DNA of 64,000 nucleotides from Acidobacteriota bacterium (GTDB lineage: Bacteria; Acidobacteriota; Vicinamibacteria; Vicinamibacterales; UBA823): the NCBI GenBank assembly GCA_002730525.1, contig PCAK01000010.1, positions 43,132-107,131 of the forward strand, given 5' to 3'. This document shows, in pieces, positions 1-64,000 of the stretch. Under the pieces are notes generated by a model. It was not told the DNA's origin, searched no databases, and saw nothing but the letters and a program-made list of their open reading frames with translations. Numbering within the stretch: position 1 is the stretch's first letter; each line of letters opens with the position of its first letter. A program made the translations under genes and the position numbers.

Positions 1-121
1 GGTGGACGCCGCGATCCGCGAGAAGAAGCAGCTCGACGATCAACTGAAGGCCGACCTGACTGCTGCTATCAAGGAGTTCGCGGCCGAGTTCGCGGCGAAC
101 CGGAAGACCGAGGCCGCCTGA
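1..121 (+). CDS. atpA: F1 ATP synthase alpha subunit, 3' end (partial)
   Basis: Frame from base 2 reads VDAAIREKKQLDDQLKADLTAAIKEFAAEF...* (TGA 119-121), a typical AtpA C-terminus; lies directly before atpG. Confidence 0.85.
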   Translation, partial: VDAAIREKKQLDDQLKADLTAAIKEFAAEFAANRKTEAA

Positions 122-124
122 TCG

Positions 125-2508
<2,384 letters not shown>

Positions 2509-2530
2509 CGGCGCCCGCAGACCGAAACCC

Positions 2531-2953
2531 ATGGCCCTGCCATCGCAGATCAATCTCGAGATCGTGACCCCCGACCGGGCGCTCGTGAGCCAGCCCGTCG
2601 ACGAGGTGCAGATTCCCGGCGAGGAGGGGTACTTCGGCGTGCTGCCCGGGCACACGCCACTCCTGGCCACGCTGGAAGTCGGCGAGCTCTGGTACCGGGT
2701 CGGCCAGGAGCGCTCGTTCCTCACCGTGGCGTTCGGGTTCGCCGAGGTGCTGCCGGACCGGGTGACGATTCTTGCCAAGGTCGCGGAAACCGCCGAGGGC
2801 ATCGACGTCGAACGCGCCCATTCGGCCCGGAAGCGCGCCGAAGAGCGGCTGACCAAGCGGGTCTCGGACCTCGACTTCGAGCGCGCCCGGCTCTCGCTCC
2901 TGCGGTCGCTCATCCGGCTGCAGGTCGCGTCGCGCGCTAGGATTCGCGGCTGA
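2531..2953 (+). CDS. atpC: F1 ATP synthase epsilon subunit
   Basis: LEIVTPDR...GYFGVLPGHTP...GFAEV; follows atpD. Confidence 0.96.
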   Translation: MALPSQINLEIVTPDRALVSQPVDEVQIPGEEGYFGVLPGHTPLLATLEVGELWYRVGQERSFLTVAFGFAEVLPDRVTILAKVAETAEGIDVERAHSARKRAEERLTKRVSDLDFERARLSLLRSLIRLQVASRARIRG

Positions 2954-3002
2954 TCTTCGGCTCAGGTTCGAAGTCGGCTATCATTTTGCCGCAGGCACCA
3001 AC

Positions 3003-3770
3003 ATGAGCGTTGCATGGGCTGTCGTCTCCGACACCGGTCTTCGCCGATCGTCCAACGAAGACAATCACTGCGCCCGGCCTGACCTCGGCCTGTTCCTGGT
3101 GGCCGATGGCATGGGCGGCCACGTCGCAGGCGAGGTGGCTTCCCGGATTGCGGTCGACACGATCGAGGAATTCGTCAACCAGACCAAGGCGGCTGGCCCC
3201 GACGACACCTGGCCCTTTCCCTTCGACACCGCGCTGGGCACCGACGCCAACCGGATGACGGTGGCGTTTCGCCTCGCCAATCGGACGATTGCCGCGAAGA
3301 TGGCCGCGGCCCAGGGCCTGCGTGGCATGGCGACGACCGCCTCGGCGGTCCTCGTACATGGCGAAGAGGCCGTGGTGGCGCACGTGGGCGACAGCCGGGT
3401 CTACCGGCTGCGGGGCGGCGAGCTGGAACGACTGACCGTCGACCACTCGTGGGTGGAAGAGCAGGTACGCGCCGGCGCCCTCACCCCGGAGGCCGCGCGG
3501 CAGCATCCGTGGCGCAACGTAGTCACGCGCGCCTTGTCGGGCGGCGAAGACCCGGTGGTCGATGTCGCGGAGTACCCGCTGAAACCCGGCGATCGTCTGC
3601 TGCTCTGCTCGGACGGGCTGTTCTCCGTGACCCCTGACGAGCAGACCGCCGAGATCCTGGGCAGGGACGCGCCGCTCGCCGATATCTGCCAGGCGCTGGT
3701 CGACGAGGCCAATGCGAAGGGCGGGCCCGACAACATCACGACGCTCGTGCTGCAAATCGATGTTCCATAA
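3003..3770 (+). CDS. Stp1/PrpC-type PP2C Ser/Thr protein phosphatase
   Basis: RSSNED, VADGMGGH, HVGDSR, LCSDGL and GGPDNIT motifs. Confidence 0.93.
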   Translation: MSVAWAVVSDTGLRRSSNEDNHCARPDLGLFLVADGMGGHVAGEVASRIAVDTIEEFVNQTKAAGPDDTWPFPFDTALGTDANRMTVAFRLANRTIAAKMAAAQGLRGMATTASAVLVHGEEAVVAHVGDSRVYRLRGGELERLTVDHSWVEEQVRAGALTPEAARQHPWRNVVTRALSGGEDPVVDVAEYPLKPGDRLLLCSDGLFSVTPDEQTAEILGRDAPLADICQALVDEANAKGGPDNITTLVLQIDVP

Positions 3771-4554
3771 CCTCGGCCGCCTGCTCCGCTACCGGGGCCT
3801 CATCCAGAGCCTGGTGGCCCGGGAGCTGAAGGCGCGCTACAGAGGATCGGTCCTCGGGTTCTTCTGGTCGTTCATCAATCCGCTCCTGCTCCTGTTGGTC
3901 TACTGGTTTGTCTTCAGCGTCGTCCTGCCGGGGATCCGCCCGATCGACGTCCAGCCCTACGCCCTTTTCATGTTCTGTGGGCTGTTGCCGTGGACGTGGT
4001 TCTCGTCGTCGGTGCTCGAGGCGTCGAACGCGCTGATCATGGGCGGGAACCTCATCAAGAAAGTGCTGTTTCCGGCCGAGGTGCTGCCGTTCGTCACCGT
4101 CTTCGCGAACATGATTCACTTCTTCCTTGGGCTGCCGATCATCGCGGTGGCGCTCGTTTACTTCGAAGTGCCGATCAACTGGCTGGACCTGCTCTGGCTG
4201 CCGGTCATCGTTCTGGTGCAGTTGCTCTTCACGCTCGGCCTGGCGCTGCTCGTCGCGCCGCTGACGGTGCACTTCCGCGATCTGAAGGACATTCTCGGCA
4301 ACCTGATGACCTTCTGGTTCTTCGCCACGCCGATCATCTACCCGATGTCGCTGGCACCGGCGGGCGGCAAGTGGCTGCTCGACCTGAACCCGTTCACGCA
4401 TCTGGCGATTTCCTATCAGGAAGTACTGTTCTACGACGGTCCGTTCGGCCACTGGAAGTGGCTGCTGGCGCTGGGCGGCGCGTCGATCGTGCTGTTTCTG
4501 GCGGGCTATTTCCTATTCGATCGGCTGCGCGACTCGTTCGCCGAAGAGGTATGA
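3760..4554 (+). CDS. ABC-2 polysaccharide export permease (Wzm-like)
   Basis: RELKARYRGSVLGFFWS, NLIKKVLFP, FFATPIIYP; ATG 3760 overlaps the phosphatase stop (ORF-track start 3712 is probably too long). Confidence 0.9.
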   Translation: MFHNLGRLLRYRGLIQSLVARELKARYRGSVLGFFWSFINPLLLLLVYWFVFSVVLPGIRPIDVQPYALFMFCGLLPWTWFSSSVLEASNALIMGGNLIKKVLFPAEVLPFVTVFANMIHFFLGLPIIAVALVYFEVPINWLDLLWLPVIVLVQLLFTLGLALLVAPLTVHFRDLKDILGNLMTFWFFATPIIYPMSLAPAGGKWLLDLNPFTHLAISYQEVLFYDGPFGHWKWLLALGGASIVLFLAGYFLFDRLRDSFAEEV

Positions 4555-4561
4555 CGGTCTA

Positions 4562-5866
4562 GTGACCAACTCGATCGAGGTCGACAGCGTCTCGAAGGTC
4601 TACCGCCGGTTCGCGCGCCGGCGGCAGTTCGCCACGCTGAAGAGCGCGCTCCTGTCGGGGAGCCTCATCTCGGACCTGCGCCCCGACGAAACCTTCTCCG
4701 CGCTGCAGGACGTGTCGCTGGCGGTCCCGCAAGGGCAGACGATCGGCGTCATCGGGCCGAACGGGTCGGGCAAGAGCACGCTGCTGAAGGTGGTCGCCGG
4801 GATCACGAAGCCGACGTCCGGCACGGTCCGCGTCAACGGCCGCATCTCGGCGCTCATCGAGCTGGGCGCGGGCTTTCACCCCGAGATCAGTGGCCGGGAG
4901 AACGTCTTCATCAACGGCATCATGCTGGGCCTGTCGAAGCGGGAGGTGGCCCAGAAGTTCGACGAGATCGTCGAGTTCGCCCAGCTGGAGGACTTCATCG
5001 ACGCGCCGGTCAAGACCTACTCCTCCGGGATGTACATGCGCCTTGGGTTCGCCGTGGCCATCAACGTCGACCCTGACGTCCTACTGATCGACGAAGTGCT
5101 GGCCGTCGGCGATCAGGGATTCACCCACAAGTGCCTCGACAAGTTCGCCGAGTTCCGTCGCCGTGGCAAGACGATCCTGCTGGTGACGCATTCCCTGGGG
5201 CTGGTCGAACGCTTCTGCGACGAGGCCGTCTGGCTCGATGGCGGCCAGGTGAAGGCCACGGGCGACCCGAAGCGGGTGGTCGATGCCTACCTGATCGACG
5301 TCGAGGAAGACGAGGAGCAGCACATCGCCAGCGGCGACGCCAAGGCCCGCGACGCGACGGAGGCCGCGGCCGACGAGATCGCCGACCCACCCGATATGTT
5401 TCAGGCGACCGAGGGTCGCTGGGGATCTCGCGAGATCGAGATCGTCGAGGTCACGTTCGAGGGCGAGGACGGTGAGGCCTCGCACGTGTTCCCGAGCGGC
5501 GCCCGGATGAGCATCCGGGTTCGGGTCAAGGCGGAGCAGCCGGTCGCGGACTTCGTCTTCGGCATCGGCCTGTTCAATGCCGAAGGCGTCTGCTGCTACG
5601 GCACGAACACGGACCTCGAAGAGTTGAAGTCGGATCGGATGGCCGGCGAGGGTGAGGTCGTCTTCACGATTGACACCCTGGACCTGGTCGCGGGCACGTA
5701 CAAGCTGGACGTGGCCGTCCATAAGCGCGATGGCTATCCCTACGACTACCACCGCTTGCTGTACACCTTCCGCGTCAAATCGCGAACGAACGACATCGGG
5801 ATCTTTCGACCGCGCCATCGCTGGACGTTCCCGACCAACATCCGCTTCACCGGACCGCTCGAGTAG
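4562..5866 (+). CDS. ABC polysaccharide export ATPase with C-terminal carbohydrate-binding domain (Wzt-like)
   Basis: GPNGSGKST, YSSGMYMRLGF, LIDEVLAVGD, followed by a Wzt_C-like beta domain. Confidence 0.92.
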   Translation: MTNSIEVDSVSKVYRRFARRRQFATLKSALLSGSLISDLRPDETFSALQDVSLAVPQGQTIGVIGPNGSGKSTLLKVVAGITKPTSGTVRVNGRISALIELGAGFHPEISGRENVFINGIMLGLSKREVAQKFDEIVEFAQLEDFIDAPVKTYSSGMYMRLGFAVAINVDPDVLLIDEVLAVGDQGFTHKCLDKFAEFRRRGKTILLVTHSLGLVERFCDEAVWLDGGQVKATGDPKRVVDAYLIDVEEDEEQHIASGDAKARDATEAAADEIADPPDMFQATEGRWGSREIEIVEVTFEGEDGEASHVFPSGARMSIRVRVKAEQPVADFVFGIGLFNAEGVCCYGTNTDLEELKSDRMAGEGEVVFTIDTLDLVAGTYKLDVAVHKRDGYPYDYHRLLYTFRVKSRTNDIGIFRPRHRWTFPTNIRFTGPLE

Positions 5867-5875
5867 CCGACCCAG

Positions 5876-6349
5876 ATGGCGCCCCTGAGCCACGACGAGG
5901 CTGCCGCCCTGGTCGCGCGGACGCGGGCCAAAGGCGGGCGCGTCGTGTTCACCAACGGCGTCTTCGATCTGCTGCACCCCGGACACGTCCGCTATCTGCA
6001 GGCCGCGGCGGCGGAGGGCGACTTGCTGATCCTGGGTCTCAACAGTGACCGGTCGGTACGCGCCAGCAAGGGCGAGGGGCGGCCGATCGTTCCGGCGGCC
6101 GAGCGGGCGGAGGTGCTGGAGGCGCTGGCCTGCGTCGACGCGGTCGTGATCTTCGACGAGGCGACGCCCGCGGAGATCGTCGCGCATCTGGAGCCCGACG
6201 TGCTCGTGAAGGGCGCCGACTGGCCCGTCGACGGCATCGTGGGCCGGGAGACGGTCGAGGCGCGCGGCGGCAAGGTGGTCCGCGTCACGATCGAACAGGG
6301 ATACTCGACGACGTCGATCGTCGACCGGATCCGCTCGCGAAAGCCCTGA
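5876..6349 (+). CDS. rfaE2: D-glycero-beta-D-manno-heptose 1-phosphate adenylyltransferase (stand-alone RfaE domain II / HldC)
   Basis: [33 protein letters not shown]. Confidence 0.9.
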
Positions 6350-6383
6350 CGTCTTCTCTCTCGACAAGGAACTCAATGGTTCC

Positions 6384-6636
6384 GGCGGGTGGCGCCGGGT
6401 CGGGGGCCCCCCGCTGGCGCGGAGGTCAAGGCCGAGGTCTGGCGCGGGGCGAGGGCGCGCCGGGCTCAGACACCCTCGCACGCCGACGGCAGTTGCTACT
6501 CTGCACCTGGCGGAGGGGATACCGGCCGTCGACGCGCTGCGGAACTCGCCGGCGACCCTCATCCCCGGCGCCAGCCTCTAGGGCCGACAGCCGCAGGCTG
6601 AGCACCAGCGGGGGAAGCCCGGCGACAGGACCCGCC
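6384..6636. ncRNA. Unassigned ~253-nt rod-like structured element (candidate ncRNA or MITE-like)
   Basis: Nested complementary arms: GGCGGGT/ACCCGCC, CGCCGGG/CCCGGCG, CCCCCGCTGG/CCAGCGGGGG, CTGGCGC/GCGCCAG, GAGGG/CCCTC, CGACGGC/GCCGTCG, CTCTGC/GCGGAG. Confidence 0.45.
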
Positions 6637-6711
6637 TAGGCGGCCTGACCCTCGCTTTCGACGCAATCGAGGCCTGGCTAGGGTGCTACCATCAGAGGTT
6701 TCGACCAGACC

Positions 6712-9700
6712 GTGACGATCCCGACATCTACCTCGCTGTCCGTTCGCGCGCTGCTCAAGAGCGGACTCGACCGACTGGCCGGCGCGACCAGCGCCGCGGC
6801 GGTCGATGGGCTGACCGCCTCGGCCCGCGCGCTGTTCACGGCCGGCACCGCACGGCGCGACGCCGTCAGCCTCCTGATCGTGCCGACCGATGCCGAGGTC
6901 GACGTGATGACGGCCGACACACGCTTCTTCTTCGCGTCGCTCGAAGGCCTTTCAGCGACCGAAGCCGCGCGGGCCGTCCTGTCGTTTCCTTCGCTCGAGG
7001 TCGATCCGTACCGGGGACTGGCGCCGCACTTCGAGGTCGCCTCGGCGCGGGCCGGCACGCTCTGCGCGCTCGTGCGTGGCGACGCGCGGATCGTCGTCGC
7101 GTCAGTCGCGGCGCTGCTCCCGCGGATGAGCCCGCCCGCAGTGATGCGCGATGCGTCGGCCGTGCTACTGCCGGGCGCCGAGACCTCCCCGACGTTCCTG
7201 GGCGATCGGCTCCTCCGGGCAGGATTCGTGCGCCAGGATCCGGTCGACCTGCACGGCGAGTTCTGCGTTCGCGGCGGCGTCGTCGACTTCTTCCCCGCCG
7301 GCGAGGACCATCCGGTTCGGCTCGAGTTCATCGGCGACGCGGTCGAGTCGATTAGACGCTACGACGCGGCGACCCAGCGATCGGTCGGGGCGATCGATCA
7401 GACGGCGGTGACCCCGGTGCGAGAGCGCCTGGACGACGACGCCTCCAGTTTCCCGAGCCTCGCGTCGGTCTTCGACTACCTGCCGGCCAGCGGAGGCCGC
7501 CTGCTCACCTCCGAGCCCGACGAGGTCGACGGGCAACTCGTCACGGCGTCAGAGCGACTGGCCGTCGCCTTCGAGGACGCGACGGCTCGTGGCGAGAGTC
7601 CGCCTCCGCTCGATCGGATCGCGATTGACACCGACGAGGTCGCGCGCCAGATTGCCGGGGCCGTCCGCCTGAGCGGGCTCGACCTCGACACGGTTGACGC
7701 GGCCGGCGCGGTGCACGTGCCCTGTCAGCCCGCCGTCGAATTCCGTGGCCGGGTCACCGACTGGATGGACGATGTCCGGCGGGCGCGCGTCAGTGACGAG
7801 CTGGTGCTCTTCGTCGCCACGACCAGCGGGACTGCGCAGCGGACGGTCGAGCTGCTGGCGGAAGGTGGCCTCCCGTCGGCGGTGGCCGGCAGCGCCGAGC
7901 CACCGGCTCGAGCCGCCGCCGTGGTCGCCGTCGGCCAGCTGTCGCGGGGGTTCCGACTCCCCGAGGCCGGGCTTCAGGTCTACGCCGAAGCCGACGTCTT
8001 CGACGAGCCACGCCGGACACACGAGCGCCGGCGCCCCGTGGCGCAGGCCTTCCTGACCGACTTCCGCGATCTGAAGGTGGGTGACCACGTCGTGCACGTC
8101 GACCACGGCATCGGCGTGTTCGTCGGGCTCCGGCAACTCGAGGTGGGTGACGACGCGCAGGAGTTCATGGAGCTGCGCTACGCCGAGGACGCCAAGCTCT
8201 TCGTGCCGGTCGAGCATCTCGATCTGATTCAGAAGTACAGCGGTGGGAACCGTCCGACGCTCGACCGCCTGGGCGGGACCTCGTGGGAGCGCGCGAAGAC
8301 GCGGGTCAAGAAAGCGATGCGCGACATGGCCGAAGAGCTGCTGAAGCTCTACGCCGCGCGTAGGACGATCCCGGGCCACGCCTTTGGCGAGGATTCCCAC
8401 TGGCAGCGCGAATTCGAGGATGCATTCGAGTACGAGTTGACCCGCGATCAGCAGACGGCCGTCAACGACATCAAGGGCGACATGGAAACCCCGGTGCCGA
8501 TGGATCGCCTGCTCTGCGGCGACGTCGGCTACGGCAAGACGGAAGTGGCTCTACGCGCGGCCTTCAAGGCGGTCATGGAGGGGAAGCAGGTCGCGCTGCT
8601 GGCGCCGACGACGGTCTTGGCGTTTCAGCATGTGCGCACGCTCAAGGAGCGCTTCGCGGCGTTCCCGGTCACCATCGACCTGCTGAGCCGGTTTCGGTCC
8701 AGGGCCGATCAGAAGACCTTGCTGGCGGAGGTCGGCAAGGGGAAGGTCGACATCACGGTCGGCACCCACCGTCTACTGTCGAAGGACGTGGCGTTCCGTG
8801 ACCTCGGGCTGGTGGTCGTCGACGAGGAACAGCGGTTCGGCGTCGCGCACAAGGAACGACTCAAGCAGCTGCGGCAGCGGGTTGACGTCCTCACGCTGAC
8901 CGCCACACCGATCCCGCGCACCCTGAACATGTCGCTCGTCGGCATTCGCGATATGTCGGTGATTGAGACGCCGCCGAAGGACCGCCTGGCGATCCAGACC
9001 AGCGTGGTCCGCTTCGACCGCGCCGTGATTGCCCAGGCGATTCGTCACGAACTGTCGCGCGGGGGGCAGGTGTACTTCGTCCACAATCGGATCGAGTCGA
9101 TCGACTCGATCGCCGATCTCGTGACGCGCCTCGTGCCGGATGCCCGGGTGGCGGTCGCGCACGGCCAGCTGGCCGAGGACGCGCTGGAGCGCTGCATGGT
9201 CGGCTTCGTCGACCACCGCTTCGATGTGCTCGTCACGACGACGATCGTCGAGAATGGCCTGGACATTCCGAACGCCAACACGCTCATCATCAATCACGCC
9301 GATCACTTCGGTCTGGCGCAGCTCTACCAGCTGCGCGGCAGGATCGGCCGGTCCGACCGGCGCGCCTACGCCTACTTCCTGGTGCCACACGCGGACGCCC
9401 TGTCGTCGATCGCTCGGAAGCGGCTGGCGGCCATCCGGGAGTTCAGCGATCTGGGGAGCGGGTTCCGCGTGGCGGCGCTGGATCTGGAAATCCGCGGCGC
9501 CGGCAACCTGCTGGGCGGCGAGCAGAGCGGGCACATCGAGGCCATCGGGTTCGAGATGTACGTCAAGCTGCTCGAGGAGACGGTCAGCGGGTTGAAGGGT
9601 GAGGAGATCGCCGACGAGACACGGGCGGCCGTCAACCTGAAGGTCGACCTGCGGATCGACGAGCAGTATGTGCCCGACATGACGCAGCGCCTGTCGGTGT

Positions 9701-10188
9701 ACCGGCGCGTCGCCAGCGCACACAACGACGCCGATCTCGATCAGGTCCTGGCGGAACTGCGTGATCGGTACGGCCCGCCGCCGGCCTCAATCCTCAATCT
9801 GGCGGAGTACGGCCGGATAAGGATCCGAGCCGACGCGATGGGGGTCGAGTCGATCGACCGGGACCACGACGACGTCGTCGTGAAGTTCCGACCCGAGGCG
9901 ACGGTCGACCCGGCCCGTGTCCTCGACGTCGTCGGAGTTCGGCCGGACGTCACGCTCATCCCGCCGGGGTTGCTGAAGGTCGACCTTCGCGCAGCCACCG
10001 GAGATGACGGCAGCCGGGCGTCGGAGTCGTGGTGGACGTCGCGGGCCACGACGGGCCAGGTCACGCCGGGCTTCAGCCGGCGCGCGGTCAACCGTCGGGC
10101 GGCTGAGGACCCGCAGGCGCCGACCGGCGTGTTCGCGCGGCTCGGCGGGTTGCTGGCCGAGTTGAGCGCGCCAACGGATCTCGGCTAA
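6712..10188 (+). CDS. mfd: Transcription-repair coupling factor
   Basis: UvrB-like N-terminus, CarD/RID (VVHVDHGIG), GDVGYGKT, VDEEQRFG, TATPIPRT, QLRGRIGR, TRCF C-terminus. Confidence 0.97.
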   Translation: MTIPTSTSLSVRALLKSGLDRLAGATSAAAVDGLTASARALFTAGTARRDAVSLLIVPTDAEVDVMTADTRFFFASLEGLSATEAARAVLSFPSLEVDPYRGLAPHFEVASARAGTLCALVRGDARIVVASVAALLPRMSPPAVMRDASAVLLPGAETSPTFLGDRLLRAGFVRQDPVDLHGEFCVRGGVVDFFPAGEDHPVRLEFIGDAVESIRRYDAATQRSVGAIDQTAVTPVRERLDDDASSFPSLASVFDYLPASGGRLLTSEPDEVDGQLVTASERLAVAFEDATARGESPPPLDRIAIDTDEVARQIAGAVRLSGLDLDTVDAAGAVHVPCQPAVEFRGRVTDWMDDVRRARVSDELVLFVATTSGTAQRTVELLAEGGLPSAVAGSAEPPARAAAVVAVGQLSRGFRLPEAGLQVYAEADVFDEPRRTHERRRPVAQAFLTDFRDLKVGDHVVHVDHGIGVFVGLRQLEVGDDAQEFMELRYAEDAKLFVPVEHLDLIQKYSGGNRPTLDRLGGTSWERAKTRVKKAMRDMAEELLKLYAARRTIPGHAFGEDSHWQREFEDAFEYELTRDQQTAVNDIKGDMETPVPMDRLLCGDVGYGKTEVALRAAFKAVMEGKQVALLAPTTVLAFQHVRTLKERFAAFPVTIDLLSRFRSRADQKTLLAEVGKGKVDITVGTHRLLSKDVAFRDLGLVVVDEEQRFGVAHKERLKQLRQRVDVLTLTATPIPRTLNMSLVGIRDMSVIETPPKDRLAIQTSVVRFDRAVIAQAIRHELSRGGQVYFVHNRIESIDSIADLVTRLVPDARVAVAHGQLAEDALERCMVGFVDHRFDVLVTTTIVENGLDIPNANTLIINHADHFGLAQLYQLRGRIGRSDRRAYAYFLVPHADALSSIARKRLAAIREFSDLGSGFRVAALDLEIRGAGNLLGGEQSGHIEAIGFEMYVKLLEETVSGLKGEEIADETRAAVNLKVDLRIDEQYVPDMTQRLSVYRRVASAHNDADLDQVLAELRDRYGPPPASILNLAEYGRIRIRADAMGVESIDRDHDDVVVKFRPEATVDPARVLDVVGVRPDVTLIPPGLLKVDLRAATGDDGSRASESWWTSRATTGQVTPGFSRRAVNRRAAEDPQAPTGVFARLGGLLAELSAPTDLG

Positions 10189-10224
10189 GATGGATAGGTC
10201 TAACACATTGATTCTGGGGAGCTT

Positions 10225-11322
10225 GTGCGAATAGACCATCGGGCCGGCACGCTGGCGGCCGTCACCATAGCGCTGAGTGTTGCTGCGGCTGGCGCGGCCG
10301 CGGCGCAGAACATCATCCTGCAGGAGATCCTGGTCAAGGTGAATGGCGCGATCATTACGAAGACCGAGCTCGAAGAGCGCCAGGTCCAACTGCTCCGCGA
10401 GTACCGCCAGCAGGGCCTCATCAGCGAGACGACCGGCGATGCCGAGCTGGAAGCCTTCCTCAACGAGGCGACGCCGCAGATCGTCGTCGATGCGATCGAC
10501 GAGCTGCTGATCCTGCAGCACGGGCGCGACCTGGGCATCGAGATGGACGACGAACGGTTCGCCGGAATCGTCGACAACGTCAAGGAACAGAACAACATCG
10601 CGACCGACGAGGAGTTCAACGAGGTGCTGGCGGCCGAAGGCATGACGATGGAGGATCTCGAGCGGGCGATGGAGCGGCAGTTCATCATCTCCAGCGTCCA
10701 GCAGATCGAGGTGATCGGCAAGGTCGCCATGACCGACACTGAGGCCCGCGAGTACTACGACCGCAACACCGACGAGTATCGGACGCCGGGCCAGATCGCG
10801 CTGCGGGAGATCCTGGTCGCCGCGCCCGCCGACGCCGCGACCGGCGCCGACAACCGTCTGGTCAGCGCTGCGGCGGAAGCCGAGCTCGAGGCGCGGTTCC
10901 AGGCCGCCCTGGCGCGTGTCGCGGCCGGCGAGACCTTTGCCACCGTGGCGACTGAGGCCTCCGACGCGCCGTCCAGCGCCAACGGCGGACTGATAGGTCC
11001 ATTGAGTGAAGACGATCTGGCGCCCGCCGTCGCTGCGCTCCTCGAGGGGCTGGCCGCGGGCGAGATCAGCGAACCGGTGCGCACCGCGATCGGCTACCAG
11101 GTGTTTCTGCTGGAGTCCTCGACGCCGGCGACCCGCCAGCCATTCGACGAGGTGCGCGACGACATCGCCAACCGCGTCTTCAACGAACGCCGCCAGGACG
11201 AGTTCAACGAGTTCATGGGCCGGCTGCACGTCGAGGCGATCCTCGAGTGGAATAACGAGAACCTCCAGCAGGCGTACGAGAACCGGATGCAGGCGATCCA
11301 GGGGCCCACGGCCGGGTCCTGA
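10225..11322 (+). CDS. SurA/PrsA-like periplasmic peptidyl-prolyl isomerase/chaperone
   Basis: Signal peptide, SurA_N-like ILVKVNGAIIT, parvulin SDAPSSANGGLIG...ISEPVRTAIGY. Confidence 0.85.
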   Translation: MRIDHRAGTLAAVTIALSVAAAGAAAAQNIILQEILVKVNGAIITKTELEERQVQLLREYRQQGLISETTGDAELEAFLNEATPQIVVDAIDELLILQHGRDLGIEMDDERFAGIVDNVKEQNNIATDEEFNEVLAAEGMTMEDLERAMERQFIISSVQQIEVIGKVAMTDTEAREYYDRNTDEYRTPGQIALREILVAAPADAATGADNRLVSAAAEAELEARFQAALARVAAGETFATVATEASDAPSSANGGLIGPLSEDDLAPAVAALLEGLAAGEISEPVRTAIGYQVFLLESSTPATRQPFDEVRDDIANRVFNERRQDEFNEFMGRLHVEAILEWNNENLQQAYENRMQAIQGPTAGS

Positions 11323-11367
11323 GTCGTCCGAGACCTCGTCGGCATCCGCGCGACCGACCCAAGCTCA

Positions 11368-11913
11368 ATGAGTGATCCGTCCGCAGGAACCACCGACCCG
11401 ACGCTCGAGTCGACAACGCCTCTCGAGGCGGCCTGGTACGCCGTCTGGACCAGGTCGCGGCACGAGCAGGTCGTGCGCGAGCAGCTGGCGCAGAAGCAGA
11501 TCGAAGCGTTTCTGCCCACCGTGACCCGATGGAGTCGGTGGAAAGATCGTAAGAAGAAGGTCGACTGGCCGCTGTTTCCCGGGTACTGCTTCGCCAAGTT
11601 CGATGCCTCGACGCGACTCACGGTGCTGAAGTGCGCCGGGGTCGTGAGCATCGTGTCGTTCGACGGCACGCTCGCGCCGATTCCCAGCCAGGAGATCGAC
11701 GCGATCCGCCAGCTGGTCGAGAGTGAGCTGCAGTACGACCCGTGCCCCTTCATGCACGAAGGGATGGTGGTCGAGGTCGTGCATGGGCCGCTGGCGGGCG
11801 TCGTCGGCCGGCTGGTGCGAAAGGGCGCGCATGCCCGCCTGGTGCTCTCGGTCGACCTGATCGGGCAGGCCGTGAGCGTCGACGTCGAGGCCGCCGATGT
11901 CCGACCCTACTGA
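11368..11913 (+). CDS. NusG paralog, UpxY/RfaH-type transcription antiterminator
   Basis: WYAVWTRSRHE, PLFPGYCF NGN domain, KOW VEVVHGPLAGVVG. Confidence 0.88.
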   Translation: MSDPSAGTTDPTLESTTPLEAAWYAVWTRSRHEQVVREQLAQKQIEAFLPTVTRWSRWKDRKKKVDWPLFPGYCFAKFDASTRLTVLKCAGVVSIVSFDGTLAPIPSQEIDAIRQLVESELQYDPCPFMHEGMVVEVVHGPLAGVVGRLVRKGAHARLVLSVDLIGQAVSVDVEAADVRPY

Positions 11914-12985
11914 ATCTCCCGCACGACCCGCTCACGACGTCAACCAGACGCAGGTCGGCGGTGTGACCCTGTCGCGCCCGTTCGGCCTGGCGCCGATGGC
12001 AGGGATGACCGACACGGCCTTCCGTCGTCTGGTCAAGCGCCAGGGCGGCTGCGGCCTGGTCGTGACCGAGATGGTCAGCTCGGAGGGCCTCGTCCGCGGC
12101 ATTGACCGCACGCTCGAGTTCGCCGAGTACACGGAAGAAGAGCGCCCCGTATCTATTCAGGTGTTCGGCGGCGATCCGGCCAAGATGGCGGCGTCGGCGG
12201 AGATCCTTGAATCGTTGGGCGCCGACATCGTGGACGTGAACATGGGGTGCCCCGTCCCGAAGATCGCCAAGCACAACGCGGGCTGCAGTCTGATGCGCGA
12301 CCCGGCGCAAGCCGCCACGATCATCGACGCGATGGTGCAGGCGGTGCACATCCCGGTCACCGTAAAGATGCGAGCGGGCTGGAGCGAAGACGAGATCAAC
12401 GCCCCCGAGCTGGCCCGGCGGGTCGAGGGTGTCGGCGCGTCGGCCGTGACCGTCCACGGACGCACCGCGAAGCAGTCGTATACCGGCCGGTCCGACTGGG
12501 GTCTGATCGGCGAGGTTGCGCGCGCGGTCGACGTCCCGGTGTTCGGCAGTGGCGACTGCGTTGAGCCCGCCGAGCTCGGCGACCGCGTGGCCGAGAGCGG
12601 TGCGGCCGGGGCGCTGGTTGGCCGGGGCGCGCTCAGGAATCCCTGGATCTTCGCGCAGGCCCAGGACCTGGCGGCTGGCCGGGCACCGCGTGCAGTGCCG
12701 CTCGAAGCTCGGGGCCGCTTTCTGCTGGACTATCTGGAGTTGCTGCTCGGCGAGGGCGTCGCAGAAGCCGACGGATTTCGGCACGCCCTGCCCGCGGCGC
12801 GCGAGGCGGCGCCGGCGCGGGGTCGCGACCGCTGGGTGGTCAACAAGCTGCGAGCCCTGGGGTCCTGGTACACCAAGGGCCTCGACAACGGGTCACATCT
12901 GCGCCAGCAGATCAATCAGGCCGAATCGATCGCCGAGCTGCGCGCGATCATTCAGGATTTCTTCTTCGACCCAGATCGGGCCTAG
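11897..12985 (+). CDS. dusB: tRNA-dihydrouridine synthase (DusB/NifR3 family)
   Basis: LAPMAGMTD, DVNMGCP, VTVKMRAG, VHGRT, GRGALRNPWIF. Confidence 0.9.
   Translation: MSDPTESPARPAHDVNQTQVGGVTLSRPFGLAPMAGMTDTAFRRLVKRQGGCGLVVTEMVSSEGLVRGIDRTLEFAEYTEEERPVSIQVFGGDPAKMAASAEILESLGADIVDVNMGCPVPKIAKHNAGCSLMRDPAQAATIIDAMVQAVHIPVTVKMRAGWSEDEINAPELARRVEGVGASAVTVHGRTAKQSYTGRSDWGLIGEVARAVDVPVFGSGDCVEPAELGDRVAESGAAGALVGRGALRNPWIFAQAQDLAAGRAPRAVPLEARGRFLLDYLELLLGEGVAEADGFRHALPAAREAAPARGRDRWVVNKLRALGSWYTKGLDNGSHLRQQINQAESIAELRAIIQDFFFDPDRA
12953..12970 (+). repeat. 18-bp inverted repeat, left copy (CAGGATTTCTTCTTCGAC)
   Basis: Exact reverse complement of 14372-14389; encodes QDFFFD at DusB residues 353-358. 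Confidence 0.95.
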
Positions 12986-13401
12986 CGCTTCCGGGGCGGA
13001 CGGCCACCCGGTGAGCGTTTCGCACCTCCCGACTGCCCGGCGGCCTTCTTTCCCGATAGGCTGGCGGTCTTCTTGTCCCGGCGGAACTTACCGGCCTTCG
13101 AAGCCCCCTTCTTCTTGGCGAATCGTGCTCGCGGATCCTCGTGCGTGCCGCCCGGCCGCCACTCACGGTCCCGCTTCGGTCCCGCGGCCGCCGGCCGCGC
13201 GCGCGGGTGACGGCGGGCCGCTTCGCGGGCCTCGGTTGGCGAGGGCCAGAGTCGTCCCCGCGCGAACCACATGAGTTCGGCCTTGGCGTCTTTCTTCCGG
13301 AGCTGATGGAGTGTCGGCATCAACTCCTCCCGGGTGGCCGATCGGAAAGACGTGGCGGTTCCGTCGAGGATGATCGTCCAGTAGGCGTAGCGTGGGGGCA
13401 T
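12982..13401 (-). CDS. Hypothetical protein with basic C-terminal tail
   Basis: Ordered aromatic-rich N-terminus (MPPRYAYWTIILDG...WFARGRLW), 10 nt downstream of the co-directional activator gene. Confidence 0.7.
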   Translation of the reverse strand: MPPRYAYWTIILDGTATSFRSATREELMPTLHQLRKKDAKAELMWFARGRLWPSPTEAREAARRHPRARPAAAGPKRDREWRPGGTHEDPRARFAKKKGASKAGKFRRDKKTASLSGKKAAGQSGGAKRSPGGRPPRKR

Positions 13402-13411
13402 TGTCGTGGCG

Positions 13412-14815
13412 TCAGGGTTGGAGCCGCTTCATCTTCTCGAGGAGCGTCGTGCGCTTCAGGTGGAGCAGGTCGGCAGCCAGGCGCTTGTTGCCGTCGGCGC
13501 GCCCGAGTGCCTGCCGGATCAGTTCGCGCTCGACGTCGTGCACGTAGCGTTCGAAGTCGAGGCCATCGTCGGGGAACGCGACGCGGACGCTCAGCCCCGG
13601 GTCGACGGCGGCCTGGATCTCCGGCGGCAGGTCGGCGGCCTCGATCTGCGTGCGGCCTTGACTGAACGCGAGTGTTCGCTCGATGACGTTCTCGAGCTGC
13701 CGGATGTTGCCCGGCCAGGCGTAGGCCATCAACTGCCGCATCGCTTCCTGCGACAGGCCGACGTCGGGCCGCGGTGGGACGAGTTCGCGTCCGAGTCGTT
13801 CGAGAAAATGTTGCGTCAGGAGCGGGATGTCGTCCCGTCGATCGCGGAGCGGCGGCAACGGAATCGGAATCACGTTCAGTCGGTAGAACAGGTCCTCCCG
13901 AAACGTGCCATCCGCGACGAGCTGAGTCAGGTCGGAGTTGGTCGCCGCGATGACCCGCACATCGATTTTGATCTGCCGCGTGTCCCCGATCCGCTCGAGT
14001 TCCCGTTCCTGCAAGACGCGCAGCAGCTTGGCCTGCAGGGCCGGCGTCATCGTGCCGACCTCGTCGAGGAAGAGCGTGCCACGATGGGCCTGTTCGAGCC
14101 GCCCCGGCCTCGATTCGACCGCTCCGGTGAATGCGCCGCGGACGTGGCCGAACAATTCCGCCTCGAGCAGCGACTCGGGAATGGCGCCGCAGTTCAGCGC
14201 GGCGAGGCGGTGGGCGCTGCGCGGGCTGTTGTGGTGAATGGCCCGGGCCACGAGTTCCTTACCGGTCCCGGTCTCACCGGTAATCAGAATGGTACTGTTG
14301 GTCGGCGCGATCATCTTGAGCCTCTCAAAGAGGTCGCGCATCACCTGGCTGAGGCCAACCAGGCCTTCGAAGTCGAAGAAGAAATCCTGCCGGTAGCGCT
14401 CCTCGAGCTGCGAGCGCAGGTAGGCGTTCTCGCTCTTCAGGCGCCGTTGTTCGAGCGCCGCCGTGAGAACGTGCAACAGCTCGTCGAACTGAAAGGGTTT
14501 GGTGATGAAGTCCGCCGCGCCGACCTTGATCGCCTCGACCGCACCCTTCACCGTGCCGAAGCCGGTCACGACGATCCCGACGATCTCCGGGTAGCGGTCG
14601 ATCGCCGCTTTCAGCACCTGGCTGCCGTCGACGCCGGGCAGCCTGAGATCGGTGACGACGACATCGAAGGCGAAATCCGCCAGTTTGGCGAGGGCCTGCT
14701 CCCCACTCTCCACCTGCGTGACGCTGTAGCCGTGGTCGGTCAGACGCTCGGCGGTCACCTCCCGCAGTGCCGCCTCGTCCTCGACGATCAGCAGATGTTT
14801 TTCATTTTCAGTCAT
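13412..14815 (-). CDS. Sigma54-dependent response regulator (REC-AAA+-Fis HTH; NtrC/FleQ-FlrA-like)
   Basis: REC (IVEDE, TDLRLP, ITKPF), GETGTGKE, GAFTGA, FLDEV, WPGNIRQLEN, C-terminal HTH. Confidence 0.95.
   Translation of the reverse strand: MTENEKHLLIVEDEAALREVTAERLTDHGYSVTQVESGEQALAKLADFAFDVVVTDLRLPGVDGSQVLKAAIDRYPEIVGIVVTGFGTVKGAVEAIKVGAADFITKPFQFDELLHVLTAALEQRRLKSENAYLRSQLEERYRQDFFFDFEGLVGLSQVMRDLFERLKMIAPTNSTILITGETGTGKELVARAIHHNSPRSAHRLAALNCGAIPESLLEAELFGHVRGAFTGAVESRPGRLEQAHRGTLFLDEVGTMTPALQAKLLRVLQERELERIGDTRQIKIDVRVIAATNSDLTQLVADGTFREDLFYRLNVIPIPLPPLRDRRDDIPLLTQHFLERLGRELVPPRPDVGLSQEAMRQLMAYAWPGNIRQLENVIERTLAFSQGRTQIEAADLPPEIQAAVDPGLSVRVAFPDDGLDFERYVHDVERELIRQALGRADGNKRLAADLLHLKRTTLLEKMKRLQP
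14372..14389 (-). repeat. 18-bp inverted repeat, right copy
   Basis: GTCGAAGAAGAAATCCTG on +; encodes QDFFFD at residues 143-148 of the activator, in the REC/AAA+ linker. Confidence 0.95.
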
Positions 14816-14880
14816 TTAGCAGGGTGGCGGTATTTTGACACCCAGCCGTCTGGCGGTCAAGAAGGCGGCGCGGATCGTTC

Positions 14881-14908
14881 TATAGGCTCGGTCACGCCCT
14901 GCCGATAG
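14881..14908 (+). promoter_or_regulatory. Putative sigma28 (FliA) promoter
   Basis: TATA-N16-GCCGATAG versus consensus TAAA-N15/16-GCCGATAA; upstream of the HTH gene, near fliA. Confidence 0.5.
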
Positions 14909-15002
14909 TCATTGGGAACGCGGCAGAGACGCCGTGAGGGGATCGGCGTCGCGAGATTGCAGCCCAACGTTGCAAGGCTCCGCGACGCCAACGAGCAAGA
15001 CC

Positions 15003-15218
15003 ATGATTGTCGACCGAAAGACCATCTCGATCATGAAGGCGTGTGAGCTGGTGGGCGTCAGCCGCCGGACGATCTACAACTGGATCGCCAGCGGCAAGGT
15101 GGAGTACGTCCGCACGGCGGGCGGCTCGGTGCGAATCTTCGTCGACACGTTGTGGCGAGATCCGTCCGGCACCTCGAAAGCCGCGATCTGGCCAGAAACC
15201 GCCCGCAAAGAGGCCTGA
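15003..15218 (+). CDS. Excisionase-like (MerR-type HTH_17) DNA-binding protein
   Basis: ISIMKACELVGVSRRTIYNWIASGKVEYVRTAGGSVRI is a typical Xis-family wHTH. Confidence 0.88.
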   Translation: MIVDRKTISIMKACELVGVSRRTIYNWIASGKVEYVRTAGGSVRIFVDTLWRDPSGTSKAAIWPETARKEA

Positions 15219-15271
15219 GCATCGTGCTCAGCGCCGACCGTGCTCCAGACCCACATCGAGAAAGGACGCAT

Positions 15272-15490
15272 GTGGACGAGCTGACAGATCTCAGCCGGCT
15301 ATTTCATCGGCTGAACAACCAGCTCGGAATCATCCTCGCCAACGCTGAGCTACTCGAAGCGAAAGCCACCGACGAGATGAGCCGATCACGTGCGGCGCAG
15401 ATCGTGGCCAGCGTGCTCGATGCGATGAGCACGGCAGGCGAGATCCGCACCGATCGGGAGTCGCCCGCGTCCGACGCCTCGCACGGCTGA
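15272..15490 (+). CDS. Stand-alone HisKA/DHp-like micro-protein (72 aa)
   Basis: GAAAGGA RBS before GTG 15272; LFHRLNNQLGIILANAELL resembles a kinase H-box helix; no ATPase domain. Confidence 0.7.
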   Translation: MDELTDLSRLFHRLNNQLGIILANAELLEAKATDEMSRSRAAQIVASVLDAMSTAGEIRTDRESPASDASHG

Positions 15491-15548
15491 CCGCGCGTAT
15501 CCCGCCGATCCGCACCCGAGTCACGGCCTCCCACGACGTCCTACGAGA

Positions 15549-15626
15549 GTCAACGTGTTGGCGGCTGCACTGTTTTGCAGTCAAATACTCGACACTTTTC
15601 GGACCGATTCTCGTCAATCCTTCCCG
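15549..15626. promoter_or_regulatory. Putative enhancer (UAS): three GTCAA-N4-TTGAC-like boxes
   Basis: GTCAACGTGTTGGC (15549), GTCAAATACTCGAC (15580), GTCAATCCTTCCCG (15613), spaced 31 and 33 bp; similar GTCAAAATACCGCC on the minus strand at 14826-14839. Confidence 0.45.
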
Positions 15627-15650
15627 CTCTTTCCCGTCGGATCAATTCTG

Positions 15651-15663
15651 CAACCAACTGATT
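15651..15663 (-). promoter_or_regulatory. Putative IHF site
   Basis: Minus strand AATCAGTTGGTTG matches WATCARNNNNTTR; lies in an AT-rich patch between the UAS and the sigma54 promoter. Confidence 0.55.
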
Positions 15664-15726
15664 ATGTTGAAGTTATGCGCAGTGACTCCATTGAAATCAT
15701 GTTCGCTACATTTTCGTTTTTGCGGT

Positions 15727-15741
15727 TGGTACCTCTGTTGC
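15727..15741 (+). promoter_or_regulatory. Sigma54 -24/-12 promoter of fliA
   Basis: TGGTACCTCTGTTGC = GG-N10-GC with TTGC, 100 nt upstream of the fliA ATG. Confidence 0.7.
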
Positions 15742-15840
15742 GATGAAGGGCCTCGCCACCGCGGCTGACCGGGTTCGGCCGGCGTGTCTCCAGCGTCGTC
15801 CCGTTCCGGTGCTCCGCGAGTGGCGAGGAGGGATCTCGAC

Positions 15841-16764
15841 ATGCCGCAGCAGCAGACTGTCACGGCTGACCAACAGCACCGTATCGAGGCCGGCGTCCCG
15901 TTCGTGGAGGCCCTGGCCCGACGCGTCGCGGCGTCGATGCCGCACTCGATCGATATCGGGGATCTGGTGCAGGACGGGATGATCGGCTTGATCGACGCCG
16001 CGCACCGGTTCGACGCGGGGCGGGGCATCAAGTTCGAAACATTCGCCGAGCGCCGCGTGCGCGGCGCCATGATCGACGCGCTGCGCCGCGACGCATGGCC
16101 GCGGGGCATCCGCCGGGTACGCCGCGAACTCGAGGCGGCGCGCGAGTCGCTCCGGCGAGAGCTTGGCTGCGAGCCGTCGATGGCCGACCTGGCCAAGCGC
16201 GTCGGTTCCGACGAGACTCGGCTCGGTCGCACGATCGTGCGGATCAACACGATCGAGTCGACCTCTCCCCTGGCGACGTCAGACTCGATCGACGAGGCGA
16301 GTCTGCCACCGGTCATGGTGCCGTCGGAGCCGCCATCGCCTGACAAGGCGCTGGAGCAGTGTGAGATCAAGGGCCGCGTCCGCGACGCCATCGCCTCGCT
16401 ACCTCCGCGCGAGCGGAAGGTGATCGGCCTGTACTATTTCGGCGAAGTCACGATGAAACGGATCGGTGCCGAGATCGGAGTGAACGAGTCACGAGTGTCG
16501 CAGCTGCACGCGCGGGCGATCCAGCGGCTACGGAAGGCGCTCGCGCAGCAGTTCGAATCGGATGCGGCCGCGGCGAACGCCCTCGGGGCCGTGCTGGTCA
16601 CGATGCCGACACGGGCCACGCGCGCGTCCCGCACCTCGGCGGCCAAGGTGAAGACACCCCGCGGCGTCGTGCTGCCGTATCAGAAGCGGAGTCGACCGAA
16701 GTCGGCGCGCCCGGCCACCCGGCCGTCGGTCGCGGCCGAGGCGCCCCGCGCCGTGGCGCGGTAG
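15841..16764 (+). CDS. fliA: FliA/WhiG family RNA polymerase sigma-28 factor
   Basis: DLVQDGMIGLIDA, FETFAERRVRGAMIDALR, IGVNESRVSQLH; GAGGAGG RBS before ATG 15841; extra basic C-terminal tail. Confidence 0.9.
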   Translation: MPQQQTVTADQQHRIEAGVPFVEALARRVAASMPHSIDIGDLVQDGMIGLIDAAHRFDAGRGIKFETFAERRVRGAMIDALRRDAWPRGIRRVRRELEAARESLRRELGCEPSMADLAKRVGSDETRLGRTIVRINTIESTSPLATSDSIDEASLPPVMVPSEPPSPDKALEQCEIKGRVRDAIASLPPRERKVIGLYYFGEVTMKRIGAEIGVNESRVSQLHARAIQRLRKALAQQFESDAAAANALGAVLVTMPTRATRASRTSAAKVKTPRGVVLPYQKRSRPKSARPATRPSVAAEAPRAVAR

Positions 16765-16773
16765 CGGGACCGA

Positions 16774-18432
16774 TCAGGCCAGGACTTCGCGCGCGACTCG
16801 AAGCAGATCGCCGAGTCGGAACGGCTTGGCGAGCCACCGGCAGCCGGTGTCGTCGAGGAACCGTTCGGCATCGGTGCCGGCGACATCGCCGGTCACGAAC
16901 ACGATTCGCTGCTTGAGGTTGGGCGCGATCTTGGCGGCGGCTTGGTAGAACGCCGTGCCGTCCAGGCGCGGCATCTTCAGGTCACAGATCACGAGGTCAT
17001 AGGTGCGCTCGCGCACGCGTGCGAGCGCGGCCTCGCCGTCACCCGCGCGGTCGACGCGGAAACCCGCATCGCCGAGCGCCTCGGCGACCGCGGCCGCCAG
17101 CGAGGGTTCATCCTCGACGAGGAGCACGACGGCGCCGCCCCCGATGTTCGCGGGCTGGACCGCGGGCGCCGGCGCGGGCAATCGGATCTTTCCAGCCGTA
17201 GCCGGGAACTCCAGCCGGAACGTCGCGCCCTCGTCCGGCGCGGAGGTCAACCCGATGCGCCCGCCGTGTTCCTGCATGATCGCGTAGGCGACAGTCAGGC
17301 CGAGGCCGGTGCCCTTGCCGACCTGTTTGGTCGTGAAGAACGGGTCGAAGATACGGCCCTGCACTTCATCCGGAACGCCCGGGCCATCGTCGCTGACCTC
17401 GAGCACGACGGACTCGGCTTCGGCGTCGTGCCACGTTCGCGTGACGATGGTGCCCTGTCCGCGCGCCGCCAGCATGGCCTGCTCGGCGTTGATGACGAGG
17501 TTGAGGAGGACCTGCTTCACCTGGTGAGGGTCGGCGAAGACCTGTGGGAGGCCGACAGCCAAGGCGTCGATGACCGAGATATTCGAGACCCGCTGTTCGT
17601 ACGCGCGCAGTGACATGGTCTCACGCACGACCTGATTGACATCGACCATGGCGCGCGTCGTGTGCCGCTTGCGGGCGAAGGTCAGGAGGTTTCGGACGAT
17701 CTTCGCGGCGCGTTCGGATTCGCCGAGGATCGTTTCGAGACCACGGCGCGTCGCGTCGTCCACGGTCCGTTCGGCCAGCCGCTCGGACCAGGTCAGAATC
17801 GTGGCCAGGGGGTTGTTCAGTTCGTGGGCGACACCCGAGATCGTCTGTCCCAGTGCCGCGAGCTTCTCGGCCTGGAGCAGCTGGTGGTAGAGATCACGCG
17901 CTTGATCTTCCAGCTTCTTCCGTTCGCTGACGTCGCGCATCAGCGCTTCGACGCGGAGCGCGCTCCCGCGTCTGCGTTCGGCTCGGGCCGTGACCTCGAC
18001 CCACGTCGGCGTCCGGTCGGCCCGCCGCAGGCGGAGGAGGTAGTCGGTCACGGCGCCATCACGGGTGAGTCGGTCGATGAATGCCGCGCGCGCCTGAGGG
18101 TCGACGAAACGGTCGGCTTCGAACGGCACCACGGCCGCGTGGGCGGTCTCCGTCGGGTAGCCGAACATGAGCTTCAGGTGCGGGTTGGCAACGATGGTGT
18201 CGGTCGCGTCGGCCGTGAGGTTACCGATGTAGACACCCTCGTGCACCACCTCGAACAGACGCGCGAACGCCGTGGCGGGCGGGTTTCGGGGCTTGCGCGG
18301 TGCGGGCTTGCGCGTGGATGTTCGAGCGAGTTTTCGGGCGGGCTTTCGAGCGGGCTTCGCTGAGCGCGTCCGGGACACGGTTCGCTTGCGAGTCACGGGG
18401 TGGGCTGCGCCACTCTGGGGGCCTAAGCGCAC
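16774..18432 (-). CDS. Cytoplasmic hybrid histidine kinase (PAS-HisKA-HATPase-REC)
   Basis: PAS-like region ending RDVSERK, AHELNNPL, NLVINAEQA, DDGPG, FDPFFTTK, GTGLGL, C-terminal REC; exact start uncertain. Confidence 0.92.
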   Translation of the reverse strand: MRLGPQSGAAHPVTRKRTVSRTRSAKPARKPARKLARTSTRKPAPRKPRNPPATAFARLFEVVHEGVYIGNLTADATDTIVANPHLKLMFGYPTETAHAAVVPFEADRFVDPQARAAFIDRLTRDGAVTDYLLRLRRADRTPTWVEVTARAERRRGSALRVEALMRDVSERKKLEDQARDLYHQLLQAEKLAALGQTISGVAHELNNPLATILTWSERLAERTVDDATRRGLETILGESERAAKIVRNLLTFARKRHTTRAMVDVNQVVRETMSLRAYEQRVSNISVIDALAVGLPQVFADPHQVKQVLLNLVINAEQAMLAARGQGTIVTRTWHDAEAESVVLEVSDDGPGVPDEVQGRIFDPFFTTKQVGKGTGLGLTVAYAIMQEHGGRIGLTSAPDEGATFRLEFPATAGKIRLPAPAPAVQPANIGGGAVVLLVEDEPSLAAAVAEALGDAGFRVDRAGDGEAALARVRERTYDLVICDLKMPRLDGTAFYQAAAKIAPNLKQRIVFVTGDVAGTDAERFLDDTGCRWLAKPFRLGDLLRVAREVLA

Positions 18433-18476
18433 CGCGGAGATCGGGGTCGTCTAACCTCGGGCCTCGGAGTTTTCGC

Positions 18477-19112
18477 CTACGGCACCGCCGGCGTCGGAGT
18501 CTGGGTCATGTAGTGCGGGCCGTAGCTCCGCTCGATCGTCTCTCGGATGTCGGCCAGTGCCGTGCCCGCCTCGTGCATGTTCATCGCGTCACGCGCGACA
18601 TCAATGCAGATGGCTCAACCCATGCCGTGAGGTTCCCACCTCACGACGTTCCCTTCGGCGTCGCGACTCGCGACAAAGCAATCGTGGTTGTCGCCGTGGC
18701 CGAAATTCTCGCACCCGCAGAAGCACGGGACGTAGTCGAGCACCTCGGGGTTCTCGGCGGCGAACAGGTAGACCGATCGGATGACCTCGAGCGGTCGTGG
18801 GGGTGCGAACCCCGGCATCGGCAGCGGCGGCAGGTTCGATGACGGCAGGGTCCGTGCGACGGGACCGCGGGGCGCCGCCTCCTCGTGTGAGGTCGCCGGC
18901 GTCATGGGCGCGGCAGCGCTGGTCGCTGGTGCCTGCGCACGAGCCGAGGTCGCGGAACCGGCCGGAGGCTGATTCGGCGCCGACATCGACCAGACGCCAG
19001 CCGCGACCGCCGCCACGATTACGCCGAGAATCAGGCCCGTCGGTTTCCCTGACGTCCGGTGTTCCGACGTTCGGCGACGCGCCGTCGGTTCCCGATATTT
19101 CTTCGAAGACAT
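18477..19112 (-). CDS. PCYCGC-motif family protein, probable selenoprotein (Sec at codon 166, 211 aa)
   Basis: YVPCFCGC...NHDCF...WEPHGMG-UGA-AICIDVARD...IRETIERSY...TPTPAVP*; 45 in-frame codons after the UGA complete the family C-terminus. Confidence 0.85.
18574..18608 (-). promoter_or_regulatory. Bacterial SECIS-like hairpin
   Basis: UGCAU-UG-AUGUCGCG-CGUGA-CGCGAUG-AAC-AUGCA; the apical loop starts 21 nt after the UGA and has G at its second position. Confidence 0.6.
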
Positions 19113-19184
19113 GGCCAGATTCTATCATCGTTCACAGGCGGCCCAGGCCTTGGCGCCTCCGAGTCGCATGCTAGACTTCGGGAA

Positions 19185-19295
19185 ATGTCCGCCGATCGCA
19201 CGCTCGCCGACCACGTCGCCGTTATCACCGGCGAGACGATCACGATCGACGGCGGGGCCTGGCTGGGCGGCGGCACCTTCGGATTCGAGGTATGA
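19185..19295 (+). pseudogene. Internally deleted SDR oxidoreductase remnant (36 aa)
   Basis: MSADRTLADHVAV-ITG-ETITIDGGAWLGGG: SDR N-terminus joined to SDR C-terminus at the shared ITG. Confidence 0.8.
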
Positions 19296-19329
19296 CGAGG
19301 CGACACGGTTCCGGAGCGAACGCACGACG

Positions 19330-20298
19330 ATGACGACGACGACGACGAAACTTCCCGCGGTGAACGCCATCGAGGCTGGCAGCGAGGGCTGGGGCTTCTT
19401 CCTGTGCGCCGGGAAGGAGGTGCGGACCGGTCGCAACGGCCAGTTCATGGCGCTGCAGCTGCAAGATGCGACCGGGCAGATCGAAGGCAAGGTGTTTCAG
19501 GACGTCGAGCAGTTGCGGGAGGAGTTCGACGCGGGTGAGTTCGTCAAGCTGCAGGGACGCGGCAACCGCTTCAACGAGCGCACGGAGCTGATCATTGAGA
19601 AGATCCGCCGCGTCGATCCCTCACGCGACGCCGAGCAGGGCTTCAGCGAGGAGACCTGCGTACCGTCGGCGCCCCGGTCGACCGACGAGATGTGGGACGC
19701 GTTGATCGTGCTGGTCGGGAGCGTCGAGAACGAGTTCGTGCGGACGTTGCTGACGCGTATGATCGAGACCCACGAGGACGCGCTCCGGCGGTGGCCGGCC
19801 GCGCAGACGGTGCATCATGCGTATCGCGGCGGGCTACTCGAACATGTGCTGAAAGTGGCCGATGTCGCCACGTCGCTGGCGGGACTGTACGAGGCCGACC
19901 GCGATCTGGTGATCGCGGGCGCCATCCTGCACGACATCGGCAAGCTCCAGGAGCTGGACTACGATCTGGCGACCAAGTATTCGCTCGAGGGCAATCTGGT
20001 CGGTCACATCACACTCGGCGTCGTCCTCGTGCGCACCGAAGCCGCCGGCATCGGTGGATTTCCGGACGCGCTCCGAGCGCAGATCGAACACATCATCGTG
20101 TCGCACCACGGCTCGAAGGAATTCGGCTCACCGGTCGAACCGCGCACGGTGGAGGCGTTCCTGCTGGCTGCGGCCGACAATCTCGACGCGAAGATTCACC
20201 AGGTGCGGAAGCACATCGCCGAGGACCGGGGCGACGACGAGTTCACGGCTTACCATCGCCGGCTCGGCCGGTCACTGTACAAACCGGCCTCTGACTGA
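19330..20298 (+). CDS. OB-fold + HD domain protein (YhaM/Cbf-like 3'-5' exoribonuclease)
   Basis: LQDATGQIEGK OB fold, HHAYRGGLLEH, ILHDIGK, SHHG, ADNLDAK. Confidence 0.88.
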   Translation: MTTTTTKLPAVNAIEAGSEGWGFFLCAGKEVRTGRNGQFMALQLQDATGQIEGKVFQDVEQLREEFDAGEFVKLQGRGNRFNERTELIIEKIRRVDPSRDAEQGFSEETCVPSAPRSTDEMWDALIVLVGSVENEFVRTLLTRMIETHEDALRRWPAAQTVHHAYRGGLLEHVLKVADVATSLAGLYEADRDLVIAGAILHDIGKLQELDYDLATKYSLEGNLVGHITLGVVLVRTEAAGIGGFPDALRAQIEHIIVSHHGSKEFGSPVEPRTVEAFLLAAADNLDAKIHQVRKHIAEDRGDDEFTAYHRRLGRSLYKPASD

Positions 20299-20341
20299 CG
20301 TCGGTGTCACTGGCAGGTTCCGCCCCTGGCGGGGGTTGGAC

Positions 20342-20794
20342 TTACGTTGTCCGGGGGCCGAGGGCGAAGGTCATCGAGCCCTCGAGGACTGTCTCACCGT
20401 CCACCGTGGCTACGCCGCGGAGCTGGCCGACCCGACTGCGCAGCCGCGCGACCGACGCTTCGATGCGGACGACGTCGCCGGGGTGGACCGGCCGATGGAA
20501 GCGGACGTGCTCGATCCCCATGAAGTAGATCAACTTCTCCCGATTCTCGGGCTTGGCCAGGATTAGGATGGCGCCGACCTGCGCCACGGCTTCGGTCAGG
20601 ATGGTCGGTGGGAGGACGGGGCGTTCGCCCTGACGATGCGCGAGGTAGCGCTCGTTGAGCGAGACGTTCTTGACGCCGACGATGCGCGTGTCCTCCTCGA
20701 ACTCGATGATTCGATCCACCAGCAGAAACGGATACCGATGCGGGAGGATCCGTTCGATCGCCGTGTAGTCGAGGGGCAGCGTCAGAGGGTCCAT
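20342..20794 (-). CDS. FabZ-like hotdog-fold dehydratase (atypical active-site loop)
   Basis: ILPHRYPFLLVDRI, KNVSLNE, EAVAQ, RFHRPVHPGD; lacks the canonical GHFP. Confidence 0.8.
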   Translation of the reverse strand: MDPLTLPLDYTAIERILPHRYPFLLVDRIIEFEEDTRIVGVKNVSLNERYLAHRQGERPVLPPTILTEAVAQVGAILILAKPENREKLIYFMGIEHVRFHRPVHPGDVVRIEASVARLRSRVGQLRGVATVDGETVLEGSMTFALGPRTT

Positions 20795-20911
20795 GCGTCG
20801 AGTCGATGTGCAGGTGAGCCGATACGCGGTCGTCGACCGCCGTCGTGAAAGGCTTTCCAAAGTATAATCCGAATCCGGCGGTCGATGCGGTGGTCACGCC
20901 TGCGCGGAGCG

Positions 20912-21071
20912 AACCCCAGAACTCACTTGTGTTGATAATGGCTGGCGTCGGGCTGGACGGCGAGGGCTAGGCGCGACGATGGAATTTGGTGGGCCCAAGT
21001 GACAGAGGAGCAACGCCGCCCTCGTCGGGCAGAACTAGCCAGGCGTGGCAACACAAGTGAGTTCTGGGGTT
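20912..21071. mobile_element. 160-bp MITE-like element with perfect 23-bp terminal inverted repeats
   Basis: AACCCCAGAACTCACTTGTGTTG (20912-20934) / CAACACAAGTGAGTTCTGGGGTT (21049-21071); interior also self-complementary. Confidence 0.6.
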
Positions 21072-21080
21072 AACCTCACC

Positions 21081-22877
21081 GTGACCTCCCGATCCCAGCC
21101 GGCACGGGCTGGCGAGCACGAGACCCTCACGGCGCTCTTCGACCTCGGGCGTCAGGTCACCTCTGTCCTCGACGTTGGCGAACTCCTCCGCAAGCTTCCG
21201 GACCTGATCCGGCGCCTGATCCCGTTCGACGCGTTTGCGGTGTACTTCCTCGATTCGAAGCGGCGCACGCTGCGCATCGCGCATGCCGAAGGCTACTCCG
21301 AAGAGGCAGTGAGGACCGTTCGCCGCCGCGTCGGCGATGGGTTTGTTGGCGCCGCCGTGGCCGACGAGCAAGCCATGCTCGTGAATGACCTGGCCGCGGA
21401 TCGGCAGCGCGACGCGGCGGTGCCTGAGGCCAGGTCGGGGCTGGTGGTGCCGCTACTGCACAAGGCGAAGGTCATCGGTGCGCTCACGCTGCTCAGCCAC
21501 GAGCGCGGTCAGTTCGACGAAAACGACCTGGCGATCCTGCGCCAGTTCGGCGCTCACGTGGCGGTGGCGCTCGCGAATGCCCGGATGTTCGAGCGGGAAC
21601 ATCGGGACTCTCAGACGTTCGAGCTGCTGGCCGAGATCGGTCGGGACGTCACCTCGATTCTCGATCTCGATGAGCTGCTCGCGCGGATCGCGCATCTCGT
21701 GCGCCGCATCATCGACTACCGCACCTTCGGCATTCTGCTCCTAAACGAGCGCACCGAGGAGCTCGAAGCGAAGATTGCGGTGGAGTACGGCGATGCGCGA
21801 ACGATGCCCAGCTTCAAGCTGGGCGAGGGCCTGGTGGGCTTCGCGGCGCTCCACAAGCAGCCCGTGCTCGTCCCCGACACCGCGGCTGACGGGCGATACC
21901 TGAGCTATGTGCAGGACGTGCGGTCAGAGCTGGTGGTGCCGATCCTGTCGCAGGACAAGTGCCTCGGGGTCTTCGACTTGCAGAGTCCAGAACTCGATGC
22001 GTTCGACAAGCGCTACGTCGGGGTGCTGACGCTGCTGGCCAGTCAGGCCGCCGTGGCGATCGAAAACGCCCGGTTGTATCGGAAAGTTCGGGCCAACGAA
22101 TCGCGGCTGCGCAAGGAGGTGCGGCTGGCGCAGCGCGTGCAGGTCGGTCTGCTGCCGGCCGAGCTACCGATCAGGCCCGGCGTCGAGGCGGCCGCGCGTT
22201 TCGAGCCGGCTCGCGAGTTGGGCGGAGACTTCTACGAGGTGATGGCGCCCGAGGCGCCACTGTTCGTGGCTGCGGTGGGCGACGTGTCCGGCAAGGGTGC
22301 GGCGGCTGCGCTCTACGGCGCCTTTGCCGGCGAACTCGTTCGCTCCCGCACGTTCCGGCGACGCTACCTCCCGGAGCAATCGAGTCCGGCCACCGTGCTG
22401 GCCTCGATCAACACGATTCTCCACGAGCGTCAGCTGGAGGGCTACTTCTGCGCGCTGTGCTACGCCGCGTTCGACTTCGATCGGGGCGCCGTCGTCGTCG
22501 CCAACTCCGGACTCCCGTTCCCGATCCACAGTGGGGCCGATGGGACCCGGCAGTTCGGGGGGCCGGGCATTCCACTGGGGTTGTTTCCCGGCTCAGACTA
22601 CGACGAGACGCGTCTGCCGTTCGCGCCCGGCGACGTCTTTGTCTTTTGCACCGACGGGATCTTCGAGGCCAACGATGACGCGGGCGACGAGTTCGGGGCT
22701 GAACGGCTGCTCCGCGTCGTCGAGCGGGCGCGCGACTTGCCCGCCCGGACGATCGTCGACGCGATCTTCGAGGCGGTGACCGAGTTCCACGGCGGCGCCC
22801 AGCAGGCCGACGACATGACGGCGGTGGTCTTGAAGATCAGTACGCCGTCAGGTAGCGCTGCATCTCCCAGGGCGTGA
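21081..22877 (+). CDS. GAF-GAF-SpoIIE (RsbU-type PP2C phosphatase)
   Basis: Two GAF repeats (AVALANARMF, AVAIENARLY), LGGDFY, VGDVSGKG, CTDGIFE, DDMTAVV; GTG 21081 chosen because 21045 lies inside the IR element. Confidence 0.9.
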   Translation: MTSRSQPARAGEHETLTALFDLGRQVTSVLDVGELLRKLPDLIRRLIPFDAFAVYFLDSKRRTLRIAHAEGYSEEAVRTVRRRVGDGFVGAAVADEQAMLVNDLAADRQRDAAVPEARSGLVVPLLHKAKVIGALTLLSHERGQFDENDLAILRQFGAHVAVALANARMFEREHRDSQTFELLAEIGRDVTSILDLDELLARIAHLVRRIIDYRTFGILLLNERTEELEAKIAVEYGDARTMPSFKLGEGLVGFAALHKQPVLVPDTAADGRYLSYVQDVRSELVVPILSQDKCLGVFDLQSPELDAFDKRYVGVLTLLASQAAVAIENARLYRKVRANESRLRKEVRLAQRVQVGLLPAELPIRPGVEAAARFEPARELGGDFYEVMAPEAPLFVAAVGDVSGKGAAAALYGAFAGELVRSRTFRRRYLPEQSSPATVLASINTILHERQLEGYFCALCYAAFDFDRGAVVVANSGLPFPIHSGADGTRQFGGPGIPLGLFPGSDYDETRLPFAPGDVFVFCTDGIFEANDDAGDEFGAERLLRVVERARDLPARTIVDAIFEAVTEFHGGAQQADDMTAVVLKISTPSGSAASPRA

Positions 22878-24186
22878 CCTGCTTGATGTAGTCGTGCCAC
22901 TCCTCGCGTTTGGCAGCGACGAAGTGCGTGAAGATGTGCTTGCCGAGCGTGTCCCGCACCAGATCGTCCTTCTCCAGGGCATCCAGCGCCGCGTTCAGGT
23001 CACCGGGCAACTCGTCGATCTTCAGCGACCGACGCTCGCGGTGGCTCATCGTGTAGATGTTCTTGTTGACCGGTGGGCCCGGATCGATCTCGCTGTCGAT
23101 GCCTTCCAGTCCCGCCCGCAGCATCACGGCCAGCGCGAGATACGGATTGCACGACGGGTCGGGCATCCGTAGCTCGACCCGGGTACCGACGCCCCGCGAG
23201 GCGGGCACGCGAATCAGCGGGCTGCGATTCTTTTCCGACCAGGCGATGTTCGTCGGCGCCTCGTAGCCGGGGACCATCCGCTTGTAGGAGTTCACGAGCG
23301 GATTCGTGATCGCACAGAAGCCCTTGGCGTGCCGCAGCAGCCCGCCGATGTAGTGCAGACACGTCTTGCTGAGCTGCCATTCGGCCGTCTCGTCGTAGAA
23401 CGCGTTGTTGCCGTTCGTGAAGATCGACTGATGGGTGTGCATCCCCGAGCCATTGATGCCATGAATCGGCTTCGGCATGAACGTCGCGTGCAGGCCGTTC
23501 TGCATCGCGATGTTCTTCACCACGAATCGGAAGGTGCTGATGCTGTCGGCGGTCGTCAGCACATCGTCGTAGCGAAAATCGATCTCGTGCTGGCCGGCGG
23601 CCACCTCGTGGTGGGCTGCCTCCACGTGGAAGTCCATCGCTTCGAGCGCCAGGACGATCTGACGCCGCACGTCCTCGCCGAGGTCAACGGGTGTCAGATC
23701 GAAGTAGCCTCCCGTGTCATGCGTCTCGGTCGTCGGGTTGCCGTCGCGCGTCTGGAACAGGAAGAACTCGGCCTCCGGCCCGGCGTTCATGTCGAATCCG
23801 CGCTTGGACGCCATGTCGATCACCCGCCGGAGCATCATCCGTGGGCAGCCGTCGAACGGCTTGCCATCGGGCATGTAGATGTCGCAGATGAGTCGCGCGA
23901 CGGTCTCACCGGACGAGTTCTCCCACGGGAACACCTGAAAGGTCCGGAGGTCGGGTCTCAGGTGCATGTCCGACTCTTCGATTCTCACGAAGCCCTCGAT
24001 CGACGAACCGTCGAACATGATCTTGCCGTCGAGGGCCTCGTCGAACTGCTTGTCGGGAACCTCGACGTTCTTGATGGTCCCGAGAATGTCGGTGAACTGT
24101 AGACGCAGGAACTTCACGCCGAGTCGGTCGACGGTCTCGCGGATCTCGGCTTTCTGGGCTTCGTGGGCCGTGGCGTCCGGGGTCAC
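22837..24186 (-). CDS. glnA: Glutamine synthetase type I
   Basis: FDGSSIEGF, HHEVAAGQHEI, FMPKP..GINGSGMH, NRSPLIRVP, ELRMPDPSCNPY; AAGGAG RBS before GTG 24186. Confidence 0.96.
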   Translation of the reverse strand: MTPDATAHEAQKAEIRETVDRLGVKFLRLQFTDILGTIKNVEVPDKQFDEALDGKIMFDGSSIEGFVRIEESDMHLRPDLRTFQVFPWENSSGETVARLICDIYMPDGKPFDGCPRMMLRRVIDMASKRGFDMNAGPEAEFFLFQTRDGNPTTETHDTGGYFDLTPVDLGEDVRRQIVLALEAMDFHVEAAHHEVAAGQHEIDFRYDDVLTTADSISTFRFVVKNIAMQNGLHATFMPKPIHGINGSGMHTHQSIFTNGNNAFYDETAEWQLSKTCLHYIGGLLRHAKGFCAITNPLVNSYKRMVPGYEAPTNIAWSEKNRSPLIRVPASRGVGTRVELRMPDPSCNPYLALAVMLRAGLEGIDSEIDPGPPVNKNIYTMSHRERRSLKIDELPGDLNAALDALEKDDLVRDTLGKHIFTHFVAAKREEWHDYIKQVTPWEMQRYLTAY

Positions 24187-24268
24187 TGGAGAACTCCTTC
24201 CGGTTCGATCGATGGGCGGCGGCTCAGCGTGTGAAAGAACGAACTGTACCTCAAAATGTGCCATGTGC

Positions 24269-24283
24269 GCAAACATATTGCCT
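24269..24283 (-). promoter_or_regulatory. Putative sigma54 promoter of glnA
   Basis: Minus strand AGGCAATATGTTTGC = GG-N10-GC. Confidence 0.45.
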
Positions 24284-24423
24284 TCTGACCTCAGATAATG
24301 GCCAGTGTCGTGCAGCTCGACTCTAAGAACATGCAGAGGATGCAGAAATGTGACGATCAGACCGGATCGCCTGACCCGTCGTCAGACTCCTATATGAGCC
24401 AGATAGCCCAGGGGAGAACCGAT

Positions 24424-25305
24424 ATGCGACAGCTGATTCGAGCGGGTATGGCGCTGGTCCTGATCTGCGGCGCCGGGGAGTGGATGGTGGCGGGCGCCGC
24501 GGCGCAAGACCGGACGGCGCCGCGCGACCAGTCGATCGAGGCGACGCAGTTCAACTGGAACATCGCGACGGGCGGGGCGCGGATCGGCGTCTCGATCCGT
24601 GACATCGACACGGCCGACGTCGAGCGCGAATCGCTCGAGTCCGCGAGCGGCGCGGTCGTCGAATCGGTGACCGACGACAGCCCGGCGGACGCGGCCGGTG
24701 TCCGCGCCGGCGACGTCATTCTTGGCTTCGACGGCGAGCGCGTGCGCAGCGCCAGGCAGCTGACGCGACTCGTGCGGGAAACGCCGGTGGGGCGCGCTGT
24801 CGATCTCACGGTGCAGCGTGCTGGTGCCAGGCACGATCTCGAGATCACGCCCGACACGCGAACCGCGTCAGCCGAGTCCTGGCTACCGGTCGAGCGATTC
24901 GAACGTCTCGGCGAGGACCTGGGTCGTCGCTTCGAGAACTTCAGCCTGCCCGATTTCGATCTCTTCCGCGCTCGTCGCCCGCGTCTCGGCATCGGCGCCG
25001 AGGAACTGACGGCGCAGCTTGCCGAGTACTTCGGCGTCGAGGCTGGCGTGCTGGTGACTCACGTCGAAGAGGGCTCGGCGGCTGAGGCGGCCGGTCTTCG
25101 GGCGGGCGATGTGATCACGGCGGTGGATGGCGAGGGTGTCGACGATGTGAGCGAGTTGCGCCGTCGACTCCGCGAGGTCGACGGCGGCGAGGAGTTTCCC
25201 CTGGCGGTTACCCGCGATCGCAACGCGCTGAGCCTCGGCACGACGCTGCCCGAGCCCGAGACGCCGGAGCGGCGGCGCCGTGCCAATCGCCAGCCGCTGG
25301 AGTAA
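24424..25305 (+). CDS. Secreted tandem-PDZ protein (no protease domain)
   Basis: Signal peptide; two PDZ units (RIGVSI..SPADAAGVRAGDVI; RLGIG..SAAEAAGLRAGDVI). Confidence 0.85.
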   Translation: MRQLIRAGMALVLICGAGEWMVAGAAAQDRTAPRDQSIEATQFNWNIATGGARIGVSIRDIDTADVERESLESASGAVVESVTDDSPADAAGVRAGDVILGFDGERVRSARQLTRLVRETPVGRAVDLTVQRAGARHDLEITPDTRTASAESWLPVERFERLGEDLGRRFENFSLPDFDLFRARRPRLGIGAEELTAQLAEYFGVEAGVLVTHVEEGSAAEAAGLRAGDVITAVDGEGVDDVSELRRRLREVDGGEEFPLAVTRDRNALSLGTTLPEPETPERRRRANRQPLE

Positions 25306-25307
25306 TT

Positions 25308-26609
25308 TTAGGCAGTTCCGGTCTTGGCCGCGTCGACGTCGCCGGCCTCGGCATCCTCGCCGGCGTTGCCAACCAGGAGGACGACGAGCTGGGCGGCGAG
25401 GATCGATACGGTGGCGCGTTCGAGGACGCCGATCTCACCAGAGAGTTCGGCGGTCACGACACCGACACAGCCGCTGGCGGCCAGGAGCGGGGCGACAAGC
25501 GCCCCGCGCGCGCCGTCTCCCGCGTCGACGATCTGCACTCTCGATGTCCGAAACGCATGTGCGGCGGCGTTGTCGCCATCGCACGGGAGCTCGCCCATGC
25601 TGCCCAGGACGTCGGACGGGTAGCCGTGGGCGATGACCGCACGCAGCGCGCGGTTCGAGCTGTCGGTGAGCCAGACAATCACGCCGGAGGCTTCGAGAAG
25701 CCCGGCGGCTCGTTCGAGGAGCGCGGGCAGTTGTTCGCCGTCGGACACACGCGCGAGGTCGGTGCACAGTGCCGCGACCGCCGCGAGGTCGGCCGGCGTT
25801 GCGTCGACTGGCGCATCGATGATCGGCGTGCCGGCCGCCATGTCGTCGTCGATCGCGGCGTCCGTGTCCAGCTCGATCGCGAGGTCGCCCGCGACGTCGA
25901 TGCCAGTGCCGGACTCGCTGGGGGCTGCGTCGAGATCCAGCGACAGGTCGCGGACCGCCGTGCGCGACAGCAGCGTCGAGAGCGAATCTTCCATCTCCGG
26001 CGCCGCCGGGGCGGCCTGTTTGGCACCCGGGGCCAGAAGCAGCATGAACAGCAGACCGGCGACGGCCGCCCCGGCGATCACCGTGGCCTGGCGGACGCGG
26101 AGCTGACGCCGTGCGCGCCCCCGGGCGAGACGTTCGGTCTCGAGGGCCGAGGCGATCTCGTCGTCAGCCGCGTCGGTCAGTTCGAGCCCGTCGGTGAAGA
26201 TGAGGTCCGACGCTGGGATGGTCTGATCGCCCCCGATGAGCTCGCGGGCGCGGTCGTCCATTTTGCTGAAGTGCGTGACCGTGGCCGCCGCGGAGTCGAG
26301 TTTCGACCGCGCCTCAGGGGCTTGGACGCCTTGGGCGAGGGCCGCCAGGCGCTCGGCGGCGAATTCGAGCATTGCCGTCACGCGGGCCAGCCAGTAGTCC
26401 CGGTCCTGTCCTGCGGCGACGTAGGCGGCCTGGGCCGCGCGCAGTTCGATCACGGCGCGCCGCGCCTCTCCGCCGACCGTTTCCATCGCCGTTCCGGCTT
26501 CGCCGGCCACCGTGATCTGTCCGTCGAGCCTGGCCACTTCGAAAGCGGCAGCGGCACAGATCATCACGAACAGCACGACGAGACCAACGCGCCAAGCCCG
26601 ACGCTGCAT
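25308..26609 (-). CDS. Membrane protein with periplasmic helical bundle and C-terminal GAF domain
   Basis: Two TM segments flanking a helical domain, acidic linker, GAF-like LRAVIAHGY...ALVAPLLAASGCVGV. Confidence 0.75.
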   Translation of the reverse strand: MQRRAWRVGLVVLFVMICAAAAFEVARLDGQITVAGEAGTAMETVGGEARRAVIELRAAQAAYVAAGQDRDYWLARVTAMLEFAAERLAALAQGVQAPEARSKLDSAAATVTHFSKMDDRARELIGGDQTIPASDLIFTDGLELTDAADDEIASALETERLARGRARRQLRVRQATVIAGAAVAGLLFMLLLAPGAKQAAPAAPEMEDSLSTLLSRTAVRDLSLDLDAAPSESGTGIDVAGDLAIELDTDAAIDDDMAAGTPIIDAPVDATPADLAAVAALCTDLARVSDGEQLPALLERAAGLLEASGVIVWLTDSSNRALRAVIAHGYPSDVLGSMGELPCDGDNAAAHAFRTSRVQIVDAGDGARGALVAPLLAASGCVGVVTAELSGEIGVLERATVSILAAQLVVLLVGNAGEDAEAGDVDAAKTGTA

Positions 26610-26666
26610 ACGTGGCGCCTACTATAACACCGGAGATCGTTCGGGAGGAGGCGCCGGTGGCCGCCG

Positions 26667-28487
26667 CTACTGCGTGGTGGACGCCGCCGCGAGGTCGGCG
26701 GGGCGGAGGATGACGTAGGTTGGCAGGCCGACACTGTCGAAGTGGTCCATCACGTCCTTCGCGGGCGGACTGCTCGGGTCTTCCGCTTGGAACTTGATCT
26801 TCACGTAGGCGTCGAGCTCCGCGGTGACCGTCGGGTCCTTGAACGTGGTCTGATCCATCGTCAGGCAGTTCTTGCACCACGTCGCCCACAGGTCCACCAG
26901 CACGAGTTTGTTCTCCGCGCGCGCGGCCTCGAGACCTTCGCTCAGCGACGCGTACCAGCCTTCCTCGAGCTTTTCCTCGACGCTGCTGGCCACCGCCCCG
27001 GCGTCGACCCACCGGTTTTCGAAGATGCCGTACGCGACGTAGCCGTAGTAGACCGCCGTGCCCAGGATGAAAACGCCGAAGGCGTGCTTGACGTGGACCA
27101 TCCAGGCGCCTGGCTTCGGGAGGAACGACAGGCCGGCTCCGGCGATTGGCCAGGGCAGTGCCATGCCGATGCCGAGACAGAACGGCAGCAGCAGCGCCAC
27201 GGTCGCGCCTGTGGCGTACAGATCACTCGAGAAGAGGATCACCTGGATCACGACCGGCGCCACGCACGCGCCGGCCAGCAGCGCGGCGACTGTGCCCATG
27301 CCGAACGCCGCCATGAACGACCCGTTCTCGTTATTGCCGATCTTGAGCTTCGACTGGAATCTCGAGAAGTCGATGACCAGCACGTCGAACATGGCGAGCG
27401 CCAGGACGACGAACAGCGCCGCGATGCCGAGGTTGAACCAGGGTGAGGCGTTGATCGTGCCGAACGTCCCGGCGGTGAGGATGACGATCAGGCCGAGCGC
27501 ACCGTAGACCGCGGCCATCGCCGCGCCATAGGCGCCGCCGAGCAGCAGCCCCCGCACGCGGGAGCCGGCCCGCGCGCCCGCGCCGATGATCGCGATGTTG
27601 ATCGGAATCATCGGCAGGACGCACGGCGTCAGGTTGAGCGCGAGCCCGCCGAGCAGGATGAGCAGCAGGATGGCTAGCGGCCCGCGGCCCTCGAACCAGC
27701 CGCGCTGGGCCTCGCCCGATTCGGCCGCGCTGACGAAGCTCAGGAAGTCCTCGGAGTCGAGGTACCCGCCGGTTGTGCCGAGAATGTCGAACGCACCGAG
27801 CGCGACGGTGACGCCGGTGCCGTCCTCCGCCGCGTCTGCGCTTAGGGCCGAGGTGCCCGACGCGGCGACCGCGAGGGTGTCGGACGTCCTCGTCTGGGGG
27901 GGCGCGACGGAGTTCTCGCTTCCGAAGCTGATGCCACCGAACAGCTCGGCATGTCGCGACGCCACGCCCGTCCCGGCGGGCACGACATCGACGGTCCACT
28001 CGAACTCGGCCGTCGTCGGCATGTAGCACATTGTTTCGTCGCACGCCTGATACCGCAGCGACCCGGGCACGGTGTACTGGCCGGCCGGGAGATCGCCCGC
28101 CAGCGCGAAGACGACACCGACGGAAAAGCGCTCCTCGAACACCGCCAGCGGGGTGTCGGCGCCAAACTGTTCGAGCAAACCGGCCTCGGGATAGGCGATC
28201 TCCGTCACGGTGATCCCGTCGGGCGGCGCGATCCTCAGGGCCGTCGGAATGAGGAAATCGTCGAGCGGGGCCTGCGAGTTCATGTGCAGGCCTGGCTCAA
28301 GTTGCACCCGGAGGGCTCCACGCAGATCGGAACCGGGTGTCCCGGCGTCTGCGGCCAGCAGCGTCTCGGTCTCGATCGGTCTCGGCTGGGCCGCCGAGGC
28401 CCCCGCCAGGACGAGGACGAGGGTCGCGAGCGTCAGGAGAGCGATGGCGCGTGAACGGCCCAGTTGCATCTGCATCGTTGATTGCAT
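26667..28487 (-). CDS. DsbD-like thiol:disulfide interchange protein
   Basis: N-domain YQACDETMC, TM LTPCVLP and GACVAP, thioredoxin WCKNC; start uncertain. Confidence 0.9.
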   Translation of the reverse strand: MQSTMQMQLGRSRAIALLTLATLVLVLAGASAAQPRPIETETLLAADAGTPGSDLRGALRVQLEPGLHMNSQAPLDDFLIPTALRIAPPDGITVTEIAYPEAGLLEQFGADTPLAVFEERFSVGVVFALAGDLPAGQYTVPGSLRYQACDETMCYMPTTAEFEWTVDVVPAGTGVASRHAELFGGISFGSENSVAPPQTRTSDTLAVAASGTSALSADAAEDGTGVTVALGAFDILGTTGGYLDSEDFLSFVSAAESGEAQRGWFEGRGPLAILLLILLGGLALNLTPCVLPMIPINIAIIGAGARAGSRVRGLLLGGAYGAAMAAVYGALGLIVILTAGTFGTINASPWFNLGIAALFVVLALAMFDVLVIDFSRFQSKLKIGNNENGSFMAAFGMGTVAALLAGACVAPVVIQVILFSSDLYATGATVALLLPFCLGIGMALPWPIAGAGLSFLPKPGAWMVHVKHAFGVFILGTAVYYGYVAYGIFENRWVDAGAVASSVEEKLEEGWYASLSEGLEAARAENKLVLVDLWATWCKNCLTMDQTTFKDPTVTAELDAYVKIKFQAEDPSSPPAKDVMDHFDSVGLPTYVILRPADLAAASTTQ

Positions 28488-28691
28488 TGGTAGGACGCCG
28501 ACCCCAAGTGGGACGGTCCGTCCGTTTCCGCCGCTCATTTATTGTACCAGACGCTCAGCGGGCGCGTTGCCGGGAAGGGCCTATTTTCAGGGGTATTTCG
28601 GCCGTCGGCCCCGGGGAAGGCCGAGAGGCCGGGTGGTAAGATGAGATGGATCGCCTCACCCCGGTGTCTAACTGAGCCCGACAGGATTCTC

Positions 28692-31463
28692 ATGGTGAAA
28701 CATCTCCCGACCTTCTCCGGCGCCGCCGCTCTGCTGGCGCTCTGCCTGGGGCTCGGACCGGCAACCGCCGCCCGCGCCCAGAGCCCTGAGCCCGCCGGCG
28801 AGGACCTCACCGCGTTCTACGAGCAGCTAGAGCGGACCATCATTTCGGGCCGCGCCGCGGCCTATCTCGGGATGCTGTCGCCGTCGCTGGCCGCGCGCGC
28901 CGCGACTCGGCAGTTCGTCACGCGGAACATCGTCACCGGCGTCACCAACGTCACGGTCAGCGAGTTGCGTCGACTGCCGCTGTCCGGGGCGCCCGCGGGC
29001 GAGGGCTACGCCGTCCTGATCGAGATCTTCCGCGAGCAGCGCCTGGCCGGCGATGTGGCGACCTGGCTGCTGAACGTGCGGCGCGACGTCGATCCGGGCA
29101 CGAACCGGTCGTTCTCGGACGGGCCGCAGTGGCGGATCGTCGGGCAGGAGCGGCTGACGCAGGTGGGCGGGCTGTTCCGCCTCGAACTGCACCCCGAGCA
29201 GCAGTACATCGTCCGCAACTTGACGATCGAGGCGACGGACCTGACGCTGCGCATGGCCGACGGGTTGGCGTTCGTCGCCGACACGGGCCAGGGGATCACC
29301 GGCCTCGTCCTCCAGGGAGAGGGCGAGGTGGACTTCACGCCCACGCCCGAGGTCGAGCAGGCGCAGCTTCAGCTGTTCGCCGGCGACAGCGCGCTCAGAA
29401 CGACCTTCGACAGCGCCTTCATCCGCGTGAACCCCAACGACTTCGATGCCCTGGTGCCGCGCGACGCACTGCTCGAACGCACCGTGGGGCCGCGCGACTA
29501 TGAAGAGGCCCAGGAGGTGTTCGACAGGTACGCCCCCGAGTCGTACCTCGTCGACGTCGGCCACCTGAGCGACGAGGTCTGGTGGGTGCTCCCCAACGAG
29601 GGCGACCTGCTGGTCGAACTGGAGACACCGCACTACGACGACCTGACCTACGTGAAATCGAGCCGGAAGGCCGAAGACATTCAGCTCTTCGACCGAGAAG
29701 GCCGCCGCAACATCTCGATCTACGCCTCCGACGAGAAGCTAGTCACGCGCGGCCGCTTCTACAGCGAGGACGATCTGATCGAGTACGACATCGAGAACTA
29801 CGACCTCGACGTGCGGTTCTTGCCGCAGCGCGACTGGATGGAAGGCAGGGCCACGCTGACGGTCCGCGCCGTGAGCGATCTGTCGATGCTATCGGTCCGG
29901 ATCGCCGACGCGCTCACGGTCGAGTCGGTCTCGGCCGAGCCCTTCGGCCGCCTGTTTCCGCTTCGGACCCCGGGTCAGAACACGATGATTCTCAACCTGC
30001 CCTCGCGGGTGCCGGCGGGCGACACGTTCACGCTGACGGTCGACTACAACGGTGAGTTGCCGGCCGAGGCCGTGGACCACCAGGCCATCGTGCCGCGCGA
30101 TCTGTCGCTGCTCGAATCGTCGCGATTCGTCCACCCGACCATTCGCTCCGGGCCCGAGCCGCACTATCTCTACAGCAGCCGAAGCTTCTGGTACCCGCAA
30201 TCGACGGTCACCGACTTCGCGCCCGCGACGATCAGCATCACCGTGCCACCCGACTTCGGGTGCGTCGCCAGCGGCCATCTGAGCGGCCCGCCGCGGGAAC
30301 TCTACGGTGAGGATTCACTCGGCATGCCGGATGGGTCCAAGCAGTACGTCTTCGAAGCCGAGCGGCCGATACGCTATCTGGCCGCCGTGATGAGTGAGTT
30401 CGTCAGCGTGGGCTCCGAAGCGATCACGCTGCCGCCGGTGGAAGGCGGCGTTGCCGCGGATGCCACGACGTCACGCGAGCTCACCTTGTCGGTCGAGGCC
30501 AACGTGCGGCAGCGCCGCCGCGCACGCCAGCTCTCCGAGCGTGCGGAGGAGATCCTCGGCTTCTACTCGTCGCTCGTCGGTGACCTGCCGTATTCGAGCT
30601 TGACGGTCGCCATGGTCGAGAGCGAGTTGCCGGGCGGGCACAGCCCGGCGCACATCTCGATGATCAACGAGCCGGTGCAGAACAGCAATCTGCTGTGGCG
30701 TCGGGACCCCGTCTTCTTCGCCGCCGCGCCGGATTTCTTCCTGGCGCACGAGCTGGCACATCAGTGGTGGGGGCAGGCCGTGGGCTGGAGCAACTACCAC
30801 GAGCAGTGGCTGAGCGAAGGGATGGCGCAGTACTTCGCCGCGCTGTACGCCCGGCATGCGCAGGGCGACGGCGTCTTCCGGCAGATCATGCGGCAGATGC
30901 GCGAATGGTCGATGCAGCAGTCGGCCCAGGGCCCGGTCTACCTCGGCTACCGGCTCGGACACATCAAGCAGGACTCCCGGATCTTCCGGGCGCTCGTCTA
31001 CAACAAGGGCGCGATGGTGATGCACATGCTGCACCGCCTGGTGGGCGACGATGCGTTCTTCCGCGGCGTTCGCCGCTTCTACACCGACTGGCGGTTCCGG
31101 AAGGCCGGGACCGAAGACTTTCGGTTGGCGTTCGAGCAGGAGTCGGGTCTCTCGCTGGCGCGTTTCTTCGAGCGCTACATTCACGAGACCGGCTTGCCGG
31201 ATCTCGCGTTCAGCTACACGCCCGAGGCTGCGCCGGGTGAGACGGGTGCCTCGGCGGTGAAGCTGCGATTCGAACAGCAGACCGAGTTGCTGTACGGCGT
31301 GCCGGTCACGGTGACACTGCGCTACGCTAGTGGCGAGACGCAGAACGTCGTGGTAGGCGTCACCGAACGCATCACCGAGGCGCGGGTGCCGCTGTCGGGT
31401 GTCTTGCGCGACATCGACGTGAACAGGGACTTCGAGGCGCTGGCGCGGGTCGAGGTCCGATAA
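28692..31463 (+). CDS. Secreted M1 family zinc aminopeptidase
   Basis: HELAHQWWG-x-WLSEG, VYNKGAMV; signal peptide. Confidence 0.88.
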   Translation: MVKHLPTFSGAAALLALCLGLGPATAARAQSPEPAGEDLTAFYEQLERTIISGRAAAYLGMLSPSLAARAATRQFVTRNIVTGVTNVTVSELRRLPLSGAPAGEGYAVLIEIFREQRLAGDVATWLLNVRRDVDPGTNRSFSDGPQWRIVGQERLTQVGGLFRLELHPEQQYIVRNLTIEATDLTLRMADGLAFVADTGQGITGLVLQGEGEVDFTPTPEVEQAQLQLFAGDSALRTTFDSAFIRVNPNDFDALVPRDALLERTVGPRDYEEAQEVFDRYAPESYLVDVGHLSDEVWWVLPNEGDLLVELETPHYDDLTYVKSSRKAEDIQLFDREGRRNISIYASDEKLVTRGRFYSEDDLIEYDIENYDLDVRFLPQRDWMEGRATLTVRAVSDLSMLSVRIADALTVESVSAEPFGRLFPLRTPGQNTMILNLPSRVPAGDTFTLTVDYNGELPAEAVDHQAIVPRDLSLLESSRFVHPTIRSGPEPHYLYSSRSFWYPQSTVTDFAPATISITVPPDFGCVASGHLSGPPRELYGEDSLGMPDGSKQYVFEAERPIRYLAAVMSEFVSVGSEAITLPPVEGGVAADATTSRELTLSVEANVRQRRRARQLSERAEEILGFYSSLVGDLPYSSLTVAMVESELPGGHSPAHISMINEPVQNSNLLWRRDPVFFAAAPDFFLAHELAHQWWGQAVGWSNYHEQWLSEGMAQYFAALYARHAQGDGVFRQIMRQMREWSMQQSAQGPVYLGYRLGHIKQDSRIFRALVYNKGAMVMHMLHRLVGDDAFFRGVRRFYTDWRFRKAGTEDFRLAFEQESGLSLARFFERYIHETGLPDLAFSYTPEAAPGETGASAVKLRFEQQTELLYGVPVTVTLRYASGETQNVVVGVTERITEARVPLSGVLRDIDVNRDFEALARVEVR

Positions 31464-31471
31464 CGGGTCCC

Positions 31472-32625
31472 CTAGCCGCCGGCGTGGCGGACGACGAGCA
31501 CGGTGAGGTCGTCCGCGAGCTTGGTCGCCCTCGCGTGGGCTTCCACGGCCGACACGATACCGGCGCCGATGTCGGCGGCGCGCTGCCCGGCGCGCATCTC
31601 GAGAGCGCGCTCGAGGCCGGCCTCGTCGAACGGCGTCCCTTCCCGATCCTCCGCCTCGGTAACGCCGTCGGAGTACAGCGTCAGCACGTCGCCCGCCGTG
31701 AGGCCGGTTTCCGCGGCTGCATACGTCGATCCCTCGAACATGCCGAGCGCGATGCCGCCGGTTTCGAGGCGCTCCACGCGTCCGTCCCGCCGGCGCAGCA
31801 GCGGTGGCATCTGCCCCGCGTTCACGTAGCGCAGCACGTCGGTGGCCGGGTCGTAGAGTCCGACGAAGAGCGTGATGAACCGCGAGCCCAGCGCGTGGCG
31901 CACGATCTGTGTGTTCAGCCGCGAGGTGAGCGCGGCCGGCTCGGTGTCCTCGTCGACGATCGTTCGTAGCATGGCCAGGAGCAGCGCCATCAACAGCGAG
32001 GCCGGACTGCCCTTGCCGGCGACGTCACCGAGTGCGATGACGACTCGCCCGTCGGGCAGCGACAGGACGTCGTAGAAATCCCCACCCACCGTGTTGGCCG
32101 GCCGGGTACGCCCGTCGATGTCGAGCGGGCCCGTAGCCAGCGATCCCGGCGGCAGCATCGCCGTCTGGATCTCGCGCGCGATCTCGAGGTCGTTCTTCAG
32201 GGTGAACCGGTCCAGGACCTCCAGGACGAAGAGCAGGTTCACCAGTACGAAGCCCGTCAGGAGCCAGAGCGTGCCGTCTTCCCAGGCGGGCAGCGGCAGT
32301 GGGAGCCGCATCAAGGGCGTACGGGTGGGCGTGAGCGCGATGCCTCGGAACAGCAGCAAGCCGCCGATGGCCGCGGAGACGAGCGCGATGCCGAACAGCG
32401 CCCGTCGCGCCGGGCTGAGCTTCAGCGTGAACGCGAAGAAGAACAGCCGAAGCCGGAAAATCCACCGCCGGTGCCAGGGAGGTCGTCCACGACCTCCGCA
32501 TCGAGGCCCCGGGAGAGGACGCGGTACGCCTCGCGCGCATCCCGCGTGAACAGCAACTGGAACTCGTCCGCCGTCAGGCCGCGGGTATAAGTCTCGAAGA
32601 AGGTATTGGGCGGGTTGGTGGGCAT
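31472..32625 (-). pseudogene. Membrane-anchored SpoIIE/RsbU phosphatase, frameshifted near 32478
   Basis: N-terminus MPTNPP...VDDLP in one frame; WHRRW...VGGDFY, GDVAGKG, YSDG, DDLT in another; one extra C in CTCCCTGG restores the frame (could be a sequencing indel). Confidence 0.75.
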
Positions 32626-32743
32626 GGGTCGATGATCTCCGGTTCCTGCATGAATTGATGAGGAATGCGGAGAATTCGTTCGACGTCCCGGCGTGGGGCG
32701 AAAAGCCACCGAGATACGACAAGGTGCGTCCGGCGCGCGGGGG

Positions 32744-32761
32744 TTCGGGGCGCAGCCCCGA
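32744..32761. repeat. Short palindromic repeat TTCGGGGCGCAGCCCCGA
   Basis: Hairpin; 17/18 identical copy at 33224-33241. Confidence 0.7.
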
Positions 32762-32762
32762 G

Positions 32763-33071
32763 CTAGAAGAACAGCAGCTGCATCCAGGGCACGATTGCCG
32801 CGCCGACATAGATGAGCGTCAGCGCCGCCACGATGCCATGCACCGCCTGAAGGTGCAGGACGACGGCGCAGAAGCCGGCCAGGAGCTTGGCGCTCGCCAG
32901 CGTCGGGCCCTCACCGACGGCGAACATCAGCCAGAGCATGAGCGGATTCGCCTCGATGCCGACGCCGAACGTGGAGACACCGAGGTAGGTCAGCGCGCCA
33001 TCGACCACCTGAGCGCACAACAGCGCAACGATGACGACGTTGCCGAACCGCACTCGTGGCTGGAACTCCAT
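32763..33071 (-). CDS. Small membrane protein, DUF5658-like
   Basis: QVVDGALTYLGV...EANPLM...LASAKL; TTGATC-N17-TACACT promoter-like sequence at 33204-33176. Confidence 0.75.
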   Translation of the reverse strand: MEFQPRVRFGNVVIVALLCAQVVDGALTYLGVSTFGVGIEANPLMLWLMFAVGEGPTLASAKLLAGFCAVVLHLQAVHGIVAALTLIYVGAAIVPWMQLLFF

Positions 33072-33223
33072 CCGTACGCCCCTGCAGCCGGCCTCGACGC
33101 CGAGCAGGCGCACGACGGCACCGCCAGCGGCCAGAATTTCTTGGTTGGGGAGGTATCCGCGAGGGAGCGAGAGACAGTGTACGCCGATCGCGGTTGCGGA
33201 TCAAGGCGCGCACGTCGCTGAGT

Positions 33224-33241
33224 TTCGGGGCGCGGCCCCGA
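33224..33241. repeat. Short palindromic repeat TTCGGGGCGCGGCCCCGA
   Basis: Second copy, again directly after a minus-strand stop codon. Confidence 0.7.
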
Positions 33242-33243
33242 TC

Positions 33244-34458
33244 TCAGGAAGCCAGAAACTCCTTCGTGAACGAGGCCATCAGATCGTAGATCTCGCCAAG
33301 CTCCGTGGGGTTCGCCAGGAACACGACGCGCATGAAGCCGTCCCCCGGTGGCAGCCCGAAGCCCGAACCGTGGACGCATAGCACGCCGGTCGAACGTAGC
33401 AGGCCGAGAACGTAATCCTCGTCGGTCTTGCCCGGCGGTAGGGCCACCTGCGGCATGGCGTAGAAGGCCGCGGTCGGCTCCACGCAGCTCATGCCGTCGA
33501 TGGCGTTCAGGCGCGCCATCGTCAGTTCGGCGCGCTCGCGCAGCTCGGAGCGAAACGTGTCCTGATGCGATCGATCGTCCCGCAGCGCCGCGGTGATCGC
33601 CGCCTGCATCGGCGCGGTGCTACAGAGCCGGCCGTCGGCCAGCTTCTTGATGGCTGCCAGCAGGTCGTCGAGCCGCGGGCTGGTGCCGACGGCCATCCAG
33701 CCGGCTCGCCAGCCCGGCGCCAGGTAGGCCTTCGACAACGACGAGTACGACACGACCGGCGCATCGGGATCGAGGCTCCCGATCGGCGTCACCGGGCCGT
33801 CGTAGGCCAGGTCGGCGTACACCTCGTCCGCCAGCAGCAGCAGTCCGTGGCGGCTTGCCAGCTCGAGCATCTCGCGGCGCGTCTCGTCGGAGTACACGGC
33901 GCCCGTCGGGTTGTTCGGATTGATCATCACCAGCGCCCGCGTGTTCGGCCCGATCAGCTTCTTGATATGATCGAGGTCGGGCATCCAGTGGTTGGTCGGA
34001 TCGGTCCGGTAGTAGACGGCGTTCGCACCCAGCTTCGCCAGGACCGCGGTGTAGAGCGGGTAGGTCGGCACCGGCACCAGCACGTCCTCACCCGGATCGA
34101 CCAGCGCGCTCAGCGTCAGCTCGATCCCCTCGGACGTGCCCATCGTCAGGAGCACCCGGTCGGCTGGTATCTCGAGGCCGCGGGCGGTGAAATCGTCCGC
34201 CACCGCCTCACGCGCCGGCTCGATTCCCGGGGACGAGGTGTAGCCGTTCACGCCGTCGCGCATCGCCCGTTCGACCGCGTCGACGAGGTTCTGCGGCGTC
34301 TTGAAACCGAACGGAATCGGGTCGCCGATGTTGAGGTAGCGAACGCGCGTGCCGGCCGCTTCAACCTTCCTGGCCTCCGCCACGATGTTGCGGATGGCGT
34401 AGGAGAAGCCGTGGACGCGGCTCGCGACCTGAATGGCGGACGTAGCGTGAGTCGTCAT
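33244..34458 (-). CDS. PLP-dependent aminotransferase class I/II (AlaA-like)
   Basis: LNIGDP, INPNNPTG, ADEVY, SLSKAYLAPGWRAGW. Confidence 0.92.
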   Translation of the reverse strand: MTTHATSAIQVASRVHGFSYAIRNIVAEARKVEAAGTRVRYLNIGDPIPFGFKTPQNLVDAVERAMRDGVNGYTSSPGIEPAREAVADDFTARGLEIPADRVLLTMGTSEGIELTLSALVDPGEDVLVPVPTYPLYTAVLAKLGANAVYYRTDPTNHWMPDLDHIKKLIGPNTRALVMINPNNPTGAVYSDETRREMLELASRHGLLLLADEVYADLAYDGPVTPIGSLDPDAPVVSYSSLSKAYLAPGWRAGWMAVGTSPRLDDLLAAIKKLADGRLCSTAPMQAAITAALRDDRSHQDTFRSELRERAELTMARLNAIDGMSCVEPTAAFYAMPQVALPPGKTDEDYVLGLLRSTGVLCVHGSGFGLPPGDGFMRVVFLANPTELGEIYDLMASFTKEFLAS

Positions 34459-34592
34459 AGAACGCCGATCTTAGTCCATCCCCGCGACCCGGACCAACCG
34501 TGTGCCGGCACCGGCCCGACCTGAGAGTTTCGCCACCGGCCGCGAGAAGGCGGGTATGATCGATGGGCTGTCCCGACCTTCGAGGAAACGTC

Positions 34593-36074
34593 ATGGCCGT
34601 CCGAACCGAGCTGTCCCTGAAGCTTCCCAATAGCCCCGGCGCCTTGCAGACCGTCGGACGGATGATGGCCAATGCCGGGGTCAACATCGACCACGCCTAC
34701 GCCTCCGTGATCGAGGGCAATCCGACGGCGACGCTGGCGCTGCTGGCGGTGATCCTCATCGCCCCCGCGACTGCGACCGCGCAGGCCGTCGAGTTCAGCG
34801 AATGGACGCTCGACAACGGCCTGCGCGTCATCATTGCCGAGGACCGCGTCGCCCCGGTCGTGTCGATAGCCGTGAACTACGACGTCGGGTCGCGAAACGA
34901 ACGGCGCGGCCGGACCGGGTTCGCGCATCTCTTCGAGCACATGATGTTCGAGGGATCGGAGAACGTCGGCGACGGCGAGCACTTCCTGCTCGTGGCCAAC
35001 AACGGCGGCGACGTCAACGGCACGACCGACAAGGACCGGACGCTCTATTTCGAGCGGATGCCGTCCAATCAGCTCGAGCTCGGCCTCTTCCTCGAAGCCG
35101 ATCGGATGGCGTCGCTCGATATCACGCAGGAGAACCTGGATAACCAGCGGCAAGCCGTGCAGGAAGAACGCCGGCTGCGTATCGACAATCAGCCCTACGG
35201 CCACACGTTCGAGTCGATCGATGAGTTGGCCTACCTGAACTTCGCGTACTCGCACTCGACGATCGGTTCGATGACCGACCTGAGCGCGGCCACGGTGACC
35301 GATGTATCGTCGTTCTTCCGCACTTACTACGCGCCGAACAACGCGGTGCTGGCGATCGTCGGTAGCGTCGACACCGCCGAGGCGCTGGAACTGGTGCAGA
35401 AGTACTTCGGCCCGATTCAGCGGCAACCACCGCCGCCTGAGGTCGATCTGACCGAGCCACCACAGACCGAGGAGCGGCGGTCGAGCTACGAGGATCCGCT
35501 GGCGCGGTTGGCGCGCATCGACATCGCGTATCACATTCCGGAAAGCATGAGTGCCGATCACGATGCGCTGAGCGTGCTGTCGACCATCCTGTCGTCGGGG
35601 CGGAGCTCGCGGCTCTACCAGTCGATCGTCCGCGACTCGCAACTCGGCGTGAATGTGGGTGCCTTCGCGGTCGGCAATCGCGGCCCGAGCCTGTTCCGCC
35701 TGGTAGGGATCGCCGCGCCCGGCGCCGACGTCGGCGCGCTCGAAGTGGCGCTCGGAGAGCAGATCGAGCTGATCAAGACGGCGCCGATCGAGGAGTGGGA
35801 GCTCGACAAGGCACGCAACGGCGCCCGCCGGTCGTTCGTGTCGAGCCTGGGGAGTTCGCTCCAGCGCGCCATCATGCTGTCGCGCTACGCGCTGTTCTAC
35901 GACGACCCTGGCCTCATCAACACACGCGCCGAACGCGTCGTCGCGGTGTCGGCAGAGGACCTGCGCCGGGTCGCGCGGGAGTATCTCGTCGACACGAACC
36001 GGTCGGTCATCATCACGTTGCCGGCGCCGCCTGGCAGTCCCCAGGGCGGAACGCCGGGAGCGGGAGGATCTTGA
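34593..36074 (+). CDS. M16 zinc peptidase, catalytic subunit, with fused N-terminal ACT remnant
   Basis: GFAHLFEHMMF (HxxEH), VQEERR; the first ~48 aa are ACT-like (LPNSPGAL..AGVNIDHAY). Confidence 0.88.
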   Translation: MAVRTELSLKLPNSPGALQTVGRMMANAGVNIDHAYASVIEGNPTATLALLAVILIAPATATAQAVEFSEWTLDNGLRVIIAEDRVAPVVSIAVNYDVGSRNERRGRTGFAHLFEHMMFEGSENVGDGEHFLLVANNGGDVNGTTDKDRTLYFERMPSNQLELGLFLEADRMASLDITQENLDNQRQAVQEERRLRIDNQPYGHTFESIDELAYLNFAYSHSTIGSMTDLSAATVTDVSSFFRTYYAPNNAVLAIVGSVDTAEALELVQKYFGPIQRQPPPPEVDLTEPPQTEERRSSYEDPLARLARIDIAYHIPESMSADHDALSVLSTILSSGRSSRLYQSIVRDSQLGVNVGAFAVGNRGPSLFRLVGIAAPGADVGALEVALGEQIELIKTAPIEEWELDKARNGARRSFVSSLGSSLQRAIMLSRYALFYDDPGLINTRAERVVAVSAEDLRRVAREYLVDTNRSVIITLPAPPGSPQGGTPGAGGS

Positions 36075-37564
36075 TGCGCGTCCGATCGTTCGTCGCCGTC
36101 ATTGCGTCGGTACTTGTCGCCGCGCCGGCTTCACTCTCGGCGCAGGCCGGCGGCCAGCAAACTCAGTCGATTACCGGAGCCGAGGTGAAAGGCCTGGCGC
36201 CGGTCTCGGACGAGATTCTCCAGGTCGAACTGCCGAAGGCCGAGGAAGCCGTGCTCGAGAACGGCCTCCATCTGATGGTGCTCGAGGACCATCGGGTGCC
36301 AACCGTCTCTTTCCAGCTGATCTTGATCGGGGCCGGCGGGTACTACGATCCGCCGGATCACGCCGGGCTCGCGGGCTTCTCCGCGTCGCTGCTGCGCGAG
36401 GGCACCACCACGCGATCGTCGGTGGAGATCGCCGAAGCCCTCGAGACGCTCGCCTCACGTCTGAACGCCTCAACCGACATGTCGCTCCAGGCCGCGAGCC
36501 TGAACGGCTCGAGTCTGACCGAGCATCTGGACGAGACGATGGCGCTGGCCGCCGACGTGCTGCTGCATCCATCGTTTCCCGAGGAGGAATTGGCGCTGTT
36601 CAAGGACCGCGAGCGGGCCGGGCTGATGCAGGAACGGACCCGGCCAGGCTTCCTGGCGGTCGAGCGGCTGGCCAAGGTGATCTACGGCGATCATCCGGCC
36701 GGCCGGGTCTCGCCGACGCCGGAATCTCTCGAGCGGACCACGCGGGAAGACCTGCTCGCGTTTCACCAGGTCCACTACGTGCCCGACCACGCGGTGGTCA
36801 CCGTGGCGGGCGACATCTCGATGGCCGACGCGCGGGCGGCCGTCGAACGGCACTTCGGTGCCTGGGCGAACACCGGCACCCCGCAGCCGACGGTGGAGGA
36901 TCCTCAGCCGATCGGGCCGGCGCGGGTCTACCTGATCAATCGCGACGCCTCGGTGCAGACCAACCTCGTGGTGGGGACGCAGGCGATCAACCGGACGAGC
37001 AGCGACTACGACGTGCTCACCGTGATGAACCAGGTGATTGGTGGCGGCGCGACCGGGCGACTGTTCATGAACCTGCGCGAGGACAAGGGGTACACCTACG
37101 GCGCCTACAGTTCCTTCACGGCGCTGCGCTACCGCGGCGACTGGGACGCCTCGACCGAGGTGAGGACCGAGGTCACCGGCGCCGCGTTGGCCGAATTGCT
37201 TCGCGAACTGGAGCGGATTCGCGACGAACCGGTGCCCGACCATGAATTCCAGGATGCGAAGCGGAACATTGTCGCCGGCTTTGCGCTCTCACTCGAGTCG
37301 CCCGGCACGCTGCTGGGCAATTCGGTGGTGCGTCATCTCTACGACCTGCCCGACGACCATTGGGATCGTTATCCTGAGCGGGTCATGGCGGTGACGCGCG
37401 AGCAGGTGCAGGCCGTCGCCGAGCGATATCTCGACGCCGAGCGGCTCCACATCGTGGCCGTCGGCGACGGTGCGCAGATCACCGACGCCCTGACGTCGTT
37501 CGGCGCGGTCGATGTGTACGACGACCAAGGTGTGCTGATCGAGACGCTTGGCTCCGGCCAGTGA
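36074..37564 (+). CDS. M16 peptidase, non-catalytic partner subunit
   Basis: LENGL, LREGT, RLFMNLREDKGYTYG; no HxxEH; TGATG coupling to the upstream gene. Confidence 0.88.
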   Translation: MRVRSFVAVIASVLVAAPASLSAQAGGQQTQSITGAEVKGLAPVSDEILQVELPKAEEAVLENGLHLMVLEDHRVPTVSFQLILIGAGGYYDPPDHAGLAGFSASLLREGTTTRSSVEIAEALETLASRLNASTDMSLQAASLNGSSLTEHLDETMALAADVLLHPSFPEEELALFKDRERAGLMQERTRPGFLAVERLAKVIYGDHPAGRVSPTPESLERTTREDLLAFHQVHYVPDHAVVTVAGDISMADARAAVERHFGAWANTGTPQPTVEDPQPIGPARVYLINRDASVQTNLVVGTQAINRTSSDYDVLTVMNQVIGGGATGRLFMNLREDKGYTYGAYSSFTALRYRGDWDASTEVRTEVTGAALAELLRELERIRDEPVPDHEFQDAKRNIVAGFALSLESPGTLLGNSVVRHLYDLPDDHWDRYPERVMAVTREQVQAVAERYLDAERLHIVAVGDGAQITDALTSFGAVDVYDDQGVLIETLGSGQ

Positions 37565-37567
37565 GGG

Positions 37568-38602
37568 ATGGCGACCGAGAATCCTGCGTCGTTCCTGGAC
37601 CCCGCCCTCGACCGGACGTCGATCGCGCCTGAGAGCGCGATCGATCGGGACCAGCTGGTCACCTGGTACCGGACGATGTGCCTGGCGCGCACCTGCGACG
37701 AGAAGCTCGGCGCGCTCTACCGCCAGGGCAAGATCGTCGGGGCGGTCTATCTCGCGGTCGGCCAGGAGGCGATCTGCACCGGCGTTGTCAGCCTGCTCCA
37801 GCCTGACGATTACTTCTCGACGGTCGCGCGCGGCCTGGCCGGGTGGTTCCTCCGCGGCGTCGAACCGAAGCACGTCATCGCCCGGTGGCTGGGTCGGGAC
37901 GTCCCGCCGTCGCACGGCCGGGAGCTCGGCCTGTTCCTGGCCGACATCGAACACCACGGCATCGCGCCGTACCACAACGGGTCGATGGCCTCGTGGATCC
38001 CTTCAGGTGCCGGGTTCGCCCTGGCGTTCAAGGTTCGGAAGCAGCCGCGCGTCTACGTCGCCTTCACCGGGGACGGCGCCACCAGTCCGGGTGATTTCTA
38101 CGAGGGTCTGAACTTCGCGGCGATTCACAAGCTGCCGCTCGTCGTCATCGTTGAGAACAACTGCTTCGCCTACTCGACGGGCAACGCCGCGCAGATGCCG
38201 GTGGAGAATGTCGCCGATCGCGCGCCGGCGTTCAACATTCCGGCGGAAGTTGCGTTCGGCAACGACATCTTCGAGGTGCGCCGGGTTGCCAAGCGGGCGA
38301 TCGACCATGCCCGCGCCGGCAACGGCCCATATCTTGTCGAGTTCAAGACGTTTCGCACCCGTGGGCACGGCGAGCACGACGACATGGGCTACGTCGATGC
38401 GGGTCTGCGCGAGTTCTGGGAGCGACGCGATCCGCTACGGTTGTTTCGCGAGTACCTGGCCGGGGCGGGCGGCCTCGGTGAGGCGGGGGTCAAGGCGATC
38501 GATGACGAATGCGCCGCCTCGATCGAGGACGCGGTGGCCTGGGCCGAGGCGCAGCCCGCGCCGGCGCCCGAGACCGTGACCGACCGGCTGTTCGCCCCGT
38601 GA
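37568..38602 (+). CDS. 2-oxoacid dehydrogenase E1 alpha
   Basis: GQEA, TPP motif GDGA...ENN, RTRGH. Confidence 0.9.
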   Translation: MATENPASFLDPALDRTSIAPESAIDRDQLVTWYRTMCLARTCDEKLGALYRQGKIVGAVYLAVGQEAICTGVVSLLQPDDYFSTVARGLAGWFLRGVEPKHVIARWLGRDVPPSHGRELGLFLADIEHHGIAPYHNGSMASWIPSGAGFALAFKVRKQPRVYVAFTGDGATSPGDFYEGLNFAAIHKLPLVVIVENNCFAYSTGNAAQMPVENVADRAPAFNIPAEVAFGNDIFEVRRVAKRAIDHARAGNGPYLVEFKTFRTRGHGEHDDMGYVDAGLREFWERRDPLRLFREYLAGAGGLGEAGVKAIDDECAASIEDAVAWAEAQPAPAPETVTDRLFAP

Positions 38603-38616
38603 TCTGAACCAGAGTC

Positions 38617-39591
38617 ATGGCGGTCATCACCTACCTCGACGCGATCAGCCAGGGGCTCCGCGATGAAATGCGGCGCGACGAGAACGTGATCGTTCTCGGC
38701 GAGGACATCGCGGTCTTCGGCGGCGCGTTCAAGGTCACACGCGGATTTCTCGAGGAGTTTGGCGCGGATCGGGTCATCGACACGCCGATCAGCGAGAGCG
38801 GATTCACCGGCGCCGCGTGCGGTGCGGCGGTCGAAGGCCTGCGGCCGGTGGTCGAGTTCCAGTTTGCCGACTTCATCGCGTGCGCGTTCGATCAGATCGT
38901 CAATTACGCCGCCAAGAACTACTACCGCTGGGGGATTCCGATGCCGGTCGTCTTTCGCGGCCCATCGGGCGGCGGCTTCAGGGGCGGACCGTATCACTCG
39001 CAGAATCCCGAAGCCTGGTTCACGCATGTGCCTGGCCTGAAGGTCGTGCAGCCGGCGACGCCCTACGACGCCAAGGGGTTGCTGGTGGCGGCGATCCGCG
39101 ACAACAATCCGGTCATCTACCTCGAGCACAAGCACCTCTACCGACGGATCAAGGAGGAGGTGCCGGAGGACGACTACGTCGTGCCGATCGGCGTGGCGGA
39201 AGTGAAGCGCGAGGGCTCCGACCTGACGATCGTCACGTACGGCGCGATGGTGCACGAGTCGCTGGCCGTGGCCGAGCGACTGTCGCGGGAGGGCGCCGAG
39301 TGCGAGGTGGTCGATCTGAGGAGCCTGAGCCCGCTGGACCGCGACGCGTTCCTGACGAGCGTCAGGAAGACCGGCCGGGCGCTGGTCGTGCACGAGGCGC
39401 ACCTGACCGGCGGCTTCGGCGGCGAGGTGGCTGCGATCATCGCCGAGCAGGCGTTCGACGCCCTCGACGCGCCGGTGACCCGGGTGGCCGCGCTGGACGT
39501 GCCGTCGCCGTTTGCGGCGCAGCTCGAAGACGCGATGCTGCCGACCGAGGAGAAGATCTACACTGCCGCCAGGGACGTCCTGGAGTATTGA
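38617..39591 (+). CDS. 2-oxoacid dehydrogenase E1 beta
   Basis: GEDI..FGG, DTPISE, EFQFADF, HSQNPE, DAKGLL. Confidence 0.93.
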   Translation: MAVITYLDAISQGLRDEMRRDENVIVLGEDIAVFGGAFKVTRGFLEEFGADRVIDTPISESGFTGAACGAAVEGLRPVVEFQFADFIACAFDQIVNYAAKNYYRWGIPMPVVFRGPSGGGFRGGPYHSQNPEAWFTHVPGLKVVQPATPYDAKGLLVAAIRDNNPVIYLEHKHLYRRIKEEVPEDDYVVPIGVAEVKREGSDLTIVTYGAMVHESLAVAERLSREGAECEVVDLRSLSPLDRDAFLTSVRKTGRALVVHEAHLTGGFGGEVAAIIAEQAFDALDAPVTRVAALDVPSPFAAQLEDAMLPTEEKIYTAARDVLEY

Positions 39592-39598
39592 TGAAACG

Positions 39599-41005
39599 AT
39601 GATCAGAGTCGTCATGCCCCAGATGGGGGAATCGATCGCCGAAGGGACGATCGTCAAGTGGCTGAAGCAGGCCGGCGAGGCCGTCGCGCGTGACGAGCCG
39701 CTGTTCGAGATCACGACCGACAAGGTCGACACCGAGGTGCCCGCGCCCGCGGCCGGGACGCTGGCCGAGATCCTGGTGAAGGCGGGCGAGACCGTCGATA
39801 TCGGCACGGCGGTCGCGACGATCGCCGAGGTCGGCGAGTCCGCGGTGTCGACCCCCGGCACACCGGCCGGTTCGTCTTCGACCGAGCCTGCTCCCCGCTC
39901 TGCTGGAGGCCCCAGCATTCCTTCAACGCTGCAGGAAGGGGCAAGGCCCGCGCCGGCCGCTGCGCCAACACCGGAGACCGGCGACGCACCCGGCGGCCAT
40001 TTCCGCACGACCCAGCCGACCAAGACGGTGTCGTTCAAGCGCGAGGCCACGGCGGGCACCGCGAGCGCGGCCTCGAGCGGCGGCCGAGCGTTCAGTCCGG
40101 CGGTCCTAGCGACGGCAAGGCAGGCCGGCGTCTCCCTGGACACGTTGACGGGCCTCGCAGGTTCGGGTCGCGGTGGTCGCGTCACGAAGCGCGATGTCGA
40201 ACGGCATCTGGCCGACCGCGGTGCCGGCGCGGCGAGCGCAGCGCCCGTGGCTGCTTCCGGCACACCGCCGCCGGCGTACCTCTACCAGCCGAAGCCGGGT
40301 GACGAGCGCGTGGCGATGTCGACCGTTCGGAAACGGATCGCCGACCACATGACCTGGTCGACCCGGATCAGCCCGCACGCAACGGCGATTGCCGAGTGCG
40401 ACATGTCGAATGCCGCGGCGCTGGTAGAGGCGGCCGGCGCGCGGTTCGAGGCGAGTGTCGGCGCGCCGCTGACCTACACGGCGTTGGTCGCCCAGGCCGC
40501 GGTCAAGGCGCTGGGTGAGTTCCGGACGCTCAACGCGTCGGTCGTCGGCGACGAGGTCATCCTGAAACCGGCGGTGAATCTGGGCGTCGCGGTCGCGCTG
40601 CCTGATTCGGGCGAGTTGATCGTGCCGGTGGTCAGGGAGGCCGACGGGCTCTCGCTGGCCGGCTTCGCCAAGGCGGTCAAGGATCTCGCGGTCCGGGCGC
40701 GTTCGCGTCGGCTGACGCCGGACGACGTCCAGGGCGGGACGTTCACGTTGACGAATCCGGGAATCTTCGGCGGCCTGACCGGGACGCCGATCCTGAATCA
40801 GCCCGAGGTTGGGATCCTCGGCCTCGGTGCCGTGACGAAGCGGCCGGTCGTCCTCGATGATGCGATCGCGATCCGATCGATCATGATGATGTCGCTCACG
40901 TTCGACCATCGCGCGGCCGACGGCATGGTCGCCTTCCAGTACCTAGCCCGCGTCCGCGAGCAACTCGAAGCCCTGCCGACCGACCTGGACACGTCCAAGA
41001 TCTGA
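39599..41005 (+). CDS. Dihydrolipoamide acyltransferase E2
   Basis: Lipoyl TTDKVDTEV, E3-binding GSGRGGRVTKRD, catalytic FDHRAADG. Confidence 0.92.
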   Translation: MIRVVMPQMGESIAEGTIVKWLKQAGEAVARDEPLFEITTDKVDTEVPAPAAGTLAEILVKAGETVDIGTAVATIAEVGESAVSTPGTPAGSSSTEPAPRSAGGPSIPSTLQEGARPAPAAAPTPETGDAPGGHFRTTQPTKTVSFKREATAGTASAASSGGRAFSPAVLATARQAGVSLDTLTGLAGSGRGGRVTKRDVERHLADRGAGAASAAPVAASGTPPPAYLYQPKPGDERVAMSTVRKRIADHMTWSTRISPHATAIAECDMSNAAALVEAAGARFEASVGAPLTYTALVAQAAVKALGEFRTLNASVVGDEVILKPAVNLGVAVALPDSGELIVPVVREADGLSLAGFAKAVKDLAVRARSRRLTPDDVQGGTFTLTNPGIFGGLTGTPILNQPEVGILGLGAVTKRPVVLDDAIAIRSIMMMSLTFDHRAADGMVAFQYLARVREQLEALPTDLDTSKI

Positions 41006-41014
41006 GACGCGGGG

Positions 41015-41048
41015 GTGGCGCGGGCCTTCAGGCCCGCGAACGGGCGCT
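41015..41048 (+). repeat. REP-like element GTGG-CGCGGGCC-TTCA-GGCCCGCG
   Basis: Between convergent genes; related copy at 51871-51903 in the opposite orientation. Confidence 0.75.
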
Positions 41049-41508
41049 ACATGCCCGGTAGGAACGGTCGCGAGGCAGTCGACCACGGCCAGGGCGTGCC
41101 AACCAGGATCAGCAGCAACGCGATCCCGAAGAAGATCAGGCTGGCGCGGTGCTTCGCCTTCGGGTCGGCTCCCTTCCGGACGCGCGCGACGCCGATGTGT
41201 GCCAGCGCCAGCGCGGCGACCATTATCGTCGAGTGTTCCACGAGCCAGAACCGCATCACCGGGTTACCCATTGCACTGCCCATGTTCTCGAACGCGGAGG
41301 TCGTGATCCTGCTGAAGAAGAGATACATCATGATGCCCAGGAGCATCTGGACGTCGAGCGACACGGCGAACAGCCGGCCGAACTTTCCGTCGGCCTCTTC
41401 GAAGCGACCGGACGACAGGCCCGAGAACGATTTGTAGATCGCCGCCGCGCCGAGGCCGATGACGACCCAGCGAACGAGGTTGTGCAGAACCAAGGTCAGC
41501 GTCAGCAT
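41047..41508 (-). CDS. Four-TM membrane protein of unknown function
   Basis: LHNLVRW, DVQMLLG, RFWLVEH, GTPWPW; four hydrophobic segments. Confidence 0.8.
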   Translation of the reverse strand: MLTLTLVLHNLVRWVVIGLGAAAIYKSFSGLSSGRFEEADGKFGRLFAVSLDVQMLLGIMMYLFFSRITTSAFENMGSAMGNPVMRFWLVEHSTIMVAALALAHIGVARVRKGADPKAKHRASLIFFGIALLLILVGTPWPWSTASRPFLPGM

Positions 41509-41542
41509 CGGTCAAGGATACAGGAGTCGCGGGCGTCGGGAA

Positions 41543-42697
41543 TCAGGCTTGAACGGCGCGGACAAAGAGGTCGGCCAGCTCAGCGGCCGTGGTCCGGCCC
41601 CACGATTCGTTCACGCCCAGCCGGAAGCCCGACCCGTCGCCGAGCGGTCCCGGCAGCCGCACGTTCTGACGCGCGAGCTGATCGCGGACGGCATTCAGGT
41701 CGGGGTGCCGCACCTTCAGGAGGAAGAGGTTGGTGCCCGCCGGGATCGGCTCGATCATGAACGCATCGTGGGCAACGATCAGCCGCCGCCACTCGTCCGA
41801 CACCGCAACGGCCTTCGCGTATCGCTCTGGGAACCCTCGGAAGTAGTGCATCGCGATCGCAGCGTAGGGCCAGACCTGCGCCAGCCCCCCCCCGAACATC
41901 CGCCGCGTGTGGAACATCTCGTCCAGCAGGTCACGCGGGCCGGCGAGCATCGCGCCCGAAGGCGCATTGAAGTACTTGTAGAGCGACACGTAGACGGTGT
42001 CGAAGCCGCGGGCGTAGTCGGCCACCGGCCGTCCCGAGAACCCGGCCTGCAGGAAGATCCGGGCGCCGTCGAGATGGGTGCCGATCCCTTCGGCGCGGGC
42101 GAACGCCGTGATCCGGTCCATCTCGGCTTCGTCGAACATCTCGCCCGACTTCCGCCGAACCGGGGACTCGATCGAGATAGCCGAGATCCGTCTGGTGACC
42201 CGGCCGCTCGCGGTCCGATCGACCAGCGCCTGCACGTCGTCGAGCGTGAACGTCGCGCGTCCCGGCGCCAGCGGGACCAGCTGAACGTTACTCAGCTCAA
42301 GCGTGTCGCCGGTGTCGTTGTACAGATGGCTCTCGGCCTGGACGATCGCCCGGCTCGCGCCGCCGGCCAGTGCACGGACAGCGAGGTGGTTGGCCAGCGT
42401 GCCGGTCGGCATGAAGACGGCGCGCTCCTTGCCGAGGACCTCGGCGAAGGCCTGTTCCAGCTCCTCGACGACGCCGCCGTTCGAGTAGGAATCCCTCGCG
42501 ATTCCGCCGTCGGCGGAGAGTCGCGACAGGAGTTCGACCGATTCGGGAGGTGTCAGGCCGAGGCCGTCGCCCGACATCCTGATCGTCCGAGCGTCAGGGG
42601 CCTGAACCGCCGTGGCGGGCGCGTCATCGACGGTGAAGCCGAGCGCCGCCGCCGCCGAACCGACCTGAAGGAAATGTCGGCGATCGATCGTGGTCAT
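41543..42697 (-). CDS. Threonine aldolase / beta-eliminating lyase family protein with Tat signal
   Basis: DRRHFL Tat motif; FMPTGTLAN, HLDGARIF, SLYKY. Confidence 0.85.
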   Translation of the reverse strand: MTTIDRRHFLQVGSAAAALGFTVDDAPATAVQAPDARTIRMSGDGLGLTPPESVELLSRLSADGGIARDSYSNGGVVEELEQAFAEVLGKERAVFMPTGTLANHLAVRALAGGASRAIVQAESHLYNDTGDTLELSNVQLVPLAPGRATFTLDDVQALVDRTASGRVTRRISAISIESPVRRKSGEMFDEAEMDRITAFARAEGIGTHLDGARIFLQAGFSGRPVADYARGFDTVYVSLYKYFNAPSGAMLAGPRDLLDEMFHTRRMFGGGLAQVWPYAAIAMHYFRGFPERYAKAVAVSDEWRRLIVAHDAFMIEPIPAGTNLFLLKVRHPDLNAVRDQLARQNVRLPGPLGDGSGFRLGVNESWGRTTAAELADLFVRAVQA

Positions 42698-42788
42698 GGG
42701 TGCTCCTTCGTGTTCCTGTCCGACGAGCCTGCACGGCGAGCTGGCCGATTATACCGGACGTCTCCGGTCGCCGGACTATCATGCACCG

Positions 42789-44045
<1,257 letters not shown>

Positions 44046-44071
44046 GACTTCGCCTCCGGTTAGACCGGCCC

Positions 44072-44464
44072 TCACGCCGCCCAAAAGGTTTTCACCGGAT
44101 ACTTCTGGATGTTCTCGTCGGGCGTGACGATCGTCAGGTCGTGCTCGATCGCCTGCGCGATCAGCAGCCGGTCGAACGGATCGCCGTGGTGCGGCGGGAG
44201 CTTCGAGAGATGGGTCAGCGTACCCTCCTCGAGGCCGAGCGGTGCGATCTGGTGGCGCTCGCGTTGGCGGGGGATGTAGGCGCCGGGTTCCTCCGGCAGG
44301 TCGAGGCGGCCCAAGCGGTGCTTCAGGAGGATCTCGCGCAGCGAGACGACGCTCAGCGCGACGTCATTGGCCGGCGTCCGGATCGCGTCGACGACCTGCT
44401 CGGGCAGAACGGCGCTGCCGGTGATGTACCAGAGGAACGGCGTCGTATCGAGCAGGAGGTTCAT
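44072..44464 (-). CDS. vapC: VapC PIN-domain toxin
   Basis: LLLDT..FLW, SLREI, HGDPFDRLLIAQA, VTPD. Confidence 0.9.
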   Translation of the reverse strand: MNLLLDTTPFLWYITGSAVLPEQVVDAIRTPANDVALSVVSLREILLKHRLGRLDLPEEPGAYIPRQRERHQIAPLGLEEGTLTHLSKLPPHHGDPFDRLLIAQAIEHDLTIVTPDENIQKYPVKTFWAA

Positions 44465-44700
44465 ACGGCGTCGCCATCGGCGTAGGCCGAGGCCGGGACC
44501 GGGCGGTCGAAATCGGGTGGAACGCGAAAATCGTCGCCGCAGAGGCCGGCCGGACGGGGCTGGCGGACGGGTCGGCGGAGTGGCCGGAGTTCGGCGACTG
44601 GGACGTTCCGCTTGGCCAAAAAGATGGTCTCTCCAGCCTCACATCGCTTCAAGTACTCGGAAAGCCTTGCTTTTGCCTCTGCAATATTGACTTTCAACAT
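44461..44700 (-). CDS. Phd/YefM-family antitoxin
   Basis: VNIAEAKARLSEYL...GE...KRNVPVAEL; ATGA overlap with the toxin. Confidence 0.88.
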   Translation of the reverse strand: MLKVNIAEAKARLSEYLKRCEAGETIFLAKRNVPVAELRPLRRPVRQPRPAGLCGDDFRVPPDFDRPVPASAYADGDAV

Positions 44701-44711
44701 GATTAGATAGT

Positions 44712-44735
44712 TGATCATTTATATGATCATGTCAA
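44712..44735 (-). promoter_or_regulatory. TA autoregulatory operator next to TTGACA
   Basis: Inverted repeat TGATCAT-TTAT-ATGATCA (44712-44729) abutting minus-strand TTGACA (44735-44730). Confidence 0.6.
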
Positions 44736-44790
44736 GAGAGGCAAGGCACAGCACTGGCCAGGGTGCCAAGTTAGGAAATTATGAGAAGGA

Positions 44791-44823
44791 CCCTCACACC
44801 GGCCCTCTCCCGAAGGGAGAGGG
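44791..44823 (+). repeat. REP-like element CCCTCACACCGG-CCCTCTCCC-GAA-GGGAGAGGG
   Basis: 9-bp perfect stem preceded by CCCTCAC, a widespread intergenic repeat type. Confidence 0.65.
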
Positions 44824-44850
44824 AGGAATGTAGGGCTTCGCGACGGGTAC

Positions 44851-45063
44851 CTAGCGCGGTACGGCCCCGTATCGCTCCTGGTAGAAGGCGTCGATCTCGG
44901 CGCGCTGCTCGGGCGACATTCCCTCACGCCAGAGATGCTCCGGCATCGCCCGGATCTCCTCGAAGACGGCTTCGATCGAGGCGTTCCCTTCGCCCAGTTC
45001 CTCGGCCTGCGGCAGGAAGTGCGTGTAGAAATTCTCGGCGACCTCGAAGAAGCCGTGCTCCGG
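44851..45063 (-). pseudogene. Orphan 3' gene fragment (70 aa)
   Basis: PEHGFFEVAENFYTHFLPQ...YQERYGAVPR* has coding-like GC3 codon use but no convincing 5' end. Confidence 0.45.
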
Positions 45064-45258
45064 CCGCCTCGCAGACGGACGCAGTGGCCTCAAGATACTG
45101 CACTTCCGCAAGGATCGCACCGATTCAGGGTCGGTTTCCGAAGGCCGCATCCCGTGGATTTCGGCCGGATCCAGCCTTCGGCCCGACGTGGTCGCTCCGG
45201 CCCGGGCGATATAATCCCCACCTGTCATGGGCTTTTCAGAGCCTCGAGGCCGCTCGGC

Positions 45259-46035
45259 GTGCTGACCGATCGTGTCGTCTTCGTGACGGGGGGCGGCCGA
45301 GGCATCGGTCGAGCGACTGCGCTCGCATTCGCGGCGGCGGGCGCCCGCACGGTCGTCGCCGCGCGATCGGTGGACCAGGTCGAGGCCGTGGCGGCCGAGG
45401 TGGTGCAGGCCGGTGGGCGGGCGCTCCCACTGGTCTGCGACGTGACATCGGGTTCGAGCGTGGCGTCGGCGGTCGAGGAAACCGGACGTCACTTCGGTCC
45501 GGTCGACGTGCTCGTCAACAACGCCGGCTACGTCGAGAGCGCTCCGCTGACGCGGGTCACCGACGAGACCTGGAACCGGACGCTCGCAGTCAATCTCACC
45601 GGCACGTTCCTCTGCCTGCGAGCGGTCCTCCCCTCCATGGTCGAACGGCAGCGCGGCCGGGTGATCAGCATCGCTTCCACCGCTGCCGAGATCGGCTACG
45701 CCTACACCGCGGCCTACTGCGCGGCGAAGCATGGCGTGCTCGGGCTGACGCGCTCGGTGGCGCTCGAGGTCGCCGCCAAGGGGGTCACGGTCAACGCCAT
45801 CTGCCCGGGCTGGGTGGATACCGGCATGACCGAGGAATCGATCGCGCGGATCGTCCGAACGACCGGTCGTTCGGCCGACGAGGCGCGCGCGACGCTCGAG
45901 GCGATGAACCCGCAGGGCCGGCTGATCCGTTCCGACGAGGTCGCCGACCTCGCGGTCTGGCTGGCCGGCGATGCGGCCGCCGGTGTTACCGGTCAGGCAT
46001 ACAATGTGGACGGCCGTGAGGTCGCCCCGAGCTGA
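45259..46035 (+). CDS. SDR family oxidoreductase (3-hydroxyacyl-CoA dehydrogenase-like)
   Basis: VTGGGRGIG, NNAG, YCAAK, ICPGWVDT. Confidence 0.92.
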   Translation: MLTDRVVFVTGGGRGIGRATALAFAAAGARTVVAARSVDQVEAVAAEVVQAGGRALPLVCDVTSGSSVASAVEETGRHFGPVDVLVNNAGYVESAPLTRVTDETWNRTLAVNLTGTFLCLRAVLPSMVERQRGRVISIASTAAEIGYAYTAAYCAAKHGVLGLTRSVALEVAAKGVTVNAICPGWVDTGMTEESIARIVRTTGRSADEARATLEAMNPQGRLIRSDEVADLAVWLAGDAAAGVTGQAYNVDGREVAPS

Positions 46036-46050
46036 CCCTGAATTGAGCCA

Positions 46051-46191
46051 ATGCCCGGCATCAAGATCGTCAACCCATCTACGCTTGCCGACCCAAAGGG
46101 CTACAACCACGGCACCAGTGTGCCGGCGGACGGGCAGTTGCTCGAGCCGGGCGCGCGGGTCGAGATTGAAGGAGTGGCGCTGATCTCATGA
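46051..46191 (+). pseudogene. Internally deleted RidA/YjgF family remnant (46 aa)
   Basis: IVNPSTLADPKGYNHG...GQ-LL-EPGARVEIEGVALI: RidA N- and C-termini joined; ATGA-coupled to the next gene; absent from the ORF track. Confidence 0.8.
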
Positions 46192-46985
46192 CGACCATCG
46201 CACCCACGACGTTCGAGTACGCTGAAGATGCGGGCATCGCGACGATCACGCTGAATCGGCCAGAGCGGCTCAACGCGCTCACGTTCGAGGTCTACGCGGA
46301 GCTGCGCGATACGTTCGCCGCGCTCGCCGATCGCGACGAGGTGCGGGTCGTCATCATCACCGGCGCCGGGCGGGGCTTCTGTTCGGGCGGCGATGTGGAG
46401 GCGATCATCGGCGAGTTGCTGAATCGCGACCGCGAGAAGCTGCGCGAGTTCACGAAGATGACCTGCGATGTCGTCCGCAACATCCGGGCGTTGCCCAAGC
46501 CGGTGATCGCCGCGGTCAACGGCGTCGCCGCCGGCGCCGGCGCCGTGATCGCGCTGGCCTGCGATTTTCGGGTGGGCAGCGAACTGTCGAGTTTCGCGTT
46601 CCTGTTCACCAAGGTGGGACTGGCCGGCGCCGACATGGGCGCGGCCTACCTGCTGCCGCGCACGATCGGTCTGGGGCGGGCGACCGAACTGCTGTTCCTG
46701 GGCAACCGCGTGGCTGGCGATGCCGCGTGCCAGATGGGCCTGCTGTCGTGCGTCGTTCCCGGTGACGATCTGTTCGACGAGGCCCATGCGCTCGCTGTGA
46801 AGCTGGCGGCCGGGCCGTCGTCCGCGCTGGCGCGGACGAAGGAACTGATCCAGCGCGAACTGGAGATGCCGTTCGGGGCGGCACTCGATCTCGAAGCCGA
46901 GGCACAGGCCGAGTGCATGGAGTCGCCGAATTTCAAGGAAGCCTACGACGCATTCGTCGAGAAGCGGAAGCCGAACTTCGAGTGA
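46188..46985 (+). CDS. Enoyl-CoA hydratase/isomerase family protein
   Basis: LNRPERLNAL, FCSGGD, PKPVIAAVNG, AFVEKRKPNF. Confidence 0.92.
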   Translation: MTTIAPTTFEYAEDAGIATITLNRPERLNALTFEVYAELRDTFAALADRDEVRVVIITGAGRGFCSGGDVEAIIGELLNRDREKLREFTKMTCDVVRNIRALPKPVIAAVNGVAAGAGAVIALACDFRVGSELSSFAFLFTKVGLAGADMGAAYLLPRTIGLGRATELLFLGNRVAGDAACQMGLLSCVVPGDDLFDEAHALAVKLAAGPSSALARTKELIQRELEMPFGAALDLEAEAQAECMESPNFKEAYDAFVEKRKPNFE

Positions 46986-47011
46986 GCCGCGCCGCCGCCC
47001 GCTGACCCGCG

Positions 47012-48154
47012 ATGCTAACCTTGCCGTTCTTCGACGACGATCACCGGCGGCTGGCCGAGCGGCTGCGGAGCTTCTGCACCGACACGATCGATCCCGGCTT
47101 CGATGATGACGAGGTCGACCCGCTCGCGGCTGGCCGCGAGGCGATTCGCGTCTGCGCGGCCGAGGGTCTGTTGGCGCACCTGGCGCCAGGGTCTCGTCGG
47201 GGCCTGCGCGAGATCTGTCTGATTCGTGAAGCGCTCGCGGCGCGGTCGGGCCTGGTCGATGCGGTCTTCGCCGTGCAGGGGCTGGGGAGCTATCCGATCC
47301 GGCTGGCCGGTAGCGCCGCGCTGCAGGAGCGATACCTGCCGAGCGTCGCCAGCGGAGAGACGATCGCCGCTTTCGCGGTGACCGAGCGGGAGGCCGGATC
47401 GGACCTGCGCGGGATCCGGACGACGGCCCGCGCCGCCGGCGACGCCTACGTGCTCGACGGCTCGAAGACGCTCATTTCCAATGCCGGAATCGCCGATCAC
47501 TACACCGTCCTGGCCCGGACCGGCCCGCCCGATGCGGCGACACCGAGACTGTCGGCGTTCGTCGTCGATGCCGACAACCCAGGCCTGCGTGTCGCCGGGC
47601 AGATTCCCCTGCTCGCGCCCCATCCGATCGGCGATCTGGAATTCAACGGATGCCGCGTTCCGGCCGACCACCGCTTGGGTGCGGAAGGCGACGGCCTGAA
47701 AATCGCGCTGACCACGCTCGACCGGTTCCGGCCCTCGGTCGGCGCCGCGGCGTGCGGCCTGGCGGCCCGCGCGCTCGAGGAAGCGCTGACCCACGTGACC
47801 CGGCGGTCGCAGTTCAGCGAGCCGCTGGCCAGCTTCCAGGCGACGAAGCTGGCGCTCGCCGACATGCAGACCGAACTCGATGCTGCCCGGCTGCTCGTCT
47901 TCCGCGCCGCCTGGCTTGCCGACACGGTCGATCGGCGGACCACGCGCGAGGCCTCGACGGCGAAGCTGTTCGCCACCGAGGCGGCGCAGCGGATCGTCGA
48001 CCGCGCGGTGCAGCTACACGGTGGCCGTGGCGTCGTGCGCGGCGTCGTCGTCGAGCGACTCTACCGGGAGGTGCGGGCGCTGCGGCTGTACGAGGGCACG
48101 TCAGAGATTCAGCGGTTGATCATCGCGGACCAGATGCTGAAAGCCAAGGACTAA
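47012..48154 (+). CDS. Acyl-CoA dehydrogenase
   Basis: FAVTEREAGSD, GSKTLISN, VQLHGG, RLYEGTSEIQR. Confidence 0.92.
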   Translation: MLTLPFFDDDHRRLAERLRSFCTDTIDPGFDDDEVDPLAAGREAIRVCAAEGLLAHLAPGSRRGLREICLIREALAARSGLVDAVFAVQGLGSYPIRLAGSAALQERYLPSVASGETIAAFAVTEREAGSDLRGIRTTARAAGDAYVLDGSKTLISNAGIADHYTVLARTGPPDAATPRLSAFVVDADNPGLRVAGQIPLLAPHPIGDLEFNGCRVPADHRLGAEGDGLKIALTTLDRFRPSVGAAACGLAARALEEALTHVTRRSQFSEPLASFQATKLALADMQTELDAARLLVFRAAWLADTVDRRTTREASTAKLFATEAAQRIVDRAVQLHGGRGVVRGVVVERLYREVRALRLYEGTSEIQRLIIADQMLKAKD

Positions 48155-48156
48155 AG

Positions 48157-49785
48157 GTGGCCTGTACCTTCACTGATCATCGTCCGCCGGTCGAGCTCTG
48201 GCCGGAGCGGGTCTACACGCTGCCCGAGTTCGAGTACGACGCCCGGATCAATCTGGCATCGACGCTGCTCGACGCACACGTGCAGGGTGGCCGCGGCGAC
48301 CGCGTGGCGGTGGTCCATGGCGATCGGCGGATCACTTACGCCCAGCTACAGCGGACCGTGAACCGGATCGGTAACGGCCTCCGCGCCCAGGGCGTGAAGC
48401 CGGGCGGCCGCGTGCTGCTTCGGATGCTCAATCGGCCCGAGTTCGTCGCGACATGGCTCGCGGTGCAGAAGATCGGCGGGGTCTGCGTGTCGACGATGCC
48501 GATGCTGCGGGCCCGGGAACTGGCCTACGTGATCCGCGACAGCGAGGCCTGTCTTGCCGTCGTGGCGGAAGAGTTGTCCAGCGAAATGGATCAGGCTGTG
48601 GAGGCATCGGCCACGCCGCCGATCGTCGTGACGGTCGCCGAGGACGAGACGCGGAGCGGGGCCGGCCTGACGCTCGATGCACTGATGATGACGGGGGCGG
48701 AGACCCTGGAGGCTCACCCCCTCGATCGCGACGACGTGGCGATCATCGCTTACACCTCCGGCAGCACCGGGCAGCCCAAGGGCGCGTGCCACGCCCCGAT
48801 CGACATCCTGGCGTCAGCCGACACCTACGCCCGGCAGGTGCTCGGCGCGTCGGCTGACGACGTCTTCGGCGGGCACCCGACTCTCGCGTTCACCTATGGA
48901 CTCGGCGCCGGGCTAGTCTTTCCGATGCGTGTCGGCGCGGCGACGGTGCTGCTCGATCGGTTCAGTCCGGAGGCCTTACTCGACGCGACCGCGCGGCACG
49001 GCGTGACCCTGCTCTGGTGCGGTGCGACGACCTACAAGATGCTGCTGCAGATCGACGATCTGGAACAGCGGTTCGATCTCAGCAAGCTTCGGCTGTGTGT
49101 CAGCGCGGGCGAGCCGTTGCCCAGGAGCGTCCATGACGAGTGGATACGGCGGACCGGCGTGGAGGTGCTCGACGGATTGGGGACCACGGAGATGTTCCAC
49201 ATCTTCGTCTCGGCCCGGCCGGGCGACGGGCGTTCGGGGTCGACCGGTCGCGCGGTGCCTGGCTACGAGGTGCGGATTGTTGACGAGCAGTTGCGGGAGG
49301 TTCCGCGTGGCACGCCGGGCCTGCTGGCGGTGAAGGGGCCGACTGGCTGCCGGTACTGGCGGAAGCCCGAGCACCAGCGCGATTACGTCCGCGACGGCTG
49401 GAACATCCCGAACGACATTTGCCTGCAGGACGAGGATGGCTTCATCTGGTACCAGTGCCGCAACGACGATCTGATCATCTCGGCCGGGTACAACATCGCG
49501 GGTCCCGAGGTCGAGGCCGTGCTGATCGAGCACCCCGCGGTGCTCGAGGCCGCGGTCGTGGCGGCGCCCGATGCGGTCAAGGGCCACGTGCCGAAAGCGT
49601 TCGTCGTCGTCAAGCCTTCCGCCACCCCGGGCCCGGATCTGGCGCACAACCTTCAGGAGCACGCGAAGCGGGAACTGGCCCCCTACAAGTACCCGCGCAA
49701 GGTGGAGTTCGTCGACGCGCTGCCCAAGACCGAGACCGGCAAGATCCGGCGGGTCGAACTGCGGAAGCGTGAAGCCGGCGGGTAG
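48157..49785 (+). CDS. Benzoate/2-aminobenzoate-CoA ligase family protein
   Basis: YTSGSTGQPKG, LAFTYGLG, DGLGTTEMFHIF, KGPTGCRY, LPKTETGK. Confidence 0.88.
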   Translation: MACTFTDHRPPVELWPERVYTLPEFEYDARINLASTLLDAHVQGGRGDRVAVVHGDRRITYAQLQRTVNRIGNGLRAQGVKPGGRVLLRMLNRPEFVATWLAVQKIGGVCVSTMPMLRARELAYVIRDSEACLAVVAEELSSEMDQAVEASATPPIVVTVAEDETRSGAGLTLDALMMTGAETLEAHPLDRDDVAIIAYTSGSTGQPKGACHAPIDILASADTYARQVLGASADDVFGGHPTLAFTYGLGAGLVFPMRVGAATVLLDRFSPEALLDATARHGVTLLWCGATTYKMLLQIDDLEQRFDLSKLRLCVSAGEPLPRSVHDEWIRRTGVEVLDGLGTTEMFHIFVSARPGDGRSGSTGRAVPGYEVRIVDEQLREVPRGTPGLLAVKGPTGCRYWRKPEHQRDYVRDGWNIPNDICLQDEDGFIWYQCRNDDLIISAGYNIAGPEVEAVLIEHPAVLEAAVVAAPDAVKGHVPKAFVVVKPSATPGPDLAHNLQEHAKRELAPYKYPRKVEFVDALPKTETGKIRRVELRKREAGG

Positions 49786-49892
49786 CGGAATTCCTCAGCC
49801 TCAGCGAGGGAATTCGCTCCGAACTCCGCGCGCTGCGAGCCTCGGCCCTGCTTCGAGCGACCTCGGACATCTCCTGAATCCGGGCAAAGCCT

Positions 49893-49908
49893 TGGCTCGC
49901 TGTTTGCA
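49893..49908 (+). promoter_or_regulatory. Sigma54 -24/-12 promoter
   Basis: TGGCTCGCTGTTTGCA, close to TGGCACG-N4-TTGCW, just upstream of the radical SAM gene. Confidence 0.65.
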
Positions 49909-49935
49909 CTTGCGGTATGGGCGAAGAGCCTCGTG

Positions 49936-51046
49936 ATGCGATCGGTCGACTTCAACCAAGCCCCGTTCCTGCTGATCTGGGAGGTCACGCGGGCCTGCGC
50001 ACTCGCCTGTCGCCACTGCCGGGCCGAGGCGATCGACTGGCGTCATCCGGATGAGCTGACGTTCGACGAGGGCGCCCGACTTCTGGATGACGTGGCCGAG
50101 ATGGGGACGCCGATCGTCATCCTGACCGGCGGTGACCCGCTCCAGCGCGACGATCTCGAGGATCTGATCCGGCACGGCCGCCAGAACGGGCTGCGGGTCG
50201 GGACGATTCCGGCCGCAACGCCCCGACTGACCCGTGACCGCGTCGCTCCGGGCCGCCGGGCTCGATCAGATGGCACTCAGTCTCGACGGGTGGGACGAAC
50301 CGAGCCACGACGGTTTCCGCCGGGTGGACGGTTCGTTCGCCCGAACGATGGCTGCCGCGGCCTGGGCGCGCGAACTCGGCCTGCCGCTGCAGATCGACAC
50401 CGTGTTCGGAGCGTGGAACGCCGGCCGGTTCCCGGAACTCGCGGCGTTGGTCGAATCGCTCGGCGTCGTCTTCTGGGAGGTGTTCTTCCTCGTGCCGACC
50501 GGGCGCGGGGCCGAACTCGACGGATGCACCGCCGAGCAGTGCGAGCGGCTTTTCGCCGACCTCTACGAGATGTCACGGCGCGCGCCGTTCATCATCAAGA
50601 TCACCGAGGCGCCCCACTATCGGCGGTTCGTGCAGCAGCAGGCCGGTCACTCTGACGCCCGGCCGCCGGCGATGCGCGACGTCCACCGACACGCCGCCGC
50701 GACGACGGACGCGGGCTTGCGCGTCACGCGTCAGGGCGTGAACTCGGGGAAGGGTTTCTGCTTCGTCGACCACGTGGGCGACATCTATCCAAGCGGGTTC
50801 CTGCCGATGCTGGCGGGCAATGTCCGGCGTGATGCGATCGCTGACACGTATCGCACCGCGCCGATCTTCGTCGCGTTGCGAGATCCGGATCGTCTGAAGG
50901 GGCGGTGCGGGGCGTGCGAGTATCGAGAGATCTGTGGCGGCTCACGCTCGAGAGCGTTCGCGTTGACCGGCGATCCGTTCGCAGAAGACGGCTCGTGTGG
51001 CTACGTTCCCGACACCGACGTCACGGCCTCCACCGTCAGCCACTGA
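49936..51046 (+). pseudogene. Radical SAM/SPASM protein (NirJ/AhbD-related), frameshifted near 50240
   Basis: CALACRHC and TGGDP in frame 1; SLDG...YPSGFLP...CGACEYREICGGSRSRA in the +1 frame. Confidence 0.8.
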
Positions 51047-51059
51047 CCGGCCCTCGGCG

Positions 51060-51809
51060 TCAGTCGTCGTACCGCACGGCGGGGCTGCCCGACGGGTGGA
51101 AGACCCCCATGAGACGGATCGGTGCGTCGTCGAAGTTCTTCACCGAGTGCTTCACCTGCCGGGGGAGGTAGATGCAACTGCCGGCCGCCACCGAGGCTTC
51201 CTTCCCGTCGGCCCACATGACGCCGCGCCCTTCGACGATGTAAATCGCTTCCTCGTAGGTGTGATAGTGCTCGGGGGCCTCGGACTTCGGGATGAAGCCG
51301 ATGAACTGCGTGACGCGCTGGCAGCCCAGATCCTTGTCCGCGAGGAGCTTGAACCAGCGATCGCCTGTCGGAATCGACTTCCGGTCGCGCTCGTGGACGA
51401 CGACGTCAGACCGATCGATCGACGCGTCAGGCGTCGTGCGCGGCGGCAGATCGAACTGTGAATCGGCGATCTGCGGGCAGCAGACGCTGACGACCTCGAG
51501 GTCGCCGCCCGACGTCTCGAAGCAGCACTCCGCACCCGGGCCGACGTAGATCGACGAGCCGACCTCGATGTCGTATCGGTGGCCGTCGATGTAGCAGGCG
51601 CCCGATCCCGCGGAGACGTAGTGGACCTCTTCGCTACTAGGGTTCACTTGACACGGTGAGAGTCCCTGGTCGAATTGGCTGACCGACTGCTCGATATCGC
51701 GCGCGGCGATCGCCGCGCCGACGGTGCGCCGCCGCCGGCGCGTGCCCTCCTGGCTGACGTGCCCCTCTTCCGGTTCGATCACCCGACATCCGCTTCCTAG
51801 CTCCGGCAT
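51060..51809 (-). CDS. Bicupin domain protein
   Basis: EEVHYVSAGSG and HYHTYEEAIYIVEG...KHS cupin motifs. Confidence 0.82.
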   Translation of the reverse strand: MPELGSGCRVIEPEEGHVSQEGTRRRRRTVGAAIAARDIEQSVSQFDQGLSPCQVNPSSEEVHYVSAGSGACYIDGHRYDIEVGSSIYVGPGAECCFETSGGDLEVVSVCCPQIADSQFDLPPRTTPDASIDRSDVVVHERDRKSIPTGDRWFKLLADKDLGCQRVTQFIGFIPKSEAPEHYHTYEEAIYIVEGRGVMWADGKEASVAAGSCIYLPRQVKHSVKNFDDAPIRLMGVFHPSGSPAVRYDD

Positions 51810-51870
51810 GGCTGATTCTCCTCACTCCTCTCTGGATTTGGGCCTGAACGAGATCAGGGCGCTCCCTCGG

Positions 51871-51903
51871 AGCGCCCATCGCGGGGCTGAAGCCCCGCGC
51901 CAC
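51871..51903 (-). repeat. REP-like element GTGG-CGCGGGGC-TTCA-GCCCCGCG
   Basis: Homologous to 41015-41048, with a compensatory stem change and a shared GGGCGCT tail. Confidence 0.75.
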
Positions 51904-51916
51904 CGATTATTGGCGG

Positions 51917-53086
51917 CTAGCCTCTTCCCAACACGGCCTGCCTCTGCAGCATCGCCGACTCGGCCTCCAGGGCGGCGATGACCGCGTCGAGGTCGGCCTG
52001 CGTGTTGTAACCATGGAACGACACGCGCAGACCGTCGTCGCGACAAGATGCGATGACGCCGCGCGCGCGGAGCTTCTCCACCAGCGCCGGCGCATCGGTC
52101 GAGCGCAGCACGACGAGCGGCCCGCGATGGGACCCATCGGCCGGCGTCGGCGTCACCACCCCGGCGTTCTCGGCCCATGCCAGCAGACCGGAGGTCAAGT
52201 CGGCCACGGTCTGCTCGACCGTGTCGAGACCCACGGCGCGGAGTAGATCGAGCCCGGCCTGGGCGCCATAGACGTTCGGAATCATCGGCGTGCCTGACTC
52301 GAACCGCCGGGCGGAAGGCGACCAATCGAGGTCGTCGATGCTGAACGCGAACGGGTTCACGCGGCCAAACCAGCCGGTCATCGTCGGCACGAGATGCTCG
52401 ATCAGCTCGCGCCGGACGTACAGGAAGGCCACGCCCGACGGCCCGAGCAGGTACTTCAATGCGCCCGTGACCATGAAGTCGACGCCGAGTGCGCGAACGT
52501 CCATCGGCCCGGTGCCGGTCCGCTGATAGTCGTCGAGGAAGAGGTAGACGCCGCGATCGCGGCAGAGCGCGGCGAGGCTGGCGATGTCGGTCTTGTGCCC
52601 GTTGCGGAAGCAGACGTGGGTCGCCGGGACTATGAGCGTGCGCTCGTCTATGACCGAGGCGTACGACTCGGGCGGCAGCATGCCGTCGACCGGGTCAACC
52701 CAGGCAATCTCGGCGCCGCGTTCGCATTGCGCGAGCCAGACCTGCGCCATCGTGGGAAATTCAAATCGGCCCATGACGACCCGTCGGCGCGCGCTCTCGA
52801 ACGTGAGGGCGCTGGCGATCGAGTTGATCCCGATGGACGCGCTCGGCAACACGGCGACCTCGTCGGCGTCGGCACCGATGAGCGACGCGAACGTGGCCCG
52901 CAGCCGTTCGACCTCGCCGATCCAGGCCTCCCAGGGCGACCCCTCGTCGTTCCACGAGTCCAGAAACGCCCGCATCGCGCCGTCGACATCGGTCGAGAGC
53001 GCACCCTGCGAACAGCTGTTCACGTAGGTGCGTCGTGCGAGCAACGGGAAGCGGGCGCGGAAGGCCGTTGGTGTCAGGGTGGCCAT
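51917..53086 (-). CDS. PLP-dependent aminotransferase class V (kynureninase/desulfurase-like)
   Basis: YVNSCSQG, FEFPT, LDDYQ, GALKYLLG, RRFESGT, RVSFHGYN. Confidence 0.85.
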   Translation of the reverse strand: MATLTPTAFRARFPLLARRTYVNSCSQGALSTDVDGAMRAFLDSWNDEGSPWEAWIGEVERLRATFASLIGADADEVAVLPSASIGINSIASALTFESARRRVVMGRFEFPTMAQVWLAQCERGAEIAWVDPVDGMLPPESYASVIDERTLIVPATHVCFRNGHKTDIASLAALCRDRGVYLFLDDYQRTGTGPMDVRALGVDFMVTGALKYLLGPSGVAFLYVRRELIEHLVPTMTGWFGRVNPFAFSIDDLDWSPSARRFESGTPMIPNVYGAQAGLDLLRAVGLDTVEQTVADLTSGLLAWAENAGVVTPTPADGSHRGPLVVLRSTDAPALVEKLRARGVIASCRDDGLRVSFHGYNTQADLDAVIAALEAESAMLQRQAVLGRG

Positions 53087-53091
53087 GCGGA

Positions 53092-55476
53092 TCAGTGTAC
53101 CGTCTCGGGGTCCGCGCCGGCGTCGGCTGGCGGCTCGACGGGCTCGGTCGGCTCTGGCCCGGGCTCCGAACTTGGCTCGAACGTGAATGCGAGCGCGTCG
53201 TCGCCCTCGGCCAATCCGATCCGGACGGTGCCGCCGTGCTCCAGCTTGCCGAAGAGGATCTCTTCGGTCAGCGGATCACGGACCTCGGTCTGGACGACGC
53301 GCGCCAGTGGACGCGCGCCGTAGATCGGGTCGTAGCCCTTCGCGGCGAGCCAGTGCCGGGCGGCGGGCTCCAGCGTGATCGCCACGCGGCGCTCGGCGAG
53401 CTGTGCCTCGAGCTGCAGGATGAACTTCTCGACGATGGTCTCCATGACGTCGGGAGTCAGCGCGCCGAACGTCACGATCGTGTCGAGCCGGTTGCGGAAC
53501 TCCGGGCTGAAGATCCGTTCGATCGCGGCTTTTATCCGGCCGCGCGCCGCCTTCGACCGTTCGCCGCTGAACCCGATCGCGCCCGCGCTCATCTCCCGCG
53601 AACCAGCGTTCGAGGTCATGATCAGCACCACCTGTCGAAAATCCGCCTTGCGGCCGCCGTTGTCGGTGAGGGTCGCGTGGTCCATGACCTGCAGGAGGAT
53701 GTTGAACAGGTCCTGGTGCGCTTTCTCGATCTCGTCGAGCAGGACGACGGCGTACGGATGACTCCGGACCGCGTCGACCAGGAGGCCACCCTGTTCGAAG
53801 CCGACGTAGCCAGGCGGCGCGCCGATCAGCCGGGCGACGGCATGCTTCTCCATGTACTCGCTCATGTCGTACCGCAGAAACTCGTTGCCCAGATGGGTCG
53901 CGAGCTGCTTCGCCAGTTCGGTCTTGCCGACGCCCGTTGGACCCGTGAACAGAAAGCACCCGGCAGGGCGGTCGGGCTGTCCGAGACCGGCCCGCGATCG
54001 CTTGATCGCCTTGGCGACCGCCCCGACGGCCTCATCCTGTCCGAAGACGACACGCTGCAGCGCTTCTTCGAGCGTGCGGAGCCGTTCCTTGTCCGACGCC
54101 GACGCCTGCGGTTCCGGGATCCGCGCCATGCGCGCGATCACGCGCGCGATCTCCTCGGGCGTGACGGTCAGCAACGGCGGCTCGGCGCCGCCAACATCGT
54201 CTACGTCCACGTCGGCCACGGTACGCTGGAGCTTGAGCATCGCGCCGGCCTCGTCGAGCACGTCAATGGCACTGTCCGGCAGCCGGCTGTCACGGAGATG
54301 CCGGCCGGCGAGCTTCACCGCGGCCGTCAACGCCGCTTCGGTGTAGTCGATGCCGTGGTGTTCCGCATAGCGCGGGCGCAGCCCTTGCAAGATCTTGACG
54401 GCTTCTTCCGGACTCGGCTCGTCGACGACGATCTTCTGCAGGCGGCGCGCCAATCCGCGATCCTTCTCGATCTGTTTGAATTCCTCGAAGGTGGTCGAAC
54501 CGATCACCCGGAGCTCCCCGGCCGCGAGCACCGGCTTGATCAGGGTCGCCAGATCCATGGTGCCGCCGGTGGTGGCGCCGGCGCCGACGGTGGCGTGCAC
54601 TTCATCGATGAACAGCACCGGTTTCGGGCGCCGTTCGAGCGCGGCCAGGACCGCCTTGAAGCGCTCCTCGAAGTCGCCGCGAAACCGGGTGCCGGCCAGT
54701 AGGGCGGTGGTATCCAGCGAATAGATCTCTGCGCCTCGCAGCGCGGCCGGGACGTCGTCGTCAAGGAGCCGCGCGGCCAGGCCTTCAGCCAGCGCAGTCT
54801 TGCCGACACCGGCGTCGCCGACGAAGACCGGGTTGTTCTTGCGGCGGCGGCACAGCACCTCCATGGTGCGTTGCAGTTCGGCCGCGCGGCCGATGAGCGG
54901 GTCGAGCTGGCCGGCCGCGGCGCGCTCCGACAGATTCACGGTGAACGCCGCCAGCGGATCCTGCGGAGCCGCCGGCGCCTCGTCCTCGGCACCGGCGCGA
55001 ACGGTTTCCTCCGGCGTCGGGTCGTCGCCGGTCGCGGCCGGCGGTACCTTCGAGATCCCGTGAGAGATGAAATTCAGCACGTCGAGGCGGGTCACTCCCT
55101 GTTTGAGGAGCAGTTCCGCCGCGAAGCACTTGGGCTGCTGAAGGATTGCGGCCAGCACATCGCCGGAACGCACCTCGTCCTTGCCGGCGCTCTGCACGTG
55201 CAGGACCGCCGCTTGCAACACGCGCCGGAACGCCAACGTCTGGTCAGGTTCCTGGTGGGCGTGCCGTGGGAACCGATCGATCGTGCGCTCCAGGTAGTCA
55301 TCGAGGTCGTGGCGCAGTCCCGGCAGGTCGGCACCGCAGGCGGCGAGGATCTTTTCGCCCTCCACGTCGTGGGCCAGCGCGTACAGGAGGTGCTCGAGCG
55401 TCAGATGGGTGTGGCGCCGAGAGGACGCCTCACGGTAGGCGATGCTCAGAATCAATTCGAGTGATGTGCTGAACAT
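53092..55476 (-). CDS. clpA: ATP-dependent Clp protease ATP-binding subunit ClpA
   Basis: Clp-[31 protein letters not shown]; downstream of clpS. Confidence 0.96.
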
Positions 55477-55489
55477 GATGCCGGACCCT

Positions 55490-55801
55490 TCAGTCGGCCT
55501 CGACGGACGTCTGCAGCGGAAATCCCTCACGGCGCGCCAGGTCGCGCACGGCGCCGGCTTTCGTCTCGGCGATGTCGTAGGAGTAGACACCGCAAAGTCC
55601 CTGGCCCTGCGTGTGCACCTGCATCATGATCCGATAGGCCTCGGCCGGCGACCTCTGGAAGATTGACTCCAGCACCGTCACGACGAACTCCATGGTGGTG
55701 TAGTCGTCGTTGTGCAGCAGCACGCGGTACCGGGTCGGCTCCTTCGAAACCGTCCGGACTCGCTCAATGGTCTGCCCCTCTGGGTGCTCGCCGCGTGGCA
55801 T
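55490..55801 (-). CDS. clpS: Clp protease adaptor ClpS
   Basis: YRVLLHNDDYTTMEFV, VHTQG, AETK, FPL. Confidence 0.96.
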   Translation of the reverse strand: MPRGEHPEGQTIERVRTVSKEPTRYRVLLHNDDYTTMEFVVTVLESIFQRSPAEAYRIMMQVHTQGQGLCGVYSYDIAETKAGAVRDLARREGFPLQTSVEAD

Positions 55802-55902
55802 CGACGGATCCTCACAGGTCCTTCGCCCAGACTATGGGAGCGATCAGGCGGCGTCAAGCAGCTCACGGTGCACAGATCGGCATCGAAACCACTTCTAGTA
55901 GA

Positions 55903-56874
55903 ATGACCCCGCCCGACCTGGGCACCATCGTTCGAGTCGACGACGGACCCATGCAGCGACTGACGCGTGACATCGGCTACATCGACCTGCGTTTCCAGAA
56001 CCAACCCGAGGTCATCGCGGCCGCCGTACTCCACGGGAGCTTCGGCGCCGCCATCGTCGACCCGGGACCGGCGTCGACGCTGCCGAGGCTGGGCGAGGAA
56101 CTGCGGCGGCACGGCATCGACGCACGAGACGTTCGGACGATCCTGCTGACACACATCCATTTCGATCATGCCGGCGCGACCGGCGCGCTGGTCGCTGAGA
56201 CGCCGGGGATCGAGGTGTACGTCCACGCCGCCGGCATGCGGCATATGGCCGACCCGTCCCGGCTCGTGGCCAGCGCGCGCCAGTTGTGGGGCGACGAACT
56301 GGAATCGCTCTGGGGCGAGTTCTTGCCCGTGCCAGAGGCGAACCTGCGCCAACTCGACGGCGGTGAGCGGATCCGGATCGGCGAGCGCGAGCTCGACGTG
56401 GCCTACACGCCCGGCCACGCGCGCCACCACGTCAGCTACTTCGACCGCGACAGCGGGATTGCCTTCGTCGGCGATGCCGCCGGAATCCGGGTCGGGTCTG
56501 TGCCCTACCTGCTGGCGCCAACCCCCCCACCCGATATCGATCTAGCTGCGTGGCGCGGCAGTATCGAGACGATCCAGCGCTGGTCTGCCGACACGCTGTT
56601 CGTCACGCACTTCGGTCCGCACGCTGACACGGTCGGTCACCTGGGGATGTTCGTCGAGCACCTCGACGAACTCGCGGAGATCGCCCGGCGGATCGTCGCA
56701 AGCGGCGCCGGGAAGGATGGCCTGGCGACGTTCGTCGCGGAGGTCGAGGCGCTGATGCGCCGGCGGTTGCCGGAATCCACGGCGCGCCACTACGAGGAGG
56801 CCGCGCCGCTCAAGCTGTGCTGGCTGGGTCTGGAGCGCTACTGGCAGAAGCAGGGCGTGGGCGGCGCCGCATGA
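55903..56874 (+). CDS. MBL-fold metallo-hydrolase
   Basis: THIHFDHAG, TPGHARHH, VGDAAG, THFG; start 55903 or 55951. Confidence 0.9.
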   Translation: MTPPDLGTIVRVDDGPMQRLTRDIGYIDLRFQNQPEVIAAAVLHGSFGAAIVDPGPASTLPRLGEELRRHGIDARDVRTILLTHIHFDHAGATGALVAETPGIEVYVHAAGMRHMADPSRLVASARQLWGDELESLWGEFLPVPEANLRQLDGGERIRIGERELDVAYTPGHARHHVSYFDRDSGIAFVGDAAGIRVGSVPYLLAPTPPPDIDLAAWRGSIETIQRWSADTLFVTHFGPHADTVGHLGMFVEHLDELAEIARRIVASGAGKDGLATFVAEVEALMRRRLPESTARHYEEAAPLKLCWLGLERYWQKQGVGGAA

Positions 56875-57448
56875 TCGCGTAGCCGGCCCCCGTCGTGGGC
56901 TCGTCGTGCCGGCTGACGGTCTCGAAGCCCAGTCGCTCGTAGAACGGCTCGCTTCGCGGGCTGAACGTCTCGAGATAGCCACTCCGCGCCGCGGCGTCCA
57001 GTTCGGCGAGCGTCGGGTCGAGCACCTGCCGCCCCAGCCCTCGCCCCTGGGCCTCCGGCGCCACGCCGACGATCGACAGATACCACGCATCGGCGGGCGC
57101 CTGTCCGCGTGCGCGATCGCTCATGAACGCGACGATCCGTCGATACGCGGCCAGCCCGGCTTCCCCCAGCGTCTCGCCCAGTGCCCGTTCCTTCGCCTGC
57201 CTCGCCCTTCGAGCGGCGTCGGGCGGCACCGGCAGGGCCCACGCGGCGGCCGCGCGACCGCCGGGGTCGACCACCAGCCGGCCGCTCGTCTCGGCTTCGT
57301 CCAGGGCAACCTCGAAGTAGCGCACGAGTGTGGATTCGAACGCCATGGTCCCCGGGCCGCGATCGGCGGCGATCGTCGCGTAGAAGGGATCGTCCCTGAG
57401 AGACAGATAGAGCGCGGTTGCGACGCGGTGATCAGCGGACACGATCAC
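56810..57448 (-). CDS. GNAT acetyltransferase
   Basis: WYLSIVGVAPEAQGRGLG, YLET, FYERLGF. Confidence 0.85.
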   Translation of the reverse strand: MIVSADHRVATALYLSLRDDPFYATIAADRGPGTMAFESTLVRYFEVALDEAETSGRLVVDPGGRAAAAWALPVPPDAARRARQAKERALGETLGEAGLAAYRRIVAFMSDRARGQAPADAWYLSIVGVAPEAQGRGLGRQVLDPTLAELDAAARSGYLETFSPRSEPFYERLGFETVSRHDEPTTGAGYAIMRRRPRPASASSAPDPASTA

Positions 57449-57484
57449 CAGGGGCCGCCACCCGGGCGATAGGTCGCCGCATCG

Positions 57485-57997
57485 TCACTCGTCACTCTCT
57501 AGAAACTTCTCGATCATCGTCTCGTCGATGTACCGGCCGTCGATCTTCGTATGGCGACGAGCCGTGCCGACCACGGAAAAGCCCTGGTCGAGGTAGGTCG
57601 CGAGGGCGCCCGGATTGTCCGCCCTGACGAACGTGAAGATCTTCTCGTAGCCGGCGGCCCGGGCTCGCGGCAGAGTCGTGTCGAACAGCCGTCGGCCGAT
57701 CCCCTGTCGACGCAGCCGGAGGTCGACAAACGTGCCCATCACGCCGACGTGGTCGCAGGCACGGGTGTACTGTGCGAAGGGTTCCAGGCTCTGGAATCCG
57801 ACGAGTGCCTGGTCTGCCGCACGGACGGCGACGTGGAAGATCCCCCGATCCGGGTACCCGTCGAGGAAGCGCTGCTCCTCGTCCAGGGTCAGCGGCGTGT
57901 CCATGACCGTGAAGGCCCGGGCCTCGATGATCGGATTCAACACGTCGATGATGCCCTGGGCGTCGTCGCGGGTCGCGGGCCGAACCTGCAGATCCAT
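57485..57997 (-). CDS. GNAT acetyltransferase (phosphinothricin acetyltransferase-like)
   Basis: VRPAT, RRQGIG, VRADN, YLDQGF. Confidence 0.85.
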   Translation of the reverse strand: MDLQVRPATRDDAQGIIDVLNPIIEARAFTVMDTPLTLDEEQRFLDGYPDRGIFHVAVRAADQALVGFQSLEPFAQYTRACDHVGVMGTFVDLRLRRQGIGRRLFDTTLPRARAAGYEKIFTFVRADNPGALATYLDQGFSVVGTARRHTKIDGRYIDETMIEKFLESDE

Positions 57998-58111
57998 GAC
58001 GGAGATGTCGAGCGCGTATGTGCGTGCGGACCTCAGGTTGCTCGGGGGCCAGACACCGCTAGACGTCAACGGGGAGTGCGGTGGTACCCACGGTGGCTCG
58101 CCCGCGGACGC

Positions 58112-59412
58112 TCAGTTGCCGAGCGGCACCGAGTTGCCGGCGATCCAGACTGATTCGATCTCCCGGGTATTGAGAATGTCGTCGAGCGGATCGGCCGTCA
58201 GGACGACGAAGTCGGCCCAGGTGCCCATGGCCAGCGTGCCGAGGTCGTCGGCGACCTCCATGCACGCCGCGGCATCGCCGGTCGCCGACTGAATCGCCTG
58301 AGCCGGGGTCAGACCAGCCTCGACCATCCGTTCCAGTTCGAGTTGCTCGAAATAGCCCTGGAACCGGCCGACCGGGCCGGTGTCGGTGCCGAACGCGAGG
58401 CGAACGCCGCCGTCGGCCAGCGCCTTGACGTTGCGCATCGCCACCTCGAGCGCGGCCTTGTAGCCCCGCGCGCTCGCGCTGTTCTGGACACGTGCCTGGC
58501 GCTCGGGATCTTCGAGCCCGGCGATCGCCTCGGCGTCGGCGTTCCGGAGGAAGAACGGATCGTCGAAGAAGTCGGGACGAGATTCGTAGACGAAGGTCGA
58601 CACCTCACGCAGGAGCGTCGGGCTCAAGCAGACGTTATGCTCGACCATCATGTCGATCAGTTCCTGGTCGACGTCGGTGTCGCGAACGCTGTGCGCGAGA
58701 AAGTCGACATCGGCTTCGACCAGCTTCTTGGCGTCGTCCAGGTAGAAGACGTGGGCGGCGACCCGGAGCCCGTGCTCGTGCGCCCGGGCGATGACGGCGC
58801 GCCACGCCTCCTCCGGCATCTTGGTGGTGGACCCGAGATTGTCGTCGACGCGGATCTTGACGATGTCGGCTCCCATTCCTGCGACGCCGTCGACGATGGT
58901 CTCGACCTCCTCGGCCGTCTCACCCACGACGACGGGTCCCGCGACGAACAGCCGAGCTCGATCGAGCGACAGGTCCTGCTCGTTGCGCAGATCGAAGCCG
59001 TCCTGGCCGTCGCCGCCAAGACTGAACACCGTGGTGATGCCGTATCGAGCGTACAGGTCGAGTTGGTGCAGCAGGTTCTCGCGCGTGTAGAGGTCCGGAT
59101 TCGACTCGAGCCCGCGGGTGGCGCCGACGTGGCCGTGGGCGTTGATCAGTCCCGGCATGATCGTGCGCCCCGTCAGGTCGATTTCTTCGGCGCCAACCGG
59201 CACCGATACCGACTCGGCGGCGCCGACGGCTTCGACCCGACCGTCGCGGACGACGAGTACGCCGGCGTCGATCGCGTTGCCGGTCCCGTCGATGATCCGC
59301 GCACCGGTGAAGGCGGTGAGGCCAGGCGTGAGTTCCACAACCGACTCCCCGCAGCCCGCCAGCGTCAGGGCGGCCAGCGTGCAGACGAGAACGTTACGTC
59401 GTGCGGGTGTCA

Positions 59413-59413
<1 letters not shown>
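58112..59413 (-). CDS. Amidohydrolase family lipoprotein
   Basis: Lipobox LAGC, MPGLINAHGH, AAH, LAHS, FGTD, ADFVVL..DPL. Confidence 0.88.
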
Positions 59414-62169
<2,756 letters not shown>

Positions 62170-62253
62170 GGGGCCTCGGCCCGTAAGGGCAAGTGGACGG
62201 ATCCATTACATCATACGCTCAGTTCGGACCGCTTCAAACCTGCGCGTGGGGGG

Positions 62254-62487
62254 CTAGGCGACCGAACCCGACGCGGCGGACGACTCGGCGCGCACGTAGC
62301 GGCCGTCTGGCTCGCGTCGGAGAAAGTGATCGTCGACCAGGGCGGCCAGCACGACCAGGCAAGCGTTTCGGTCGAGATCCCAGAGCCGTTGGGCCTGTGC
62401 GAGGGTGAGCCGCAGGCCCGGCGTTTCCACGTAGTCGGTCCGAATCCGCTGCAGAAGCGCGTCGAAGTTGGCCTGTGGCCTGCGCAT
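62254..62487 (-). CDS. Small winged-helix-like hypothetical protein
   Basis: RIRTDYVETPGLRLTLAQAQRLW...LAALVDDHFL...DGRYVR; TATAAT upstream. Confidence 0.7.
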   Translation of the reverse strand: MRRPQANFDALLQRIRTDYVETPGLRLTLAQAQRLWDLDRNACLVVLAALVDDHFLRREPDGRYVRAESSAASGSVA

Positions 62488-62700
62488 GACGTCGGCCTCG
62501 GGCGGCATTATAGCGCGGCCGATCGGCGCCGGACGCGTTGTCGCCAGGGCCAGGCCGGACGATCTCGTTCCATCCGGACGACTTACACCTTTTTCGTCGG
62601 TCGGCTTGCCCGGATCGTCTCAATTTGAAACGATCGCAGCCATCAACCCGTCTGACAGGCAGATCCGCACGGCGCGTGTTCAGCGCACGCATCGCCCACG

Positions 62701-63135
62701 ATGAGCGACCGCAAGTACCGGCAGCGCGGCTATCAAGATGACGGGCCCTCACCGTCGAAGGCGGAGCGCCGCCCATCGCAGCCCAAGGCGCGCGAGCCGC
62801 GCGGGCAACTGCCGCTGCGCCCGAGTTCCCCGAACATGCCCGGGTTTCATGACGTCATCCGCTGCGCGCGCTGCGGGCGGCTGCTGGACGCACCGATCGG
62901 CGATACGTCGACGTGCGTGCAGTGCGGGTCAGCGCTGCACAGCTGCGCGCAGTGCGCCTGGTTCGACACGGGCAGCCGCTTCGAGTGCGCGCAGCGGATT
63001 CCGGCGCGCGTCACCCCGAAGGATGGCCAGAACGGCTGCGGTCACTTCGCGCCGCGCGTGACCGTGGAGCGTCAGACTCGGTCCCAGCGCGGCCCGTCCA
63101 GCGCCAAGCAGGCCTTCGACGATCTGTTCAAGTAA
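62701..63135 (+). CDS. Cys-rich (zinc-binding) hypothetical protein
   Basis: CARC, CVQC, CAQC and two further Cys; ends AFDDLFK. Confidence 0.78.
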   Translation: MSDRKYRQRGYQDDGPSPSKAERRPSQPKAREPRGQLPLRPSSPNMPGFHDVIRCARCGRLLDAPIGDTSTCVQCGSALHSCAQCAWFDTGSRFECAQRIPARVTPKDGQNGCGHFAPRVTVERQTRSQRGPSSAKQAFDDLFK

Positions 63136-63157
63136 GGAGCGTGACGGCCGGCGCCGC

Positions 63158-64000
63158 CTACCAGGCGACCAGCAGCCGGAGGTCTCGCACGTTCTGGCCT
63201 GTGGGTCCCGTGACGACGGTGTCGCCGAGCGGATCGAAGAAGCGATGGGCGTCGGCGCGGCGGAGATACTCGACGGGATCGAGTCCGGCGCCCGAGGCCC
63301 GTGCGAGTGTGGTGCCGTCGGCGACCGCTCCGGCGGCTGGCGCCGAGCCGTCGACGCCGTCGGTGCCGGCGCTCAGCACCGCGACCGACCGCCCTGCAAT
63401 TTTCGGAACGCACGCTAGGACGAAGGCCTGATTCCTGCCACCGAGGCCGGGGTCGGTGACAGGGCAGGAGAACTCGCCCCCGCTGACGACGGCCACAGGC
63501 CCTCGCGGGTGCGCTTCGCGGGTCTCGTCGAGTTTGCCCAGGAGGTGATCGACGGTCGGGATCAGCGCCCAGTCGTCGCGCGCGCCACCGTCCACGACGA
63601 CCGTCCACTCGAGCGAACGGGCCTCGTTCGCCATCGCCTCGACCGCTTCGGTCTCGCCCACCAGGCGATACCATCGGCTCGTCTCGAACTCGGGTGAGCT
63701 GGGCTTGGGTGTTTCGGGGATCCGGCCTTCGTCGATCAACCGTCGTATCGCCGCCGGCAGCCGCTCGCGCAAGCCGCTGCGGTCGATGATGGCCAGGCAA
63801 TCGGCGACGGTCGACGCGTCTGGCATCGTCGGACCGGAGGCGACCAGCGAGGGGTTGTCATCCGGGACATCCGACACGTAGAGCGTGATCTGCCGCGCGT
63901 GGCCGTTCAGCGCCGCCAGCCGCCCGCCTTTCACGCTCGAGAAGTGCTTGCGCACCACGTTGATCTCGGCGATCGTCGGCCCACCGGTGACCAGGACATC
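63158..64000 (-). CDS. Glycerate kinase type 2 (MOFRL), 3' part
   Basis: SVKGGRLA, SDVP, ASGPT, SGGE, GGRNQ, GTDGVDG, TGPTGQNVRD; 5' end outside the window. Confidence 0.92.
   Translation of the reverse strand, partial: DVLVTGGPTIAEINVVRKHFSSVKGGRLAALNGHARQITLYVSDVPDDNPSLVASGPTMPDASTVADCLAIIDRSGLRERLPAAIRRLIDEGRIPETPKPSSPEFETSRWYRLVGETEAVEAMANEARSLEWTVVVDGGARDDWALIPTVDHLLGKLDETREAHPRGPVAVVSGGEFSCPVTDPGLGGRNQAFVLACVPKIAGRSVAVLSAGTDGVDGSAPAAGAVADGTTLARASGAGLDPVEYLRRADAHRFFDPLGDTVVTGPTGQNVRDLRLLVAW

Follow-up and report, generated by a model that had tools for sequence, protein, structure and literature searches.

Template-switch mutations, as interpreted with the four-point model or as quasipalindrome mutations, are those in which part of a descendant sequence matches, in reverse complement, ancestral DNA close by. 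According to the available parts of the reports that describe them (PMC7954356, PMC7202029, PMC8604942), such events leave the donor unchanged, create perfect inverted repeats in descendants and can alter proteins; in yeast, repeats that undergo switching are described in the part available as having short spacers (PMC8604942). Invertons of the PhaseFinder/PhaVa kind are a second class of system associated with inverted repeats, and their intragenic and partially intergenic forms are present across many phyla, as stated in the accessible part of one report (10.1101/2023.03.11.532203). Sigma-54 activators of the NtrC1/DctD class have a helical linker within the inactive dimer interface and are activated by removal of the receiver (REC), to go by the portions available of two papers (PMC10696123, PMC4878744), and one of these, in the same portion, describes negatively regulated activators becoming constitutive once REC is deleted (PMC10696123).

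The window, the whole stretch of 64,000 nucleotides analysed here, carries an exact 18-bp inverted repeat shared by dusB and the convergent gene for a sigma-54 activator. As in template-switch mutations, one copy matches neighbouring ancestral DNA in reverse complement, and the event has left the donor as it was while producing a perfect inverted repeat. Unlike quasipalindrome mutations, the case is a pure 18-nt insertion with no homogenized pre-existing quasipalindrome and, unlike a short-range template switch, it has donor and acceptor 1.4 kb apart in different genes, with blunt junctions and a 5-nt match beside the junction. The locus resembles invertons (10.1101/2023.03.11.532203, in its accessible part) in its exact intragenic repeat pair around ∼1.4 kb and its in-frame flipped products, and differs from them in that no flipped molecule is seen in contigs, no invertase is nearby, the repeat is unconserved and one arm is recent. 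The activator shares the REC, linker, AAA+ and HTH_8 architecture of the NtrC1/DctD class, and its best solved match is Aquifex NtrC1 (4l4u/1ny5; E 5e-100); unlike NtrC1, it has a linker lengthened by six residues at its C-terminal end and reads GFG where NtrC1 has GHG. We consider, with a probability of about 0.85, that the repeat arose by a single lineage-specific inverted templated duplication that is now fixed in a marine acidobacterial species, and it has the look of a scar left by mutation and since fixed, not of a working DNA switch.

Table 1. Features of the dusB/activator locus (positions in the window).
Feature	Position	Strand	Basis
dusB (tRNA dihydrouridine synthase B), 362 aa	11897..12985	+	PF01207, E 5e-75; TIGR00737 DusB equivalog
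Donor arm, native 3' end of dusB, QDFFFD codons	12953..12970	+	Exact match; tail alignment with relatives
Conserved hypothetical gene between the repeat arms, 139 aa	12982..13401	-	No Pfam or NCBIfam match
Sigma-54-dependent response regulator, REC - long linker - AAA+ (GAFTGA) - HTH_8, 467 aa	13412..14815	-	PF00072, PF00158, PF25601, PF02954
Palindromic TTCGAA, ancestral target site, abutting the insertion	14366..14371	.	Seen in relatives; has TTCGA in common with the donor arm's end
Recipient arm, 18-nt insertion, QDFFFD (residues 143-148), reverse complement of donor	14372..14389	-	Orthologue/metagenome comparison
HTH_17/excisionase-family DNA-binding gene, divergent from activator	14934..15218	+	PF12728, TIGR01764
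Sigma-54-type promoter TGGTACCTCTGTTGC upstream of FliA/WhiG-like sigma gene (15784-16764)	15727..15741	+	One-mismatch match

The inverted repeat and the provenance of its arms

The 18-mer CAGGATTTCTTCTTCGAC and its reverse complement (Table 1) match at 18 of 18 positions across a spacer of 1401 nt, and both arms are read in frame as QDFFFD, near the very end of DusB (residues 353–358 of 362) and within the activator (residue 143 onwards of 467). The earlier note had described this repeat, its spacing and the shared hexapeptide, all of which we could confirm. Homology stops at 18 bp, the flanks being identical at only 5/40 and 12/40 positions, and no further notable inverted repeats were found between the two arm sites. 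None of 100 shuffled windows contained two matches of the 18-mer, and the window gave no Rfam match. A search for further genomic copies, as the note had proposed, returned these two arms as the only exact occurrences, together with two versions carrying two mismatches, on contigs C18 and C31, inside unrelated genes.

Across the genome, 16 inverted-repeat pairs of at least 18 bp with spacers of 100–5000 nt were counted; Markov simulations gave 4, 4 and 7 such pairs and a mirror control gave 4, so that an 18-bp inverted repeat is by itself weak evidence. The non-randomness of the dusB/activator pair rests on one arm being, base for base, a lineage-specific insertion. Elsewhere, on contig G000:C35, 20 bp of a conserved DUF305 motif recur in inverted form in the hypervariable linker of the neighbouring gene; this is a possible second event and hints that such copying recurs in the genome. 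Two other long repeats (C35 12770/16786 and C23 137187/139153) have both arms inside genes with Pfam matches and look fortuitous.

The donor arm belongs to a well identified gene, TIGR00737 scoring 302.9 bits against an equivalog cut-off of 293.3. In aligned DusB tails, x-F-F occupies the place of the donor arm in 26 of the 27 relatives with a complete tail (D-F-F in three), and a DNA-level comparison of these tails shows different codons in the relatives, so the inserted copy matches the present lineage's own dusB. The contig of the closest relative (L073/P0002; 94% protein and 92% DNA identity) stops short of the dusB tail.

The activator arm has a different history. It lies between CGG (R142) and TTC (F149), and taking out the six residues restores ERYR/FEGLVG, the form found in all 29 orthologues from related genomes; the suggestion that QDFFFD is a precise six-residue insertion at the REC/AAA+ junction is thereby borne out. 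The proposed check for the hexapeptide in orthologous activators came back empty (0/29); of the 120 best database homologues, 119 are without the insertion, and none of the 80 metagenome activator loci contains the 18-mer. The spacing from the anchor to GxS is 17 residues in 116 of the 118 best homologues that have the anchor and 23 in the window's protein alone; among the metagenome loci, linker spacing is 17 in 75/80 and at most one residue longer in the others. Orthologues are mostly 460–463 aa long. In the closest relative the target site is uninterrupted, TACCGG being followed directly by TTCGAAGGC, as in the window's flanks, with codons CGC TAC CGG TTC GAA GGC across the site; TTC GAA is also present in five of the seven relatives compared at the DNA level. 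The two arms therefore differ in kind: that in dusB is native, and that in the activator is a clean 18-nt insertion. Neither is conserved as a repeat arm at the shared locus, where the recipient is absent from relatives and the dusB tails differ in DNA. Copying ran from dusB into the activator, and within one lineage.

Of the 29 dusB loci of relatives, 19 have a homologue of the enclosed gene in the interval separating dusB from the activator, encoded on the same strand as the activator. Wherever the genes were found, their order is dusB(+)/hypothetical(-)/activator(-), which places the enclosed DNA in the ancestral orientation.

The stretch is present in natural populations: 20 runs from nine studies hold 0.96–1.00 of its sampled words. 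Logan contigs bridge the recipient arm in 4/4 runs, from four studies, in the reference orientation and with no indel. In X19 a single contig spans 12000–15300 with seven SNPs, five of them synonymous and none within either arm. No inverted joint was seen in the contigs of X1, X13, X19 and X20, which as contigs drop rare variants; a contig break in X20 at 12964–12990 is away from the branch point expected of an inversion (12970/12971).

A probable templated inverted copy and its proposed route

The inserted bases match, in reverse complement, a nearby sequence that is ancestral at the donor site, and they are missing in outgroups whose target flanks are otherwise unchanged, as seen in the closest relative. 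The second of two readings offered in the earlier note, a one-off templated insertion, is therefore the one we retain, with the native dusB tail as donor and a precise, private 18-nt insertion as recipient. In the species ancestor, 18 nt of the 3' end of dusB would have been copied once, in inverted form, into the convergent activator gene 1.4 kb away, with the boundary of the ancestral codons R142 and F143 as its exact entry point. Because the genes are convergent, the inverted copy is sense in its recipient and, because it landed in phase 0, the same six residues are encoded; QDFFFD would add length at the end of the REC–AAA+ linker. The likeliest route would follow the four-point model: a polymerase copying the activator, either at a replication fork or in repair synthesis, would have switched to the dusB strand as its template and then returned. 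The nearby TTCGA/TTCGAA match may have aided pairing of the two sites. The insert may simply be tolerated, or may alter how tightly the receiver represses the ATPase, and would have no role as a recombination site.

Two observations count against the template-switch route. Classical template switching usually leaves consumed microhomology, and here neither junction shares a single base in either direction, TTCGA lying adjacent and kept on both sides. The microhomology invoked previously in support of a template switch does not hold in this respect: the ancestral TTCGAA is intact, the donor TTCGAC was copied whole and both junctions are blunt. When microhomology-primed switching is followed step by step by hand, in either direction, the expected insert is 12 or 13 nt long and uses up TTCGA, as against the 18 nt observed. 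The donor–acceptor distance of 1401 nt is also long, exceeding the short spacers typical in yeast (PMC8604942). Okazaki fragments are of comparable length. GC skew around the site (+0.03) is compatible with a rightward fork, a weak indication that fits the dusB case and not the second candidate, so it was set aside as a guide to fork direction. Capture of a fragment by NHEJ offers no easy alternative, since the genome lacks Ku (PF02735).

Competing explanations

The same blunt junctions could, very improbably, be the footprint of two inversions. In a first inversion, dusB would have been cut with a stagger of 18 nt and the activator bluntly, so that the 18 nt were duplicated in inverted form at both ends; a flip back between the new arms would then restore the genes and leave the extra copy in place. 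Such a history accounts for the junctions, for the coincidence of the insert with the repeat and for arms that flank the segment. In Drosophila, staggered-break inversions reportedly leave inverted duplications, and the present locus resembles those breakpoints in having short inverted duplicates with blunt junctions at both ends of a segment. It differs from them in being bacterial, in involving 18 nt and in having its segment in the ancestral orientation, for which a reverting inversion is needed. Two rare events and a deleterious intermediate with both genes disrupted are required, 18 bp is very short for homologous recombination and the inverted arrangement was found in no relative.

The other reading in the earlier note, a phase switch, is highly improbable. 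As an active inverton, the 18-bp arms would be recombination sites between which 12971–14371 flips, swapping the gene ends and freeing the activator from phosphorylation control. The repeat is exact, and inversion in silico reproduced the products that had been predicted, namely in-frame ORFs of 677 aa (DusB–AAA+–HTH with no receiver) and 152 aa (receiver only, ending in the DusB tail), with the enclosed 139-aa gene flipped along intact. The fused product could be active, given the constitutive activators obtained after REC deletion (PMC10696123, part available), intragenic invertons have the wide distribution noted above (10.1101/2023.03.11.532203, part available), and a rare flipped form could escape contigs, which lose low-frequency variants. 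Against this, the contigs of 4/4 runs show the reference orientation only, and at neither arm is there a joint or a switch of strand. The 99.2%-complete genome gave no match to serine recombinases (PF00239); its ten tyrosine recombinase matches (PF00589) include none on contig C10, to which the window belongs, and the sole IS110/Piv-type match (PF02371) is a fragment situated where contig C20 ends. The repeat is private, every relative being without it, and one of its arms was copied recently from ordinary coding DNA, in which a pre-existing recombinase site is not expected. The adjacent 'Xis-like' HTH gene, taken earlier as a hint of an inverton, fails as such: it is kept divergently next to the activator in 27 of 29 relatives that lack the repeat, and so is a conserved core neighbour, context rather than a switch component. 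A search for DusB–AAA+ fusions, which is a weak one, gave three longer DusB proteins of 40–45% identity, none with the AAA+ motifs sought. None of the best 120 proteins listed in a search for shorter activators contains QDFFF; these end at 333 bits, above the score estimated for the 152-aa product, which makes the list uninformative on that product.

It is just as doubtful that the locus is a nascent two-gene inverton, in which host recombination would rarely flip 12971–14371, replacing the receiver by DusB and leaving a free receiver domain. If true, this would be a newborn phase switch just after its origin, with an unregulated activator at the sigma-54 promoter of the FliA/WhiG-like sigma gene.

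Chance or convergence, with an unrelated six-residue activator insertion happening to match the DusB tail, is barely credible. Identical hexapeptides with biased codons can yield inverted repeats of 18–19 bp, as in the window's other long repeat (39219/44123), where DLTIVT looks native in two unrelated genes, and about a third of the genome's repeats of this size are expected randomly; the present match, however, coincides at both ends with a lineage-specific indel, and its GC content (8/18) is the lowest of the 16 long repeats in a genome of 67% GC. The probability of an assembly or binning artefact is negligible even though the source genome is a 45-contig draft, because contigs from four independent studies carry the insertion, including X19, a run that carries no flag as a possible source and is set apart by its seven SNPs; the 18-nt insertion is genuine.

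The activator linker and significance

The protein that carries the insertion has the complement expected of a sigma-54 activator, with REC, AAA+ with GAFTGA and a Fis-type HTH, and rpoN is present on contig C36. Against the closest relative its dN/dS is 0.09 (0.016 in REC), values indicative of a gene still under purifying selection. In 26 of 30 activator loci the motif TGGYAY-N5-TTGC is present as a single copy in the syntenic position, which makes the promoter upstream of the FliA/WhiG-like sigma gene a likely target of the activator. Linker length is nearly invariant, so that six fixed additional residues are unexpected if strictly neutral. AlphaFold2 models of the activator (mean pLDDT 69.5, a helix at 110–155 running through the insert, pLDDT <50 at 133–154) and of the 94% identical relative (mean pLDDT 72.4, helix ending at 140, pLDDT <50 at 132–148) are of such low confidence at the linker end that they say nothing reliable on the effect of the insert.

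The locus offers a clean and datable natural case in which a protein has gained residues through an inverted templated insertion acting over a kilobase range, with donor, target site and outgroup all visible. It is also a caution for the prediction of invertons from inverted repeats only, as an exact, in-frame, intragenic repeat can be a scar. For the family, it provides a natural test of the tolerance of the REC–AAA+ linker in an NtrC1-like activator, with a variant six residues longer fixed in an ocean-wide population.

The inverted repeat and its direction of copying

[quoted passage not shown] The repeat ends sharply (flank identity 5/40 and 12/40), and none of 100 window shuffles gave two matches. 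A genome-wide search for more copies (3.3 Mb, 45 contigs, 99.2% complete), as that note suggested, found no third exact 18-mer and two matches with two mismatches, both within unrelated genes.

Features of the window and related repeats
Feature	Position	Strand	Details
UpxY/RfaH-like NusG paralogue	11368-11913		directly upstream of dusB, 17-nt overlap with its start; NF033644, 117.6 bits (cut-off 100)
dusB	11897-12985	+	PF01207; TIGR00737 above cut-off; first arm at 3' end
First arm	12953-12970	+	CAGGATTTCTTCTTCGAC
Sigma-54 response regulator (activator)	13412-14815	-	convergent with dusB; REC, AAA+ and HTH_8 domains; contains second arm
Second arm	14372-14389		exact reverse complement of first arm
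Excisionase-family HTH gene	14934-15218		divergent from activator
Sigma-54-type promoter	15727-15741		TGGTACCTCTGTTGC; 43 nt upstream of FliA/WhiG-like sigma gene
FliA/WhiG-like sigma factor	15784-16764		TIGR02479, 188.5 bits, just below cut-off (189.6)
Hairpin	20912-21071		exact 23-bp inverted repeat, 114-nt spacer, intergenic gap
Other hairpin-family copies	contigs C23 (two), C5, C36, C44, C24		near-full-length
19-bp inverted repeat	39219-39237 / 44123-44141		exact; 4885-nt spacer
20-bp inverted repeat	contig C35, 20994-21013 / 21470-21489 (locus L153, 1995-2014 / 2471-2490)		exact

Inverted repeats alone are poor evidence in this genome, because its count of pairs of at least 18 bp separated by 100-5000 nt is 16, where simulations gave 4, 4 and 7 and a mirror control gave 4, and because one such pair stems from a native-looking peptide. 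This is the 19-bp repeat, whose arms both encode DLTIVT in two unrelated genes, presumably, by motif resemblance, transketolase/E1-beta-like and PIN-like; it looks like a chance product of a common peptide and codon bias. It is the coincidence with an indel that makes the 18-bp pair real. The 23-bp repeat forms a near-perfect hairpin of ~160 nt (-108.8 kcal/mol, z -10.35) with no Rfam match, belonging to a dispersed family with six more copies at 78-92% identity.

The six residues are missing from the activator orthologue of every one of 29 related genomes (64-83% identity), RYR being followed directly by an FEGLVG-like stretch, and the window's DNA carries exactly 18 additional bases between CGG and TTC. 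The closest relative (P0002/L073; 461 aa, 94% protein and 92% DNA identity) reads CGC TAC CGG TTC GAA GGC, the window's flanks with nothing in between. Among the best 120 of 7887 database homologues, QDFFFD is confined to the window's own protein, and among the 118 that have the ENAYLR anchor, its spacing to GxS is 17 in 116 and 23 in the window's protein only. The 18-mer is absent from all 80 metagenome activator loci, where the spacing is 17 in 75, 18 in two, 17 by eye in two missed by the regular expression, and without an anchor in one. Two of these loci, L144 and L149, are one residue longer (FEDGIVG, FDQGIVG) at nearly the same point where the linker meets AAA+, the sole other length changes seen there.

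Of the orthologue comparison proposed in the earlier note, the activator side was thus negative and the DusB side positive: x-F-F aligns in 26 of the 27 relatives whose tail is complete (L050 is unaligned at the arm; two loci truncated by a contig end were left out), in codons that differ from the window's. Because the insert is absent from the activator's relatives and x-F-F is kept in DusB with other codons, this lineage's own dusB is the donor and the activator the recipient.

Origin of the insertion

We infer that a template switch as described by the four-point model would account for the event; in that model a nearby same-sense strand is copied backwards before return to the next base (PMC7954356). 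Copying would have reached point 1 in the activator, jumped to the nearby same-sense strand, taken 18 nt backwards from the donor and resumed at the next activator base. Two points are atypical: the donor lies 1.4 kb off, whereas template switching favours short spacers (PMC8604942), and no microhomology was consumed. The earlier note's one-off templated insertion was essentially right, but not its TTCGA microhomology at the junction: TTCGAA, the ancestral sequence, and TTCGAC, from the donor, are both retained, side by side, and every microhomology-primed scheme tried predicts an insert of 12-13 nt rather than the observed 18. The shared TTCGA may have assisted in bringing these sites together, though it is not itself the junction.

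A two-step route, in which the new arms left by a staggered-break inversion then serve to flip the segment back, likewise reproduces the blunt junctions, but calls for two events, each rare, with a harmful state between them. Capture by NHEJ is unlikely, since no Ku was found in the genome. The insertion is a further example of an already known type of mutation.

The 20-bp pair on contig C35 may be another inverted templated copy in this genome. One arm, conserved in five of five relatives, belongs to a DUF305 gene, where it encodes MVEELFA; the other falls within a P/E/A-rich, hypervariable linker of the adjacent gene, itself conserved and 643 aa long, and there ARLGEEFLH is found in this lineage only. 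The case gives a hint that such events recur, with products that survive only in tolerant linkers.

Orientation in natural populations

In 20 public metagenome runs (nine studies, 2017-2025; marine, seawater and hydrothermal-vent samples), 0.96-1.00 of the stretch's sampled words are present. Orientation was checked in Logan contigs of four runs from four studies (X1, X13, X19, X20); such contigs lose rare variants and may hence miss a low-frequency flipped form. A single contig spans 12000-15300 in X1 and in X19, and overlapping contigs cover it in X13 and X20. All four bridge the recipient arm in the reference orientation without an indel, and at neither arm was a joint or a change of strand reported. 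X19, a run with no possible-source flag, differs from the window by seven SNPs, five synonymous and none in the arms. Because contigs from four studies carry it, the insertion is neither private to one genome bin nor the assembly artefact that had been considered.

Inversion in silico yields ORFs of 677 and 152 aa, as the earlier note predicted, yet its reading of an active inverton or phase switch is unsupported. Besides the uniform orientation in these contigs, a serine recombinase (PF00239) is lacking from the genome, none of its ten tyrosine-recombinase matches lies on the window's contig, and its one IS110-type match is a fragment that lies where contig C20 ends. A site-specific recombinase would also need to recognise newly copied, ordinary coding sequence. 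The excisionase-family HTH gene, which that note called Xis-like, keeps its divergent place beside the activator in 27 of 29 relatives that have no repeat and is a core neighbour rather than a directionality factor. The three long DusB relatives found, a weak test for fusions, carry none of the AAA+ motifs searched. Wherever these genes could be located in a relative, they follow one arrangement (dusB +, hypothetical -, activator -); the hypothetical gene, located in 19 of 29 loci, invariably lies on the strand opposite to dusB, so that the enclosed DNA is in its ancestral orientation.

The activator and its likely target

The sigma-54-type promoter is the activator's likely target: 26 of 30 activator loci have a single TGGYAY-N5-TTGC, in the syntenic position, so that the activator, the excisionase-family HTH (HTH_17) gene and the sigma gene form a conserved module. 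The genome encodes rpoN. Since no flagellin (PF00669) was found in this 99.2%-complete genome, a flagellar role is doubtful and, for the sigma factor, improbable.

With dN/dS against L073 of 0.09 overall and 0.016 in REC, the activator gene is not decaying. Its best solved relative is Aquifex NtrC1, in whose class REC alpha5 continues into the linker as a single long helix that stabilises an inactive dimer, and removal of REC gives an active protein (PMC4878744, PMC10696123). The insert lies at the C-terminal end of the REC-AAA+ linker, where the two AlphaFold2 models, with and without it, have pLDDT below 50 and give no guidance on its effect. If helical, the six residues would, by calculation, add ~9 Å and 240 degrees of rotation, and such a longer, rotated linker might loosen repression.
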